Source: Nitrospirota bacterium (GTDB lineage: Bacteria; Nitrospirota; UBA9217). Taken from it: a DNA stretch of 64,000 bases. The stretch is taken from NCBI GenBank assembly GCA_963740085.1, contig CAVUCU010000001.1, positions 1,472,001 through 1,536,000 of the forward strand, written 5' to 3'. Positions 1-64,000 of this stretch are shown here, one piece after another. The notes under the pieces are model-generated. The model was not told where the DNA came from, did not search any database, and saw nothing but the letters and a program-made list of their open reading frames with translations. The first letter of the stretch is position 1. Every line of letters starts with the position of its first letter. A program made the translations under genes and the position numbers.

Positions 1-899
1 TACGCTGCATTTAGGATAAAGCTGCCCGCGCTCGGGCCGGGAATCGTGAAGGCTGCAGATCCGCCGATCAGGTCCTGCACGACCGCGGCTCCGCCGTCAA
101 CAGTCAATGACACGATTCCCGCGGGTGTCCCTGCTGCTGAACTGACCATCACCGTCACGATGCCATTTGAACCGTATGTCACTGTAGGCGCGCTGAGCGT
201 CATGTTCGTCGCTCCCTCGCCTACGCCTAAGGTACCGGAGGCCGAGCTTGCCCCGAAGTTCCCCTGTTCAGCATACGTTGCGTTTAAGGTATGGGTGCCC
301 ACGCTTGGACTGGCAATCGTGAAGGTTGTAGACCCGTTGATCAGTTTCTGCGTCGTTGCCGCTCCATTGTCAACACTCAATGACACGTATCCCGCGGGTG
401 TCCCTGATGCTGAACCGACCGTCACCGTCACGATGCCGTTTGAACCGTATATCACTGTAGGCGCGCTGAGCGACATGGTCGTGGGCGCCAGTACTGTTCC
501 CGTGATGAAGATAAAGCCGAATGGAGTTGCCATGGCATTGCCGGCCGCGTCCTTGATTCCTCCATCGACCGTAACGGTATAGATCGTTCCCGGGTTCAAA
601 CTTGACGCCGGCGTAAAGACAGCGGTCGTGTCCGAATACATGACCGATCCCCGGACATTGCCGGTTCCCGTGGAAAGGGTGATCGTTTGCTCGTTGATGG
701 TCGAGGCGTCCACCGCTTCGCTGAACTTTATCTCAATGGAACTGTCTACCGCGACGTTCTGCGCGCCATTGGTCGGGCTGGTCAAGCTGATCGAGGGTGG
801 AGTCGTATCAGCCGGCGGCAGCGGCCCCTTCCCACCGCATGCTGAAAGGACAAGAGTTGTCAGTGAGAGAATAAGTATTATGTGCGAATGTTTTTTCAT
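1..899 (-). CDS. Ig-like domain lipoprotein (Big_5-like domain plus tandem Ig-like repeats), runs off the window edge
   Basis: Read by hand, absent from the ORF track because no stop lies in the window. ATG at 899, MKKHSHIILILSLTTLVLSAC lipobox, DTTPP..SP.NGA..V...FSE.VD motif, and an internal repeat of about 270 nt (about 100-205 vs 370-480). Confidence 0.8.
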   Translation of the reverse strand, partial: MKKHSHIILILSLTTLVLSACGGKGPLPPADTTPPSISLTSPTNGAQNVAVDSSIEIKFSEAVDASTINEQTITLSTGTGNVRGSVMYSDTTAVFTPASSLNPGTIYTVTVDGGIKDAAGNAMATPFGFIFITGTVLAPTTMSLSAPTVIYGSNGIVTVTVGSASGTPAGYVSLSVDNGAATTQKLINGSTTFTIASPSVGTHTLNATYAEQGNFGASSASGTLGVGEGATNMTLSAPTVTYGSNGIVTVMVSSAAGTPAGIVSLTVDGGAAVVQDLIGGSAAFTIPGPSAGSFILNAA

Positions 900-961
900 A
901 GCGAGCCTGGTCGTCGCAGCGACCAAAACACTCCCTCTCTTGTTAACGAATAGGAGCATGG

Positions 962-2041
962 TCAGGTCTCGGTATCGGTCCCCTTTTTCGACACAGGTGG
1001 AATGCGTTCAGCAGGCGCCTCACGCCCGAGCAAAACGGCGACCCATCGCGTGCTTTCATTGTTCTCGCAGGCGAACTTCAGCGTCATGGTAAACGGTATG
1101 CACAGAACCACGCCGATCGGACCAAGCAGGCTCCCCCAAAAGATCAACGAGAGAAATACGATCAGCGTGGACAGGCCGAGCCTCCGCCCCATGAGCCTCG
1201 GTTCGACCACGTTGCCGAGTATGAAACTAACCGCAAAATATCCTGCAGCGGCGAGCGCGGCGTGGCCGATCCCGAGTTGGACAAGGGTGAGAATGAGTGC
1301 GGGGATCGCGGCGATGATAATGCCGACGTTGGGAACATAGTGAAGCAGAAAGGCCAGGAAACCCCAGAGAACGGGAGAATCCACGCCGAGGATGGTGAGC
1401 CCTATCCCGATCAGAACACCCGCGGCCAGACTGATCCCCGTCTTGATGATCATATAGCGCTTCATATCATCAACGAATCTCGTGAACTGGGGAAATGCCA
1501 GCAAAGGATCACCGAGGACAGCGCGGAGCTTGCCGGGGAAGCTTGAGGCTTCGAGCAGGATAAACGTTACGGTGAGCAGGATCAGAAAAATGTTCGAGAG
1601 CGCGGAGCCCAGCCCCCCGAGCATGCTGACAGACAGCTTTATTATTACGCCCGGATTGACATAATCGAGCAGCACCTTGTCCGTGACCCGGATGCCCTTG
1701 GTTGCCAGCAGGGCCTTGAGTGCCGAGACTTCTTCCTGGATGCGGTGTTGATAGGAAGGCAGGGCCTCGACAAAGTTGTTGAGGGACGTGGCTACAAGAC
1801 CGCCGACGATCAGCAGAAGGGTGATCATACCGGTAACCACTATCAAAACCGCAACGACGGAGTGAATGCGTTTCCGTTCTAACCAGAGCACCGGCGGTGT
1901 TCCAAGCATGGCGAGAAAAACGGCGACCAGGAAGGCCACCAGGACCGACCTCGCCTGATTGATGCCCCCGATGATGATCACGAGCGCGGCCATGATTATG
2001 AGGAAACGCGTTACACGGGGAAAATTGCTCTGTTCGGGCAT
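962..2041 (-). CDS. AI-2E family transporter
   Basis: Multi-TM protein with YVPNVG and GNVVEPRLMG..LGLS motifs; start placed at MPEQSN after an AGAGGT RBS. Confidence 0.88.
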   Translation of the reverse strand: MPEQSNFPRVTRFLIIMAALVIIIGGINQARSVLVAFLVAVFLAMLGTPPVLWLERKRIHSVVAVLIVVTGMITLLLIVGGLVATSLNNFVEALPSYQHRIQEEVSALKALLATKGIRVTDKVLLDYVNPGVIIKLSVSMLGGLGSALSNIFLILLTVTFILLEASSFPGKLRAVLGDPLLAFPQFTRFVDDMKRYMIIKTGISLAAGVLIGIGLTILGVDSPVLWGFLAFLLHYVPNVGIIIAAIPALILTLVQLGIGHAALAAAGYFAVSFILGNVVEPRLMGRRLGLSTLIVFLSLIFWGSLLGPIGVVLCIPFTMTLKFACENNESTRWVAVLLGREAPAERIPPVSKKGTDTET

Positions 2042-2213
2042 TGACAAATACCTCTTTGACAGAAATTCTCTCAGTTGGGAGGTCTGACCTGTTCTGAGAC
2101 CGCCACACACGCTGTCAATCACAGGTAAAAAACGCCGTTCTTTTCAGGCGCAGGGTGAAAATTGCGATTCTCTCGACGCATTCGATGTCAGGCTCCCTCC
2201 CGTTTCAGGCGGC

Positions 2214-3851
2214 TCAATGGCGGTCTGCGTAGAAGTCGCGCCACTCGACGGCGCCGAACTTGGTGTCGCCGAGAAGGTTGTAGGCGATACTGATGGTCCC
2301 CACCGTCTGATGCCTGTCAGGCAGATCAGCATAGTACCCATCCCGATGCGATTCGACGTACTGGACGCCGATGCCGTGGCGGCCGTAAACACGCACGGTG
2401 AACGATGCGTTCCCGCGGAAGACATGCTCCGATCCGTTCGCATTGTCGGAGCCAGTGCCGGTGACATAGTATTCGCGCCCCGTCAGGTCGAGCGCGGCAG
2501 CATTGCCGAAGATGAGGCGGAGCGCGAGAAGCCCCTGCGGGACGACGCCGTAGTGGTAGTCACGTTCACCCACGGCGGCATTGCCCACGGTGGCGATGGT
2601 GCCGGCCGCTCCGAAACCGACGCCGCCGAGGGCCGAACCCTGGAGCGCCACCGAGCGCGAGATCCACCACTGGGCTGTGGTTCCGAGCGAGAGTGCCGTG
2701 CTCGAGACGCGGAAGATCGCCGGCGATATGTAGTCGTAGCTCCCGTAGAGGCCCCACACGCCTCGATAGGCGTCGCCAAGGGAATATTTTGTTCCATAGA
2801 GAAGGCCGCGGGTCATGATGTTCTCGAAGGCGTTGCCGCCGCTGCGGGCGATAGCGGTAAATTCGAAATGGAAGTAGTCGAAGGGACGCTCGTAGCTATA
2901 ACCGGGTTTCCCGGGAAGCCCGTAGGCCATGGAGAAGTCTCCCGACACTTCGGGCCGCTTAATGGTTCTTCCGATGCCCTGGTCCGTCTGGTGTGCGGTC
3001 AGGCTCGCGCCGAGCCGCAGGCGCGTGAAGACAGCCGGGTCGTTGCTCACCCATACGGCCTTGAAACGGTTGCCGAAGGCGAGGCGGTTGATGCCGGTGG
3101 ACGGCGAGAGCCCCGCGGCGCCCAGTTCGCGCCAGAATCCCGGCTTGCCGTTGCCCTCAAGGACGTAGCTCGCCATCCGGAAGAGCGCTTCGCCCAGGAG
3201 TGACCCGCCGAAGCTCGTCATGATCTGATCGTTTATTGAGGGCGGTCCGGTCTCTCCGAACGTCTCCCAGACATAGCTTGCCGCGAAGGTATAGCCAAAC
3301 GACTCCCAGAAATTGAGGCCGGCTGACCGGGCGAAGCCATAATTGAACGACCCCATGTAAGGATGCATGATAAAGTTCATGCCGAAGGGGTCGGTGTCCA
3401 GGGTCCAGGGGCCGTGGATGACGTGGTTCCAGCCGGTGTTCCAGTTCGTGCCGTAGACGTCGGTGCCGTAGACGGTGCGGTCAAACCGGTTGAGGAGCCA
3501 GAGGAAGGACGGGATCTCAAGCGCAGGGATGAGATAGCTCTTGTTGAAGCCCGGACCCCAATCAGCCTCCAGCGCCGGGATAACAGGCGCGGCGGGATCG
3601 GGCTTCACGGCGTAGTCCGTATTCAAGGCGGTCTCCAATGACGGAAGAATGAGCGCGCTGGAGCCGCGTTCCGCGGCAAAGCCCGCACCAGGCGCCGCGA
3701 GACCGAGCATGAGAATGCAGGCAATGAGGGGCCACCTGCGCCGCACGCCATACAGGGGTCCGGTCATGTCAGCCGTCCGGTCAGATCCGGCCCCGGTCTC
3801 CACGATCCTGGCCCGCCACTTCTTGAGTTGAGAATTAATCAGTTTAATCAT
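2214..3851 (-). CDS. DUF3943-like exported/outer-membrane protein
   Basis: DPFGMNFIMHPYMGS..Y..ARSAG and WE..GETGPPSINDQI motifs; GAGGAGG RBS before the ATG at 3851. Confidence 0.7.
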   Translation of the reverse strand: MIKLINSQLKKWRARIVETGAGSDRTADMTGPLYGVRRRWPLIACILMLGLAAPGAGFAAERGSSALILPSLETALNTDYAVKPDPAAPVIPALEADWGPGFNKSYLIPALEIPSFLWLLNRFDRTVYGTDVYGTNWNTGWNHVIHGPWTLDTDPFGMNFIMHPYMGSFNYGFARSAGLNFWESFGYTFAASYVWETFGETGPPSINDQIMTSFGGSLLGEALFRMASYVLEGNGKPGFWRELGAAGLSPSTGINRLAFGNRFKAVWVSNDPAVFTRLRLGASLTAHQTDQGIGRTIKRPEVSGDFSMAYGLPGKPGYSYERPFDYFHFEFTAIARSGGNAFENIMTRGLLYGTKYSLGDAYRGVWGLYGSYDYISPAIFRVSSTALSLGTTAQWWISRSVALQGSALGGVGFGAAGTIATVGNAAVGERDYHYGVVPQGLLALRLIFGNAAALDLTGREYYVTGTGSDNANGSEHVFRGNASFTVRVYGRHGIGVQYVESHRDGYYADLPDRHQTVGTISIAYNLLGDTKFGAVEWRDFYADRH

Positions 3852-3906
3852 GGTCAAATACCTCCTCGATCCTTCCAATCAACCCTGACGTTCAGCTTGG
3901 ACAAGG

Positions 3907-4095
3907 CTATTTTCCCTTGGCCTCTTCCTGGATTTTCTTACCGGCCTTTTCGACCTGATCTCCGCCTTTTTCAACCGTCTTGTCGATGCTCTTGCCGGCG
4001 CGCTCCATAGGTCCCTCTTTTTTACACCCGGATATCCCCATAAGCAGTAAACTCACGACCAGCGCTGCAATGATATTCTTCGAGATCTTTATCAT
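3907..4095 (-). CDS. small lipoprotein
   Basis: Lipobox ISGC followed by KKEGPMERAGKSIDK; AAGGAG RBS. Confidence 0.8.
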   Translation of the reverse strand: MIKISKNIIAALVVSLLLMGISGCKKEGPMERAGKSIDKTVEKGGDQVEKAGKKIQEEAKGK

Positions 4096-4268
4096 TTGTA
4101 TCTCCTTTTGCGACAGTCATTTATCCATACAACGTTTGATCCGTTTTTTGATTCTGTTACTGCTGTCACCTGCGCTTTCACATATTCCATATAATTCTGC
4201 ATATCCTCGCTGGTCCAGTCCGGCGGCTTCTTACCAGTTTGTGCTACGAATTGTTCCAGGAGTTTCAT
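4092..4268 (-). CDS. 58-aa hypothetical microprotein
   Basis: Read by hand: MKLLEQFVAQTGKKPPDWTSEDMQNYMEYVK..RRYK*. GGAGG RBS and ATGA overlap with the next gene. Confidence 0.55.
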   Translation of the reverse strand: MKLLEQFVAQTGKKPPDWTSEDMQNYMEYVKAQVTAVTESKNGSNVVWINDCRKRRYK

Positions 4269-4417
4269 GGATCATTTCCTCCCTCTCGTTCGTGCATCGA
4301 CAGTTCTTCTCGCCGTTGCACTTCACTGCACCATAAGGGTTTGTCAGCTTCGGCGGGAGCCGCGCCATCTCCGTGGCCGTATGCGTTGGATCTTTCATGG
4401 ATTGTCCGTTGATCCTT

Positions 4418-4963
4418 TTATTTTGTCTCTTGCAGCTTCAAGAGGCTCTTAACGGATTTAACCCCCTTAATTTCCTTGATCTTTTCAACGAGTCGTGCCT
4501 CGGTCTCCCTGCTGTTCACAAAACCCTGGAGAACGACTTCTCCCTTTGTCGTCGTCACATCGATCTTCAGATAATGGGCATCCGGGTCTGCAACGATTAT
4601 CCCGTTAACCTGCGTCGTGGTCGTCGCGTCGTCCATAAATTCACCCGCTGTTTCGGTCTTCTGTGTGGACAGGAGGCTCTTTACGGATTTAACACCCTTA
4701 ATTTCCTTGATCTTTCCTACGAGCCGCGCTTCGGTGTCCTTGCTGTTCACATAACCCTGGAGAACAACCTCTCCCTTCGTTGTCGTCACATCGATCTTCA
4801 GAAAATGAGCATCCGGGTCTGCAATTACTATCGAATTAACTTTTGACGTAATCGTCGAGTCGTCCACATATTCACCTGTTGTTTCGCCCTTGAGCGTGGC
4901 GCAGCCTGAAAACAAGGCCACGCTTAAAACCATTAATACTACCGACAGAATGATCTTTTTCAT
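4418..4963 (-). CDS. BON-domain lipoprotein (two BON domains, OsmY-like)
   Basis: Lipobox FSGC and two near-identical DD.TIT.KV...IDVTTTKGEVVLQG..GVKSV repeats. Confidence 0.9.
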   Translation of the reverse strand: MKKIILSVVLMVLSVALFSGCATLKGETTGEYVDDSTITSKVNSIVIADPDAHFLKIDVTTTKGEVVLQGYVNSKDTEARLVGKIKEIKGVKSVKSLLSTQKTETAGEFMDDATTTTQVNGIIVADPDAHYLKIDVTTTKGEVVLQGFVNSRETEARLVEKIKEIKGVKSVKSLLKLQETK

Positions 4964-5123
4964 TTTTCTTCTCCTTATTTATATTTTCTGCAATTAAATT
5001 CAAGTGTCTGTCTGAAACTCCCAAGAGAGCCGAGAGAATAAATTCTTCTGAGTCCACCTTCTTTCAACGCTGACAATGAGGACGCTGCTGTTCCCGCCGG
5101 TGTCAACCCGGTCTTTTCTTCTC

Positions 5124-5444
5124 TCACGCCCGCGCCGCTGTTATTGCCTCAAGCCCTGCTGTGGACCCAACGGTATTGAACCTGATGACCGGCTCTGCGC
5201 GGAGCAGCCTCATCGCCCCGTTCAAAACGCCGAAATGGTCTGACCGCAGATGGTTGTCCAGGTCCGCCCTGGTCTTCCACTCCTCTTCAAAGAAGAAGAC
5301 GCGTTCGTCCTCCACATCCACGTAGCAGTTGCAGCTTATGCAGCCATGCTCGCGCCGGATCGGGCCAAGTATCGCTTTCAGCGTTTGCAGGACTTCCTTT
5401 CGTTTCTCAAGAGGCACTGTCATCTTAATGGTGGTTTCGATCAT
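5124..5444 (-). CDS. antibiotic biosynthesis monooxygenase (ABM) family protein
   Basis: GCISC..Y..EEW....L..HL.S.HF pattern, 106 aa. Confidence 0.8.
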   Translation of the reverse strand: MIETTIKMTVPLEKRKEVLQTLKAILGPIRREHGCISCNCYVDVEDERVFFFEEEWKTRADLDNHLRSDHFGVLNGAMRLLRAEPVIRFNTVGSTAGLEAITAARA

Positions 5445-5494
5445 GGCCGATCTCCTTGATAGGTGAGTCGATTGCCGGTACAGGGGATTTCTTC

Positions 5495-6202
5495 TTATTC
5501 ACGGTTGGACCTTCTGTCATCCTGCCTTCCATCCTGTTTTTTTTCTTCCCCTCTTTCAGGTCCTCCCTTTCGAGGTTTGGATTTCCGTGGAGACTCCATG
5601 TGCTGTGGCTGTGACTGCCGCGATTGGACCTTTCCGTCTTGTGGTCGTGAATGTTGCGGTCTGCCTGCCTCTTGGGCTCGCGGTTCTACCCGGGACCTTG
5701 GTCGCACCTCTCGAGACGGTTGTGGTGATCGCGTTCGGGGTTTCAAACCCTGGACACCCCAGGTATGTTGCTTCTCCCAATGCCTGTCCTTTTCCCAGCC
5801 CCTCCAGTTTTTTTGAACTTGCTGGTGAGGTATTCGCTGGTAGTTCCACTGATGCCCTCTCCAGCGATGTTCCCGATAGTCATTCCTCCAGCCTGAAGGT
5901 ATCTCCCTATAAAAAGAGGGGACCCTTTGATAGTAGGCCCAGCCTGAGTCGTAATACCGTGAGCGATACCAGCGCCCTTCCCAGGGACGCCACCACCAGC
6001 CGTTGTAGAAATAGATTTCCGCATCCGCGTCCGGGACCGCGTAGACATACGTCTCGGGGAGCACTATCACTTCCGGGGGTGCGGCAAACACAATAGGCGG
6101 CGGCAGAGATATGCTAATGCCAACATTCACTTCCGCCATCGTCGGAACCGGAACTACAACTCCCAATGCCAGGAGCACTGTTCCCAAAAATAACTTTATC
6201 AT
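5495..6202 (-). CDS. secreted Trp/Arg-rich hypothetical protein (YXWGXW-repeat-like)
   Basis: Signal peptide, PPP-rich linker, YFYNGWWWRPWEGRWY core and a low-complexity C-terminus. Confidence 0.7.
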   Translation of the reverse strand: MIKLFLGTVLLALGVVVPVPTMAEVNVGISISLPPPIVFAAPPEVIVLPETYVYAVPDADAEIYFYNGWWWRPWEGRWYRSRYYDSGWAYYQRVPSFYREIPSGWRNDYREHRWRGHQWNYQRIPHQQVQKNWRGWEKDRHWEKQHTWGVQGLKPRTRSPQPSREVRPRSRVEPRAQEAGRPQHSRPQDGKVQSRQSQPQHMESPRKSKPRKGGPERGEEKKQDGRQDDRRSNRE

Positions 6203-6203
6203 T

Positions 6204-6603
6204 TTATATCTCCTTCTTTGACTGGCCGGTCGCTTCTTCCATCATCTCGGCGACGCGCGATTTCTCCATCCACGTTTTCTCATTTACGGCCGCATGGAGC
6301 ATAACATAACCGATGGCCGCGTAGGCCAAACCCAGGAACAAACCGAGAACTGCCTTTGGATTCCACGGTCCAGGGCAGCAGGATGAACAACCCCGCGTGG
6401 AACAGCAGCATACCAACGCCGATAAGACCGATCGCGAGCCCCGTCCGCATCAGACTGATCATCGACCACCTGGCCATCTGAACGACGTGCAAATAGAACT
6501 TTGCCGCCTCGATCTTGAGCAGTTGAATCGAAAGACGCCGCCAGCTGTCCATCAGCCTGATCGTAATTCCAGCCAGAAGCCCCTTGATTATGTTCTTAAA
6601 CAT
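6204..6603 (-). pseudogene. YqjE/phage-holin-like membrane protein with one frameshift near 6355
   Basis: ORF 6280-6603 (..LLPWTVESK) continues in another frame as AVLGLFLGLAY.. to the stop at 6204. It follows the DUF883 gene, as yqjE usually does. Confidence 0.6.
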
Positions 6604-6624
6604 AGGCCCTCCCGTTGGACAATG

Positions 6625-6972
6625 CTACGTGCGATTCCGGCCCATTATGTAGCCGAGTAACACACCGACCAGCGCAGAGCCTGCGATATAGGGCCACGGA
6701 TTCTGATGCACGTTCTCGTCTACGTCGTGGGCGATTTCACGGGTTTTCTCGACGCCGACCTCCCGGGCATGAGCGGACATCTCGAGCGCCTGATCTTTGG
6801 CAGTGGTCAGTGATTTCATGAAACTGCCTTCTTTCTCCAGGATCAGGCTCCGCAGATTTGTGTACTTGTCAGACATAACCGCTTTTAACTCGTCCTTTTT
6901 CTGCTTGGCCGCCTCCTCAAGAAGTTTCAGAGCTGCTGCAAAGTTCTCATTGCTTGTTTGTGTCTGTTCCAT
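6625..6972 (-). CDS. DUF883 (ElaB/YqjD-like) membrane-anchored protein
   Basis: C-terminal V..NPW..IA...VG.LLG.I.GR motif. Confidence 0.85.
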   Translation of the reverse strand: MEQTQTSNENFAAALKLLEEAAKQKKDELKAVMSDKYTNLRSLILEKEGSFMKSLTTAKDQALEMSAHAREVGVEKTREIAHDVDENVHQNPWPYIAGSALVGVLLGYIMGRNRT

Positions 6973-7079
6973 GACGAACCCCCCTTTTTTTTTGAACCCG
7001 ATATTTTGTCAATGGGCCTGAATGTACTGGCAATGGACACGTTACGCGCCCGTTGGCAGCAACTGGACGTTCAGACCCC

Positions 7080-7271
7080 TCACTTCCCGATATGAATCGA
7101 TGAGATGTCTCCGATGAGTCCGAAGACGCTCAATAGCCATAGGATCACGACAATGACCACTACCACATTCAAAATTTTCTTTATGGTGGATTGCATCGGT
7201 ATGTAGCTGTTGATCACCCAGAGGATCACCCCGACGACAACCAAAACAATCACTAATTGGATCAGCGGCAT
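7080..7271 (-). CDS. small two-TM membrane protein (Thivi_2564-like)
   Basis: LWVINSYIPMQSTIKKILNVVV motif; AAAGGAG RBS. Confidence 0.8.
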   Translation of the reverse strand: MPLIQLVIVLVVVGVILWVINSYIPMQSTIKKILNVVVVIVVILWLLSVFGLIGDISSIHIGK

Positions 7272-7428
7272 GGTATTTCTCCTTTCATGCTTTGCCTGTT
7301 TACCCTCGAAGACGGGTGTTCAAGCGAAGGCCTGTCAGCGCATTACCTTGCATCAGGTCCTTATTCTTCTCTCGCAACTCCCCCCAGTGAGACGAGCGCA
7401 GGGTGATTCCTCATGCTCCGGAACCTCT

Positions 7429-7581
7429 TCAGATCCGCCCAAGAAGCAGGAGGATGATCAGGATCAGAAGGATGAGCCCGAGTCCGCCGCTGGGATAGTA
7501 TCCCCAGTTCCTGCTGTGGGGCCAGGTGGGAAGTGCGCCGATAACCACGAGGACTAATATGATGATCAGTATTAAGCCCAT
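7429..7581 (-). CDS. DUF3309 family microprotein (50 aa)
   Basis: Read by hand: MGLILIIILVLVVIGALPTWPHSRNWGYYPSGGLGLILLILIILLLLGRI*. Confidence 0.9.
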   Translation of the reverse strand: MGLILIIILVLVVIGALPTWPHSRNWGYYPSGGLGLILLILIILLLLGRI

Positions 7582-7641
7582 GTCTTTTCTCCTTTCCTGT
7601 TACTCTTCTCTGCATTTTTTTGGGAAATGGGTCGTACTAAT

Positions 7642-7788
7642 CTACCGCCTCCGTCCCTGAATGAAACCGATCACGATTACTACCAGCGCGACCACAAGCA
7701 AAATATGGATGAACCCACCCATGGTGTAACTGCTGACCAGCCCCAGTGCCCAAAGGACTAACAGTATCACAGCGATTGTCCACAACAT
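7642..7788 (-). CDS. lmo0937-family membrane microprotein (48 aa)
   Basis: Read by hand: MLWTIAVILLVLWALGLVSSYTMGGFIHILLVVALVVIVIGFIQGRRR*; AAGGAGG RBS. Confidence 0.9.
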   Translation of the reverse strand: MLWTIAVILLVLWALGLVSSYTMGGFIHILLVVALVVIVIGFIQGRRR

Positions 7789-7960
7789 ATGGTCCTCCTT
7801 TCTGACTGCTCGGGCCCGTTGCCCGCTTGCTCATCGGTCCGGCAATCTATGCGTACCTGAACTCGACTACCCGATGGTCATTCGGTTCTTTTCGCCATTC
7901 ACACCTTCGCTTTGTTGACGAGTCCGGTGGCCGGGTCCTTCCGGCCGTCGTCCCGTCCTG

Positions 7961-8251
7961 CTATTTAAACCTCGAGCTCGCGTCGTGGTAGGCGGTCTTC
8001 GCTTCAGCCCACACTTTTTCCACGCCCTTTTTAATGTCGTCCCATGCCTCATCGCCGGCAGTTTTCAACTCCTGCAGCTTTATCGTGGCTTCTTTCTGCC
8101 TGCCTTGCAAGGCTTCGATGGTTTTGTAGTATTCGATCTTCGCGTCGGCCTTGGCATTGTCCGCCTTGGCCTTGAGCAGGGCGATCTGTGCGCTCCATTC
8201 CTTCAACTGCGCACCGAGCTTCTCTTCGTATGCTTTTCGTTTATTTATCAA
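7961..8251 (-). CDS. coiled-coil stress-response protein (sll1863-like)
   Basis: AQLKEWSAQI..LKAKA...AW.D.K.G.E motif. Confidence 0.8.
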   Translation of the reverse strand: MINKRKAYEEKLGAQLKEWSAQIALLKAKADNAKADAKIEYYKTIEALQGRQKEATIKLQELKTAGDEAWDDIKKGVEKVWAEAKTAYHDASSRFK

Positions 8252-8293
8252 AGCAGCCTCCTCGTAGTAAAAACGTTACTCCCAAATTCCAGG

Positions 8294-8443
8294 TTACTGA
8301 TGCGGACGCATGTGCCCTGGTCCAGGCACGTGCCCCCCTCCGTGCCCCCGTCCCGGTCCTCCCGGGAAAAATGGAAAGCATGATGAAAGAGCGAGTAACA
8401 AAACAAATACGAGCAATACCATTACCGTCTCTATTTTTTTCAT
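8294..8443 (-). CDS. 49-aa Gly/His-rich lipoprotein microprotein
   Basis: Read by hand: MKKIETVMVLLVFVLLLALSSCFPFFPGGPGRGHGGGHVPGPGHMRPHQ*; GGGAG RBS and lipobox LSSC. Confidence 0.7.
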   Translation of the reverse strand: MKKIETVMVLLVFVLLLALSSCFPFFPGGPGRGHGGGHVPGPGHMRPHQ

Positions 8444-8560
8444 GATGTATCTCCCTTTGAGTCGCCTTGGACTCTTTCACGCGGTAGTCCTTATGCTTTC
8501 AGGGAATACCGGCATCGGTGTCCCCGGCAACAGACCGGTGATCCGATCGTATGCCTGCGA

Positions 8561-8782
8561 TCAGCCTTTTTTGCGGCCCGTGACCAGCAGCACGATCCCG
8601 CCCACGAGCGCGATAGCGCCCACGATCGGGGGCAGCGGAAGCGTTCGCGTCCTGTCAGCCGACATGTGCACAGGACCGAGATCGACGATCTTCTCTCTGG
8701 TCGTAAAGTCAATGCCCTGATACGCAAAGGCCACGATTGCGATAACAATGAGGATGATGCCTAATATCGTATTTGTTCTCAT
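8561..8782 (-). CDS. small two-TM membrane protein (DUF3185-like)
   Basis: YQGI..TTREKIVDLGP.....RTLPLPPIVG motif. Confidence 0.8.
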   Translation of the reverse strand: MRTNTILGIILIVIAIVAFAYQGIDFTTREKIVDLGPVHMSADRTRTLPLPPIVGAIALVGGIVLLVTGRKKG

Positions 8783-9822
8783 TTCGTGCCGCCTCCGGCC
8801 TCCGGGCCGGGTTTCTGCGATTCACGTTCGATGACGATCTCAACGCGGCGGTTGTTGGCGCGCCCCTCGGGTGAAGCGTTGTCGGCTATCGGGCTCCCCT
8901 CGCCCATTCCGCGTGCCTGGATGCGGTCGGCCGGGTAGCCTCTCTGCACGAGGTAGTCGCGGACCGCGTCGGCCCTGCGTTGGGAGAGTCCCTGGTTGTA
9001 TGACTCCGAGCCCCGGGAATCGGTGTGCCCTTCCACGATAAGGTTGCGCGCATGGACCGCCAGCAGCGCTTTGGCCACCTGGTCAAGCTTTACCCGCGCG
9101 GAAGGCAGCAAGGTCGACTGGGCGGACCGAAAGAGAATGCTTCCTGACAGCGTCACGACCAGTCCGCGTTCCTCTTCCTTGACCGCTGCGAGCTTGGCGA
9201 GATCGGCTTCCGCTTTCTCCTTGTCCGCTGCGAGCTTGGCGAGATCGGCTTCCGCCTGCTCCTTGCTTGCCTTTTCAGCGGCCAGAGCGGCCAGAGCTTC
9301 GGCTGCTGTCTTCTGGGATTCGCTCATTTCCTGCTTCTGCTTCTCTATCTCGGCTTGCTGCTTCTGGAATTCGGCGTCCTTTTTTTCTTTTTCCTTGGCT
9401 GCCTGTTCAGCGGCAATGGCGGCAAGCGTTTCCTGATGCTGCTTCTCGGCTTCGCTCAATTCCTGCTTCCCCTGCTTCACCATTTCGGCTTGTTGCATCT
9501 GGAATTCGGCGTCCGCTTTATCCTTTTTTGCCTTGGCGGCGGCCGTGTCGGCGAGCGTTCCCGCGAGTTCAGCCTTTCGCTGGGCGACATACGCGAGATC
9601 TTTCGTTTTGTCCGACTGGGGTTCCTTCTCGAATGACTGTTCCGCCCGGACGAGCGCCTCATGCGCCTTGTGTAATTCAGCGGGCACAAGTTGCTTCGCC
9701 GGACCCTGGCTCGCCTGCTCGTAGGCCGCACGTGCGTTGACGAGTTCACTCGGCGCTTTGACCGCGCAACCGGCGACGAAAGCGACCAGCGTGGCTATGA
9801 TAAAAAATTGCATCGTTTTCAT
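8779..9822 (-). CDS. OmpA-family lipoprotein with DUF4398-like N-terminus and coiled-coil stalk
   Basis: Lipobox VAGC; C-terminal VEGHTD..G....N..LS..RA..V and NRRVEI motifs; start placed at MKTMQFF after AAGGAGG. Confidence 0.9.
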   Translation of the reverse strand: MKTMQFFIIATLVAFVAGCAVKAPSELVNARAAYEQASQGPAKQLVPAELHKAHEALVRAEQSFEKEPQSDKTKDLAYVAQRKAELAGTLADTAAAKAKKDKADAEFQMQQAEMVKQGKQELSEAEKQHQETLAAIAAEQAAKEKEKKDAEFQKQQAEIEKQKQEMSESQKTAAEALAALAAEKASKEQAEADLAKLAADKEKAEADLAKLAAVKEEERGLVVTLSGSILFRSAQSTLLPSARVKLDQVAKALLAVHARNLIVEGHTDSRGSESYNQGLSQRRADAVRDYLVQRGYPADRIQARGMGEGSPIADNASPEGRANNRRVEIVIERESQKPGPEAGGGTK

Positions 9823-9850
9823 AATATCCTCCTTTTGGGTTGCGATTGGG

Positions 9851-10216
9851 TCATGGGTTGTCTTGCCGGAGTTGTCGCACCCGCTCCACTGCTGCCTGGG
9901 CCTCCGCCTTCTCGGCCTCCCCGCGCGAGAGCGCGACAGCCAGCTCGGCGTCGGCTTCAGACCGCAGCAGCATCGATGCGGCCTACTCCTTATCACCTTT
10001 TGCGGCCAGTCCCTTGGCGCGGTCCAGTTCTTCCTTGGCTAGTTGCAAATGAAGCGAAGCTTGCGGTACTGTGCCCGCTCCGGCCTCCTCGGCTGCGCGG
10101 ATCGCCGACGCAGTCGACTCTGTACGCAGGGGGGCGCTTGTGCATCCCGCGGCGATTGCGATGGCCACGACGGCCACGGCGAGAACCATACTTCTGATCT
10201 TGGATACGTGTCTCAT
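9851..10216 (-). pseudogene. DUF4398-like lipoprotein interrupted by an in-frame TAG at 9983-9985
   Basis: The frame continues past the amber codon as AASMLLRSEADAELAVALSR.. to TGA at 9851. Confidence 0.75.
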
Positions 10217-10332
10217 TTAGTCCTCCTTTTGTACTTTGATACGCGGTTGTCTCAATGGATCTTCTCTATTTCTTTCAACTCTCAAACGCTGTTGTTTCAT
10301 CGTTGATTACATAACTTCGGACCTGAACGCAA

Positions 10333-11091
10333 CTACTCGATTTTCATCCGGTTCTTTACGCTCTTCACGCCGTTTACGTCGTCCACGAGTTTGGTCACCA
10401 GGTCCTTTTCGGCCGCATTCTTTGCCTTGCCGCCCACCGTGACCACGCCGCGCTTCGTGGCGACCGTAGTGCTGAGGGCGCTGGTCGAGCGATGGAACAG
10501 CAATGCCATTTTTACCTGGGCGGTTATGGAGGCGTCATCGATCTTTTCACCCGCTGTGCGGGATGTCTTTTTCGATGTCTTGGCAACGGTCATCTCATTT
10601 TTGACGTCTTTGACCCCGTCGATATCTTTGGCGTATTCGGTTGTCAGCTCCTTTTGCGCCTGGCTGGTCGCTTCACCCTGCAAGGTGACGATTCCATCTT
10701 TCACGTCGACTCCGGTTTTGAGGCCGCTCACGCTGCGATGGAACAAGAGTGTGGTCTTCACTTTTGCACTGAGCCACGCATCCGAGTTCTCTGCAGGGCG
10801 TTCACCTTTGACTTCGAGGCTGTTATCCACTTTTTTCACTCCGGGCAAACCCGCCACGGTTTCCTGGGCCAATGTTTTGTGGGATTCTTCCGAGACAGTC
10901 CCTGTCAAGGTGACGACGCCTTTCTTAGACTCTATTTTAATATCATCGTCTTTGAGATAGGTCTTGAACACATACGACTTCTTGGCCGACGATTCGATGC
11001 GGTCATCCGTCTTTGAAGCGTATGCAGGCACACCGAGCGCCACCAGGGCCACCATTGCCAGCATCAGGGCTGCCGAAAATATTGCTTTCAT
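10333..11091 (-). CDS. BON-domain protein (three BON domains)
   Basis: Three D..I...VK...GVVTL.G...GV..V.N repeats and a signal peptide. Confidence 0.92.
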   Translation of the reverse strand: MKAIFSAALMLAMVALVALGVPAYASKTDDRIESSAKKSYVFKTYLKDDDIKIESKKGVVTLTGTVSEESHKTLAQETVAGLPGVKKVDNSLEVKGERPAENSDAWLSAKVKTTLLFHRSVSGLKTGVDVKDGIVTLQGEATSQAQKELTTEYAKDIDGVKDVKNEMTVAKTSKKTSRTAGEKIDDASITAQVKMALLFHRSTSALSTTVATKRGVVTVGGKAKNAAEKDLVTKLVDDVNGVKSVKNRMKIE

Positions 11092-11240
11092 GGTATGTTC
11101 TCCTTATTATTGTTGTTACTGCTTTTTGAATTCTTTTTTACTTCAAAGACCCAATGCCCTTCGGAGTCCTTCTTGTGGTATAATCGTGCAACCGCGGCAG
11201 GGGGTCCAGGGCTCCGGCGCTCATTGATGCGCCGCTTTCA

Positions 11241-11420
11241 CTACTTCCCCAGGACCCTCTTGACCTGACCAATCTTTTCCTGCACTTTGCCGGCTATCTT
11301 TTCGCCTTTCCCTTCGTTTTCCAACTTGGGATTATCGGTGATTTTTCCGGCCATTTCCTTCACCTTGCCCTTTGCTTCGTGAAACTTGCCTTCCGTTTTA
11401 TCCTGCGTGCTGGATTTCAT
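11241..11420 (-). CDS. CsbD family general stress protein
   Basis: DKTEGKFHEAKGKVKEMAGKITDNPKLENEG motif, 59 aa. Confidence 0.9.
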   Translation of the reverse strand: MKSSTQDKTEGKFHEAKGKVKEMAGKITDNPKLENEGKGEKIAGKVQEKIGQVKRVLGK

Positions 11421-11556
11421 ACTGTTCCTCCTGTCGAATATTTGCCTGGCTGTTGTCAGGGTACAACCCTTTTTTTCCATTCTGTTTTAAAAAAATCCCC
11501 CCGCTGGCATAAGGGAGAGCAATACCAGCGGGAGGCAAGTTCCTTGACCCCTGTCT

Positions 11557-12858
11557 CTATTTCACGATGACCTCAAAAAGCACTCTCATGTTGGCCTTTG
11601 CCGCCTCTGAGTATATGTTCGAAGGTACCGGTTCATATTCCGCCGGTCTCGTCTCACCGTATCCGACTTTCGTCAACCTGTTTTCTGCAACGCCTTCTTT
11701 TACGAGGAAATCCTTGACAGAGGCCGCTCTTCGTTCGCTCAGCTTCTGATTATATTCTTTGGTGCCGCTGGCGGAGGTATACCCTGCAATCAGGATCTTC
11801 ATGGCAGGGTTCTCCTTCAGGATCCTGGCATTATATTTAAGGATGGTCTTGCCATTTTCGTTAAGCGCCGCACTATCGAAGTCGAAGTGCGAATCCTCGA
11901 GCGAGATCAGCACCGCAGGGACGATCTTCACTGCTGAAATTGTGGTAAAGCTCCATTCATAACTGTTTTCCAAAGCATTGCCTGCAAGGTCCTTGACCCC
12001 GGCTGCGATCGTTGCGGTATAGGTCGTGCCTTTTTCGAGATCGCCTGCCGGGTCAAAGGTGGCAGTTGTACCGGCAAAGGTCACCTTGCCTTTAACAGGT
12101 GTTGTCCCGTTCTTTACGGTAAAGGTAGAGGTGGTGATCGTCGAACGATCCATCTCCTCGCTGAAGGTTGCCGTGATGTTCTTGTCGACTACCCACCCGG
12201 TGACGTAGCTGCCGGGGTTTGTGCAAACCACTTCGGGTGCGGTGGTATCTGCAGCCGAAGGCATGGCAGCGACCGCTTTCTTCTCCGCGCCGAGCAGGAA
12301 GGTCATGCCGATCATGACCTCGACATTACCGCGATTGCTGCGCATAATATCGTAATTGCTGCGATTGTTGCCTGCATCGCGGAACAGCACTTCCCGGGCA
12401 TCGGCCCTCAGGGCCACCGTGTCGGAGACAAAGTACTTTACCCCGAAACCGAAATCGAACGCCCCGCGGGACTGGTTGTTCGTCGCTGGATCCGACGGGC
12501 CGTTGCTTTGAACGATGCCGAGGCCGGCCGCAACGAACGGCACGAATACGCCATCCGGGTTGAAATGATACAGGACATCGATGCCGTAATGGTAGAAGTC
12601 GACAGGCTTGTCGCTGATTCTTCTTGCTTCACTCCCGGTGTAGCCGAAAAATGCCTCAGCCCCCAGGTTTGGCGTAAAATTGTAGCCACCGCGCAGGCCA
12701 TTGATCTGGCCGTTATCCATGTGCTTCTTGTTGTCAAAAAGATTAAAACCGGTGAACGGGTCCAGGGTAAATGTTCCGCCCTGGTTCCCGGCAAATACGG
12801 GGGCGGCAACGCTAAGCAGGAACAATCCTATCGCTAAAACCATTAATATTTTTCTCAT
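11557..12858 (-). CDS. OmpA-family outer-membrane protein (beta-barrel, Big_5 Ig-like domain, OmpA_C)
   Basis: N-terminal barrel (GLRGGYNF, FGFGVKYF), DTTAP..FSEEMD..KDLAGN Ig domain, and HFDFD..GYTS..YNQKLSERRA motifs. Confidence 0.88.
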   Translation of the reverse strand: MRKILMVLAIGLFLLSVAAPVFAGNQGGTFTLDPFTGFNLFDNKKHMDNGQINGLRGGYNFTPNLGAEAFFGYTGSEARRISDKPVDFYHYGIDVLYHFNPDGVFVPFVAAGLGIVQSNGPSDPATNNQSRGAFDFGFGVKYFVSDTVALRADAREVLFRDAGNNRSNYDIMRSNRGNVEVMIGMTFLLGAEKKAVAAMPSAADTTAPEVVCTNPGSYVTGWVVDKNITATFSEEMDRSTITTSTFTVKNGTTPVKGKVTFAGTTATFDPAGDLEKGTTYTATIAAGVKDLAGNALENSYEWSFTTISAVKIVPAVLISLEDSHFDFDSAALNENGKTILKYNARILKENPAMKILIAGYTSASGTKEYNQKLSERRAASVKDFLVKEGVAENRLTKVGYGETRPAEYEPVPSNIYSEAAKANMRVLFEVIVK

Positions 12859-12939
12859 TTTGGTGTCTCCTTTTAATTGCACGCCTTATTTCACGTCAAT
12901 ACCGCGACGGCGATCGATCGTAATTTCACGAGTCGAACG

Positions 12940-12972
12940 GCCTTCCCGTATTTCTGAGATACGGGAAGGCCC
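12940..12972 (-). terminator. intergenic hairpin between the ice-binding and OmpA genes
   Basis: GCCTTCCCGTAT..ATACGGGAAGGC inverted repeat without a clear U-tract; may be a stabiliser or attenuator. Confidence 0.45.
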
Positions 12973-12997
12973 GTCGTCTCCTTCATATCCTTACGCC

Positions 12998-14431
12998 CTA
13001 CGGGACAAGCTGGTTGGTATCCAGGGTGACCGCGCCGACCCGTGTCAACGCTCTTCCGTGAAGTACCGCACCGGTGTTCATCGTGATCGACGCATCTGCC
13101 AGTATCGTCCCATCGAATTCAGAGTTCACTCCAAGGGTCGCTGAGCTGCCGACCTGCCAGAAGATGTTGCTGGCCTGGGCGCTGCCGGCAAGGACGATCG
13201 AGGTGCCGGCATCCGTGATGAGCGTGGAGCCCATCTTGAAGATCCAGACCGCATTCGGGTCGCCCTGGGCGTCGAGAGTCAAAATGCCGTTCGGTCCCGT
13301 TCCCGATATTCCGCTCGTGCTCGCGTTAACATAGAGGCCGGGGGCAAGGGTCAGCCCGCCAAGTTGACCGGGCAGTGAGATGGCATTTGTTGATCGTGAC
13401 TGGGCATCATTGTACGCGGCGAGCAGATCGACTTTGGCTGTCTCTGCGATCGGACCGCCCGCGAAAATGGTTCCCGTTACATTGCCCGGCAGGAGTCCTG
13501 CCACCGCCGTACCGGGAAACACCCCGGCATCCCCGTCAATACTCGTGGTAACACCGGTGTTGGTGATCGTGGAGCCGGCCAGAACCCGGAAAGTGCCGGC
13601 CGTTCCAAGGACTACCGGCTCCGGACCAAGATGCCCAAGTGTACTTATAGTACCCGTAGTAAAGCTCCATGGATTCGGTACACTACCAGCTGCCAATGCA
13701 TTGCCTGCAAGATCGCTGGCAGATACAATCACGACGGCATAGGCGGCACTGGGTTCGAGCAGGCTTGCCGGCTTAAAGGTCGCCGTTGTGCCGGCGTAGG
13801 TCAGAGTGCCCAAAATGGTTCCCGAGGGCCCGGTCACCATGTAGCTCGTCGGGGTGATCGTTAAGGGGTCCATCGGCTTATTGAAGGTTGCGGTGATTAC
13901 CTGGTTGATGGGTACATTAATGGCGAGATCCGCCGGCCCTGTGACGACCAGCAATGGCGCGGTGGTGTCCGCAGTTGTGCCGGTTGTAAAGGTCCATATA
14001 AAGTTATTCGCCAATGGATTGCCTGCCACATTCTTGGCCCCGACTGTGATCATGCCGGTATAGGTGGTGTCGGGCGAGAGATTACCTGACGGTGTAAAGA
14101 GTGCAATGTGGCTTCCCGAATCATAGGTGATCGTTGCTGCTGTTACGAGAACTGCGCCGGGCCCTGTCACCGTAAAATCCGTTATATCGGTGACGGATGC
14201 GGCGTTCATCGGCTCGCTGAAAGCAACAGAGATTTTCCTGTTAAGGGGTACACCAGTGGCACTATCAGCCGGGACAGTATACACCACGGTTGGTACGGTG
14301 CCGGCTGAGGGGCCGCCCGGGGCTTCCGAACCATGGTCTCTGTCGCACCCGGCCGCAACAACGACCATGAGCAGCGCCATAAACCACATCATCTTGGTAA
14401 TTGCCTTGGAATAACTTGTGTCTGTTCGCAT
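12998..14431 (-). CDS. ice-binding (DUF3494) lipoprotein with two Big_5 domains
   Basis: Lipobox AAGC, two Big_5 repeats, then LGTAGTF.VLAGS.ITNTG, LTLDAQGDPNAVWIF and NIFWQVGSSATLG motifs. Confidence 0.9.
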   Translation of the reverse strand: MRTDTSYSKAITKMMWFMALLMVVVAAGCDRDHGSEAPGGPSAGTVPTVVYTVPADSATGVPLNRKISVAFSEPMNAASVTDITDFTVTGPGAVLVTAATITYDSGSHIALFTPSGNLSPDTTYTGMITVGAKNVAGNPLANNFIWTFTTGTTADTTAPLLVVTGPADLAINVPINQVITATFNKPMDPLTITPTSYMVTGPSGTILGTLTYAGTTATFKPASLLEPSAAYAVVIVSASDLAGNALAAGSVPNPWSFTTGTISTLGHLGPEPVVLGTAGTFRVLAGSTITNTGVTTSIDGDAGVFPGTAVAGLLPGNVTGTIFAGGPIAETAKVDLLAAYNDAQSRSTNAISLPGQLGGLTLAPGLYVNASTSGISGTGPNGILTLDAQGDPNAVWIFKMGSTLITDAGTSIVLAGSAQASNIFWQVGSSATLGVNSEFDGTILADASITMNTGAVLHGRALTRVGAVTLDTNQLVP

Positions 14432-14507
14432 TGGTGTATCCTCCATTGTAAAATTTGCAAAGCACGATAGCCTGTCACTTCCTGTAAGGTAATTGTATAG
14501 GGAGTAG

Positions 14508-14523
14508 TACACTTACCGTGCCA
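14508..14523 (-). promoter_or_regulatory. putative sigma54 (-24/-12) promoter for the stress island
   Basis: Minus strand reads TGGCACGGTAAGTGTA (perfect -24 box, GT instead of GC at -12), about 80 nt upstream of the ice-binding gene. Confidence 0.6.
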
Positions 14524-14637
14524 GAGGAGAACTGCGGTTTCATCGGTGACAACACATTGATTGTGTAGAATAAGATGGAAAGTGAGATAAAGGAGTAAAA
14601 AAAAATCCGTCAAGGGAAGCCGTTGCATTTAACAGTG

Positions 14638-14653
14638 CCGTCAAATGCGACGG
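14638..14653. promoter_or_regulatory. palindrome, candidate upstream activator sequence
   Basis: CCGTC-N6-GACGG about 120 nt upstream of the sigma54 motif; a second palindrome GTCCCGAC-AAA-GTCGGGAC lies at 14813-14831. Confidence 0.35.
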
Positions 14654-14899
14654 ATTGCGAAGAGAAAAAATATTGTAGGTCTTATGTTGTACTTCTCGCT
14701 ACTGTTGAAACAATGATCGATTATCGGCGCACCATTTAAATTTTTTAAAACCTAACATCTTTATCGTATTCATACCGCTTAGAAATTTCATTTCTAACGT
14801 TTTTATCAGTGCGTCCCGACAAAGTCGGGACCCGTGGTTACACTCTGTTTGTCTTTATTGGTCTGATCTGAGAGGCGTTACGATCTTTTCAAGCCGGCA

Positions 14900-16078
14900 T
14901 TACTTGCCGAATTGAATTTCAAGGGTAGCCATAAAAGCGAACAACGGATTCCTGCGGCCGGTGTCCTTTTTCGGCAAGGTAACTTCGGGCGCAAGCTCGA
15001 AAAAGAGCCAGGGTCGGTAAAAATTTCTTCGATAAAGTGATCCGATCCGATAATTTTGAATGGCCCAACCAGGATAATTCACTCCCCACATGTTGGTATC
15101 ATAGGAAATTGCGCTCTTGGGTGACAATTGGGTGAAAAGACTGATCCCGGTATTCCAGGTTATGCCGTTGGTGCCGTCAAGGTAGGTTATGTTATTGCCC
15201 CACCGGACAAACGTAAACGTGGTGAACTTTCGTTCAAGATCGAACTGCACGGTGTTCGTGAAATGTTCAATGGTTTGCCACATGGCGATTTCGGAAAATC
15301 GGATGAGGTAGGCCTCGCCAAAGGGTTTCTCGTACTGGAACCGCGTCCTGATATAAGCATCGGGGTGCAGACTGATCTTGATTCCACTGTCAATGCTGAC
15401 CAGTGCCCGGAGCCTGGTATATAAATTCGCTTGCACCCCCACGATTGGTTTTCTGACCCCGGTATCCGGGTCGATTCCGGGATCGACGGGCTGACCCGGC
15501 TGGGTGGTAAATTTGTCGGCAGACGATTCAGAAACAAGATAAAACTTCGCTCTTTTCAGCAAGTTCTCCAGTTGCGGCAGGCGATACCGGAATCTGTAAC
15601 TGTGGATAAGATCAATATTCTGACCCTCGGTCCACCGGACTGAATTTCTCAGCAGAATTAAAGTAGCGGGCCGGACATCCAGCAAAACATGGTTCTTCTC
15701 AAAGAAGGTATCAAACCATACCGCTGGTCCGCAGGTGTTGTCCTGCACGAAGTCATGCACCTGGTCAAGCCAATTATCTCCTTCAACGGTGACGGTAAAA
15801 CAGGGGTCTATCTGCGGCCCGAATCGCTCTTCGCTTATTGTTGATGTCACCGGTCGAGGTGATTTGTCTGTGGTAAGTTTCTGCGGTGCTGCCGGCGCAG
15901 GGGAAGGCTGCAGGGTAGTCGATTCCGTGCTCGCCGGGCCGCTATCCGTCGTAGCCGGGTGTGTTCCAAGTTGTCCCGGAGTTTCAGCTCCGGCGCCATG
16001 AAAACACGTGAAGAGAAGAACGAGGTTGAAAAACAACGCGACAGAGGAATATCGAGGATACTTCATAGCAATAATCAT
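14900..16078 (-). CDS. hypothetical outer-membrane beta-barrel-like protein
   Basis: Signal peptide, WFD.FF motif, YRRNFYRPWLFFELAPEV, and C-terminal LEIQF. Confidence 0.7.
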   Translation of the reverse strand: MIIAMKYPRYSSVALFFNLVLLFTCFHGAGAETPGQLGTHPATTDSGPASTESTTLQPSPAPAAPQKLTTDKSPRPVTSTISEERFGPQIDPCFTVTVEGDNWLDQVHDFVQDNTCGPAVWFDTFFEKNHVLLDVRPATLILLRNSVRWTEGQNIDLIHSYRFRYRLPQLENLLKRAKFYLVSESSADKFTTQPGQPVDPGIDPDTGVRKPIVGVQANLYTRLRALVSIDSGIKISLHPDAYIRTRFQYEKPFGEAYLIRFSEIAMWQTIEHFTNTVQFDLERKFTTFTFVRWGNNITYLDGTNGITWNTGISLFTQLSPKSAISYDTNMWGVNYPGWAIQNYRIGSLYRRNFYRPWLFFELAPEVTLPKKDTGRRNPLFAFMATLEIQFGK

Positions 16079-16203
16079 GCGGTATTTAGTTCTGAAATGC
16101 TCCTCGCTTTGGAGTGGGTGCTGAAATTTCTGCCTCTCCCCCTCGGGGTTGAGGATAGAGGTGAGTGAGACATGCTGGTTTGAATTTCGGGTGTTCTATG
16201 ACA

Positions 16204-18304
16204 TTATGAACGGCGGATGCCGTATTTCCGCATCCGGGCGCGCAGGGTGCTGGGGTTGAGCCCAAGCATCGCAGCCGCGCCGTTTTTCCCTTCGATGCGC
16301 CACCCGGTTTTCTGGAGCACCTGGAGGATGTGGTCGCTGTTCCAGCTCGGCAAGGGCCTTGACGTCCTGCGCCTCCTGTCCATCGGCCTGCCGGAATGTC
16401 ATCGAACCGGTCCAAGTACCTGCAGCGCGGTCCCCTGGCTGGTGATCACCGCCCGCTCGATGACGCTTTCCAGCTCCCGCACGTTGCCCGGCCAGTGGTA
16501 TTCCTGGAGGGCGTTCAGGGTGTCTTTTGACATGGTCTCGATCTTCTTGCCGGTTTTCTTGTTGAATTTGGCGACAAAATGATCGACGAGCAGCGGGATG
16601 TCTTCCTTGCGCTGCCGGAGCGGCGGGATCGTGATGGGGAAAACATTGAGCCGGTAGAACAGGTCTTCCCGGAACCTGCCGTTCCGGATCTCTTCCTCCA
16701 GATTCCGGTTGGTGGCCGCGATGATCCGGACATCGACCTTGATGGTGCGGGGCTGCCCAGCCGCTCAAACTCGCCGTCCTGGATGACCCGGAGCAGCTTG
16801 CTCTGCAGATCCAGCGGCATCTCGCCGATCTCATCGAGGAATATGGTGCCGCCGTCGGCCAGTTCGAAGCGCCCGATCTGACGGTCATGGGCCCCGGTGA
16901 AGGCGCCTTTTTCCCGCCCGAAGAGCTCGCTTTCGATGAGGTTCGCCGGCAGTGCCGTGCAGTTGACCGTTATCATCGGCCGGTCCTTGCGGGCTGCTCC
17001 TGCTGTGGATGGCGCGCGCGACAACTCCCTTGCCGGTGCCGGTCTCGCCGAGGAGGAGAACGGTCGCTTCCTGGGGCGCCACCTGCTCGACCCGGAAGAA
17101 CACATACTCGAGTGGCATTGCTTTGCCCGATGATCTCGCCGAAGTTGAACTCCCTGTCGATCTCGTTCTGCAGGTAGATGTTCTCGGCCTGGAGCCGGTC
17201 CTTTAACTGCTTGTTTTCCGCATTCGCGCTCTGGAGCGACTCTTCCGTCCTCTTGCGCTCCTCGATTTCCTGCAGCAGCCGCTTGTTTACGTTGCTCAGA
17301 TCCTGCGTACGTTCCGTTACCTTCAATTCCAATTCGCTGTATGCCTTTTGGAGTTCTTCCTCCATCCGGTGGCGCCCGGTTATATCCCGGATGATGGCTA
17401 GCCTTCCAACGGGAGCGCCGGATTCACTCTTGAGAACGGACACCGAGGACAGCACATATATCTTTTCTCCATTCTTTTTAATATGGATGTTCTCTCCGCG
17501 CCACGTTCCAGTCGACTTCAGCGACTCTTGAGCCGCGCGTTCATCATCGGCATTGATCCAGGTATAGGTGTAGGCATCCGTCAGGCGGCGGCCGATTACG
17601 TCGGCGGGTTTGATATCGTACAGCAGCTCTGCCGCCTTGTTCCAATACATTATCCGGTCGCCCTTATCGATCGCGATGATGGCATCGTTCACCTGCGACA
17701 GCACGTCGACCTGGAATTTAATCGCATCGTCAGCCTTCCTGCGATCGGTAACGTCGATAATCGTCATGCGGATACTGCCGGCTTTGCCGTCGATATGTTC
17801 CTTCGCTACGCCTTGAAGCTGCGCATAGAACTCCGCGCCGTCTTTTCTCTTAAGCCTGATTTCACAAATTCGGCTGCCCTGTTTTTGAATAACATCTTTG
17901 CGGTATTTTGAAAAAAACTCCCTCTCCTCCGCTTCCGCGATAAAACTGGTAAAGGGCCTCTTGAGCAGCGATCCCCTCTCGATCCCAAGCAAATGCGCGC
18001 CGGTAAGATTAACCTCCTCTATCAGTCCCTTTGCATCAAGGGTGAAATAGCCGACAGGCGCAAAGTCATATAATTCGCTGTACTGGTTCCTCGATGACTC
18101 CAGTTCATCCCGGGACTTGCGCAGTTCTTCATTCTGCATCTCCAGCTCGATCTGGTGCGTACCCAGCTCGTGGACAAGCCCCCGAATGTCACTGGCCGAG
18201 AGCTTTTGAAGTCTCTCGAGCTGTGTGCGCAGCTTTTCTTCGGCCTTCCGGCGCAGGGAGGCGGGACCCTCACTCTGTCGGTCCGATGAAGGGGAATTTT
18301 TCAT
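16204..18304 (-). pseudogene. PAS-PAS sigma54-dependent Fis-family activator with about six single-base indels
   Basis: PAS domains in ORF 16973-18304. [36 protein letters not shown] and LGLNPSTLRARMRK motifs are spread over different frames. Confidence 0.8.
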
Positions 18305-18462
18305 ATTTGCTGAACCCGCATTATAACTTTAATCGGTGAGTCGTGAATTTGCGCCTCTTTGCCATACGCGGCGAGAGCGCATCCTTTTCTTCTGCTATCT
18401 CTTCTCACGGATAAATAAGATGCTCTGAAGAAAAATCGAACTTGCTCGAACCCGGCAGCATT

Positions 18463-18627
18463 TTAATGGCGCTCTCCATGCCCGCCACCGCGCTCACCAC
18501 CACCGCCGCGTTCTCCATGTCCTTCATGGCCGCCGCCCCTGCCTGATTCAGGTACAAAAACTGGAAAACAACCGCTGAGTACGAACAACAGGACCCCGAT
18601 TATCAATAGCCTCATTGTTTTCATCAT
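18463..18627 (-). CDS. 54-aa Gly/His-rich lipoprotein microprotein
   Basis: Read by hand: MMKTMRLLIIGVLLFVLSGCFPVFVPESGRGGGHEGHGERGGGGERGGGHGERH*; AAGGAG RBS. Confidence 0.7.
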   Translation of the reverse strand: MMKTMRLLIIGVLLFVLSGCFPVFVPESGRGGGHEGHGERGGGGERGGGHGERH

Positions 18628-18944
18628 AATTCTATTCTCCTTTTTTTGTTCATTTTGGGTCGTCTCAGACTCCTGAAGACTATTTGAGTTCTTCCGGCGA
18701 TGCTCTTTTGAACACTTAGATTATAGCATTTTTGGTGAAAAAGGAACTACTATAAAGTGATTTACAATGGCGATGGGTTTCTCGACAGGAACCGAATCAA
18801 GGAAATGTCCTCTACACTGCGCTTTTATTTTTATTTAGCGCTTACTCTTCTGATGCGCCAAAATCCTCTTTTGCCGTCATCGGAAATGATCGCTTAACCC
18901 TCCATCGAAGCATAGGCTGCGTTTAATCTCTCTGTTAGAATACC

Positions 18945-18970
18945 GGTTGGCCCTTGAACGAGGCCAACCG
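18945..18970 (-). terminator. hairpin downstream of the BCAM0308-like gene
   Basis: GGTTGGCC..GGCCAACC inverted repeat. Confidence 0.45.
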
Positions 18971-19002
18971 ATTACATAATTCGCCGACCTTGGCTGAACT
19001 TT

Positions 19003-19527
19003 TTACGCCGCCCTCTCCCAATCCACCCGCGCCAGCTTATTGTCATGCGACCACCGGTACGTTACCTTGCCGTTGAAGGCCTTTCTGATCGACCGGCCGA
19101 TCCGCTGCGCAAGCTTTTCATTCGTCGTGGAGATCACGATGCTGCCATAACCGTTTTCCTTAACGGACATCACACGCTCGAGCGGATTAAAACCCCGAGC
19201 CCGCGCCTCCTCGTTCTTGATAAGGTTCAACAGCTCCTGCTTGTGCGGAAGCACATAATCGCCCTTCAGCGTCACGATGCCGCCGGGGAAATTATCCCGT
19301 ATCTTCAGACAGGCGGGGCAGACGGCGACAGTCGTGTCGCGGACCTCGACCGCGGCCTTGTACATATGCGGATCGGCGTACCACCGCTTGTTCTTGTAGA
19401 CGGCATGGCACCCTTCGCAAACCGTTATCTTCTTGCTTGCGCCTTTCGGAAGATAAGGATCTGCGGTCGATGATTTCTTCTTATATGTTAGTTTGTATGA
19501 TCTCTCTACTTTGCCCAGGGCCTTCAT
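19003..19527 (-). CDS. BCAM0308-family protein
   Basis: CxxC..W..CPAC.KIRD.FP.G motif, PLERVM, and TT.EKLAQRIG. Confidence 0.8.
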   Translation of the reverse strand: MKALGKVERSYKLTYKKKSSTADPYLPKGASKKITVCEGCHAVYKNKRWYADPHMYKAAVEVRDTTVAVCPACLKIRDNFPGGIVTLKGDYVLPHKQELLNLIKNEEARARGFNPLERVMSVKENGYGSIVISTTNEKLAQRIGRSIRKAFNGKVTYRWSHDNKLARVDWERAA

Positions 19528-19572
19528 ATAAATCGCCTCCTTTGAAAGAACAGCACCTTCTTCAATACACGC

Positions 19573-19797
19573 TCATTGCACCTTCCCCTCGATCTCGGGA
19601 AACTGCTCTTTGAACTCGGGGATATTCCGGGCCAGGAACATCTTCAGCGCCTTGAGCTCTGTCTGCAAATCTTTTATATCTTCAGCCGTTTTCATCTCAT
19701 GCCTCTTCAGGGAATCCGCAAGGTCTGACAGTGCCCTCTCCTGGATCTTGAGCCATTCGATTATGCCGTTCGCAACCTGTTTGTCGCTCATAACCAC
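19573..19797 (-). CDS. small coiled-coil hypothetical protein
   Basis: 74-aa ORF co-oriented between two genes, with a GAGG RBS. Confidence 0.6.
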   Translation of the reverse strand: MVMSDKQVANGIIEWLKIQERALSDLADSLKRHEMKTAEDIKDLQTELKALKMFLARNIPEFKEQFPEIEGKVQ

Positions 19798-19807
19798 CTC
19801 GCTCCCG

Positions 19808-20119
19808 TTACGTATTCAGTTTCATCCCGAGCTTCTGTTCCACCGACCCAAGCTTCTTCTCGATCCTCGCGTCACTCCCTTTGCGATCGTCAATCTTGAT
19901 GGTGGTCACGGCGCGCTCCGCATCCCTCATTACCTCATCGTGGCACTTTTTGACAACGCCCATGACCTCATCCCATGAGCCTTCGAGTACCGTGCCCATC
20001 GGATTTGCCTTGTAGCGCACGCCACTCTTCAAAACGATCTGGAGAACTCGCGCGACCACGGCGCTGAGGCTGGTTCCCGTCCCGACCGGTACCACGCTGA
20101 ATTCAACCATAACGCTCAT
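19808..20119 (-). CDS. MTH1187 family thiamine-binding protein
   Basis: EFSVVP.G...S....VA, PMGT.LEG and IKIDDR motifs. Confidence 0.9.
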   Translation of the reverse strand: MSVMVEFSVVPVGTGTSLSAVVARVLQIVLKSGVRYKANPMGTVLEGSWDEVMGVVKKCHDEVMRDAERAVTTIKIDDRKGSDARIEKKLGSVEQKLGMKLNT

Positions 20120-20460
20120 ATTGAGCCTCCTGAGAAATAGTATTGTAACGATTGCGAATCACAGCCTGCCCTGATTTAAGTATAGCCGCGATTACCAATG
20201 ATGTAAACCCCGTTTCAGAACAAGTTCTTCAGTGAAAACCGGTAGTACCGAACGTGTCGATCCCTGACCCGAAGTGGCCGGCTCCGTGGTGAGATTGTCG
20301 TTTTGAATTTTCCTACCATCTTGAGGAACAGGTTTATTGAATTTAGCAGGGAGCTTTTCCGTTGAAAACGGCGAGGGCCTATGCAATAATCGCAAAGAAG
20401 GATTTTGCCGGACAGGGGACGAGATGCCGTCTTGGCGAACCGGGAGCTGCGGAATACGTT

Positions 20461-21228
20461 ATGAGAACTCTTCTCAAGGGACTGGGGATAATTCCCCTTC
20501 TTACGCTTTATGTTCTGGTATCGGGGATCATCCACCTGCTCCCGGCTAAGAGAAATATAAAGCGTGTTGTTACCATACGGACCACCTCTGCCTTTGCGCG
20601 CATCGCTCGCATTCTGCTCGGGGTCCGCGTCCACGTGAAACATCCCGACCTCCTTCACGCAGCCGGAAAAGGACGCCTCATTGTCTCGAACCATCTTTCC
20701 TATGTCGATGTCCTGGTCATCGCGTCGCTCGTACCCTCGGTCTTCATCACGTCGGTCGAGCTGAGGAACACTGCGCTGCTCGGCACACTGGCGCGGCTCG
20801 GCGGAAGTATCTTTGTAGAGCGCAGAAAACCGTCGGGGCTGAAGCGCGAGATCGAAGACATTGCCATGGCACTCAGCCAGGGTCTTCCCGTGGTGCTCTT
20901 CCCCGAGGGGACAACGTCGAATGGCGACCACGTACAGCCGTTTAAAATTTCCTTGTTTGACTCAACCCTCATAGCGCAAACCGACATTTTGCCCGTCTGC
21001 ATTCGCTACACAGGGGTAAACGAAGAGCGCCTGACCACGCGTAACCGCGACAAGGTTTTTTATTATGGCGGCGTCGCTTTTGGGAAACATCTTCTCCGGT
21101 TCCTGTCTCTCACATCCGTCGATATAGAGGTCGTTCCCCTCAAGGCTATCGACGTTCAGCCGGGCAAATCTCGGAAAGACCTGGCCGCGGAAACACACGA
21201 GGCCATCAGCGCGGCATATCACGGGTAA
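20461..21228 (+). CDS. lysophospholipid (1-acyl-sn-glycerol-3-phosphate) acyltransferase
   Basis: NHLSYVD and FPEGTTSNG motifs. Confidence 0.9.
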   Translation: MRTLLKGLGIIPLLTLYVLVSGIIHLLPAKRNIKRVVTIRTTSAFARIARILLGVRVHVKHPDLLHAAGKGRLIVSNHLSYVDVLVIASLVPSVFITSVELRNTALLGTLARLGGSIFVERRKPSGLKREIEDIAMALSQGLPVVLFPEGTTSNGDHVQPFKISLFDSTLIAQTDILPVCIRYTGVNEERLTTRNRDKVFYYGGVAFGKHLLRFLSLTSVDIEVVPLKAIDVQPGKSRKDLAAETHEAISAAYHG

Positions 21229-21447
21229 GTGGCTTCAGAGGGACCACTGCGATGCGGCCGGATTATTCATTACCGGGTCTGCCGCGTGTTCCAGGCCTGA
21301 CAGTTGCGCCGGGACACGTGCATGTTTCATGTTATGCTATTGGTGGGTCAGATGAGACGGGAAGGTTTTGAGTGCATTCTGCAAGGGAGCTGATCCTGTC
21401 CCCGCATTACAAAGAAGGATGATCCACGTGTGTTATGCGATGCTTCT

Positions 21448-21981
21448 TCATTGCTCGGTCTTCTTATCACCGGCGGGCGGCGGGTTGTTCTCCTGGTCCG
21501 GCGGTTTCACTTCCATTGCGATCCCTGGAGCTGGAGCAGCGGCCTGAAGTTTCACCTGATGCCGCGATTTTATTTCTTTCTTGCTTTTCTCCGCGGGAAT
21601 GGCAGGTTCGGCGGAAACCTCTGCCGGCAAGGGAACCGCCGGTTGTTCTTTTACCACCCGTATGATTTTCGGGTCATCGATAAAAGGGGAGTATTTCGGC
21701 ATGGTAAATTGGACCTCGTCTTTTTCCTTGATCAGGAGATCGACCTCGCCAATCTTCTGTTTGAAGGTTGCCAGCAGCGCGCCTTCCGGCGTGCTCACGG
21801 TCAGGAGAAGGGCATCCCCCTTTTTCTCTTTTACCACAACGGTCCCCTTGATCACGGTTTCTTTTCCCGCGAGTTCTTCGGGGAGGTAGGGCAGCACGTA
21901 CGGGGGCAGGTAGATCGTGCACAGGATGCCCAGCGCTAATCCGAAGATGAACGATGGAGTTCGAGACTGTTTATTTTGCAT
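21448..21981 (-). CDS. membrane-anchored hypothetical protein
   Basis: N-terminal TM segment, beta-rich domain, Pro-rich tail; AAGGAG RBS. Confidence 0.65.
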   Translation of the reverse strand: MQNKQSRTPSFIFGLALGILCTIYLPPYVLPYLPEELAGKETVIKGTVVVKEKKGDALLLTVSTPEGALLATFKQKIGEVDLLIKEKDEVQFTMPKYSPFIDDPKIIRVVKEQPAVPLPAEVSAEPAIPAEKSKKEIKSRHQVKLQAAAPAPGIAMEVKPPDQENNPPPAGDKKTEQ

Positions 21982-22126
21982 GAAATGGTCTCCTTGAGGT
22001 ACTCCCGGTCGGATGATTTAGGTTCTTGAAACTGGCCAATTTCTATTGAAGACAGGCTGTTCCCCGGTCAATTTTACTACTGGACCATGACGAATTGAAG
22101 GCTTTCATCGTCCTCCCCGCAAGTGA

Positions 22127-22156
22127 AAAGCCCGCTCCGGCTGCGGGCAGGCTTTC
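22127..22156 (-). terminator. rho-independent terminator after the bactofilin gene
   Basis: AAAAGCC.....GGCTTT GC-rich hairpin. Confidence 0.5.
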
Positions 22157-22208
22157 GTTCGGGAAGAGATAAGTCTCGGGGCATCACAGTGCGTTTAGGC
22201 TTATGCTC

Positions 22209-22811
22209 TTAAGACGAGAAAAACCCTTTCTTCGGCTTTGGCTCCCCGGACGAGAAGAAGCCTTTCTTCGGTTTCGGCTCCTCTTTCCTCATCGACCCTG
22301 GCATCCGTTCGCCTTCTGAGCGAGTGACCTTGCCTTCCATTTTCGCCCCCTTTTGAATGCAGAGCGTCTCCTTGTACAAAATCTCCCCCTTGCCTCGCGC
22401 GGCTGCCCCGAGCTCCACCTCGTTGCTCTCAAGGCTGCCGGTGAACTCGCCGTTGATGTGGATCCTGTCTTTTGCCTGGATCTTGCCGCCGAGAAACTTG
22501 CCGGTTACCTTCACGTACCCTCCGGCGCTGATGTTCCCTCCGCTCATTTCGCCTTCGATCTCGACGCTGCCGCCCTTGGCATCGATGTTCCCCTTGTATG
22601 TGCCTTTGATGAAGATGCTTGCATTGTTCTCGGCAGTGATATTCCCCTCGAGGTCGCCGTTCATCTGCAGGTCCTGGCTGATGACCATGTTGCCGGTAAC
22701 CTTGCTTCCTTTGAATATCGTGTTAGTTCCGTGCTCATCGGTTATAACTGCACTCACCACGGCATTCTTCTCCGCTACCTTGACCTCGATCATCTCTTCC
22801 TGTTTTATCAT
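22209..22811 (-). CDS. bactofilin (polymer-forming cytoskeletal protein) with an extended, tandem beta-helix
   Basis: TIFKGSKVTGN...GDLEGNI.. and INGEFTGSLE..VELG..G.GEI.Y..L.IQKGAKMEG repeats. Confidence 0.85.
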   Translation of the reverse strand: MIKQEEMIEVKVAEKNAVVSAVITDEHGTNTIFKGSKVTGNMVISQDLQMNGDLEGNITAENNASIFIKGTYKGNIDAKGGSVEIEGEMSGGNISAGGYVKVTGKFLGGKIQAKDRIHINGEFTGSLESNEVELGAAARGKGEILYKETLCIQKGAKMEGKVTRSEGERMPGSMRKEEPKPKKGFFSSGEPKPKKGFFSS

Positions 22812-22922
22812 GTGTTATCCTCCGATATCCACTCTTCCGCTATCATATCATGCAAGACGTCATCGTCAACGAATTCTGCCTGGTCTTTGCGGACAATCTT
22901 ATCGGATTGAGAGATAATAATA

Positions 22923-22938
22923 TGTGATCACTATCACC
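22923..22938. promoter_or_regulatory. CRP/FNR-family-like site
   Basis: TGTGA-TCACTA-TCACC, a 9/10 match to TGTGA-N6-TCACA, upstream of the bactofilin gene. Confidence 0.35.
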
Positions 22939-23165
22939 TTGTGGATCTTCTAAAGTTCCGGGCTGCCGGCGATCTCCCGCGTCGAAAACAATCGAGGGAA
23001 GGACCCAGAAAATGGCCAGGAGCCGCCTCTTTCTTCGGAGCCATCTTGGGAACGTTGCGTCCGATGTTGATTGATCGTTCCCGTCGCTCTTGTACCGCAA
23101 TGCAAGTTAGGCACAATGTCCCTACGCTTTTCATGGCGGAATGAAGGCCAAATAATAAGAATTCC

Positions 23166-23194
23166 TTGACATTTTATCACCTGATTGTTATGTT
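23166..23194 (+). promoter_or_regulatory. sigma70 promoter of prfC
   Basis: TTGACA-N17-TATGTT. Confidence 0.65.
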
Positions 23195-23227
23195 ACAGGG
23201 CTCGTTCAGGGAACAAGAAGATAATTC

Positions 23228-24835
23228 ATGGATTATTCAGACGAAATAAACAAGCGGCGGACCTTCGCCATCATCAGCCACCCTGACGCGGGAAAGACCA
23301 CGCTGACGGAGAAGTTTCTGCTTTTCGGCGGGGCGATCCAGGTGGCCGGCGCGGTCAAGTCGAACAAGATCAGGAAGAGCACGTCCTCGGACTTCATGGA
23401 CATCGAGCGCCAGCGCGGCATCTCGGTGGCAACGTCGGTCATGGGCTTCGACTATAACGGACTCAAGATCAATCTGCTCGACACGCCCGGTCATAAGGAT
23501 TTTGCCGAGGACACTTATCGCACACTGACCGCGGTGGACAGCGTTATCCTCATCATTGACTGCGTCAAGGGCGTGGAGGAACAGACCCTCCGGCTTATGG
23601 AAGTCTGCCGCATGCGCAAAACGCCCGTCATCATCTTCGTGAACAAGCTCGACCGCGAGGGCAAGCATCCCTTCGAGCTTCTGGACGAGCTCGAAACAAA
23701 GCTGAACATAAAGGTCCAGCCGCTCTCATGGCCCATCAGCATGGGAACCTCCTTCAAGGGCGTTTACAATCTCTACAACAACAGCCTCTATCTCTTCCGG
23801 CCCGGCGGCGTCAAGGTCGCGGAGGACATACTCGAGATCCAGGGCATCGGCGACCCCGTCCTTGACCAGCAGCTCGGCGACTATGCGGTAAAACTCCGTG
23901 AGGACGTTGAGTTGATCGAGGGCACGCACAATCCCTTTGACGTAAATGCGTACCTGCGCGGCGACCTTGCACCGGTCTTCTTCGGCAGCGCCATCAACAA
24001 CTTCGGCGTGAAGGAACTGCTCGACACCTTCACCGAGATCGCGCCCACACCCGGCAGCAGGCCCACCGACCAGCGGGTCGTCAACGCCGATGAGAAGGAC
24101 TTCACGGGCTTCGTGTTCAAGATCCACGCGAACCTGGACCCCAGGCATCGCGACCGCATCGCCTTTATCCGCGTCTGCTCGGGCAAGTTCGAGCGGAACA
24201 AGATGTTCCTTCATGTGCGCCTGGGCAAACAGATCCGGTTTACCAGCCCGGCGAGTTTCCTGGGGGCGCGGAAGAGCATCGTGGACGAGGCCTTTCCCGG
24301 CGATGTGATCGGACTGTATGATACCGGCAATTTCAAGATCGGTGACACGCTCACGGAAGGCGAGAAGCTCATGTTCCAGGGCATCCCTACCTTCTCGCCC
24401 GAGGTGTTCAAGGAACTCGTGAACCTCGACCCGTCGAAATCGAAACAGCTGGCAAAGGGCATCGAGCAGCTTACCGACGAGGGCGTGGCCCAGCTCTTCA
24501 CCCAGCAGCAGGGCAACCGCAGGATCGTCGGTACGGTGGGTCAGCTACAGTTCGATGTGCTGCAGTACCGGCTGGAGCACGAGTACAACGCGACCTGCAG
24601 GTTCGATCCGATGAAGATCTTCAAGGCGTGCTGGATCACTGCGAGCGACGAAAAGGAAATGGACAAGTTCTGCAGATTCAAATCGGACCGCATCGCCACG
24701 GACAAGGACGGCAATATCGTGTTCCTCGCGGAATCGGATTGGGTGTTGCGAAATATGATCGAGGCCTACCCCGATATCAAATTCCATTTTACTTCTGAGT
24801 TCAAGCGGGAAATGCAGAAGACCAGCGCAACGTAA
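23228..24835 (+). CDS. prfC: peptide chain release factor 3
   Basis: [28 protein letters not shown] and NKLD motifs; 535 aa. Confidence 0.98.
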
Positions 24836-25345
24836 TTACCATCATTTAAATCAATCCTACACCGCAGAGCGCGCAGAGAACTTCTTGAAGTAGAACTTCG
24901 GTGCCTCCGCGTCCTCGTCCCGCCTCTCCGCCTTTTAATTATCAGCTCCGTTTGTTTTTTCTTCTTCTAACCGCAAAGTTCACAAAGTTTATTACTATCT
25001 AAAAGACTGGGTCTTCCGGGTTTTGTGTGGGTCGCTTTTATCCGTCCTTAAATCAGCCCATGAGGAGGGAATCGTTTTTTTTGCACATCCCCTTCGTGTC
25101 CTGAACGACATTTTTGGCACCCGTCTAAGGCCGCGTCCGCTCGCCCGCGCAAACTCGGCCTGCGCCCTCAGACACCGTGCTCTTGCGATAACGCTGGTGC
25201 AGGCAGTGCAACGCGTTCGCCCTGCGGGATGCTTCCTTAGACATAATGGCTGACAGTTACAAAAATAGTGACCTGCCCCTTGCAACGTGGGTTATACTTG
25301 AGAACCAGGTTCTCAAATACAGAGCCACAACCAAGGAGGCAGGTC

Positions 25346-26455
25346 GTGAAACATTCTATCATTTTTGTCGGACTCGATGTACACAAAGATTCTATTGATA
25401 TCGCTCTCGCAGATGACGGCAGAGACGGTGAAGTCAGATCCTACGGCGCTATTGGGGGAGATCTGACTTCACTGGATAAAGCGATCCGCAAATTTCGCCG
25501 TTCTGGTGTTGAACTTCGCTTCGTGTATGAAGCCGGCCCCTGCGGTTATGAAATCTACCGGCATTTAACCGCGCAGGGGTTCCATTGCGATGTTATCGCT
25601 CCCTCGATGACGCCAATACGGAGCGGAGACCGGATCAAAACCGACCGGCGCGATGCCGTTACTCTGGCCCGGCTGTATCGTGCAGGTGAACTGACCCCGG
25701 TTTATGTCCCCCGAGAGGACGATGAGGCCATGCGAGACCTCGGCCGGGGCCGGGAAGACGCAGTAAATGCCAGCCGGAAAGCCCGACAACGGTTAAGCGC
25801 CTTTGTCCTTCGGCATGGTTTCCGGTTTGTGAGCAGAAAAGCATGGAGCGTCGCTCACCTGCGGTGGCTTGCGGATATCAAGATGTCGCATCCGGCACAA
25901 CAGATCACGCTCCAGGAGTACATCCACAGCGTCGAAGAGTGCTCAGAACGGGTAGACCGGTTGACCGAACAGATATTGAAACTGCTTCCATCATGGCGAA
26001 TGGCCCCGGTGGTGACTGCTCTTCAAGGTCTTCGCGGCGTAGCTACTGTGGTTGCCGTTACCATGGTGGTTGAAATAGGCGACCTGAGGCGGTTTGAGAA
26101 CCCCCGGCAGCTCATGGCATATCTGGGCCTTGTGCCGTCCGAGAATTCCAGTGGCCAGACCACAAAACGCGGCGGCATTACCAAAACGGGTAATGGACAT
26201 GCCAGACGAGCTCTGATTGAAGCGGCACAGGCATACAGCTTTCAGGCCAGAGTCAGCAGGGAACTCCGGAAACGTCAAGAGGGCCTGACGCGTGAGATCA
26301 AGGAAATCTCCTGGAAAGCTCAAGTACGGCTCTGCGGCCGGTTCCGGAAGCTTACTGCCAGAGGAAAGAACCGAAACCGAACTGTAACGGCAATTGCACG
26401 GGAGCTTTCCGGCTTTATGTGGGCCATTGCTAAGGCAGTACCCATGCCGGCGTAG
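25346..26455 (+). CDS. IS110-family DEDD recombinase/transposase
   Basis: VGLDVHK, YEAG, KTDRRDA (DEDD) and YLGLVPSENSSG (catalytic Ser region); GTG start after AAGGAGG. Confidence 0.96.
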   Translation: MKHSIIFVGLDVHKDSIDIALADDGRDGEVRSYGAIGGDLTSLDKAIRKFRRSGVELRFVYEAGPCGYEIYRHLTAQGFHCDVIAPSMTPIRSGDRIKTDRRDAVTLARLYRAGELTPVYVPREDDEAMRDLGRGREDAVNASRKARQRLSAFVLRHGFRFVSRKAWSVAHLRWLADIKMSHPAQQITLQEYIHSVEECSERVDRLTEQILKLLPSWRMAPVVTALQGLRGVATVVAVTMVVEIGDLRRFENPRQLMAYLGLVPSENSSGQTTKRGGITKTGNGHARRALIEAAQAYSFQARVSRELRKRQEGLTREIKEISWKAQVRLCGRFRKLTARGKNRNRTVTAIARELSGFMWAIAKAVPMPA

Positions 26456-26720
26456 GGCCAGGACCAAAAGCTTTCAAAGAACAAGACCGCAATTAAGGAG
26501 AACAGCCAAGAACAAAAAAACAACTATCCAGGGTATCACCAGAGATGCGACCACGATCTGGAGAACTCTCGTTTGGCCTAGGGAATAAGGCTCTTGCCGA
26601 ACTTCCGTTCTTAGAGCGAGACAGCTCCGCGATGAAGACAAGTCATGCGGTCAAACCCGCGAATATCAGAGTGATCAATCGTCGCCGTACAGGTCCCATC
26701 TCTGATTATGTCCTGGACCA
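26456..26720 (+). ncRNA. putative bridge/seek RNA of the IS1111 element (boundaries approximate)
   Basis: Stem-loops with internal loops carrying TGGCCTA and TTCTTAG (match the target flanks) and ATATCAGA (matches the donor junction); ATTATGTC lies just downstream. Confidence 0.7.
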
Positions 26721-26886
26721 AAAACTAACAGCATTCGCTTTATATAACGAGGCATTTGAATCTATTTTCTTATTGACAACTGTCAGCCATATCAGGCCAG
26801 GACGGGTGCCAAAAATATCGTAAGGGCCGCTCCGGGGACGTGCGGGGTTGGGGTAAATCTTTTTGATTCTGACTTTCCCCGGCGCC

Positions 26887-27069
26887 GGGCAGCTCTGACC
26901 GAAAGACGCGCATAGCAATGCTGCACAGACCGTAGTTGCGAGAACACGACAAGGCAGACACGGCCGAACCCTTTTTAAAGGGTGAGGGTGGAGTGCTGCC
27001 AGACCTGCATATCAGTGCGGAGATACTGTATATATCCGGCATGCTGCGCGGCCGAGCGATGAGCTGCCC
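26887..27069. repeat. long imperfect hairpin module, copy 1
   Basis: GGGCAGCTC..GAGCTGCCC closing stem; homologous inverted copy at 29200-29429. Confidence 0.8.
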
Positions 27070-27240
27070 AAAAAAACAATGCACACGTTGGACAAGTGCC
27101 AACTAGATATCCTTAATTAAGTGATCCACATAAAAGTCAGAAGAACCAAAAGACTTTTTCTCTGCGTCCTCTGCGGTAAAATAGCCTTCTCGTTTATCCT
27201 AAAACTATTTACATTTTATAGTCGTCGTCTCGATAAAACA

Positions 27241-27270
27241 AAAAAAGCCCCCCGCCCAAAGACGGGGAGC
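27241..27270 (-). terminator. rho-independent terminator of trpB2
   Basis: AGC.CCCCG/CGGGG.GCT hairpin followed by a poly-T tract on the minus strand. Confidence 0.65.
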
Positions 27271-27292
27271 TCAAGAAAGGTTAGAGCTGACG

Positions 27293-28645
27293 TTAGATCT
27301 TGGGAAGCTTTGCGAGGGCCTCTTTGATCTTCGCCGCCGGATACTCATAGTCCTTAAGCTTGCCGTCATGATAATCCGCATATGCCTGGAGATCGAGGTA
27401 CCCGTGGCCGCTCAGGTTGAAGAGGATCGTCCTTTGTTTGCCTTCCTGCTTTGCCTGGAGCGCTTCATCGATAGCACCGCGGATCGCGTGTGCGCTTTCG
27501 GGGGCGGGAATGATCCCTTCGGTGCTGGCAAACTGCACCGCGGCTTCGAACACCGGTATTTGGTTGTACGCCTTGGCCTCGATCAGCTTGTCATGATAGA
27601 GTTGAGATATGATCGGTGAGTCGCCGTGGTAGCGCAGCCCTCCTGCATGAATGCCCGGGGGCATGAAGTCATGGCCGAGGGTATACATCGTCATCAGGGG
27701 AGTCAGTCCGGCAACATCGCCGAAGTCGTACCGAAACTCGCCCTTGGTGAGCGTGGGACAGGACGCGGGCTCGATGGCTACGATGCGAACCTTCTTGCCC
27801 TCGATCTTGTCATGTACGAATGGAAAGCTGATGCCGGACAGATTGCTTCCGCCGCCACAGCAGCCGATCACGACATCGGGGTAGTCTCCGGCGATCTCCA
27901 TCTGTTTCTTGGCCTCGAGCCCGATCACGGTCTGGTGCAGGCATACGTGGTTCAGCACCGAGCCGAGGGCATAGTTGGTATCATCATGCGTGGCAGCATC
28001 TTCCACGGCCTCGGATATGGCAAGGCCGAGGCTGCCCGGGTTGTTCGGGTCAAGTTCAAGGGCCTTCCTTCCCGAATTCGTGACCGTCGAGGGACTCGCG
28101 TGAACCGTGGCACCCCATGTTTCCATCATCATCCTGCGGTAGGGTTTCTGGCCATAGCTCACCTTCACCATGTAGACCGTGACATCGAGCCCGAAAAGCT
28201 TGCCCGCGAGGGCCATGGATGAACCCCACTGGCCGGCACCGGTCTCGGTGGAGATGCGCTTGATACCCGCCTTTTTATTATAATAAGCCTGGGGGATGGC
28301 GGTATTCGGCTTGTGGCTGCCCGCAGGGCTCACGCCTTCATATTTATAGTAGATCTTTGCCGGAGTGCCGAGCGCCTTTTCGAGCCGGTGCGCGCGAAAG
28401 AGCGGCGAGGGCCTCCAGAGAGAATAGATGTCCATAACTTCTTCCGGGATGTCGATCCACCGCTCCTGGCTCACCTCCTGCAAAATCAGATCCATCGGAA
28501 ATATCGGGGTGAGATCCTGCGGTCCTATCGGCTGATGCGTGCCCGGATGGAGCGGCGGCTTGGGCTTGTTCGGCATGTCCGCCATGATGTTGTACCACTT
28601 GGTGGGGATCTCTTTGTCGGAAAGAAGAATCTTGGTCTGTCTCAT
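27293..28645 (-). CDS. trpB2: TrpB2-type tryptophan synthase beta chain (stand-alone)
   Basis: [25 protein letters not shown] and [10 protein letters not shown] motifs; no adjacent trpA. Confidence 0.93.
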
Positions 28646-28774
28646 ACATCCTCCTCGATAATCAATTATAGTCTTGCTGCACATCCGGCACGTTCGTAAT
28701 AGTATACTATTCTGTGGACTTTCTCAACGATATTTTCTTCAGATACGCTGGTGAGAATCGCCTGCAAAACCACA

Positions 28775-29050
28775 CTACATTCCTATGGAGAACATGCTGT
28801 CCAGATCGTGGCGGGAGTGAACGCGGAAGGCGATGAGCGTCTCTGACTTGATGATACCGTCGACCTTGAGCATGTGGCCTGTCACCAGCTCGGCCATCTG
28901 ATCGTTGTCTCGCGCTCGAATGACAACCGCGAGATCGTATCTGCCGGCGACCGAATAGACCTCGGAAACGCCGTTCATCTCCGCAAGCATCTCCGCTACG
29001 GCATTCACCTTGCTCCTCTCAACATTCAACAGGACCAGTGCAGTGACCAT
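28775..29050 (-). CDS. Lrp/AsnC ligand-binding-domain protein (no HTH)
   Basis: GVSEVYSVAGRYDL motif, 91 aa. Confidence 0.88.
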   Translation of the reverse strand: MVTALVLLNVERSKVNAVAEMLAEMNGVSEVYSVAGRYDLAVVIRARDNDQMAELVTGHMLKVDGIIKSETLIAFRVHSRHDLDSMFSIGM

Positions 29051-29076
29051 GTTTCAGCCTCCCCGCTAATTTATTT

Positions 29077-29723
29077 TGTTCTTCTGACTTTTCTGTGGGT
29101 CACTTAATTGCATGTATCGCTTTTTATTCTTCATGAACAATCTGTTTCCTGAATGTTATCTAAGTTGGCGCTTGTCCCAGGTGTGCATTGATTTTTTTTG
29201 GGCAGCTCATCACTCGGCCACGCAGCATGCGGGGAAGATGTACAGTATCTCCACCCTGATATGCAGGACTCGCATCACTCCACCCTCACCCTTTAAAAAG
29301 GGTTCGGCCGCCTGCACCCAGCGTTTACGAGTGCTACGTCGCGAGTGCAGGGCGTGTCTGCCTTGTCGTGTTCTCGCAACTACGATCTGTGCAGCATTGC
29401 TATGCGTGTCTCTCACGTCAGAGCTACCCGGCGCAGGGGAACGGCAGAACTCTTTGCCTTTCCAGAACCCCCTGCATCCCATGAACAGGTTCGCGCACAA
29501 GCATGAGCATGCTGACACGATCAAAACAAGCACAAAGCCAGGCAGACACGGCCGAGCCCGTTCCCTTGGGCGAGGGGAAGTGCTGCGATGCTCGAAAGGC
29601 TTGTTATCAGTACCGGCAATCATGCCCTGCGCGGAGCTGTGAACTGGGGTGCAGAAAAAAGAGAATCCGACATTTGCTGCATTAAAACAGATAAAAGCGA
29701 CCCACACAAAACCCGGAAGACCC
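29077..29723. mobile_element. non-autonomous MITE-like element B, inverted relative to A
   Basis: 29690-29724 is the exact reverse complement of 25008-25042 (35 bp). The other end, TGTTCTTCTGACTTTTCTGTGGGTCACTTAA, matches A's right end, and the internal module is shared. No target duplication seen. Confidence 0.72.
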
Positions 29724-29770
29724 AAAAAACTCAACGTAACCACTCAGGCCGGTTGCCTTAGAGAACCGTA

Positions 29771-30688
29771 TCAGACGGATACCGAACACCGCGGATCAGG
29801 GGCGGTCAGGTCCCCGGAAAGGACCAGTGCCTGGGCCGGACAACCACCGTGGCATTGTCCATGAAACTCACAGGCCCGCTGCTGGCAGGCATTTCCGCGA
29901 AAGGTCCTGAAGAATACAAGCGCCTGGCTCCGCCAGATGGATTCGAAAGGATCGGTCAGGATGTTTCCCAGGAAGAATTCTTTTCTGCCGAAAAAAAGAT
30001 TGCAGGGATAAACCGACCCGTCCGGCATGATCCCAAGCTTCGTAGTGCCCGCGGGACATCTGACCTGCGAGAGCTCCGGAAGGTTTTTTGTATCAGGGAC
30101 GAAGCCGGAGCAGTAAACCGTATCGATAGGGTGCGGCGCGAACGACTGCGCGACAACCCTCATGAAGCGCGGAAACGGAACTGTTTCGCGGAGGTCCGCG
30201 CCGTCCAGGGCGTCACGATAGATCAGGTAGAACTTTTTCGGCTTCAGGGCGAGGATCTCGTCGATCATGCCGCGGTCCAGTCCGGCATGAAAGACCGACT
30301 TGATGACCGGCTTATGCCTTTCAATGAAGCCGCGGACCTGCTCAAGCGTATTACGGTCATTGATCGAGACCCCGGCCGAGACCGCCTCGCCGATCCGCAC
30401 GATTTCCGCGAGGGTCTGCAGGTCTGATCCGTTCGTACTGACGTTGACCGAGAATCCGCGCTCAACAGCCTCCCCGATCAACTTCACGATGTCCGGATGC
30501 ATTGTCGGCTCGCCGCCGATGATATCGAGTGTACCCACCGATATTCGCGCAAGCACATCGAGCATCTCCCTGAAGGCGGCGGGAGACATGTCCTCGACCG
30601 AAGGTAGGGACCGGTTAAAGCAGAACTCGCAGGCCCGGTTGCACCGCAGCGTGGGGTAGAATTGTATGTAGTCGGGACCGGTTCTCAT
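29771..30688 (-). CDS. radical SAM protein with SPASM domain
   Basis: CNRACEFC, GGEP, CPAG...I.PDG.VYPC and C...C.....C.GGC motifs. Confidence 0.9.
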   Translation of the reverse strand: MRTGPDYIQFYPTLRCNRACEFCFNRSLPSVEDMSPAAFREMLDVLARISVGTLDIIGGEPTMHPDIVKLIGEAVERGFSVNVSTNGSDLQTLAEIVRIGEAVSAGVSINDRNTLEQVRGFIERHKPVIKSVFHAGLDRGMIDEILALKPKKFYLIYRDALDGADLRETVPFPRFMRVVAQSFAPHPIDTVYCSGFVPDTKNLPELSQVRCPAGTTKLGIMPDGSVYPCNLFFGRKEFFLGNILTDPFESIWRSQALVFFRTFRGNACQQRACEFHGQCHGGCPAQALVLSGDLTAPDPRCSVSV

Positions 30689-30744
30689 AAGAGTATTCTT
30701 GTCACGGATCTACACGATCCGTGCTAATCGGCGTCCATCCGTGG

Positions 30745-31620
30745 TTACATGCCGTAGGTCCTTCCGTTCTTTTTGATGAACCCTTCTTTCGCGAGCAATA
30801 CGAGATTCGTCCTCACCCGCTCTTTGTCCATGCCGGTCTTTGCTGCAACTTGACCCAGCGTGAGGGGCGATTCTTTTACGAGAACCTTGATGATCCTGCC
30901 GCGGATCTGCCTGTTTGAATTCTCGAAAGGGCTCTGTTTTATATAGTGCGCGCTTCTCCGATTAGGATTGACCCGGTTTCTCTTGAGCATTGCCCCGTAA
31001 TCCATGAGTGCATTGTACCATTTCCTCGGATTCCCGGCATCCATCGTCTGTTCAACGAGCGGAGTTATTTCCGAATCCTGGATGTTCTCCCGGTCATGAA
31101 AGAACTCATGGATATATACCCGCCGGATGTTCGTGTCCATGAACACGACCGGCTCGTTAAAGGCAAATGCCGTGACCGCCCCCGCCGTATACCTCCCGAT
31201 CCCCGGAAGGGCGAGGAGCTTTTCAGGCTCTGACGGAAGCTTGCCTCGATGTTCTGAAACGACCAGTTGAGCGAGCGCGCGAAGCGCGAGAGCGCGGCGA
31301 TTGTACCCCAGTCCCTGCCACTGGGCGAGCAGCGTATGGAGCGGCGCGTCGGCAAGCGACGGGAAATCCGGGAACATCTTGATGAACCCCGCGTATTTTT
31401 CGATCACCCGTTCGACCTGCGTCTGCTGCAGCATGATCTCGGACACGAGGACCCGGTAGGGGTCCCTGGTCTTCCGCCAGGGGAGGTCGCGGCCGTGTTG
31501 GTCGTAATAGGCGTGGACCTTTTTTCGGAATACGCGGACCTGTACGGGAGTAAGGCGTTTTTGCATGATAAGCCTGTGCAAGACCGGATCTTTCTTGCCG
31601 GTTAGCGCTCTGACAGTCAA
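30745..31620 (-). CDS. A/G-specific adenine glycosylase (short MutY-like HhH-GPD)
   Basis: RDLPWR...PY.VLVSEIMLQQTQV, WQGLGYNRRA and LPGIGRYTA motifs; lacks the FeS-cluster Cys motif. Confidence 0.88.
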   Translation of the reverse strand: MTVRALTGKKDPVLHRLIMQKRLTPVQVRVFRKKVHAYYDQHGRDLPWRKTRDPYRVLVSEIMLQQTQVERVIEKYAGFIKMFPDFPSLADAPLHTLLAQWQGLGYNRRALALRALAQLVVSEHRGKLPSEPEKLLALPGIGRYTAGAVTAFAFNEPVVFMDTNIRRVYIHEFFHDRENIQDSEITPLVEQTMDAGNPRKWYNALMDYGAMLKRNRVNPNRRSAHYIKQSPFENSNRQIRGRIIKVLVKESPLTLGQVAAKTGMDKERVRTNLVLLAKEGFIKKNGRTYGM

Positions 31621-31629
31621 TTGGACTGG

Positions 31630-32277
31630 TTACCTTTTTTTGAGCAAGACATACAGCGCGCCGAGGCCGCCGTCGCACTGACGCGCGGTGACAAACGCTA
31701 TGATGTTCTTGCGGTAGCGGCCGGACAGTCGTTTGACAACCGCATTTTTGATTCGGGCGCCCTTGGTCGAGCGAAGCCCCCGGCCGTGAATGACCTTGAT
31801 GCAGCTCAATCCCCTTTTGTATGACTCCTGGAAAAAGGATTCAAGTTCCTCTTCCGCCTCGGGGACCGTGCAGCCATGGAGATCAATAAAGGCCTGGACC
31901 GAAACGTGTCCTTCATGAAGTTTCGCTATGAGTTCATCGCCATACTCCGGATTCGTCCACTCGACGTACTCCTGGGTATCCGGCAGGTGCATCGGCCGCT
32001 GTCCCGCGACGATCTCGTTCAGGATGGCAAGCGCTTCACGGTCGGGGTCGGCCTTGCCGATACGCAATGCACTCTTCTTCGGATGGTGGGCACAGGCCAG
32101 AGACCGGAACGCTTCGTTCTCCAGAACCTCATCCATGGCATGACTGAACAGCTCTTCTTCGGTAAAGTGTTCCTTTTTCTTCGGTCGGGCAGGAGCGGGC
32201 GAGGGAACGGCAGGCTGGGTTTCGATCTTTTTCTTGAGCTTCTCAAAGGGACGGATTGCAAAGATTTTATTGCTCAT
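31630..32277 (-). CDS. Smr domain protein
   Basis: IDLHG, VIHGRG and DGG.GALYV motifs. Confidence 0.9.
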   Translation of the reverse strand: MSNKIFAIRPFEKLKKKIETQPAVPSPAPARPKKKEHFTEEELFSHAMDEVLENEAFRSLACAHHPKKSALRIGKADPDREALAILNEIVAGQRPMHLPDTQEYVEWTNPEYGDELIAKLHEGHVSVQAFIDLHGCTVPEAEEELESFFQESYKRGLSCIKVIHGRGLRSTKGARIKNAVVKRLSGRYRKNIIAFVTARQCDGGLGALYVLLKKR

Positions 32278-32330
32278 GGAACACTCTCTCTGTGAATCTT
32301 AAGCGGAAACCCTGGAGATAAGGAAAAGAT

Positions 32331-32701
32331 CAGAGCGGGTCGTAAGCCGAGTTCTGTCCTCCCGGTTGCCCGGGAGTGGTGGTCATTTATCTGGGCCCTC
32401 GATTGCTCGAAGGCACGAGCGACCTACCCGGAAGTCTCGGACGGGCCGTCCTTACCCCCTTGCGGGGGACGCTTCCCTATGTGGTCTTGCTCCAGGCGGG
32501 GTTTTCCAAGCACCCGGCATCGCTGCCGGGTCTGGTGGGCTCTTACCCCACCGTTTCACCCTTACCCCTGTGCGGGGCGGTCTTCTTTTCTGTGGCACTG
32601 TCCATGGGGTCGCCCCCTGTCCCGTTTCGGGACCGCCTTGCCCTGCGGAGCTCGGACTTTCCTCCCCCCGTTTCCGGGGAGCGATCACCTCACCCGCTCT
32701 G
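32331..32701 (-). ncRNA. rnpB: RNase P RNA (type A)
   Basis: Minus strand has GAGGAAAGTCCGAGC..AGTGCCACAGAAA..ACAGAACTCGGCTTA, with P1 CAGAGCGGGT/ACCCGCTCTG. Confidence 0.97.
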
Positions 32702-32714
32702 AAATCAAAGAACG

Positions 32715-32806
32715 ATTGCAAAATGGAAATTGCAAAATGTAAAAGTCAAATTGATTGACTGAGCTTTCCCTTTTGCATTTTGCACTTTGCATTCTGCATT
32801 TTGCAC
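32715..32806. repeat. palindrome of 7-nt tandem units (TTGCAAA / TTTGCAT)
   Basis: ATTGCAAAATGGAAATTGCAAAATG.. opposed by TTTTGCATTTTGCACTTTGCATTCTGCATTTTGCAC. Confidence 0.7.
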
Positions 32807-33020
32807 TATCGAAGCTTTTCATCTATCGCCTTATTTGCGAGCGCATCCGCATCCTTGTTCATTGCCCGTGGAATGTATTGTACCTCAACCCTGCCGACCT
32901 TTGCAATCAGTTCCTTGGCCCGGGAATGCAATGGTTTCAGGCCTTCGTTCTTCACTGTATCGAGCCCGTTGATCTGCCTGACAAGAGCCCGGAGTTTGCC
33001 AAAGAAAACGTAATCACGTA
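32806..33020 (-). pseudogene. ribonuclease HI-like C-terminal remnant
   Basis: LVRQING..VKNEGLKPL...YIPRAMNKDADALANKAID is the RNase HI C-terminal half; the N-terminal catalytic part is missing. Confidence 0.7.
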
Positions 33021-33182
33021 ATCGGCGAGACATTACGCAAACAGTGCTATTTAATTTATTTTGTGATTTCTGTGCCTTCTGAGGCTAACGCTCTTTTTGA
33101 ATTTTAGAAAAGGTTGAGCGGTGAGATGAGCAATTGGAAATACGGACATTCGTTCCTGTCGCGTCCTTCGCGAACGTTGCGA

Positions 33183-33908
33183 TCAGGCGTTTTTTTGCAT
33201 GATCGTTTCTTTAAAGTACAGAATGCGGCCGCAGTTCGGGCAGGTAATGATGCTCTCGTTTTTCTTGACGTTCACGTATACCTGGGGCGGGATGCTCATG
33301 TAGCAGCCGGAGCAGGACTCACCGCGCGCCTCCGCAATGGCGATGCCCGCCTTGGTGCCGAGCAGCTTCTGATACTGCGTGAGTACCGGTTTCGGTATGC
33401 GGGCAATCACCTTCTGCCGTTCCTCCTCGATCGCCTTCAATTCCTCTTCAAGCTTCGCAAAGTCGGTTTCATGCTGATTCTGCTCGACCTGGATCTCAGC
33501 CGCTTCTTCCTTGGCCCGCTGCTCGGCCGCAGTTATCTGTCCCGCGGCAGCGTCGATCTTCTCCATCAGCCCGAGGATGTCGTCTTCGACCGCTTTATTC
33601 TCCTGCTCTGCAGCTTCGATCTCCTTGAGAAGGGCCTGATACTCCTTATTATTCTTGATCTCGGAGGATCGCGTCTTGAGCTTCTCGACCTTCTGGACCC
33701 CGGTCTCAAGGTCCTTGTCCCGGTCGCGTTTGACCTTCTGCGCCGCCAGGAGCGCCTCTTGCACCTTGTCCAGATTATCGTTTATGGAAACGCGCCTAAG
33801 CTCGAGGGTTGCCAGCGCCTCGGGTAGGCGATTTTTTTGCGCGATATGCGTCCGTATCTTCGCGTCGATTTCCTGAAGCTGTATGAGCAGGCTGAGCTTC
33901 TCTTCCAT
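33183..33908 (-). CDS. C4-type zinc-ribbon coiled-coil protein
   Basis: Long coiled coil, then CSGC and CPNCGRILY; start placed at MEEKLSL after GGAGG. Confidence 0.9.
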   Translation of the reverse strand: MEEKLSLLIQLQEIDAKIRTHIAQKNRLPEALATLELRRVSINDNLDKVQEALLAAQKVKRDRDKDLETGVQKVEKLKTRSSEIKNNKEYQALLKEIEAAEQENKAVEDDILGLMEKIDAAAGQITAAEQRAKEEAAEIQVEQNQHETDFAKLEEELKAIEEERQKVIARIPKPVLTQYQKLLGTKAGIAIAEARGESCSGCYMSIPPQVYVNVKKNESIITCPNCGRILYFKETIMQKNA

Positions 33909-34047
33909 AGAAACCTCCAAAAATAAAAAATGCGCCTTATGGCGCATTTTTATAGTTTACTGTTCGTTCTTCCTCCGGTCAACAGTGATGGATAAAGGTG
34001 TATTCGCGTTACCGGACATCTGCCGTCTTCCCTTCAATCGAATAGGT

Positions 34048-34123
34048 TGGTGGGCCCACCAGGGCTCGAACCTGGGACCAACCGGTTATGAGCCGGTAGC
34101 TCTACCAGCTGAGCTATGGGCCC
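34048..34123 (-). tRNA. tRNA-Ile2 (CAT anticodon, lysidine type)
   Basis: GGGCCCATAGCTCAGCTGGTAGAGCTACCGGCTCATAACCGGTTGGTCCCAGGTTCGAGCCCTGGTGGGCCCACCA. The GGGCCC acceptor stem and position after rpoD favour Ile2 over Met. Confidence 0.9.
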
Positions 34124-34304
34124 CACAATACTGCAAAATCCAAATTACCAATACTAAACTACAAACAATATTCAATGACCAAATTGCAATAATCATGGTT
34201 TGGAACCTGCAGCTTGGTTATTGGTGTTTAATATCTGCTGCACAACGACTGTGTATATTGACACAACCCGCGACAAATGTCAAGGCTGGCGCGTCCGGGG
34301 TTGC

Positions 34305-36107
<1,803 letters not shown>

Positions 36108-36192
36108 ACTGTGGTGCTCCTTTGTGTAAAATGTACACCTGTTCACGATCACGAATGCAATACCGCGCATCGCGCGCGGGGCGCGTGACCGC

Positions 36193-37977
36193 CTAACTCC
36201 CCAATCCGGGGATCCTCCTGCCTGCCCTGCGTCCTAACTGGTTCTGCTCCTCAAGCAACCGGCGATATTCCACCCAATCTTCTTTAGCGGCCGCTTCGTC
36301 GATAGCCTTGAGCAGGAACTTCATCTTTTTCTCCGGGTCCTTCTGTTTTATCAAATCAATGCAGTCACGGCATGATTTTGCCTGATCATCATACACCATC
36401 TCGAGCACGGAATAATGCAAAATCAGGTTTTTGATTTCATCGTCTCCATCCTGGATCAAGGCGCCGACATCGAACCTGCCCTGATCATCCAGGGCGCCGA
36501 AAATTCGCTTCGCAGTACGCTGAAACAGAGGGTCGGTAAAATCCTCCGGCTTCATCTGATCCTTCAAGCTCAGGGCTATCGCCGCATCCTTGAGCATCAG
36601 GTGAATAAGGGTCTCTTCGGCCCGGGGCCGATGGCCCCGGGCCGCTGCCGGCGCCTGTTCTCCTGTTGAATGATGAATCATGCCTTTTGCCTGCCTCGGC
36701 ATTTCCTGCCTCAAAACTCCCTCGTCCAGATCCAGGGCCTCCGCGGTCCGCTTCAGATAGTGGTCCCGTTCGATCCCGCTCTGCAGTCTGGCGATGAATC
36801 CGAGCATCTCGCCGGCCTTTTCCACCTTTTCATCGATGGAAGCAGCGTGACCGCCCTTCACCACCTGGCCGAGCACAAAGTCCATGAACTTCTCCGACTT
36901 CCTCAGGCAGGAAGCGAATGCTTCGTAGCCGTTCTTCTTCAGGAACGTGTCCGGGTCGTCATTGTCGGGAAGCGAGACCACGTTCACCTTCATTCCGCTC
37001 GATACGAACAGGTCGAGGCCCCGCATTGCGGCCTTCACGCCCGCCGGATCAGGGTCGAAGATAAGAACCAGGTTCTGCGCAAACCGCCGCATGAGCCGGA
37101 GATGCCCTTCGGTGAGCGCCGTGCCGAGCGTGGCCACCGCGTTCTGGGCGCCATATTGATGGCACGCGATCGCGTCAAGATATCCCTCAACGATGATGAA
37201 ATACTTCTGCTTGCGCGCGGGCTCCTTTGCCTTGTCCAGGCAATAGAGCACGTTGCTCTTGCTGTAGAGCGGGGTCTCCGGAGAGTTAAGATATTTGGGC
37301 AGTGAGTCGTCCATTACCCGGCCGCCGAAGGCGATGACGTTCCCGGAAATATCACGGATGGGAAAGATGATCCTGCCCCGGAACCGGTCGTAGTAGCCCT
37401 CACCCTCGCTGCGCTTGACGATGAGCCCGGCCTTCTCCATCTGGCTGAAGGCGTATCCCTTGTGCTTGAGCTCCTTCAGCAGGCCGTCCCACTCGTGCCT
37501 GGAAAAACCGAGCGCGAAATCCTGAACAACCTGGTCGGTCACGCCTCTTTTTTTCAAATAGGCCCGGGCTGCATTGCCCGCAGGTCCTTCGAGCTCTTTC
37601 CTGTAGTAGCTCGACGCATCAGCAATGATCGTGAGGAGCGCCTTGCGCTCGTCCTCGGCCTTCTTGTCTTCCCTGCGCGACCCGCTGTCAGCCGGAAGCG
37701 GTATTCCCGCCTTGCCCGCCAATTGCCTTACGGTCTCGGGAAAGTTGAGGCCCTCCTGCAACTCGAGGAACTTGAACACGTCTCCGCCCGCACCGCACCC
37801 GAAACAATGGAAGATCTGCTTTTCCGGGTTCACGTTGAACGACGGCGTCTTCTCAGCATGAAAAGGGCAGAGCCCAAGGTGGTTCTTCCCCGTCTTTTTG
37901 AGGGACACATATCCGGAGATAAGATCAACAATGTCAACGCTGTCCCTGACCCGGCTTATGATATCTTCGGAGAACAC
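36193..37977 (-). CDS. dnaG: DNA primase
   Basis: [11 protein letters not shown] zinc finger, KYLNSPET and VEGYLD motifs. Confidence 0.97.
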
Positions 37978-37978
37978 G

Positions 37979-40363
37979 TTATTTTTTCAACTCCGCCACG
38001 GTAACGCCTGCTCCGCCTTCGGCCGGTTCTCCCGGCCGTATGGCAGTGATCAGCGGATGGTCCTTGAGAAACTTCGTTACTGCTGTCTTGAGCGCGCCGG
38101 TCCCCAGGCCATGGATAATGGTCACGACGGTCAGGTTGCTCATTCCGACGCGATCAAGGAATCGGTCCACTTCGGCCAGGGCCTCATTCACGCGAAGGCC
38201 AAGGAGGTTCAGCCGATCCAGCGGTCCTTCTTCCTCGTGGAGCTCGGCGCCCCAGCCCGGCGCCCGGCTCGCTTTCTGCCCTTGCGGAACAGGATCGAGC
38301 GGAATGACCTCGCCCGAGGGGAGCCTGATCTTTTTTCCGTCAACCTCGATCTCGATCATGCCCGAGTGAAAGCCGAGCACGGTACCGGTTTTGTTCACTC
38401 TCGCCAGCTTTATCCGGTCGCCCCGGTGAAGATCGGTCGCCGGCGAGGAGGCAGTCTGCCGTTCCAACTCAGCGGGTTGCAGTTTTTTCGCCAGCGCCTC
38501 GACCTCCGAGGCCGTTGTCCTGATGTCTGTCTGCTCCCGCACCGCTGCGCGTGATAGTTCCCGGAGCTTGAGGCGAAGGGAAGACAGTACCTCCCGCGCC
38601 TCTTCTTTTGTTTTGGTTTTTACCTCACGGGCCTCTTCTTTCGCCGCCCGGAGCAGGGATTCCGCTTCGATCCGCTCCTGTTTCGCCGCCGTACGATCCT
38701 GTTCAAGCAGCGCCCGCTCCGATGCGAGCAGACGGGAATCATCCTCCACCTGTTTGAGCAGCGTCTCAAGCCTGATATCGTCCTCGCTGATCCGGGCCCG
38801 CGCGCGATCGATCACCTCGTCGGGAACACCCAGTCTGGTTGCCATATCCAGGCCGTAGCTCCTGCCCGGCCTTCCGGGAATGAGCCGGTACGTGGGCTTG
38901 AGCGTCTGCGGATCGAACTCCATGGCCGCGTTCACGGCGCCGCTTGTCTGCGAGCCAAAAAGCTTAAGCGCCTTGTGATGTGTGGTCACCAGGGAGATAC
39001 AACCGCGCTCGATCAGGTCCTCGAGTACCGCCGCGCCGAGTCCCGCACCCTCGTTCGGGTCCGTGCCGGACCCGAGCTCGTCCAGAAGCACGAGGGAATC
39101 CCGGTCAGCCTGACGAAGGATCTTCGCGATCTGTCTCACATGGGACGAAAAAGTGCTCAGGTCATCTTCCAGGCTCTGCTCGTCGCCGATATCAGCGAAG
39201 ACCGAGCCAAAGCACGGGAGCTCGCTGCCTTCGTTCGCGGTCACCGGTATGCCGGATTGTGCCATGAGGGAAAGTAGTCCCACGGTCTTCAGGATGACCG
39301 TTTTACCTCCGGCGTTCGGGCCGCTCAGGATCAAAGCACGGTCCCTGCTGCTCAGTTCAATATCATTCGTCGTTACGCTCTTGTTGTCGATTGCATTTTT
39401 GAACTTGACGGCCAGAAGCGGGTGCCGCGATGCCCGGAGCCGGATGGTTCGATTTGACGACAGTGTCGGCACGGTCCCCTCATACTCGATCCCGAACCGT
39501 GCCCTGGCATATACCGCGTCGATCCCGGCAAGGGCCTCGACCGTGTCCTCGATCGCGTCCGCATCCCGCGTCATGAGGGAGGTCAACTCACGCAGGATGC
39601 GCTCGATCTCATCCCGCTCTTCCATGCGGAGCTCCGCAAGACGATTGTTCTGTTCCAGGATCTCAAGGGGCTCGACAAAAAGTGTGGATCGGGAGCCGGA
39701 TTGCCCGTGTACAACACCTTTCAGGCTCTGCCGGAAGTTGGGTTTGAGCGGCAGCACATACCGGTCGTCACGTACGGTGATCACCGGTTCCTGGATCACC
39801 TTCTGAAAACCACTCTCCTGCAGGATGCCGGACATGCGGCCCAGAATGTCCTCGCGCGTCCGCACGATCTGTTTGCGCACTTTTCGGAGCGCCGGGCTGG
39901 CTGAGTCCCTGACCTCGGCCTTATCATCGATCGAGGAGAAAACCGCGTCTTCTATCTGCTTGAGCTGCCGTATCTTTGCTGCCTGTGCGCACAGGAGCGG
40001 GGCCTGATGCTTCACCCCCGTCCCCTTTCCTTCAAAACGCTGGAAAAAATTTTTTATCCGCCTGCCCGCACCAAGGGTCATCGCCATGTTCAAGAGCTCG
40101 AGCGGGGAAAGCATGCCGCCTTCCACCCTCAGCTTTTGGATGGATCCTCGTACGTTCAGGATATTGTCAAGCGGAGGGGCTTCGTTGCTTCGAAGAAGGT
40201 GTATGAACTCGCTTGTCTCCTGGAGCCGGGACTCGACGATCCCGGCATCAACTGCGGGAAGAAAGGCGAGAACAGCGTCCCTCCCTGCTTCCGATGCCGC
40301 GAATCCGGAAACGATGTTTGTTACTTTGTCATACTCCAGCACTCTCAGGGTATGGTCATTCAT
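37979..40363 (-). CDS. mutS2: endonuclease MutS2
   Basis: GPNAGGKT, DIGDEQS...LSTFS, DELGSGTDP.EG and a C-terminal Smr domain (IIHG.GTG). Confidence 0.95.
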   Translation of the reverse strand: MNDHTLRVLEYDKVTNIVSGFAASEAGRDAVLAFLPAVDAGIVESRLQETSEFIHLLRSNEAPPLDNILNVRGSIQKLRVEGGMLSPLELLNMAMTLGAGRRIKNFFQRFEGKGTGVKHQAPLLCAQAAKIRQLKQIEDAVFSSIDDKAEVRDSASPALRKVRKQIVRTREDILGRMSGILQESGFQKVIQEPVITVRDDRYVLPLKPNFRQSLKGVVHGQSGSRSTLFVEPLEILEQNNRLAELRMEERDEIERILRELTSLMTRDADAIEDTVEALAGIDAVYARARFGIEYEGTVPTLSSNRTIRLRASRHPLLAVKFKNAIDNKSVTTNDIELSSRDRALILSGPNAGGKTVILKTVGLLSLMAQSGIPVTANEGSELPCFGSVFADIGDEQSLEDDLSTFSSHVRQIAKILRQADRDSLVLLDELGSGTDPNEGAGLGAAVLEDLIERGCISLVTTHHKALKLFGSQTSGAVNAAMEFDPQTLKPTYRLIPGRPGRSYGLDMATRLGVPDEVIDRARARISEDDIRLETLLKQVEDDSRLLASERALLEQDRTAAKQERIEAESLLRAAKEEAREVKTKTKEEAREVLSSLRLKLRELSRAAVREQTDIRTTASEVEALAKKLQPAELERQTASSPATDLHRGDRIKLARVNKTGTVLGFHSGMIEIEVDGKKIRLPSGEVIPLDPVPQGQKASRAPGWGAELHEEEGPLDRLNLLGLRVNEALAEVDRFLDRVGMSNLTVVTIIHGLGTGALKTAVTKFLKDHPLITAIRPGEPAEGGAGVTVAELKK

Positions 40364-40396
40364 TCCGGGGACTGGCGCATTTTCAGGCGAAAAAAA

Positions 40397-40428
40397 TCAG
40401 GGAGCCCGGTCTTCATGGCCCCCTGTTC
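40397..40428 (-). terminator. hairpin between yqeY and mutS2
   Basis: CAGGGAGCC..GGCCCCCTG followed by a T-tract on the minus strand. Confidence 0.5.
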
Positions 40429-40474
40429 AGCCCTGGAGTGATATCTCACACACCACTGCGCGAGAAACAGTTCT

Positions 40475-40918
40475 TTACCCCAATGCGTGTTTGACAAGCT
40501 CACTCACCAGCTTTCCGTCCGCCCGTCCGCCCACCAGGGGAATGAGCGCCTTCATGACTTTGCCCATGTCCTTGGCTCCCTGCGCGCCGGTCTGGGCTAC
40601 CGCATCCCGGACCATCACCTCTATCTCTTCGCGTGACATTTGCTGCGGCAGATATACTTCGAGCACTGCAACCTCTGCCGTCTCTTTATCCACGAGGTCC
40701 TGCCTGCCACCCTTGCCAAACTGTTCGATCGAATCTTTCCGCTGCTTAATGAGAGAGCGTACGGTTTCGGCCACCTCTTCTTCGGTGAGCGGCCGCCGCT
40801 TGTCGATCTGTTTGTTCTTGAGGGCCGCGCTCAACATCCTCAGGGTAGAAAGCTTGTCTTTGGCGCCGGACTTGAGGGCGTTTATTATATCAGCGTCGAC
40901 TTTCTCTCGTAAACCCAT
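40475..40918 (-). CDS. GatB/YqeY domain protein
   Basis: KQRKDSIEQF..GGR.DL..KE and DMGKVMK motifs. Confidence 0.93.
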   Translation of the reverse strand: MGLREKVDADIINALKSGAKDKLSTLRMLSAALKNKQIDKRRPLTEEEVAETVRSLIKQRKDSIEQFGKGGRQDLVDKETAEVAVLEVYLPQQMSREEIEVMVRDAVAQTGAQGAKDMGKVMKALIPLVGGRADGKLVSELVKHALG

Positions 40919-41005
40919 TCACCCTCGCATTAACCTGTTAACCAGATGATCTTTCCATCGTTGTCATCGCTGGCGTTACCTTGTTCAATATCACGCACTT
41001 CCGCG

Positions 41006-41206
41006 TTAACCATGACGGAAAATACGCGCTGTCTTTGCTGCCTTTTTGCGTGCGGCTATCGCTTTTTTCTTCTTCTTTACGCTCGGCTTCTCGTAATGCT
41101 CGCGCTTCTTGACCTCAGAAAGCACTCCTTCCTTTTCAATGCTCTTCTTAAATCTCCGGAGCGCGGCCTCAAAAGGCTCATTGTCTCGTAACCTGATACT
41201 GGGCAC
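41006..41206 (-). CDS. rpsU: 30S ribosomal protein S21
   Basis: ALRRFKK..EKEG...[12 protein letters not shown] motif. Confidence 0.97.
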
Positions 41207-41447
41207 CCTCGCGACACCCCCCTCCTGTTATCACTATCTTGTTGTTATTTATGCTTTTTAGTTGGTCTGCGGGTAAAGGTCTTTTAACCGCCAAGAAGCA
41301 TGAAACAGTTAAACCGCTCCTCAATTAGAAGAAAAGCGGCATAATCATTAAAATTAACCAGTCCACCGGCGAATGTCAAGTGAAATTGTTACAAAATGGT
41401 CGTGCGTTTTACGTGTTCACCGCAGCAAAGATTCCCGCCGCCGTTCA

Positions 41448-42653
41448 TCAACTCCGGTATGCCGCGTTGATTTTCACATATTCGTATGACATATCGCACG
41501 TCCAGACCTTTCCGGACGCCTTGCCCTTGTGCAAATCGATGATGATCTGGACTTCCCTTTGCTTAAGGGCAAGCGTTGCGTCACGGTCCGCGGGCTTGCC
41601 CTGCCCCAGACCTTTTTCGACAAGCTTGCTCTTGCCGATATAAATATCCGTTCTGGATTCGTCCATCTCCACGCCGGAAGATCCCAAGGCCGCCATGATC
41701 CTGCCCCAGTTCGCATCTTCACCGAACAGCGCGGTCTTGACAAGACTCGACTTTGCCACGGTCATGGCCGCGCGTTTTGCCTCGATGGGGTTCCTGGCGT
41801 TCCTCACCTCGATCTCCACGAACTTTGTCGCGCCTTCGCCGTCCTTCACCACCTGCTTTGCCAGCGAACGCGCCACCGTGTCGAGACACGCCTGGAATTT
41901 TTTGCTGTCCTTGCTGCCCACACCGGGACGCTTGTTGAGCGCCGCGCCGTTCGCCATACAGAGTATCAGATCATTCGTGCTCATGTCTCCATCCACCGTG
42001 ATGTTATTAAAAGAGCTCTCCGTGGTCGCGAGCAGTGACTTCTTGAGCATCGGCGCCGAAATGTTCGCGTCCGTCACGATAAAGCAGAGCATGGTCGCCA
42101 TGTTCGGATGGATCATGCCCGAGCCCTTGGCTATTCCGGCGATCGTGACCGTCTTGCCACCAATCTCTTCCTGCACGATCGAAAGCTTGGGGTAAAGATC
42201 CGTGGTCATAATCGCCTCGGCCGCCTGCTCCCAGCCCGACGTCGACAGCAGGCCGACCGCGGTGCTGATACCCGTTGCCATCTTGGACAGGGGCAGAAAC
42301 TCACCGATCACACCGGTCGATGCCACATATACCGCTTCAGGTTTGATACCGAGCTCCCGGGACGCGATTTCCGCCGTCGCGCGCGCATCAGCGAGTCCTC
42401 GCTTGCCGGTGCAGGCATTGGCGCAACCGCTGTTCGCTATGATTGCCTGCCCTATCCCGGACTTCACCCTTGCCGTGTCCAGTAGAATTGACGCTGCTTT
42501 CACCCGGTTCTTCGTGAAGACCCCGGCAACCGCCGCCTCGCGGTCGGAATATATGATCGCGAGGTCTTTTTTGTCGGTCTTCTTGATACCGCAATGGATC
42601 CCCCATGCCTTATACCCCGGCACGGAAATATTCTTTGTGTCCAGAATTCTCAT
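41448..42653 (-). CDS. argJ: bifunctional ornithine acetyltransferase/N-acetylglutamate synthase
   Basis: KGSGMIHPNMATML, DGDMSTND and DGEGATK motifs. Confidence 0.97.
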   Translation of the reverse strand: MRILDTKNISVPGYKAWGIHCGIKKTDKKDLAIIYSDREAAVAGVFTKNRVKAASILLDTARVKSGIGQAIIANSGCANACTGKRGLADARATAEIASRELGIKPEAVYVASTGVIGEFLPLSKMATGISTAVGLLSTSGWEQAAEAIMTTDLYPKLSIVQEEIGGKTVTIAGIAKGSGMIHPNMATMLCFIVTDANISAPMLKKSLLATTESSFNNITVDGDMSTNDLILCMANGAALNKRPGVGSKDSKKFQACLDTVARSLAKQVVKDGEGATKFVEIEVRNARNPIEAKRAAMTVAKSSLVKTALFGEDANWGRIMAALGSSGVEMDESRTDIYIGKSKLVEKGLGQGKPADRDATLALKQREVQIIIDLHKGKASGKVWTCDMSYEYVKINAAYRS

Positions 42654-42744
42654 TCTTCAACCCCTGATTGTCATGGATTAATTGAATCGAGGAATCGGGG
42701 AGAATGGAAAAACCAGCTCTCCGATTCGCTTATTTGCATTTTTC

Positions 42745-43797
42745 TCACGGGAACAACCCGGCGAACCTGAGACCCTCCGCTTCATTAAACCCCATCATCA
42801 GGTTCATGTTCTGAATCGCCTGGCCCGATGCACCCTTGACCAGGTTGTCAATGGCCGTGACCACGACCGCACGTCCGGTCCGTGGATCGGCATAGACGCC
42901 GATATCGCAAAAGTTCGAACCCCGCACGTTTCGAACGTTCGGGAACTGCCCGACCGGCAGCAGTCGCACGAATGGTTCATCTTTGTAAAAGTCCCGATAC
43001 AGCGCATGGAGCTGTTCTGTATCAACCGGTGATTTTTGGTTCGCGTAGATCGTCGTCAAAATCCCCCGATTCAGAGGTACAAGGTGCGGCGTGAACGAAA
43101 CCGTTATTTGCTTTCCCGCCAGAGCGGAAAGCTCCTGCTCGATCTCCGGCATGTGCCGGTGCGTCCCGACCTTATAGGCCATGAATCCCTCGTTTACTTC
43201 CGGGTAGTGGTGTGCAAGCGAGGGACTGCGGCCAGCACCCGAGACGCCGGACTTCGAGTCGATTATGATGCTCCCCAGGTCTATCTTCCCCTTTTGCATA
43301 AGGGGCGCAAGCCCTAATAGTGCGCTCGTAGGGTAACACCCCGGGTTTGCGATCAACGACGCCTTTTTTATCTTTTCCCGGTGCAGCTCCGGCAGACCGT
43401 AAACCGCCTGTTTGAGGAGCTCAGGGTACTGGTGCGTGGTCTCATACCACGTTGCATACACTGAGGGGTCCGAGAGCCGGTAATCGGCGGACAGGTCCAC
43501 CACTTTTTTGCCAAGCAGGTGAAAGCGGAATGCCGCCTCCTGCGCCATCAAATGCGGAAGCGCGAGGAACACAAAATCTGCTTTCTTTGCGATGGTATCC
43601 GGGTCGAGGGGTTCGCACACCAGGGTTGACAATCCAGCAAGGTGAGGAAAGATTGAGGCAATGGGCTTTCCCGCGGATTTCTCCGACGTGACCGCGGTCA
43701 CGTTCACCTTCGAATGGTTCAGAAGGATCCTCATGAGCTCTCCGCCCGTGTACCCGCTTGAACCCACGATCGCAATGTTCAGTTTTTTTTCACTCAT
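42745..43797 (-). CDS. argC: N-acetyl-gamma-glutamyl-phosphate reductase
   Basis: [15 protein letters not shown] and [12 protein letters not shown] motifs. Confidence 0.97.
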
Positions 43798-43845
43798 TGT
43801 CGTGTACCCCGCCCATGTATCCCAGAAGGAGCCTTGAGCAAAATA

Positions 43846-43871
43846 AAAGGGAAGGCATCTCTACCTTCCCT
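43846..43871 (-). terminator. terminator after rpsI
   Basis: AGGGAAGG..CCTTCCCT hairpin with a T-tract on the minus strand. Confidence 0.65.
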
Positions 43872-43918
43872 ACAGTAACAGGAAATAAATCTCTGCAAAC
43901 AGACAGGTATGTGATCCT

Positions 43919-44320
43919 TTATCTCTTGGAGAACTGGAATCGCGCGCGCGCGCCCTTCTGGCCGTACTTCTTCCGCTCTACGGCCCTGGGGTCGCGGGTC
44001 AGAAGCCCTTCCTTGCGAAGCTTGATGCGCGACTCGCCGTCCGCTTCAAGCAGTGCCTTTGATATCCCGTGCCTGATTGCGCCGGCCTGGCCGGAGTTTC
44101 CGCCGCCGAGCACGTTCACCATGACATCGAACTTGTCCACCGTCCCGGTGACCTCAAACGGCTGGCGAATGATCATCTTGAGCACTTCGCGACCGAAGTA
44201 CTGGTCCATGGTCTTGTCGTTAATGGTGACCTTGCCGCTGCCGGGCATCATCCACACCCTGGCGATGGAATTCTTTCTCCTGCCTGTTGCATAATATCTT
44301 GATACGGTTGCCGCTGCCAT
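43919..44320 (-). CDS. rpsI: 30S ribosomal protein S9
   Basis: TGRRK and [19 protein letters not shown] motifs. Confidence 0.98.
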
Positions 44321-44357
44321 TAAAAATCCTCCTCAGATGGTTCTTGTTTTACCCTGG

Positions 44358-44789
44358 TTATTTAACGATCATCTCCACCGGCTGCTGTGCCGTGTGCGGG
44401 TGCTTGTCCCCGGCGTAAACCTTAAGTTTGGTGAGCATCTGCTTTCCCAGCCTGGTCTTGGGAAGCATGCCCTCGACAGCCATCATCAACACATTCTCCG
44501 GTTTGGTCCTCATGAGCGTACCGGCGCTAACGGTCTTGAGACCACCGGGAAACCCCGAGTGGCTATAGTACATTTTCTGATCAAGCTTCTTGCCGGTCAG
44601 ATGGACCTTGTCCGCGTTCACTACGATAACGAAGTCTCCGGTATCAACATGGGTTGTGTAGATAGGCTTGGTCTTGCCTTTCAGCACTGAGGCGATGACC
44701 GTCGCCAATCTGCCCAAGGTCTTTCCGTTCGCATCAACGATGAACCACTTTCTTTCAATATCTTCCGCTTTTGCCGAATACGTAGCCAT
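44358..44789 (-). CDS. rplM: 50S ribosomal protein L13
   Basis: [16 protein letters not shown] and HPH.AQQP motifs. Confidence 0.98.
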
Positions 44790-44833
44790 AATTCCCGCCT
44801 TGTAGTATCTTAGTATTTTTTTTAAGAATAGCG

Positions 44834-44862
44834 AATATAAACAATTTCATAAGATTTGTCAA
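44834..44862 (-). promoter_or_regulatory. sigma70 promoter of rplM-rpsI
   Basis: TTGACA-N17-TATATT on the minus strand. Confidence 0.7.
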
Positions 44863-45059
44863 GCGTTTTTGTATGGGAAAAACCAATGATAGGGAGGGTG
44901 TCACCGGGGAGATCAATACGCCATCATTATGTAAACCTTTAAACATCAACAGGTTATACTACATATTGCAGCGCTTTGATGTAGCATCGTATGATTTGGA
45001 AAATATCAAAGACGGTGACTTCCCGACCCCCTTTTTTGCCTCTCTCACCGCCTGCTTAC

Positions 45060-45090
45060 AAAAAAGGGGCAGCCGCTCAGGGCTGCCCCT
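45060..45090 (-). terminator. rho-independent terminator
   Basis: AGGGGCAGCC..GGCTGCCCCT followed by poly-T on the minus strand. Confidence 0.75.
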
Positions 45091-45121
45091 CTCATTTATT
45101 ATTCACCTCACCGAAATGCAC

Positions 45122-45433
45122 TTACGCTTTTTCGGCAGCTCGCTCTTTCATCGTCTTTGGTACGGAGACGAGGTATCCCAAAACCGTGCCGATCAGACCG
45201 CCGACAATGAGGCTTACCGTTGCCGCGCAGGCTATCCCAACCACAATACCCATTACCACAGCCGCCCTGACAAAAAGCGTGGGTTCGACCGCACCACCCA
45301 TGAGCTTCTGGAGCAGGATCAAGGTCCCGAAGCTCCCGAAGTAGAATCCCGGCATGATCCCGAACACCAGGAAGACCAAACCACCTGCAGTTGCACCGAT
45401 CTTCATCCCTGTTTTTACTGTCTCGTTCTTCAT
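45122..45433 (-). CDS. small Gly-rich membrane protein (paralog 2)
   Basis: Start placed at MKNETVKTG after AAAGGAG; IGA..G.LVF..FG.MPG motif shared with its neighbour. Confidence 0.75.
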   Translation of the reverse strand: MKNETVKTGMKIGATAGGLVFLVFGIMPGFYFGSFGTLILLQKLMGGAVEPTLFVRAAVVMGIVVGIACAATVSLIVGGLIGTVLGYLVSVPKTMKERAAEKA

Positions 45434-45480
45434 GGCAAATCTCCTTTCAGCCTCAGCTGTATAGTCTTTGATCGCGGTTG

Positions 45481-45810
45481 CTATCTGTGTGCAGCCTTTG
45501 CTTCGCCAGCCTCTTCCTTGGGATGAGTGCCCGGTTCCAGGACCTTGCCCACGAGCCAACCAATGGTCGATGTGGCTGTCACCATCACGATGCCGGATAC
45601 GAGAACACCCATAAGCATGGATGCGAGCACGATGACCCTGGCTACGAGTCCTGGATGGAGGGGAAGCCCGAATAGCCATCCCGCAATATTGATACCCATG
45701 GCACCGCCTAACAGGCTGCCGGGCATAAGCCCGAAGAGCGCAAAGAGCACCAGTCCTGCGCCTGCCCCGATGTATGCTGTCTTTCTTGCTATTGTGGTCT
45801 TCATGGTCAT
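45481..45810 (-). CDS. small Gly-rich membrane protein (paralog 1)
   Basis: AAGGAGG RBS; YIGAGAGLVLFALFGLMPGSLLGG. Confidence 0.78.
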   Translation of the reverse strand: MTMKTTIARKTAYIGAGAGLVLFALFGLMPGSLLGGAMGINIAGWLFGLPLHPGLVARVIVLASMLMGVLVSGIVMVTATSTIGWLVGKVLEPGTHPKEEAGEAKAAHR

Positions 45811-45844
45811 GTCCTCCTTTTTCGCTCAGTCTTGATTCTTTAAT

Positions 45845-45860
45845 TGCATCAACCGTGCCA
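45845..45860 (-). promoter_or_regulatory. sigma54 (-24/-12) promoter
   Basis: TGGCACGGTTGATGCA (GG-N10-GC), 35 nt upstream of the start codon at 45810. Confidence 0.8.
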
Positions 45861-45974
45861 GAGAACAACCTGTTGATTTAATTAAAAATCATTTCTTTGG
45901 TGTTTTGCAAAAGTGAGAAAATCCATGGTCGTTTTATAGGAATGCGAAAAAACGGCGCAAAGAGAAAATTTTCC

Positions 45975-46132
45975 TTGAAACGCAGGCACATATATGGTAT
46001 TTTACGGGTCGCCTTTTAAAAAGGCATATCTTATTACACACGCGCCAGGACCTGTGGCAGGGTGTCCTGATTTAAAACGGGATCTGCCCGGGAATGATCG
46101 GCGCGGAGGTAAAAACCTGAGGGAGGGACGCG
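45975..46132 (+). promoter_or_regulatory. rpsB promoter and structured 5' leader
   Basis: TTGAAA-N17-TATTTT, then an ACACACGCGCC..GGCGCGGAGG leader typical of rpsB. Confidence 0.55.
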
Positions 46133-46927
46133 ATGTCCACGATCACAATGAAGGAGTTGTTGGAAGCAGGGGTACACTTCGGCCACCAGGCAAAACGATG
46201 GAACCCCAAGATGAAGAAGTATATTTTTGGAGAGCGTAACGGGATCTATATCATAGATCTCCAGAAAACGCTCAAACTGTTCAAGGAAGCCTACGAATTT
46301 GTCCGCACAGCCTCTTCCGAGGGAAAAGACATGCTGTTCGTCGGCACCAAAAAGCAGGCTCAGGACGCTATTACTGAAGAGGCAAAACGGTGTGGGATGT
46401 ACTATATCTCGAGCCGCTGGCTCGGTGGCATGCTTACCAATTTCGCCACTATCAAGAAAAGCATCGACCGTCTCAAGAAGATCGAGAAGATGAAAGAAGA
46501 CGGTACGTACGACAAGCTCACGAAAAAGGAAGTAGCCGGACTCGAGAAAGAACGCACCAAACTCGAAAAGATCCTCTGCGGCATCAAAACCATGTCCCAA
46601 CCACCGTCCATGATCTTCATCATCGACCCTCGTAAGGAGACGATCGCAGTCCAGGAAGCGAATAAGCTGGGCATCACGGTGGTCGCCGTGGTCGACACGA
46701 ACTGTGACCCCGACAATATCGACTATGTTATACCGGGCAACGACGATGCGATCCGCGCCATCCGATTGATGGCATCAAAAGTCGCCGATGCTGTCATCGA
46801 GGGAAAACAGGCCATCGCCAAGGAAGCCGGTGAGGCCGCAGAGGCAGAGAAGGCCGCTGGTGAAGCACCCGCGGCGGCCCCGGAGCCCGCGCTCGAGGAT
46901 GTAGACGCAACCGCGGAAGAAGCATAA
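46133..46927 (+). CDS. rpsB: 30S ribosomal protein S2
   Basis: [20 protein letters not shown] and PGNDDAIRA motifs. Confidence 0.98.
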
Positions 46928-47093
46928 TAAGGAGCGGGCATTTCCGGCCCGATGCACGACCGATGTTATGCGGATGACGCGACAAAGCGACGTATCGGTC
47001 AGCCGGTACGTAATGGGTTTCGTCTGGAAGCATCGGCCTTTTGCTTTCTGCAAGTCATCGCTGTTTTTGATTTTCGATGAAAGGAGTTTTTTA

Positions 47094-47978
47094 ATGGCAA
47101 CAATATCTGCGAGTGCAGTGAAGGATTTGAGGGAAAAAACCGGCGTCGGCATGATGGAAGCAAAAAAGGCTCTTGAAGAAACCGGCGGCGATTTTGAAAA
47201 AGCGGTCGATCTCCTGAGGAAGAAGGGTCTGTCTGCGGCAGCGAAGAAAGCCACGCGGGTTGCGGCCGAAGGTATGATCGCTTCCGCCATCCAGGCGGAC
47301 GGAAAGACCGGGGTGTTGATCGAGGTGAACAGCGAAACCGACTTTGTGGCAAAGAACGATGACTTTCAGCGCTTTGCGAAGGAGCTCGCCGAGCTCGTGG
47401 CCGCCAAGAAGCCTGCCGACGTGGCGTCGCTGTCGCAGCTTTCGATGGGCAGTGATACGGTTGAGGCCGGGCGCAACGCGCTCATCCAGAAAATCGGCGA
47501 GAATCTCGCGATTCGCCGGTTCGTATGCTATGAGACTTCCGGTCAAATCGCTATTTATCTGCACGGCACCCGCATCGGCGTCATGGTGGACTACACCGGC
47601 GGCGACGAGCAGCTCGGCAGGGACATGGCTATGCACATTGCCGCGGCAAACCCGCAGTTCCTGAGCAGGGAAGCCGTGCCGACCGACGTACTCGAACGCG
47701 AACGCGCCGTGTATGAGGCACAGGCAAAGGAATCGGGCAAACCCGCTGCCATTATCGGCAAGATGGTAGAGGGAAAACTCGAAAAGTATTACTCCGAAGC
47801 CTGCCTCATGGACCAGGTGTACATCAAGGATCCCGACGGCAAGCTCAAGATCAAAGATTGTCTGAAGAAGGCCGGCGGAAACATCGTGCTCAATCGCTTT
47901 GTCCGTTACCAGCTCGGCGAAGGGATCGAGAAGAAGAAAGATAATTTTGCTGAGGAAGTCGCTGCCCAGCTCAAATAA
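47094..47978 (+). CDS. tsf: elongation factor Ts
   Basis: [12 protein letters not shown] and [12 protein letters not shown] motifs; ATG at 47094 after AAGGAG. Confidence 0.97.
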
Positions 47979-47979
47979 T

Positions 47980-48708
47980 ATGGCACAACCACGCTACAAA
48001 CGCATCCTGCTCAAGCTCTCGGGCGAGGCCCTCATGGGCGATCAGGGGTACGGCATCGACCATGCCGTGCTTGATACGATCACCTCGGAGGTGAAAGAGG
48101 TCTGCAGCCTCGGCGTCGAAGTCGCCATCGTCATCGGCGGAGGGAATATCTTCCGCGGCTTGTCGGGCGCTGCCAAGGGCATGGAGCGCGCAAGCGCGGA
48201 TTACATGGGCATGCTTGCCACGGTACTGAACGCGTTGGCGCTTCAGAATGTTCTCGAGAACAAGGGTGTGGTTACCCGGGTACAGTCGGCGATCGAGATG
48301 CGCGAACTCGCCGAGACCTACGTACGCCGCCGCGCGGTGCGTCATCTGGAAAAGCACCGCGTGGTCATCTTCGCCGCGGGCACCGGAAACCCCTACTTCA
48401 CGACAGACACCGCAGCAGCGCTCCGGGCGATGGAGATCGGGGCAGAGGTCATCATGAAGGCGACCAAGGTGGACGGTGTATACAGCGCCGACCCCATGAA
48501 GGACAAGACCGCCACCAAGTTCGACAGCCTGACCTATATCGAAGTTCTCCAGAAGGACCTTCGCGTCATGGATGCCACGGCCATATCCCTCTGCATGGAC
48601 AATGGCCTTCCCATCATTGTCTTCAACCTCAACGTCCCCGGCAATATCAAGAAGATCGTGACGGGCGAAAAAGTCGGGACGCTTGTGACCGGGAGGAACA
48701 ATGCTTAG
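47980..48708 (+). CDS. pyrH: UMP kinase
   Basis: [21 protein letters not shown] and [10 protein letters not shown] motifs. Confidence 0.98.
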
Positions 48709-49264
48709 CGAGCAGAAGAAAAAAGCGGAAGAGAAAATGAGCAAGGCGCTCGATGTCCTCAGAAAAGAGTTTACCACGCTCCGCACGGGCAGGGCGTCGC
48801 TGGGCATCCTCGACGGGATCATGGTTGATTTCTACGGCACGCCCACCGCGCTCAACCAGGTGTCAAACATGGCAATGCCCGACCCCCGGATGATCACCAT
48901 CCAGCCCTGGGAACCGAAGATGCTCGGCGAGATAGAGAAGGCCATCCTGAAATCGGACGTCGGGATCACGCCCTCGAACGACGGCAAGATCATCCGCCTC
49001 AGCATTCCGCCTTTGACCGAAGAGCGACGGCAGCAGATCGTGAAACATGCGAAGAAACTGGCCGAGGACGCGCGTGTCGCTGTCCGAAACATCCGCCGGG
49101 ACGTGAACGACGATATCAAGAAGAAAAGCAAGGTCAAGGACGTTCATGTTTCAGAGGACGAAGTCAAGAAGTTGCAGGACGAGATACAGAAGACGACGGA
49201 CAGCTATATCAAAAAGATCGATGATCTTCTCGGTCACAAGGAAAAAGAGATCATGACCGTGTAG
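48701..49264 (+). CDS. frr: ribosome recycling factor
   Basis: [15 protein letters not shown] and VRNIRRD motifs. Confidence 0.98.
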
Positions 49265-49542
49265 GCATATTTCCGAAGTCGGTCCTGAACTTCTCCGCGG
49301 CATCCTCTTCACGCTCAACCGTAATCACCGTGCAACCCTTTTCCACAAGAACCCTTATTGAATATTCCCCGCAAGCGAGGCTCCTCTCCCGCAAGAAAAA
49401 GACTTCCGTACCGCTGATTTCGCGCCTCGAAAATTAGACTTTTTGCGCAGCTTTACCTTGACAAAGGCACGGAATTCGACATATTATTATGCGTTTCTCA
49501 TAGAGCTGCGATCCCGCTGTACGAATGCGGAAGGAGGAACTT

Positions 49543-49974
49543 GTGAAGGTTGAGCAGATATCCATATTCCTCGAGAACAAATCCGGCCGCCTTGCCGAGG
49601 TGACCGATATTCTTGCCAGGAACGGGATCAACTTGAGGGCCCTCTCCCTGGCCGATACTGCTGATTTCGGGATCTTCCGGCTGATCGTCAGCGATACGGA
49701 AAAAGCGGTCACGCTTCTTAAGGACAAGAGGTTCACCGTCGCAAAAAATGAAGTTATAGCCGTGGAAGTGCCGGACCGGCCGGGCGGCCTCGCCGGGATC
49801 CTTGCCACCCTTCAGGGCAAGGGCATTAATGTTGAATACATGTATGCCTTCGTCCAGAAGAGCGAGGGCAACGCCGTCCTGATATTCCGGTTCGATGATA
49901 TCGAGAAGGCCATCGATGCGCTGCGGAACGCAGACGTCAGGATCTTGGGCGGTGACGCTGTACAGAGATTGTAG
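49543..49974 (+). CDS. tandem ACT domain protein
   Basis: [21 protein letters not shown] and NVEYMYAF motifs; GTG start after AAGGAGG. Confidence 0.9.
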
Positions 49975-50025
49975 GATCATCCCCTGCCCAGTGCAGGGAT
50001 ATTATTCTCAGGAGGAGAAAAGACC

Positions 50026-51168
50026 ATGAGACTGTTGAAATTCGCAGCAATAGCAGCATGCATTCTCGCCCTGTCGATCACGACGGCATGGGCGGGGAAA
50101 TCTATCAAAGTAGGCGCTATCCTGGCCGTAACCGGACCTGCGTCGTTCCTCGGCGCACCCGAGGCAAAGACACTCGAGATGATGGTCGAGGACATCAATG
50201 CCAAAGGAGGGATCAACGGCACCCGGGTGGAGCTGATCATCAAGGACTCGGGCGGCAGCCCTGAGAAGGCGATCTCATTTGCCAAACAGCTCATCGATGA
50301 AGAAAAGGTTTTCGCCATCATCGGCCCGTCCACCAGCGGCGAGACCATGGCCATCAAGAACATCGCTGAAGAAGGAAAGACCATCCTGATTTCCTGCGCC
50401 GCTGCCGAGGTGATCGTGAACCCCGTGGCAAAGTATGTATTCAAGACTCCCCAGATGGACAAGGACGCAGTGATCCGGATCTTCCAGCAGATGAAGAAAA
50501 TGAATATCTCCAAGATAGGCTTACTGTCTTCAAATACGGGCTTCGGCAAGGCAGGCAAGGAGCAGCTTGAAAAACTTGCTCCTGAATACGGCATCACCGT
50601 CGCGATCAGCGAGGTCTATGACAAAGCGGCCACGGACCTTACTGCTGAGGTGACGAAAGTAAAGGCCGCCAATGTGCAGGCGATCGTGAACTGGTCCATC
50701 GAGCCGGCACAGGCAATCGTGATCAAGAACGCCCGCCAGATCGGCCTGACCATCCCGATCTTCCAGAGCCATGGCTTCGGCAACATCGGGTATGTGAAGG
50801 CGGCCGGTTCTGCAGCCGAGGGTGTCATCTTCCCGGCTGGCCGACTGCTTGTTGCCGACACGCTTTCTGACAAGAACCCCCAGAAGGCGGTGCTTGAATC
50901 CTACAAAAAAGCCTACGAAACGAAATATAAGGAAGAGGTGAGCACCTTTGGCGGACATGCCTACGATGCCATGCTCATTCTCACCCAGGCGATCAAAACC
51001 GCGGGACCGGACAAGGAAAAGGTCAGGACCGCTATCGAGAACATCAAAGGCCTGGTCGGCACGGCCGGCGTCTTCAACTTCTCGGCCACGGACCACAATG
51101 GTCTCGATCTCAACGCCTTTGAAATGCTGACCGTCAAGGACGGCAAGTTCACTGCGCTGGAAAAATAA
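50026..51168 (+). CDS. Liv-type ABC transporter substrate-binding protein (copy 1)
   Basis: Signal peptide, IKVGAIL..TGPAS.LG and INAKGGING motifs. Confidence 0.92.
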   Translation: MRLLKFAAIAACILALSITTAWAGKSIKVGAILAVTGPASFLGAPEAKTLEMMVEDINAKGGINGTRVELIIKDSGGSPEKAISFAKQLIDEEKVFAIIGPSTSGETMAIKNIAEEGKTILISCAAAEVIVNPVAKYVFKTPQMDKDAVIRIFQQMKKMNISKIGLLSSNTGFGKAGKEQLEKLAPEYGITVAISEVYDKAATDLTAEVTKVKAANVQAIVNWSIEPAQAIVIKNARQIGLTIPIFQSHGFGNIGYVKAAGSAAEGVIFPAGRLLVADTLSDKNPQKAVLESYKKAYETKYKEEVSTFGGHAYDAMLILTQAIKTAGPDKEKVRTAIENIKGLVGTAGVFNFSATDHNGLDLNAFEMLTVKDGKFTALEK

Positions 51169-51323
51169 CGCGCGATCAATCTCAGACAGGGAGTGTCCGG
51201 CAAGGCCGGGCACTCCTTGTTGTTTCGGAACATCGGTAACCGGTCGTCCTTATGAGCAGGACGTCCCCGGAAAGCCGCAATTGTATGCCGGATCTCTGTT
51301 CTGTAAGGAGGAGGAGACCCACC

Positions 51324-52466
51324 ATGGGGATCAGTAAGTTCATTGCGGTAATCGTTGCTGCCCTTTCGTTTCTTGCCGCTTCTGTCTTCGCCGAAGACTC
51401 GATCAAGGTCGGTGCCATTCTTGCGGTTACCGGACCGGCATCAAACCTCGGTGCGCCCGAGGCACGGACCCTCGAGATGCTCGCGGAGGATATCAATGCA
51501 AGGGGCGGCATCATCGGGAAAAGGGTCGAGCTCATTCTCAAGGACACCGGCGGCAGTCCCGAAAAAGCCGTCTCCTTTGCGAAGCAGCTGATAGAAGAAG
51601 ATAAGGTGTTCGCCATCATTGGTCCATCCACCAGTGGTGAGACCATGGCGATCAAGAACCTTGCCGAAGCGGGAAAGACGATCCTTCTTTCCTGCGCAGC
51701 AGCCGAGGTCATCGTCAATCCACTCGGCAAATATGTTTTCAAGGTAGCGCCCAAAGACAGTTATGCCGCGATGAAGATCTTCCAGCAGATGAAAAAGATG
51801 AACATCTCGAAGATCGGCGTCCTTTCAAGCAATACGGGGTTCGGCAAGGCGGGCAAGGAACAGCTCGGGAAACTGGCGCCCGGGAACGGCATCCAGATCC
51901 TGATCAGCGAGGTCTATGATAAATCGGCAACGGACCTCACCGCCGAGGTCACCAAGCTCAGGACCAAAGGCGTACAGGCCATCGTGAACTGGTCCATAGA
52001 ACCGGCGCAGGCCATCGTGATCAAGAATGCACGCCAGATCGGCCTGAAGTTGCCGATCTTCCAGAGCCACGGTTTTGCCAATATCCAGTATGCTCAGGCA
52101 GCAGGTGTTGCCGCCGAGGGCGTGATCTTCCCGGCCAGCAGGATCATCGTTGCAGACCTGCTTCCCGATCGGCATCCGCAGAAACCGGTCGTCATGGCGT
52201 ACAAAAAGGCATATGAGACAAAATATGGCGAGGAGGTAAGCACGTTCGGCGGTCATGCCCATGACGCGCTGATGATCCTCGCCCGGGCCATCCGCGAGGG
52301 AGGCTATGACCGGGAAAAAGTGCGGGCCTCCATCGAGCACATCAGGGGATTCGTCGGCACCGCCGGTATTTTCTCCTTTTCTCCAACGGACCATAACGGC
52401 CTCGATATCGAATCCTTTGTCATGCTGACGGTAAAGAACGGCAAGTTCGCGTTGCTGGAGAAATAG
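51324..52466 (+). CDS. Liv-type ABC transporter substrate-binding protein (copy 2)
   Basis: Collinear, highly similar paralog of 50026-51168. Confidence 0.92.
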   Translation: MGISKFIAVIVAALSFLAASVFAEDSIKVGAILAVTGPASNLGAPEARTLEMLAEDINARGGIIGKRVELILKDTGGSPEKAVSFAKQLIEEDKVFAIIGPSTSGETMAIKNLAEAGKTILLSCAAAEVIVNPLGKYVFKVAPKDSYAAMKIFQQMKKMNISKIGVLSSNTGFGKAGKEQLGKLAPGNGIQILISEVYDKSATDLTAEVTKLRTKGVQAIVNWSIEPAQAIVIKNARQIGLKLPIFQSHGFANIQYAQAAGVAAEGVIFPASRIIVADLLPDRHPQKPVVMAYKKAYETKYGEEVSTFGGHAHDALMILARAIREGGYDREKVRASIEHIRGFVGTAGIFSFSPTDHNGLDIESFVMLTVKNGKFALLEK

Positions 52467-52643
52467 AATCTTACCACGGAAACACGCAGTTTGAAATCCG
52501 AGGGAGGATGAACGCGTACGACTTGGCTATTGCGTCTCTCTTCCCTCGTCTTTCGTTCGTCATACCCGCGTATTTCCTCCGTATCACCGCGCCTCTGCGG
52601 TAAATACTCGACTTTTCTTTTGTACACGGATGAGGAGTCTTTT

Positions 52644-53531
52644 TTGATCGAGTTGTTCTTCCAATACGTCGTTGCCGGCCTGACCTATGGCTCCATCTAC
52701 GCCATTGTCGGCATCGGGTTCAACATTATTTACAATACCACCGGGATCATCAACTTTGCCCAGGGCGAGTTCGTCATGCTCGGCGGCATGATCGCGGTGA
52801 CCCTGTATGGTTTCCTGCCGCTTCCACTCGCGGTCCTCGGCGCTGTGCTGATCACGATGATCATCGGCGGATTGATCGAGATGGCCTTTATCCGGTGGCT
52901 CGTGAAGCCGTCGGTCCTGAGGATGATCATCATCACCATCGGCCTTTCCATCCTGATACGGGAAGCAGCGCTTTTCACCTGGGGCGAGGGAGTACGCTCC
53001 CTGCCCTACTTCACGGGGAACGAAATCTCCGCTCTCTCCCTCGGCAATGTCCGCATATCCCCGCAGGTCATCTGGAGCATCGGCGTCTGTTCGATCATCG
53101 TCCTTTCGCTGAACCTTTTTTTCAAACATACCATGCTCGGCAGGGAAATGCGCGCCTGCGCAGCGAACCGCGACGCCGCGTCACTCTGCGGCATCCCGAC
53201 AAGGAACATGATCACCCTTTCCTTTGTCCTCTCCGCCGGCATCGGTGCGCTGGCCGGGTGCGTTGTCTCGCCGATCACCTATACGCAGTATAATATCGGT
53301 GCCGGTCTCGCCATCAAGGGCTTTACCGTTGCGATCCTCGGCGGCCTCGGCAACAGCATGGCCGCCGTGGCAGCAGGTTTCATCCTCGGCATTCTCGAGT
53401 CCTTCAGCATCTGGGTCCTGCCGACCGCTTACAAGGACACGATCTCCATATCCATCCTGCTCGTCATGCTGTTCGTCAGGCCAAGCGGACTGTTTGGAAA
53501 TAAAGAGGCCATGCGGCTAAAGGATTTTTGA
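52644..53531 (+). CDS. branched-chain amino acid ABC permease (LivH-like)
   Basis: GL..GSIYA..G.GF.II....G.INFAQGE motif; TTG start after GAGGAG. Confidence 0.9.
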   Translation: MIELFFQYVVAGLTYGSIYAIVGIGFNIIYNTTGIINFAQGEFVMLGGMIAVTLYGFLPLPLAVLGAVLITMIIGGLIEMAFIRWLVKPSVLRMIIITIGLSILIREAALFTWGEGVRSLPYFTGNEISALSLGNVRISPQVIWSIGVCSIIVLSLNLFFKHTMLGREMRACAANRDAASLCGIPTRNMITLSFVLSAGIGALAGCVVSPITYTQYNIGAGLAIKGFTVAILGGLGNSMAAVAAGFILGILESFSIWVLPTAYKDTISISILLVMLFVRPSGLFGNKEAMRLKDF

Positions 53532-54589
53532 TGAAGACCCCGCGATTTACCCCGATCCTGACCCTTGTTGCTGTGGTCACCCTTGTCCAGCTCCTGACGC
53601 TTGTGGTTGGAAAGGAGTTCTATCTCACGCAGCTCACGATGACGGCGTACTATTCGCTTATTGTGATCGGTCTCTGTCTCCTGATGGGGTTTGCGGGACA
53701 GATCTCACTCGGCCACGCCGGCTTCTTCGCCATCGGCGGGTATACCTCGGCCGTACTCACGACGATGGACCTGTCAACCCACAAGGACGCTGTACTCGTC
53801 ACGCTTCTCACCAGGCTTAATATTTTGACCAGCCGGCAGGACCTCTACGGCCAATCGCTTTTGAGCGTCCATCCCTGGGCTGCCTGCATCGTTGCCGCGC
53901 TGCTTGCGCTCGTGATTTCCTGGGCCATCGGCATCCCGGTGCTGAAGCTCAAGGGGCATTACCTCGCCATGGCGACACTGGGGTTCGGGACGATCATCTA
54001 CAGCCTGGTGCTCGGGACCCAGAGCTTCGGCGCCGCTGACGGCATCTCCGGTGTCCCTCCTTTTCCATTACTGCCCGGCATCAGCGTGAGCGGGAGTTCG
54101 TCGCTCAGGGTTCAGAACTATTACTTTGCCTGGCTTCTCGTGACCGCGGCCATGATTCTGCTCGTGAATCTCATCCACTCCCGTGTCGGCCGCGCGCTCC
54201 GTGCGATCCATGGGGCCGAGGATGCCTCGAACGCCATGGGGGTTGACACGGCCCGATACAAGCTCTCCACCTTCATGCTGAGCGCCGTGCTCGCTGCGAT
54301 CGCCGGGGTCTTTCTCACCCACTTCAACGGCGGCATTGGCCCATCCGAGGCATCGATCATTAAATCGGTACGCTACGTGGCCATCGTTGCCGTCGGCGGC
54401 ATGGGAAGCCTCTGGGGCACGCTCCTCATGAGCGTGGTCCTGAACTTTTTCTCGCTTCGCGGCTATTTCGGGACCTTTGATGACGCCGTATTTGGGTCTA
54501 TCCTGATTCTCATTATGCTCTTCGCGCCCGATGGCATCATCGGATCTGATCTGCGGGCAATGGTGAAAAAATTGAGCCAAAAAATATGA
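53531..54589 (+). CDS. branched-chain amino acid ABC permease (LivM-like)
   Basis: GFAGQISLGHAGFFAIGGY and LKGHYLAMATLGF motifs. Confidence 0.9.
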   Translation: MKTPRFTPILTLVAVVTLVQLLTLVVGKEFYLTQLTMTAYYSLIVIGLCLLMGFAGQISLGHAGFFAIGGYTSAVLTTMDLSTHKDAVLVTLLTRLNILTSRQDLYGQSLLSVHPWAACIVAALLALVISWAIGIPVLKLKGHYLAMATLGFGTIIYSLVLGTQSFGAADGISGVPPFPLLPGISVSGSSSLRVQNYYFAWLLVTAAMILLVNLIHSRVGRALRAIHGAEDASNAMGVDTARYKLSTFMLSAVLAAIAGVFLTHFNGGIGPSEASIIKSVRYVAIVAVGGMGSLWGTLLMSVVLNFFSLRGYFGTFDDAVFGSILILIMLFAPDGIIGSDLRAMVKKLSQKI

Positions 54590-54618
54590 GCGGCAATAAC
54601 AGAACCCTTAAATCTTTG

Positions 54619-54706
54619 AACCGCCAAGGCGCAAAGAACGCTGAGGTTTTTCATGCTAGGCCAGTGACGCGTCTCGTTTTCTTTGCGTTCTTCGCGTCTT
54701 CGCGGT
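54619..54706. repeat. palindrome of 9-nt tandem units
   Basis: AACCGCCAAGGCGCAAAGAACGC ... CTTTGCGTTCTTCGCGTCTTCGCGGT. Confidence 0.65.
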
Positions 54707-54716
54707 ATAGGTGTTT

Positions 54717-55481
54717 ATGCCACTTCTTGAAATAAAAAATATCAGCAAGCGCTTTGGCGGACTCCAGGCCGTGAAGGATGTGAGCTTTTCCGTTCAAGAG
54801 GGCAGCATCAAAGCCGTCATCGGGCCGAACGGAGCGGGAAAAACCACGCTGTTCAACCTTGTGTCCGGATTTTTATATCCGGACGCCGGCGCCATTCTTT
54901 ATCAGGGGGTGCCGATCAACGGGAAGGCTCCGTACGAGATCGCCGCGCACGGACTGTCTCGCACATTCCAGCACATCAAGCTCTTCGCCCACATGACCGC
55001 GCTCGAGAACGTCATGGTCGGCTGCCACGTCAGAAGCAGAGCGGGCTTTCTTGCGGGCATGCTGAACCTGCCCTGGACCTGGCGCGAAGAGCAGGAAATC
55101 CGCGACAGGGCGCATGCAATGATGGACCTTCTCGGGATCGCCAATCTTACCGGCGCCGAGGCCATGAGCCTCTCTTACGGCCAGCAGCGTGCCGTGGAAC
55201 TTGCCCGCGCTCTGGCGGGCGGCCCGACCATGCTGTTGCTCGACGAACCGGCAGCCGGCCTCAATATGCGCGAAACGGCGGACGTAGCAAAACTGATCGC
55301 CAGGATCCGCAACCTTGGCATCACCGTTTTGATCGTTGAACACGATATGTCCCTCGTTATGAACATCTCCGACGAGATCGTCGTGCTGAGCTACGGTGAA
55401 AAGATCGCCGACGACGTTCCCCATGCAGTACAGACCAATCCCGAGGTCGTCCGTGTCTATCTGGGAGAGGACGATGCTTAA
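54717..55481 (+). CDS. ABC ATP-binding protein (LivG-like)
   Basis: [16 protein letters not shown] and LLDEPAAG motifs. Confidence 0.93.
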   Translation: MPLLEIKNISKRFGGLQAVKDVSFSVQEGSIKAVIGPNGAGKTTLFNLVSGFLYPDAGAILYQGVPINGKAPYEIAAHGLSRTFQHIKLFAHMTALENVMVGCHVRSRAGFLAGMLNLPWTWREEQEIRDRAHAMMDLLGIANLTGAEAMSLSYGQQRAVELARALAGGPTMLLLDEPAAGLNMRETADVAKLIARIRNLGITVLIVEHDMSLVMNISDEIVVLSYGEKIADDVPHAVQTNPEVVRVYLGEDDA

Positions 55482-56199
55482 GATCCGCAATCTCGATGCC
55501 GGATACGGCGGCCTGACCGTTCTGCGGCGACTTTCGCTCCATGTGAAATCAGGCGAGATCGTCACGATCATCGGCGCGAACGGCGCGGGCAAGACCACGC
55601 TTCTCAAGACCATTATGGGTCTGCTCCGGGCCCAGGCGGGCGAGATCGTGTTCAACGACCGGGACATCGGACGCGTTCCGACGGAGCGGATCGTTTTTAA
55701 CGGATGTTCACTCGTACCTGAAGGCAGGCAGGTGTTTCCCGCCATGCCGGTCAAGGAGAACCTGTTGCTCGGCGCATACGTCCAGTTCAAGCGCGGCAAC
55801 AGGCATGAGGTGGAGGGCGATCTCGGGCGAATCTACAGCCTCTTCCCGGTGCTGAAGCAGCGCGAAAAGCAGCTTGCAGGCACGCTGTCCGGCGGCGAGC
55901 AACAGATGCTTGCCATAGGCAGGGCGCTCATGGCGCGGCCGAAGCTTGTCATGCTCGATGAACCTTCCATGGGCCTGGCGCCGCTCATGGTGAAAGATAT
56001 CTTCAACATTATCGTAAAGCTCCGCGACGAGGGAAATACGGTGCTGCTGGTGGAGCAGAACGCGCGAAGTGCGCTCAAGATCGCAAACCGCGGCTACGTG
56101 CTCGAAACGGGCAGGATCATCCTCTCAGGAGAGGCCGAAGACCTGCTCGCGAACCGGGATGTGCAGCGGGCGTATCTTGGCAGAGATATCAACGAATAA
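55474..56199 (+). CDS. ABC ATP-binding protein (LivF-like)
   Basis: [25 protein letters not shown] and DEPSMGLAP motifs. Confidence 0.93.
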
Positions 56200-56302
56200 A
56201 TCGCGAGGGACGATAGACGAAGGACGATTGAGGCTTAAATTCTTTTTCGTCCCTCGTCAATCGTCCGTCATCTTTTGTATTTTTCTAACAGCGGAGGTGG
56301 TC

Positions 56303-57607
56303 ATGTCGACCTATTGGCAGCCTGAAAGCGAATGTATGGACCGGAAAGAGCTGGAGCAGCTGCAGCTTGAACGGCTCGAGGCCACCCTGAGCCGGGTGTA
56401 CATGAACGTCCCCTTTTACCGGAAAAAGTTCGACGAGGTCAAGTTCAACCCCGATGACCTTCGCTCTCTCAATGACCTGAGCAGGCTGCCCTTCACGACA
56501 AAAAACGACCTCCGGGAAAACTATCCGTATGGACTTTTTGCCGTGCCGCTCCGGGAGGTCGTCCGGATCCACGCTTCGTCGGGGACGACCGGGATGTCAA
56601 CCGTCGTGGGCTATTCGAAGAATGACATCAAGACGTGGTCGAACCTGGTAGCGAGGGTTCTGGCGGCCGGCGGCATCACCAAGGATGATGTCATTCAGAT
56701 TGCATTCAACTACGGCCTTTTCACCGGCGCCTTCGGCCTTCACTACGGCGCCGAACGGCTCGGTGCCTCCGTCATACCCGTTTCGAGCGGCAATACGCGC
56801 CGCCAGATCAAGCTCATGCAGGACTTCAAGACCACGGCTCTGGTGAGCACTCCCAGCTATGCCATGATGATCGCTGACACGATGATGGAAATGGGCGTCA
56901 ACCCCAACTCCCTCTCCCTCAAGTACGGCCTTTTTGGCGCGGAGCCCTGGTCCGATTCCATGCGCAAAGAAATTGAAGGCAAGCTCAAGATCGTGGCTAC
57001 GGACAATTACGGTCTCTCCGAAGTGATGGGGCCCGGCGTTGCCGGAGAGTGTTTGGAACGAAACGGTCTGCACATTGCTGAAGACCACTTCCTCGTCGAG
57101 TGGATCAATCCGGACACTCTTGAGCCGGTCAAACCCGGAGAGATCGGAGAAATGGTCATCACCACGCTGACCAAGGAAGCCTTCCCGGTCATCCGGTACC
57201 GGACCCGCGATCTGACCCGTCTCATTCCTGAACCCTGCCCCTGCGCCAGGACCATGAGGAGGATGACGCGGGTGTACGGCAGGACCGACGACATGCTGAT
57301 CATTCGCGGTGTGAATGTGTTTCCGCAGCAGATTGAGAACGTGCTGTTCGAGATCGAAGGAGTTGCCCCGCATTATCAGATCATCGTCGATCGCAAGGGC
57401 GCGCTTGATGAGACGACGGTAAATGTTGAAGTATCGGAGTCCATGTTCTTCGACGAGATGAAAAAGCAAAGTGAGCTGAAAGAAACCATCAAGAAGCGTC
57501 TTGCCTCGGAGCTCGGCATCTCCGTCGACGTGAAACTTGTGGAGAAAAAAACGCTGGAGCGGTTCGAGGGAAAAGCGAAGCGGGTCGTCGATAATCGTAA
57601 ATTCTAA
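56303..57607 (+). CDS. paaK: phenylacetate-CoA ligase family protein
   Basis: [35 protein letters not shown] and [16 protein letters not shown] motifs. Confidence 0.92.
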
Positions 57608-57707
57608 ATCCCAAACGCTAGATCCGAAACAATATCGAATGAAAAAAATATCAAAGAAAGGTTCAGCACGTCTTGGAGATTAGAACTTCGTGCTTAGGAT
57701 TTGCCGC

Positions 57708-58517
57708 ATGAATTACATCGACTTTCATACCCATGTCTTCCCGGACAAGATCGCCAAGGCTGCAATGGACGCGCTCGCCTCGGAGTCCGGCACCTATCGT
57801 CCACGAACGGACGGGACCCTGCAGGGTTTGCTCGACTCGATGGAACGAGCGAACATCTCCGCAAGCCTGGTGGCGAACATCGCGACGAAACCGACCCAGC
57901 TTTTTCCGGTCCTTGATTTCTGCAAGCAGATGAAGAGCGACCGCATCCATCCGCTGGTCTCGTTTCACCCCACCAATGATCCGGATGACGTTGAGGATAT
58001 GCTGGGCGAAGCCCAGCGGGCGGGCATCCGTGGAGTCAAGCTTCACCCCATGTACCAGCGCTTTTTCATCGACAGCAAACATATGTACGGCTTTTATGAG
58101 CTCATCGCCAGCTTCGGCTTCTATATCATATTCCACACCGGATACGACATCGCCTTTCCCGACAATACCCAGGCGGACGTGGAACGCGTAAAAAAAGTGG
58201 CCGATTGGTTCAAGGACCTCACCATCGTGTGCACGCATGTCGGGGGATGGAAGCAATGGGACCGGATCCATTGTCTCAGCGACTGCAAGAATGTTTACAC
58301 CGAGACGTCGATGACCTTGAGCGAAGTAAGCGACGAAGAGTTCATCAGACTCATCGGGCACTTTGATGAGGACCGGGTCCTGTTCGGGAGCGACAGTCCC
58401 TGGACGGACCAGAAGGAAATGCTGGAGCGAACACTGCATTTGAAGATAGCTGACAGGGCGAAAGAGAAGATGCTGTACACGAATGCCGCCGTTCTTCTTG
58501 GCTTGAATAAGCCATGA
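57708..58517 (+). CDS. amidohydrolase_2 family protein
   Basis: IDFHTH, GVKLHP, FHTG and LFGSDSPW motifs. Confidence 0.9.
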   Translation: MNYIDFHTHVFPDKIAKAAMDALASESGTYRPRTDGTLQGLLDSMERANISASLVANIATKPTQLFPVLDFCKQMKSDRIHPLVSFHPTNDPDDVEDMLGEAQRAGIRGVKLHPMYQRFFIDSKHMYGFYELIASFGFYIIFHTGYDIAFPDNTQADVERVKKVADWFKDLTIVCTHVGGWKQWDRIHCLSDCKNVYTETSMTLSEVSDEEFIRLIGHFDEDRVLFGSDSPWTDQKEMLERTLHLKIADRAKEKMLYTNAAVLLGLNKP

Positions 58518-58661
58518 GGGATCCTCATATTAAAAACGTATGGGGTTGTCCCATACGTTACTTATCGAAGCGAGAAAAGGGCGGTTCGTTGTCGAGTCAT
58601 CACGCGAACTTCTCATCAATGATCGACAGCGCGAACCTTGAACGAGCCCTGAAATCACGTT

Positions 58662-58951
58662 ATGAAAAAAATTGTGCTGGCGGAAAACATTAACGCGGTC
58701 CTGAGAAAGAAGAACCGTTTCCCGGACCGGGGGATTTGCGCGTCTTCATCGCGACAACGACTGACGAGGTGCTGCGGATCCATCGGACGGTCCGCGCGGA
58801 CCTGATCATCATCCCTCTCGATATGCCCGGAATCGATAGTGAGGAGCTCTGCTCCCTCCTCAGGCAGGATGCGGAAAAGGGTGCGGTCCCGTCATCATGG
58901 TCTGTGCGCACGCCCGGAGAGCGATCGAACAAAACACCGTGGACATCCTGA
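58662..58951 (+). pseudogene. degenerate response-regulator receiver domain remnant
   Basis: MKKIVLAE.. shifts frame near 58730 into LRVFIATTTDEVLRIH...DLIII.LDMPGID.EELC, then degrades. Confidence 0.55.
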
Positions 58952-59017
58952 TCAAAGCGGGGTATGAACCGGGAATCGCAGTGATGAAGCGAAGATTTCA
59001 GGGACACCTGCTGAAGC

Positions 59018-59596
59018 TTACTTCTCTTGCGCCCTGCCTGCCGAAAAAGCCTTCTGATTTATCTCAAGCACTTTTTTGGGGACCGTGTTCTTGATCGCTT
59101 CGAGAATGACCGACTCCTTGAGCGGCAGAAACTTGAGCGCCGCACCGAGCAGCACGAGATTGAGCGTGCGCTTGTCCCCGGCTGCGACCGCGAGTTCCGT
59201 CCCATCGAAAGGCATGACGGTCTTGACGCGATCCTTGATGACCGTATTAATATCGGCCGGATATTTTTCCACCGCGATGGAAACGCCGATCGTGCCGATG
59301 GACCGGGTATTGTAAATGACCACGCCGTCATCCTTGAGGAAATGAATATACCGCGCGGTCTCGAGGGGCTCGAACCCGATCAGCAGGTCGGCCTCTCCCT
59401 CACTCACGATCGGCGAAAAGACCTTGTCTCCGAACCGCACTTGCGACAGCACGCTGCCGCCGCGCTGGGCCATGCCGTGAACCTCGCTCTGCTTCACATC
59501 GAGACCCGCGAGGAGCGCCGCCTCGGCAATGACCTTGCTCGTCAGGAGCACGCCCTGTCCTCCTACGCCGCTGATTAGAATATTAAAAACATCCAC
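59018..59596 (-). CDS. iorB: indolepyruvate:ferredoxin oxidoreductase beta subunit
   Basis: GVGGQG and SEVHGMAQRGGSV.S.VRFG motifs. Confidence 0.93.
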   Translation of the reverse strand: MDVFNILISGVGGQGVLLTSKVIAEAALLAGLDVKQSEVHGMAQRGGSVLSQVRFGDKVFSPIVSEGEADLLIGFEPLETARYIHFLKDDGVVIYNTRSIGTIGVSIAVEKYPADINTVIKDRVKTVMPFDGTELAVAAGDKRTLNLVLLGAALKFLPLKESVILEAIKNTVPKKVLEINQKAFSAGRAQEK

Positions 59597-59733
59597 GCGT
59601 TGAACTCCTTTACTGCGTATATGCGTTGATGCGAATATGGGTAAATGCGTTAAAGCATAGAATCCCGAATCTACGTTTTTTTATATCCGTGTCTTTACGC
59701 ATAAACGCATCCTCGCATTAACACTTCCCCGCT

Positions 59734-61479
59734 TCATCCCTGCTTCATCGACCCCGTGGTGCAGAGCTGGGCGCAGATGCCGCAGCCGTTGCAGAGAAGC
59801 GGATCGATCTCCACAAAACCCGTCTTGCCTTCGGGCGTGAAGGAAAGGGCAATGCACCCCGCCTTGAGACACGTCTTGCACCCGGAGCAGGTCTTCCGCT
59901 CCACCGCGTAGGCCTTCTTGGTGACACGGTAGCGCAGCACGCAGGGCTGGTTCGAAATGAGCACCGTCGGCCCTTTTTCGGCAAGTTCTTCCTTCATGAT
60001 CTTCTCGAGGTCCTTGATGTTATAGGCGTCGATCTCGCGCACCCGCTTCGCGCCGATAGCCTGACAGAGCTTCGCGATATCGAGGCTGGGCGCCTCGGTC
60101 CCCTGGGCGTTGCGGCCCGTGCCGGCATGCTCCTGCCCGCCGGTCATGCCGGTCGTGTCGTTGTTCATGATGATCACGATGGCATCGCCGCCGTTGTATA
60201 CCATATTGATCAGACCGGTGATGCCGGAATGAAGGAACGTGGAATCGCCGATCACGGCCACGGGCTTTTGCTGCACTCCCTTGAGCGCCAGGCCCCGCGC
60301 GATGCCGTGGGCTGCCGAAATGCTGGCGCCCATGCAGATGCAGGTATGCATGGACGAGAACGGCGGCAGCGCGCCGAGCGTATAGCAGCCGATATCGCCC
60401 GACACGAAGAGCTTCAGCTTTGCGATGACCGTATAGAGGCCGCGGTGGGAACATCCGGGGCAGAACGTAGGCGGCCGCATGATCAGGCCGGCCAGAGGGG
60501 CCTTGCATACGAGCGGCTTTCCCGTGACTGCATCATGGACCAGGCGCGACGACAGCTCACCGCAGACGGGGAATGCGGCCTTGCCGAAATGCACGGCGAT
60601 GCCCATGGCCTTCACCTGCTCCTCAATGAACCCGTCGAGTTCCTCCACGATAGCAAGCTTTTTGACCGTCGCGGCAAAGTCGCGGATCTTCTTTTCCGGA
60701 AGCGGATAGGTAACACCGAGCTTCAGGACCGGCGCATCCGGGAAGGCCTCTCGCACGTACTGAAACGCGATGCCGTTCGCGATAAAGCCGACCTCGCCGC
60801 TGCCGCTGATCACCTGGTTCATGGCTGTGCCCTCGGCCCACTCTTTGAGCCTGCCGAGCCGCTCCTCCACGATCAGGTGGCGCTTCTTTGCGTTGGCGGG
60901 AAGCATCACATACTTCGGCACGTCCCGCGCCAGGTCGCGGTCCTTCACCGCAATGGGCTCCGCGTTCTCAACCACGCTCTTGCAGTGGGAGATACGGGTT
61001 GTTGTCCTGAGGATCACCGGCGTATCAAAGGTCTCCGAAAGCTCAAAGGCCTGCCGGACATAATCACGCGCCTCGGCCGAGTCAGCCGGCTCCAGGCAGA
61101 GGACCTTTGCCATGCGTGCGTAATGGCGCGTGTCCTGCTCGTTCTGGGAACTGAACATGCCGGGATCGTCGGCAACCATGAGCACGAGCCCGGCGTTAAT
61201 GCCGGTGTACGCTGCGGTCATGAGCGGGTCCGCGGCCACGTTCACGCCCACGTGCTTCATGCACGCGAGGGACCGCACGCCGGACAGGGCGCCCCCGATT
61301 GCCACCTCGAGGGCCACCTTTTCGTTCACGGACCACTCAGCGTGGATACCTTTCTCGTGAGACAGCGTCTCGAGCACTTCGGTGCTCGGCGTACCCGGAT
61401 AGGCCGCGGCGAGCTTGCCGCCTGCTTCGATGAACCCCCGCGCGATCGCTTCGTTTCCGGAAAGAATTGCTTTCTTCAA
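59734..61479 (-). CDS. iorA: indolepyruvate:ferredoxin oxidoreductase alpha subunit
   Basis: GNEAIARG, YPGTPSTE, CPGC.HR, GDIGCY, GDSTF.HSG and a C-terminal ferredoxin domain. Confidence 0.95.
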   Translation of the reverse strand: MKKAILSGNEAIARGFIEAGGKLAAAYPGTPSTEVLETLSHEKGIHAEWSVNEKVALEVAIGGALSGVRSLACMKHVGVNVAADPLMTAAYTGINAGLVLMVADDPGMFSSQNEQDTRHYARMAKVLCLEPADSAEARDYVRQAFELSETFDTPVILRTTTRISHCKSVVENAEPIAVKDRDLARDVPKYVMLPANAKKRHLIVEERLGRLKEWAEGTAMNQVISGSGEVGFIANGIAFQYVREAFPDAPVLKLGVTYPLPEKKIRDFAATVKKLAIVEELDGFIEEQVKAMGIAVHFGKAAFPVCGELSSRLVHDAVTGKPLVCKAPLAGLIMRPPTFCPGCSHRGLYTVIAKLKLFVSGDIGCYTLGALPPFSSMHTCICMGASISAAHGIARGLALKGVQQKPVAVIGDSTFLHSGITGLINMVYNGGDAIVIIMNNDTTGMTGGQEHAGTGRNAQGTEAPSLDIAKLCQAIGAKRVREIDAYNIKDLEKIMKEELAEKGPTVLISNQPCVLRYRVTKKAYAVERKTCSGCKTCLKAGCIALSFTPEGKTGFVEIDPLLCNGCGICAQLCTTGSMKQG

Positions 61480-61500
61480 ACCTACACCTCAAATATTATC

Positions 61501-61606
61501 TCTCGCAGAGGCGCAGAGGCCGCAGAGAAAGACGGATTTAGTCATCAGTTTTAAATCTAAATCTTAAGACTTTGACCTCCTCTGCGCTCTCTGCGCCTCT
61601 GCGAGA
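61501..61606. repeat. palindrome of 9-nt tandem units (CGCAGAG repeats)
   Basis: TCTCGCAGAGGCGCAGAGGCCGCAGAG and CTCTGCGCTCTCTGCGCCTCTGCGAGA are 25/27 complementary, with an AT-rich loop. Confidence 0.8.
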
Positions 61607-61615
61607 AAATGTCTT

Positions 61616-62959
61616 TTATTTTGGTCTATTGTCAATGACCCGTTTGGCCTTGCCTTCGCTCCGCTGGATCGCACTGGGAGGCACCAGCGTCACTTCGGTA
61701 TTCACGCCGATGATGTCCTTGACGTTCTTCTGGATGTCGCGCTTGATCTTGATGAGGTCCTCTTCTTCCTGCGCAAAGGACTTGAGATCGGTGGAAAGCA
61801 CTTTTGCCGCCAGTTTCTCCATGCACTCGGCGGTCACCTCAACGCGTACGTTCATCACGTCCATCCTCCCCTTCCGGTCCACTTCTATGACATAGTGCGG
61901 GGCAATGTCCTTGGTACGGAGCAACACGGATTCCACCTGGGACGGGAAGACGTTCACGCCCCGGATGATCAGCATATCATCGGCCCGCCCCCTGACCCGT
62001 CGCATCCGAACCAGCGTCCTGCCGCAAGAGCACTTTTCGGGATTAAGACGCGTGATGTCGCCTGTTCGGTAGCGTATGAGCGGCATGGCCTCTCGCGACA
62101 TGCTCGTGATCGTGAGCTCGCCTTCCTGACCATACGGAAGCGGTTCGCCTGTCTCGGGGTTGATGATCTCGGGATAGAAGTGGTCCTCGTTGATATGGAG
62201 ACCTTCCTGCGCCTCGATGCACTCCGAAGACACGCCGGGGCCGATGATCTCGGAAAGACCGTAGATGTCGATGGCCTTGATCCGCAACCGCTCTTCGATC
62301 TCATGACGCATCTCATCGGTCCAGGGCTCCGCGCCGAACAGTCCAACGCGCAGCTTGATCGTGTCGAGATTGATCTTCATCTCGCAGGCCACGTCGTAGA
62401 CGTAGAGGGCGAAGGACGGCGTACAGGTGAGCGCCGTGCTGCCGAAGTCCTGGAGCAGCATGATCTGCTTCTGCGTGTTGCCGCCGGAGATCGGTATAAC
62501 GGCGGCGCCCACGCGTTCCGCGCCGTAGTGCGCACCGAGCCCGCCGGTGAACAGGCCGTAGCCGTAAGCATTCTGGACCACGTCCTTGCTCGTGACGCCG
62601 GCGCAGGTAAAGGTCCGCGCCATCACGTCCGCCCAGAGGCTGATGTCGTTACGGTTGTAGGCTACGACCGTGGGCTTGCCGGTCGTGCCTGATGAGGCAT
62701 GAATGCGTACGATAGTATCAAGCGGTTCGGCAAAGAGGCCGTAGGGATAATTGTCGCGAAGGTCGGCTTTCTTCGTGAACGGAAGTTTAACAACGTCCTG
62801 GATGTCCCGGATATCGGAGGGTTTGATGCCCTTTTCATCAAACTTCTTTTTATAAAAAGGCACGCGGGCATAGACCCGCTCGCAGACCTTTTGAAGTCGT
62901 TGGCTCTGCAATTTCGCAAGTTCCGGTCGAGACAGCGATTCTTCTGCATTCCAGGGCAT
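61616..62959 (-). CDS. paaK: phenylacetate-CoA ligase family protein (second copy)
   Basis: [21 protein letters not shown] and [16 protein letters not shown] motifs. Confidence 0.92.
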
Positions 62960-63138
62960 GAGCGGCTCCTTGTGAGATTGGATTCAAGTCCGAAAAAAAC
63001 GGGGATTTGCTTTGAAACGCGGCTATTATAAACCAGAACGCACGGATTTGTAAACAGAAATCCATATTATCTCTTGGATAAGCGGGGGCATTTTGCTATA
63101 ATAACGGGGTTGTGGGGCGCAGGAGGAAAGAACGACCA

Positions 63139-63546
63139 ATGGATACGCTGAAGAGATTTGTGGAGAATGACCGTTATGCAAAGCATCTTGGCATCGAGAT
63201 GCTGGAATACGGACAGGGTAAGGCAAAAGCCAGGATGGAGGTGCAGCAGCATCACCTGAACAGCGCGGGGATGCTTCACGGAGGCGCCATCTTCTCGCTC
63301 GCCGACGCCGTTTTTTCAGCGGCCTCTAATTCTCACGGGACACTTGCCGTCGCCATTAATGTGAGCATTTCGTTCTTCAAGGCGGCGAAAAGCGGCACCC
63401 TGACGGCATCGGCCGAAGAGGCGTCGTTCAACCCCAGGCTCGCGACCTATCTGATCAACGTTCACGACGAAGCAGGGAACAAGATCGCCCTGTTCCAGGG
63501 CACGGTGTACCGAAAGAAAGATCCTATCGCTGATGTCATAAAATGA
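63139..63546 (+). CDS. PaaI-family hotdog thioesterase
   Basis: HLN..G.LHGGAIFSLAD motif; AGGAGG RBS. Confidence 0.9.
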   Translation: MDTLKRFVENDRYAKHLGIEMLEYGQGKAKARMEVQQHHLNSAGMLHGGAIFSLADAVFSAASNSHGTLAVAINVSISFFKAAKSGTLTASAEEASFNPRLATYLINVHDEAGNKIALFQGTVYRKKDPIADVIK

Positions 63547-63775
63547 TGTCTCCGTCTGTGTAGACCGTACGACGTCGTTATTGCGATGGGCGCGGACATG
63601 ACGTCCGAAGGAATCGAAGACGCATGATATTCCCAATAACGCGATGTGCGTTATGGGCCATATGACATAGCTGTCTGGCAAAAACGTACTTCCGTTACAG
63701 CGCGACCAGCGTTGAGAGAACGAACTAAGGTGTGGTTCGTCTATAATTAGTCGAGTGATTCATGGGGACATCGTT

Positions 63776-64000
63776 ATGGATATGCCTTTCGTATGCTTCA
63801 ATAGAAAAAGTCTCGAAACGATTTTACCGCACAGAGGGGCGGCCCTCAGAAAAATTGACGGCGTTTTTTATAGCGCGGGCGACCCCGATATGTTGACGGG
63901 AGTCAAGGAACTTCGCGATGACGACGCGGATATTGAAGGCCATTTTCCCGGGGCGCCGACGTATCCCGGTTATGCCCAGGACGAATTTGTCTGTCTTATT
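63776..64000 (+). CDS. FabZ/FabA-like dehydratase, N-terminal part (truncated by window edge)
   Basis: Read by hand: ..ILPHRG..ID...GVKE....EGHFPGAPTYPG.., open to the window end. Confidence 0.7.
   Translation, partial: MDMPFVCFNRKSLETILPHRGAALRKIDGVFYSAGDPDMLTGVKELRDDDADIEGHFPGAPTYPGYAQDEFVCLI

Follow-up and report, generated by a model that had tools for sequence, protein, structure and literature searches.

The window, a DNA stretch of 64,000 nucleotides, carries at 25241–26795 what is, judging by its sequence, an intact IS110-family element of IS1111 type. With a probability of about 0.88, it is an intact IS1111-type insertion sequence whose DEDD/serine recombinase works with a 3′ RNA of ~195 nt acting as a bridge RNA (seekRNA). 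It is clearly a new example of the known bridge/seekRNA systems (2024), not a new kind of system.

Element, recombinase and insertion site

The element and its immediate surroundings comprise the following features.

25239–25240, + strand: left AG core copy, target side, with the left target ...CTTCCTT immediately before it
25241–26795, + strand: whole insertion sequence, 1555 bp with one AG counted; ends kept in 38 related loci
25241–25345, + strand: left end, 105 nt, with the right-donor terminus ACATA, CATAAT and a ribosome-binding site
25242–25247, + strand: CATAAT, putative −10 half of the junction promoter
25246–25258, + strand: left subterminal inverted repeat ATGGCTGACAGTT, exact reverse complement of 26778–26790
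25333–25339, + strand: ribosome-binding site AAGGAGG, within the left end
25346–26455, + strand: recombinase gene, 369 aa, GTG start, DEDD/serine type
26773–26778, + strand: TTGACA, putative −35 half of a promoter formed only on the excised circle
26778–26795, + strand: right subterminal inverted repeat AACTGTCAGCCAT, then ATC and the AG core
26796–26801, + strand: right target GCCAGG, host repeat, directly after the right AG

The recombinase was matched by PF01548 (1e-14), PF02371 (3.2e-23) and NCBIfam NF033542, "IS110 family RNA-guided transposase", at 255 bits (cut-off 140). As in the IS110 family, a DEDD RuvC-like domain lies at the N-terminus and a Tnp domain bearing the catalytic serine at the C-terminus. 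The catalytic residues are D11, E62, D100, D103 and S269, and a GLVPSENSSG motif lies at 261–270. Relatives align across residues 1–369, and each of these catalytic positions is retained in 77–80 of 80 relatives. Matches to the ISCro4 and IS621 structures were weak (IS621: E = 1.6e-5 to 8wt6). The nearest relatives are in Nitrospirota genome bins; the closest named ones found, by the names annotated in plasmid records, are ISEc45 (47.9% protein identity) and ISSso6 (45.6%).

Several features are those of the IS1111 group. The subterminal inverted repeats match at 13/13 bp (25246–58 and 26778–90), and IS1111 repeats are given as 7–17 bp in the part of Durrant 2024 (PMC11208160) used here. The right non-coding part (340 nt) is longer than the left end (105 nt). 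IS1111 transposases are described as 330–350 aa long with a GL-P----S(t)G motif (Siddiquee 2024, section 6, PMC11187229). GLVPSENSSG fits this motif, while 369 aa lies outside the length range, which is descriptive rather than strict.

AG is present at both junctions (25239–40 and 26794–95), and the element ends are invariant in 38 related loci despite differing flanks. The same genome holds four uninterrupted paralogous sites, each reading CTTCCTTAG followed by GCCA(A/G)G with a single AG, the core that site-specific IS110-family insertion leaves repeated at both junctions without further duplication of the target. The target sequence from the paralogous repeat is CTTCCTTAGGCCAAG, and one of the four empty sites is identical to the inferred 15-bp target. 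These sites confirm the element ends and the single core. The element type, ends and AG core claimed in the initial annotation were thus upheld by the family matches, the 38-locus comparison and the empty sites, and every motif it listed was found where it had been placed.

The element is a single copy in its genome. Pieces of 70 nt resembling the left end occur elsewhere in the same genome. A larger element behind these pieces was considered and rejected; they are most likely remnants, since what lies downstream is an unrelated IS110-family gene of 426 aa, an IS200-like gene, and split frames for an outer-membrane protein and an AI-2E transporter.

A predicted structured RNA 3′ of the gene

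The predicted RNA fold has the following parts.

26525–26719, + strand: predicted bridge/seekRNA-like structured non-coding RNA, ~195 nt, the span of the covariance-model match
26527–26552, + strand: closing helix P1, 5′ arm, pairing with 26692–26717
26560–26628, + strand: predicted target-binding stem-loop (alignment fold)
26560–63 and 26625–28, + strand: target-loop stem GGAG/CTCC
26567–71 and 26617–21, + strand: target-loop stem TCTC(G)/(C)GAGA, with CTCG at 26568–71 and CGAG at 26617–20
within 26560–26628, + strand: target-loop apical stems GAA/TTC and GG/CC
26629–26685, + strand: predicted donor-binding stem-loop (alignment fold)
26629–34 and 26680–85, + strand: donor-loop stem GCGATG/CGTCGC
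26647–50 and 26657–60, + strand: donor-loop inner stem GCGG/CCGC
26692–26717, + strand: closing helix P1, 3′ arm, including ATTATGTC (26705–12)

The fold was determined by RNAalifold on an alignment of relatives, with counts of pair changes; the single-sequence fold was only suggestive (z = −2.32), and the alignment fold was used instead. It contains 50 pairs, 23 of them with changes on both sides, and both-sided changes occur in 17 of the 23 pairs of P1. Paired cells amounted to 96.4%, compared with 91.2% in shuffles (0/500 reached the observed value), and dropped to 36–44% when partners were slid.

The covariance model (R1) scored 206.6 bits at the window RNA, its sole match in the genome, and this score falls within the range of multi-copy relatives. 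The model placed the RNA 3′ of the gene and on the gene strand in 37 of 42 further relatives; the five without a match have at most 165 nt of DNA after the gene. It also matched two enterobacterial plasmid elements, one of them annotated ISEc45 (38.6 bits). The position 3′ of the gene given in the initial annotation is borne out, and the fold and covariance model from homologues that it proposed as a check gave a conserved ~195-nt fold with 23/50 compensatory pairs. In genome annotation, an RNA gene should be entered for the 3′ region.

No family in Rfam 15 matched the element RNA. An L10-leader match (E = 0.54, 27232–27300, minus strand) lies outside the element and below threshold. An outer helix between the conserved AAGGAG (about 26498–26503) and the right end was considered and was not predicted from a 300-nt alignment.

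Predicted target and donor guides

The guide segments within the RNA are as follows.

26572–26580, + strand: predicted 5′ target guide TTTGGCCTA, complement of top-strand T-AG-GCCAAA (right target, core, one base)
26574–26580, + strand: TGGCCTA, inside the 5′ target guide
26608–26616, + strand: predicted 3′ target guide, TTCTTAG (26608–14) then AG, in the same sense as the left target and core
26642–26646, + strand: candidate right-donor guide GTCAT; relatives have GTCTT, containing GTCT, the complement of AG-AC
26663–26670, + strand: predicted left-donor guide ATATCAG(A), ATATCAGA, in the same sense as the right end ...ATATC-AG plus the first left-end base

The significance of such word matches was investigated with a chance control, in which the non-coding region was searched for exact words shared with the 22-nt target or donor junctions. 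In 2000 shuffles, a target word of at least 7 occurred in 701, a donor word of at least 8 in 194, and both in 75. Because such words are common in shuffled sequence, the single-sequence word matches alone are not significant. The longest real target word, the 9-mer GGCCAGGAC, lies directly after the stop codon and matches the right flank; relatives with other targets keep GGCCAGAAAC there, so this match is a coincidence. What lifts the observation above chance is that the words lie in two loops of a covariation-supported fold, that these same positions of the alignment vary together with the flanks of relatives, and that four uninterrupted paralogous sites carry one AG.

The covariation of the target guides with the flanks was investigated in a first set of 34 unique insertions of related elements. 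The right-target guide gave 4.41/6 matches, compared with 2.12 for non-cognate pairings. The left-target guide gave 2.0/4 (mean over guide classes), compared with 1.1 in permutations, and 0/20000 class permutations reached either observed value. By position, the right flank agreed with the 5′ guide at +1 to +5 in 31, 34, 34, 25 and 21 of the 34 insertions (~7–24/34 for non-cognate pairings), and the left flank agreed with the 3′ guide at −4 and −5 in 31 and 20 of 34 (~8 otherwise). The fit was poor in some relatives of this set (L012, 3/6; L031, 2/6; L014, 3/6). A second set comprised 30 insertions unused for the model, with the right end placed blind by the donor-loop word alone; it gave 3.5/5 matches, compared with 1.43, and again 0/20000 permutations reached the observed value. 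The first set yielded 16 distinct right-target (5′) guides with their insertion sites, and the second set 21.

Both strands of the target loop thus covary with the flanks in two sets (34 and 30 insertions), and the comparison of loop bases with flanks in orthologues that the initial annotation had proposed gave a positive result. Words as long as these are frequent in shuffled sequence, which would suit a reading of the loop-flank matches as chance and of the 3′ region as a mere structured untranslated tail; with flank covariation in two separate insertion sets and 0/20000 permutations in each, that reading is extremely unlikely.

Covariation is confined to −5 and −4 of the left target, with a constant T and the core, and to +1 to +5 of the right target. 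The effective target code is about CT-T-AG-GCCAA. The G:U pair earlier proposed at the left-target guide is not needed, because the effective part of the guide does not reach the T/C difference at −6. The top-strand match (26572–80) lies 5′ of the bottom-strand match (26608–14), consistent with the IS1111 guide order (Siddiquee 2024, section 9, PMC11187229). The A after TTCTTAG is also the base with which the left end begins, a handshake-like arrangement. In relatives, the base after the 3′ guide core tracks the left end: it is C if the end starts with C, and AT if the end starts with AT.

The target code of ~10 bp, CTTAGGCCAA, lies within a dispersed host repeat. The guide mismatches its own occupied site (GCCAG) at +5 and agrees more closely with GCCAA, the consensus of the repeat family. 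The genome holds seven unoccupied CTTAGGCCA sites, four of them with a perfect CTTAGGCCAA. Since the element is a single copy although these seven sites are free, its low spread reflects either recent arrival or low or no activity.

For the donor, the left-donor guide and the right end are both invariant in most relatives, and the guide shifts with the end in three lineages. The loop word is ATCAG with end ATGAG in L083–86, and ATAAG with end ATAAG in L090 and in L102/L103. Where the loop word is changed, each end adjoins a flank fitting the target guide. The left-donor guide claimed earlier is supported by these changes.

A right-donor guide was not found among the two segments tried, GTC(A/T)T in the 5′ donor-loop strand and the P1 3′ arm. 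Against changed left ends, GTC(A/T)T was compensatory in one lineage, wobble in one and contradictory in two. For ATTATGTC (26705–12), a possible guide in the initial annotation, the coordinates and the complementarity held; the guide role probably does not. This segment of the P1 3′ arm varies in relatives (GTTATGCC, ATCGTGCC) with compensating 5′-arm changes, and ACATAAT is constant. Because the segment drifts compensatorily while the donor end stays invariant, ATTATGTC, one arm of P1, is most likely not a guide. If it were the true right-donor guide, P1 would open and the strand would pair with the left end. Its 8/8 complementarity to GACATAAT in the window and the segment change in L066, which matches the left-end change there, agree with this. 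We consider it very unlikely, as the closest relatives read GTTATGCC, ATCGTGCC or GTCATGCC with an invariant left end and a compensating P1 5′ arm, and no fit was seen in L053, L055 and L083.

The ends may instead be read by the protein through the subterminal inverted repeats, the second loop then holding no donor guide and ATATCAG having another role. End recognition may indeed differ in IS1111 elements owing to the inverted repeats, according to the part of Siddiquee 2024 (PMC11187229) used here; no convincing right-donor guide was found; and with loop word and end invariant in most relatives, the covariation is thin. Such protein reading is nevertheless improbable, given that the loop word changes with the right end in L083–86, L090 and L102/L103 beside a guide-matching flank, and that Durrant 2024 (PMC11208160) reports predicted donor loops for IS1111 members.

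Proposed mechanism and relation to known systems

Under the bridge-RNA reading, excision would give a circle with the junction ...CCATATC-AG-ACATAAT.... On this circle, TTGACA and CATAAT would form a promoter with a computed spacer of 18 nt, from which the recombinase mRNA and the 3′ RNA would be transcribed together and then processed. A junction promoter on the circle is described in Siddiquee 2024 (sections 8 and 14, PMC11187229), and TTGACA is conserved at the right ends of relatives. The promoter scan gave two promoter-like hits (expected 0.9), both at the element ends; directly upstream of the RNA it detected nothing resembling a sigma-70 promoter. The first internal loop is shown by the covariation to read the target on both strands, with UUUGGCCUA pairing with top-strand T-AG-GCCAA. 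By analogy with the IS621 structures, D11/E62/D100/D103 and S269 would exchange strands at the AG core, which reads CT on the opposite strand, so that each junction carries AG afterwards. Activity and reprogrammability of the intact element would follow by analogy with published work on other elements.

In public runs, a single RNA-library match was seen: a metatranscriptome contig of 223 nt that lies over the recombinase gene alone, has five differences and probably comes from a relative. Another public run contained diverged relatives. The element may be as described and this copy dormant or inactive in its host, an intact-looking relic. It is a single copy with seven equal-or-better-fitting sites free, the public runs gave no RNA evidence, and transcription should need a promoter existing only on the circle. 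Conversely, the GTG reading frame is open and full length, no damage is seen in the catalytic residues, the two ends, the 13/13 inverted repeat or any RNA helix, and the RNA score is in the range of multi-copy relatives. Dormancy is on balance unlikely, though of some weight.

The guides of relatives can disagree on the core: GG (or AA) is spelled by the right-target guide, and AG by the left-target and donor guides. Both junctions were visible in ten insertions of the GG group; of these, nine carried AG at the left junction and GG at the right, one carried GG at both, and none showed the reverse. A symmetrical 2-nt staggered exchange as in IS621 would be expected to give mixed outcomes after replication. 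The 9/10 bias suggests that exchange takes place at a single position beside the dinucleotide, or that replication of one exchanged strand completes the event. That the 2-nt core need not agree between donor and target in IS1111-type elements, with junctions inherited from one strand only, is a tentative and rather doubtful proposal; the window element has AG at all positions, so it cannot itself show a core mismatch.

The system was compared with ISEc11, ISPa11, ISKpn4 and ISPst6 through the text descriptions in part of PMC11187229. Like these, it has a DEDD recombinase with GL-P----SG, subterminal inverted repeats, a long 3′ non-coding region, a putative circle-assembled promoter and a repeated host target, and two RNA segments match the top and bottom target strands and overlap at the insertion point. 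Unlike these, its recombinase has 369 aa and its host lineage is environmental; the window RNA is predicted, not isolated as their seekRNAs are. In the window RNA, a 23-bp closing helix encloses both loops. ISEc45 and ISSso6 are distant from the window element, with differing loop words and ends (ATAAG-AG).

The comparison with IS621 draws on parts of Durrant 2024 (PMC11208160) and Hiraizumi 2024 (PMC11208158). As in IS621, there is a target loop and a donor loop, both covering the 2-nt core; in the target loop, one strand pairs with the bottom strand (left) and the other with the top strand (right), and the donor loop may be arranged likewise. The catalytic residues are likewise D/E/D/D plus serine, and the core reads CT on the other strand, in agreement with the initial annotation. 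The base after the window's 3′ target-guide core matches the donor, as in the handshake guides of IS621. Unlike in IS621, the RNA lies 3′ of the gene (5′ in IS621) with the guide order reversed relative to the gene strand, the inverted repeats are long (2–3 bp in IS621), and the long donor guide reads the right end. The element adds a well-defined natural pair of bridge recombinase and guide RNA from an environmental lineage, with a target code that can be read directly and a natural target, the dispersed host repeat, seen in occupied and empty copies within one genome. For IS1111-type systems, on which far less work exists than on IS621, its relatives offer a natural reprogramming series ready for use.

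Ends, Recombinase, and Target Repeat of the Element

The initial annotation described window 25241-26795 (1555 bp, one AG counted) as an IS1111-type insertion sequence of the IS110 family, inserted at a shared AG core.

Features of the element
before 25241, + strand: left boundary, ...CTTCCTT-AG
up to 26795, + strand: right end, ...CCATATC-AG, then GCCAGG
105 nt, + strand: left end of the element
25346-26455, + strand: recombinase frame, GTG start, 369 aa, AAGGAGG 7 nt before the start
340 nt, + strand: non-coding right end
25246-58 and 26778-90: perfect 13 bp subterminal inverted repeat, ATGGCTGACAGTT / AACTGTCAGCCAT

The recombinase contained the Pfam domains DEDD_Tnp_IS110 (1e-14) and Transposase_20 (3.2e-23), and scored 255 bits against NCBIfam NF033542, "IS110 family RNA-guided transposase" (cut-off 140). 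It matched the solved transposases of ISCro4 and IS621 weakly. Scanning one genome per species yielded 260 stretches that encode relatives, and 80 of these were retained; L-numbers below denote loci of relatives. D11, E62, D100, D103, and S269 were each conserved in 77 to 80 of the 80; the IS621 counterparts are D11, E60, D102, D105, and S241 (Hiraizumi 2024, PMC11208158). S269 was located inside GLVPSENSSG, the GL-P----SG motif of IS1111 transposases (Siddiquee 2024, PMC11187229). A different IS110-family recombinase of 426 aa, with 27-30% identity, had three copies in the element's own genome, G000 (C5:67832-69112, C6:~14400-15600, and C7:~243700-244800).

Both ends could be aligned in 38 of the 80 relatives. 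The termini, AG followed by ACATAATGG... and ...CCATATCAG, were nearly invariant, while the flanks differed. The left flank was part of a repeat dispersed in the element's own genome and its relatives. Four uninterrupted paralogues of the target in the same genome read ...CTTCCTTAG followed by GCCA(A/G)GACGGG..., and the one at C4:758940 (minus strand) was identical to the inferred 15-bp target. They confirmed the annotated boundaries, the single AG of the empty site, and the repeat-targeting habit of the family. The element was single-copy in its 3.46-Mb genome, where seven free sites fitted the guide equally well or better than the occupied one. It interrupted no gene, lying in an intergenic repeat between a peptide-chain-release-factor-3-like GTPase gene (23228-24835, +) and a tryptophan-synthase-beta-like gene (27293-28684, -), both identified by eye from their translations.

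The setting was a mosaic dispersed repeat (window 25000-25240 and 26796-26995), which may be MITE-like or REP-like, containing the inverted pair TTTTTGGCACCCGTC / GACGGGTGCCAAAAA. Copies were found at C1:3004-3270, C4:499312-499640, C4:758770-759048, and C1:898942-899142, with many partial copies; the genome held 22 further matches to the left flank and 31 to the right. Other genomes from the same genus and the same family had dozens of matches. Two 70-nt pieces (C6:10266-10335, +; C5:73177-73246, -; L002, L003, L101) were 83% identical to bases 2-72 of the left end with another terminus (CAG, then CCAGAATGGTTGATAGTT), and are probably remnants of a related element. They lay directly 5' of a split outer-membrane beta-barrel frame, in a duplicated region with a split AI-2E transporter, an IS200-like Y1 transposase, and the 426-aa IS110-family gene. 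A relative with four copies has one, L024 (3845-5847), whose right end appears displaced by ~1.7 kb, as though another insertion had interrupted the copy.

TTGACA (26773-78) and CATAAT (25242-47), both kept in the aligned ends of relatives, would be 18 nt apart by computation if joined on the circle. A promoter assembled at the circle junction is described as the only one of IS1111 elements, with the recombinase gene and a long RNA co-transcribed, in passages of Siddiquee 2024 (PMC11187229).

Predicted RNA of the Right End

Alignment was good over the final 300 nt of 26 distinct elements. The consensus fold of the 195-nt core (26525-26719) contained 50 pairs, and in 23 both partners had changed. 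Paired cells reached 96.4% against 91.2% in shuffles (0/500 reached the observed value), and only 36-44% when partners were slid.

Parts of the predicted RNA
26527-52 with 26692-717: closing helix P1, compensatory change in 17/23 pairs
26560-26628: first stem-loop, GGAG/CTCC and TCTC(G)/(C)GAGA stems around a large internal loop, with a short apical stem above it
26629-26685: second stem-loop, GCGATG/CGTCGC around a second internal loop below GCGG/CCGC

When this alignment was turned into a covariance model and run on 42 further relatives, 37 gave a match 3' of the gene and on its strand; in the five without one, the DNA after the gene was 165 nt or less. Two plasmid elements from enterobacteria, one of them annotated as ISEc45, were matched as well. 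Over the window's own genome, the model gave no match besides the element's RNA, and no Rfam 15 family matched the predicted RNA.

An AAGGAG block (26496-26503), ~25-45 nt 5' of the closing helix, was kept in nearly all relatives, with no start codon after it. A pairing with CTCCTT of the right end was not supported by the alignment. In the stretch that separates the RNA from the right inverted repeat, relatives (e.g., the L011 right end) carried a CCCCTTT...AAAGGGG hairpin followed by TTTTCT, a possible terminator; the window counterpart, TTCGCTTTATATAACGAGG (within 26725-26772), was weaker.

Predicted Target and Donor Guides

The initial annotation read the two strands of the first internal loop as guides for the target.

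Guide segments
26572-80, + strand: 5' target guide, TTTGGCCTA, nine columns after the CTCG stem
26608-14, + strand: 3' target guide, TTCTTAG, columns before the CGAG stem
26663-70: probable left-donor guide, ATATCAG(A), equal to right end, core, and first left-end base

Word matches in the window alone were not significant: a target word of at least 7 occurred in 701/2000 shuffles and a donor word of at least 8 in 194/2000. Among relatives, the 5' guide columns were the reverse complement of T, core, and right flank in nearly every element. For the first flank test, 39 rows gave 34 unique insertions after removal of L020, L029, and L061 (short flanks) and L026 and L027 (duplicate sites). The 5' guide matched 4.41 of 6 cognate right-flank positions, compared with 2.12 non-cognate (0/20000 permutations over 16 guide classes reached the observed value). 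Positions +1 to +5 co-varied (31, 34, 34, 25, and 21 of 34); +6 did not (5/34). The 3' guide followed the left flank at -4 (31/34) and -5 (20/34) and was at background at -6 and -7 (11/34 and 10/34; 0/20000 permutations, 13 classes).

The second test used only loci outside the covariance model, with the right end placed solely by the donor-loop word. Nine rows were dropped: five without downstream DNA or a right-end candidate, three duplicates, and one with a 10-nt guide column. Four evidently mislocated ends (L024, L076, L018, and L072) were kept. Over 30 insertions, agreement between guide and flank was 3.5 of 5 positions, compared with 1.43 (0/20000 permutations, 21 classes). This covariation across the family indicated that the loops read the flanks. 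The effective target code was CT-T-AG-GCCAA; the occupied site agreed at 2/2 left and 4/5 right positions, and 3/4 empty paralogues fitted perfectly.

The donor-loop word and the right end were both invariant in most relatives, which alone says little. Three lineages had a different right end, and in each the word changed along with it: L083-86 had loop ATCAG with end ATGAG (4/5, against 2/5 for the standard word), and L090 and L102/L103 had ATAAG in both. The second annotated donor match, ATTATGTC (26705-12), lay within the P1 3' arm and is most likely not a guide. The closest relatives had GTTATGCC, ATCGTGCC, or GTCATGCC there, with the other arm compensating and the left end unchanged, which points to selection on the helix rather than donor complementarity. 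A candidate left-end partner is GTC(A/T)T on the 5' side of the donor loop, which could pair with AG-AC; among lineages with changed left ends, L066 showed a compensatory change, L053 a wobble, and L055 and L081 contradicted the pairing.

The base after the core in the 3' target guide was A, the first left-end base and not the next target base. It was C in L055, the only lineage with a left end beginning with C, and the bases were AT in L066 and L081, where the left end begins with AT. A similar arrangement occurs in the handshake guides of IS621 (Hiraizumi 2024, PMC11208158; Nature 2026), and the base here may be handshake-like.

Some relatives had a core mismatch, the right-target guide encoding GG or AA and the left-target and donor guides AG.

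Relatives with a core mismatch
GG group: L023, L029, L030, L032, L035, L040-L042, L046, L048, L059, L065
AA group: L054, L070, L073, L074, L079, L082, L088
Also core-mismatched: L055-L058, L063

The GG-group target was a palindromic GGATTCC(C/G)GC...GGGAATGAC repeat. Where both junctions were visible, 9/10 of this group had AG on the left and a right junction following the right-target guide; L029 had GG at both. In the L055 family (guide AA, wobble with AG also possible), right junctions were four AG and one AA.

Comparison with Known IS1111 Systems

Of the IS1111 elements in ISfinder, 93% have a predicted bridge RNA in their right end (Durrant 2024, PMC11208160). RNAs isolated from four IS1111 members were required and reprogrammable, and in IS1111 RNAs the segment matching the top strand lies 5' of the one matching the bottom strand, as described in Siddiquee 2024 (PMC11187229). 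All testable sequence features of the group were present in the element except protein length (369 aa, against 330-350 aa stated in the same source), the assignment being by sequence features. The group features, the fold, and the guide-flank covariation bore out the initial annotation in substance. Since the IS1111 features are present, the element belongs to an already known kind of system. Judged from its sequence, it is a further IS1111-type bridge/seekRNA member, as a specialist would now expect.
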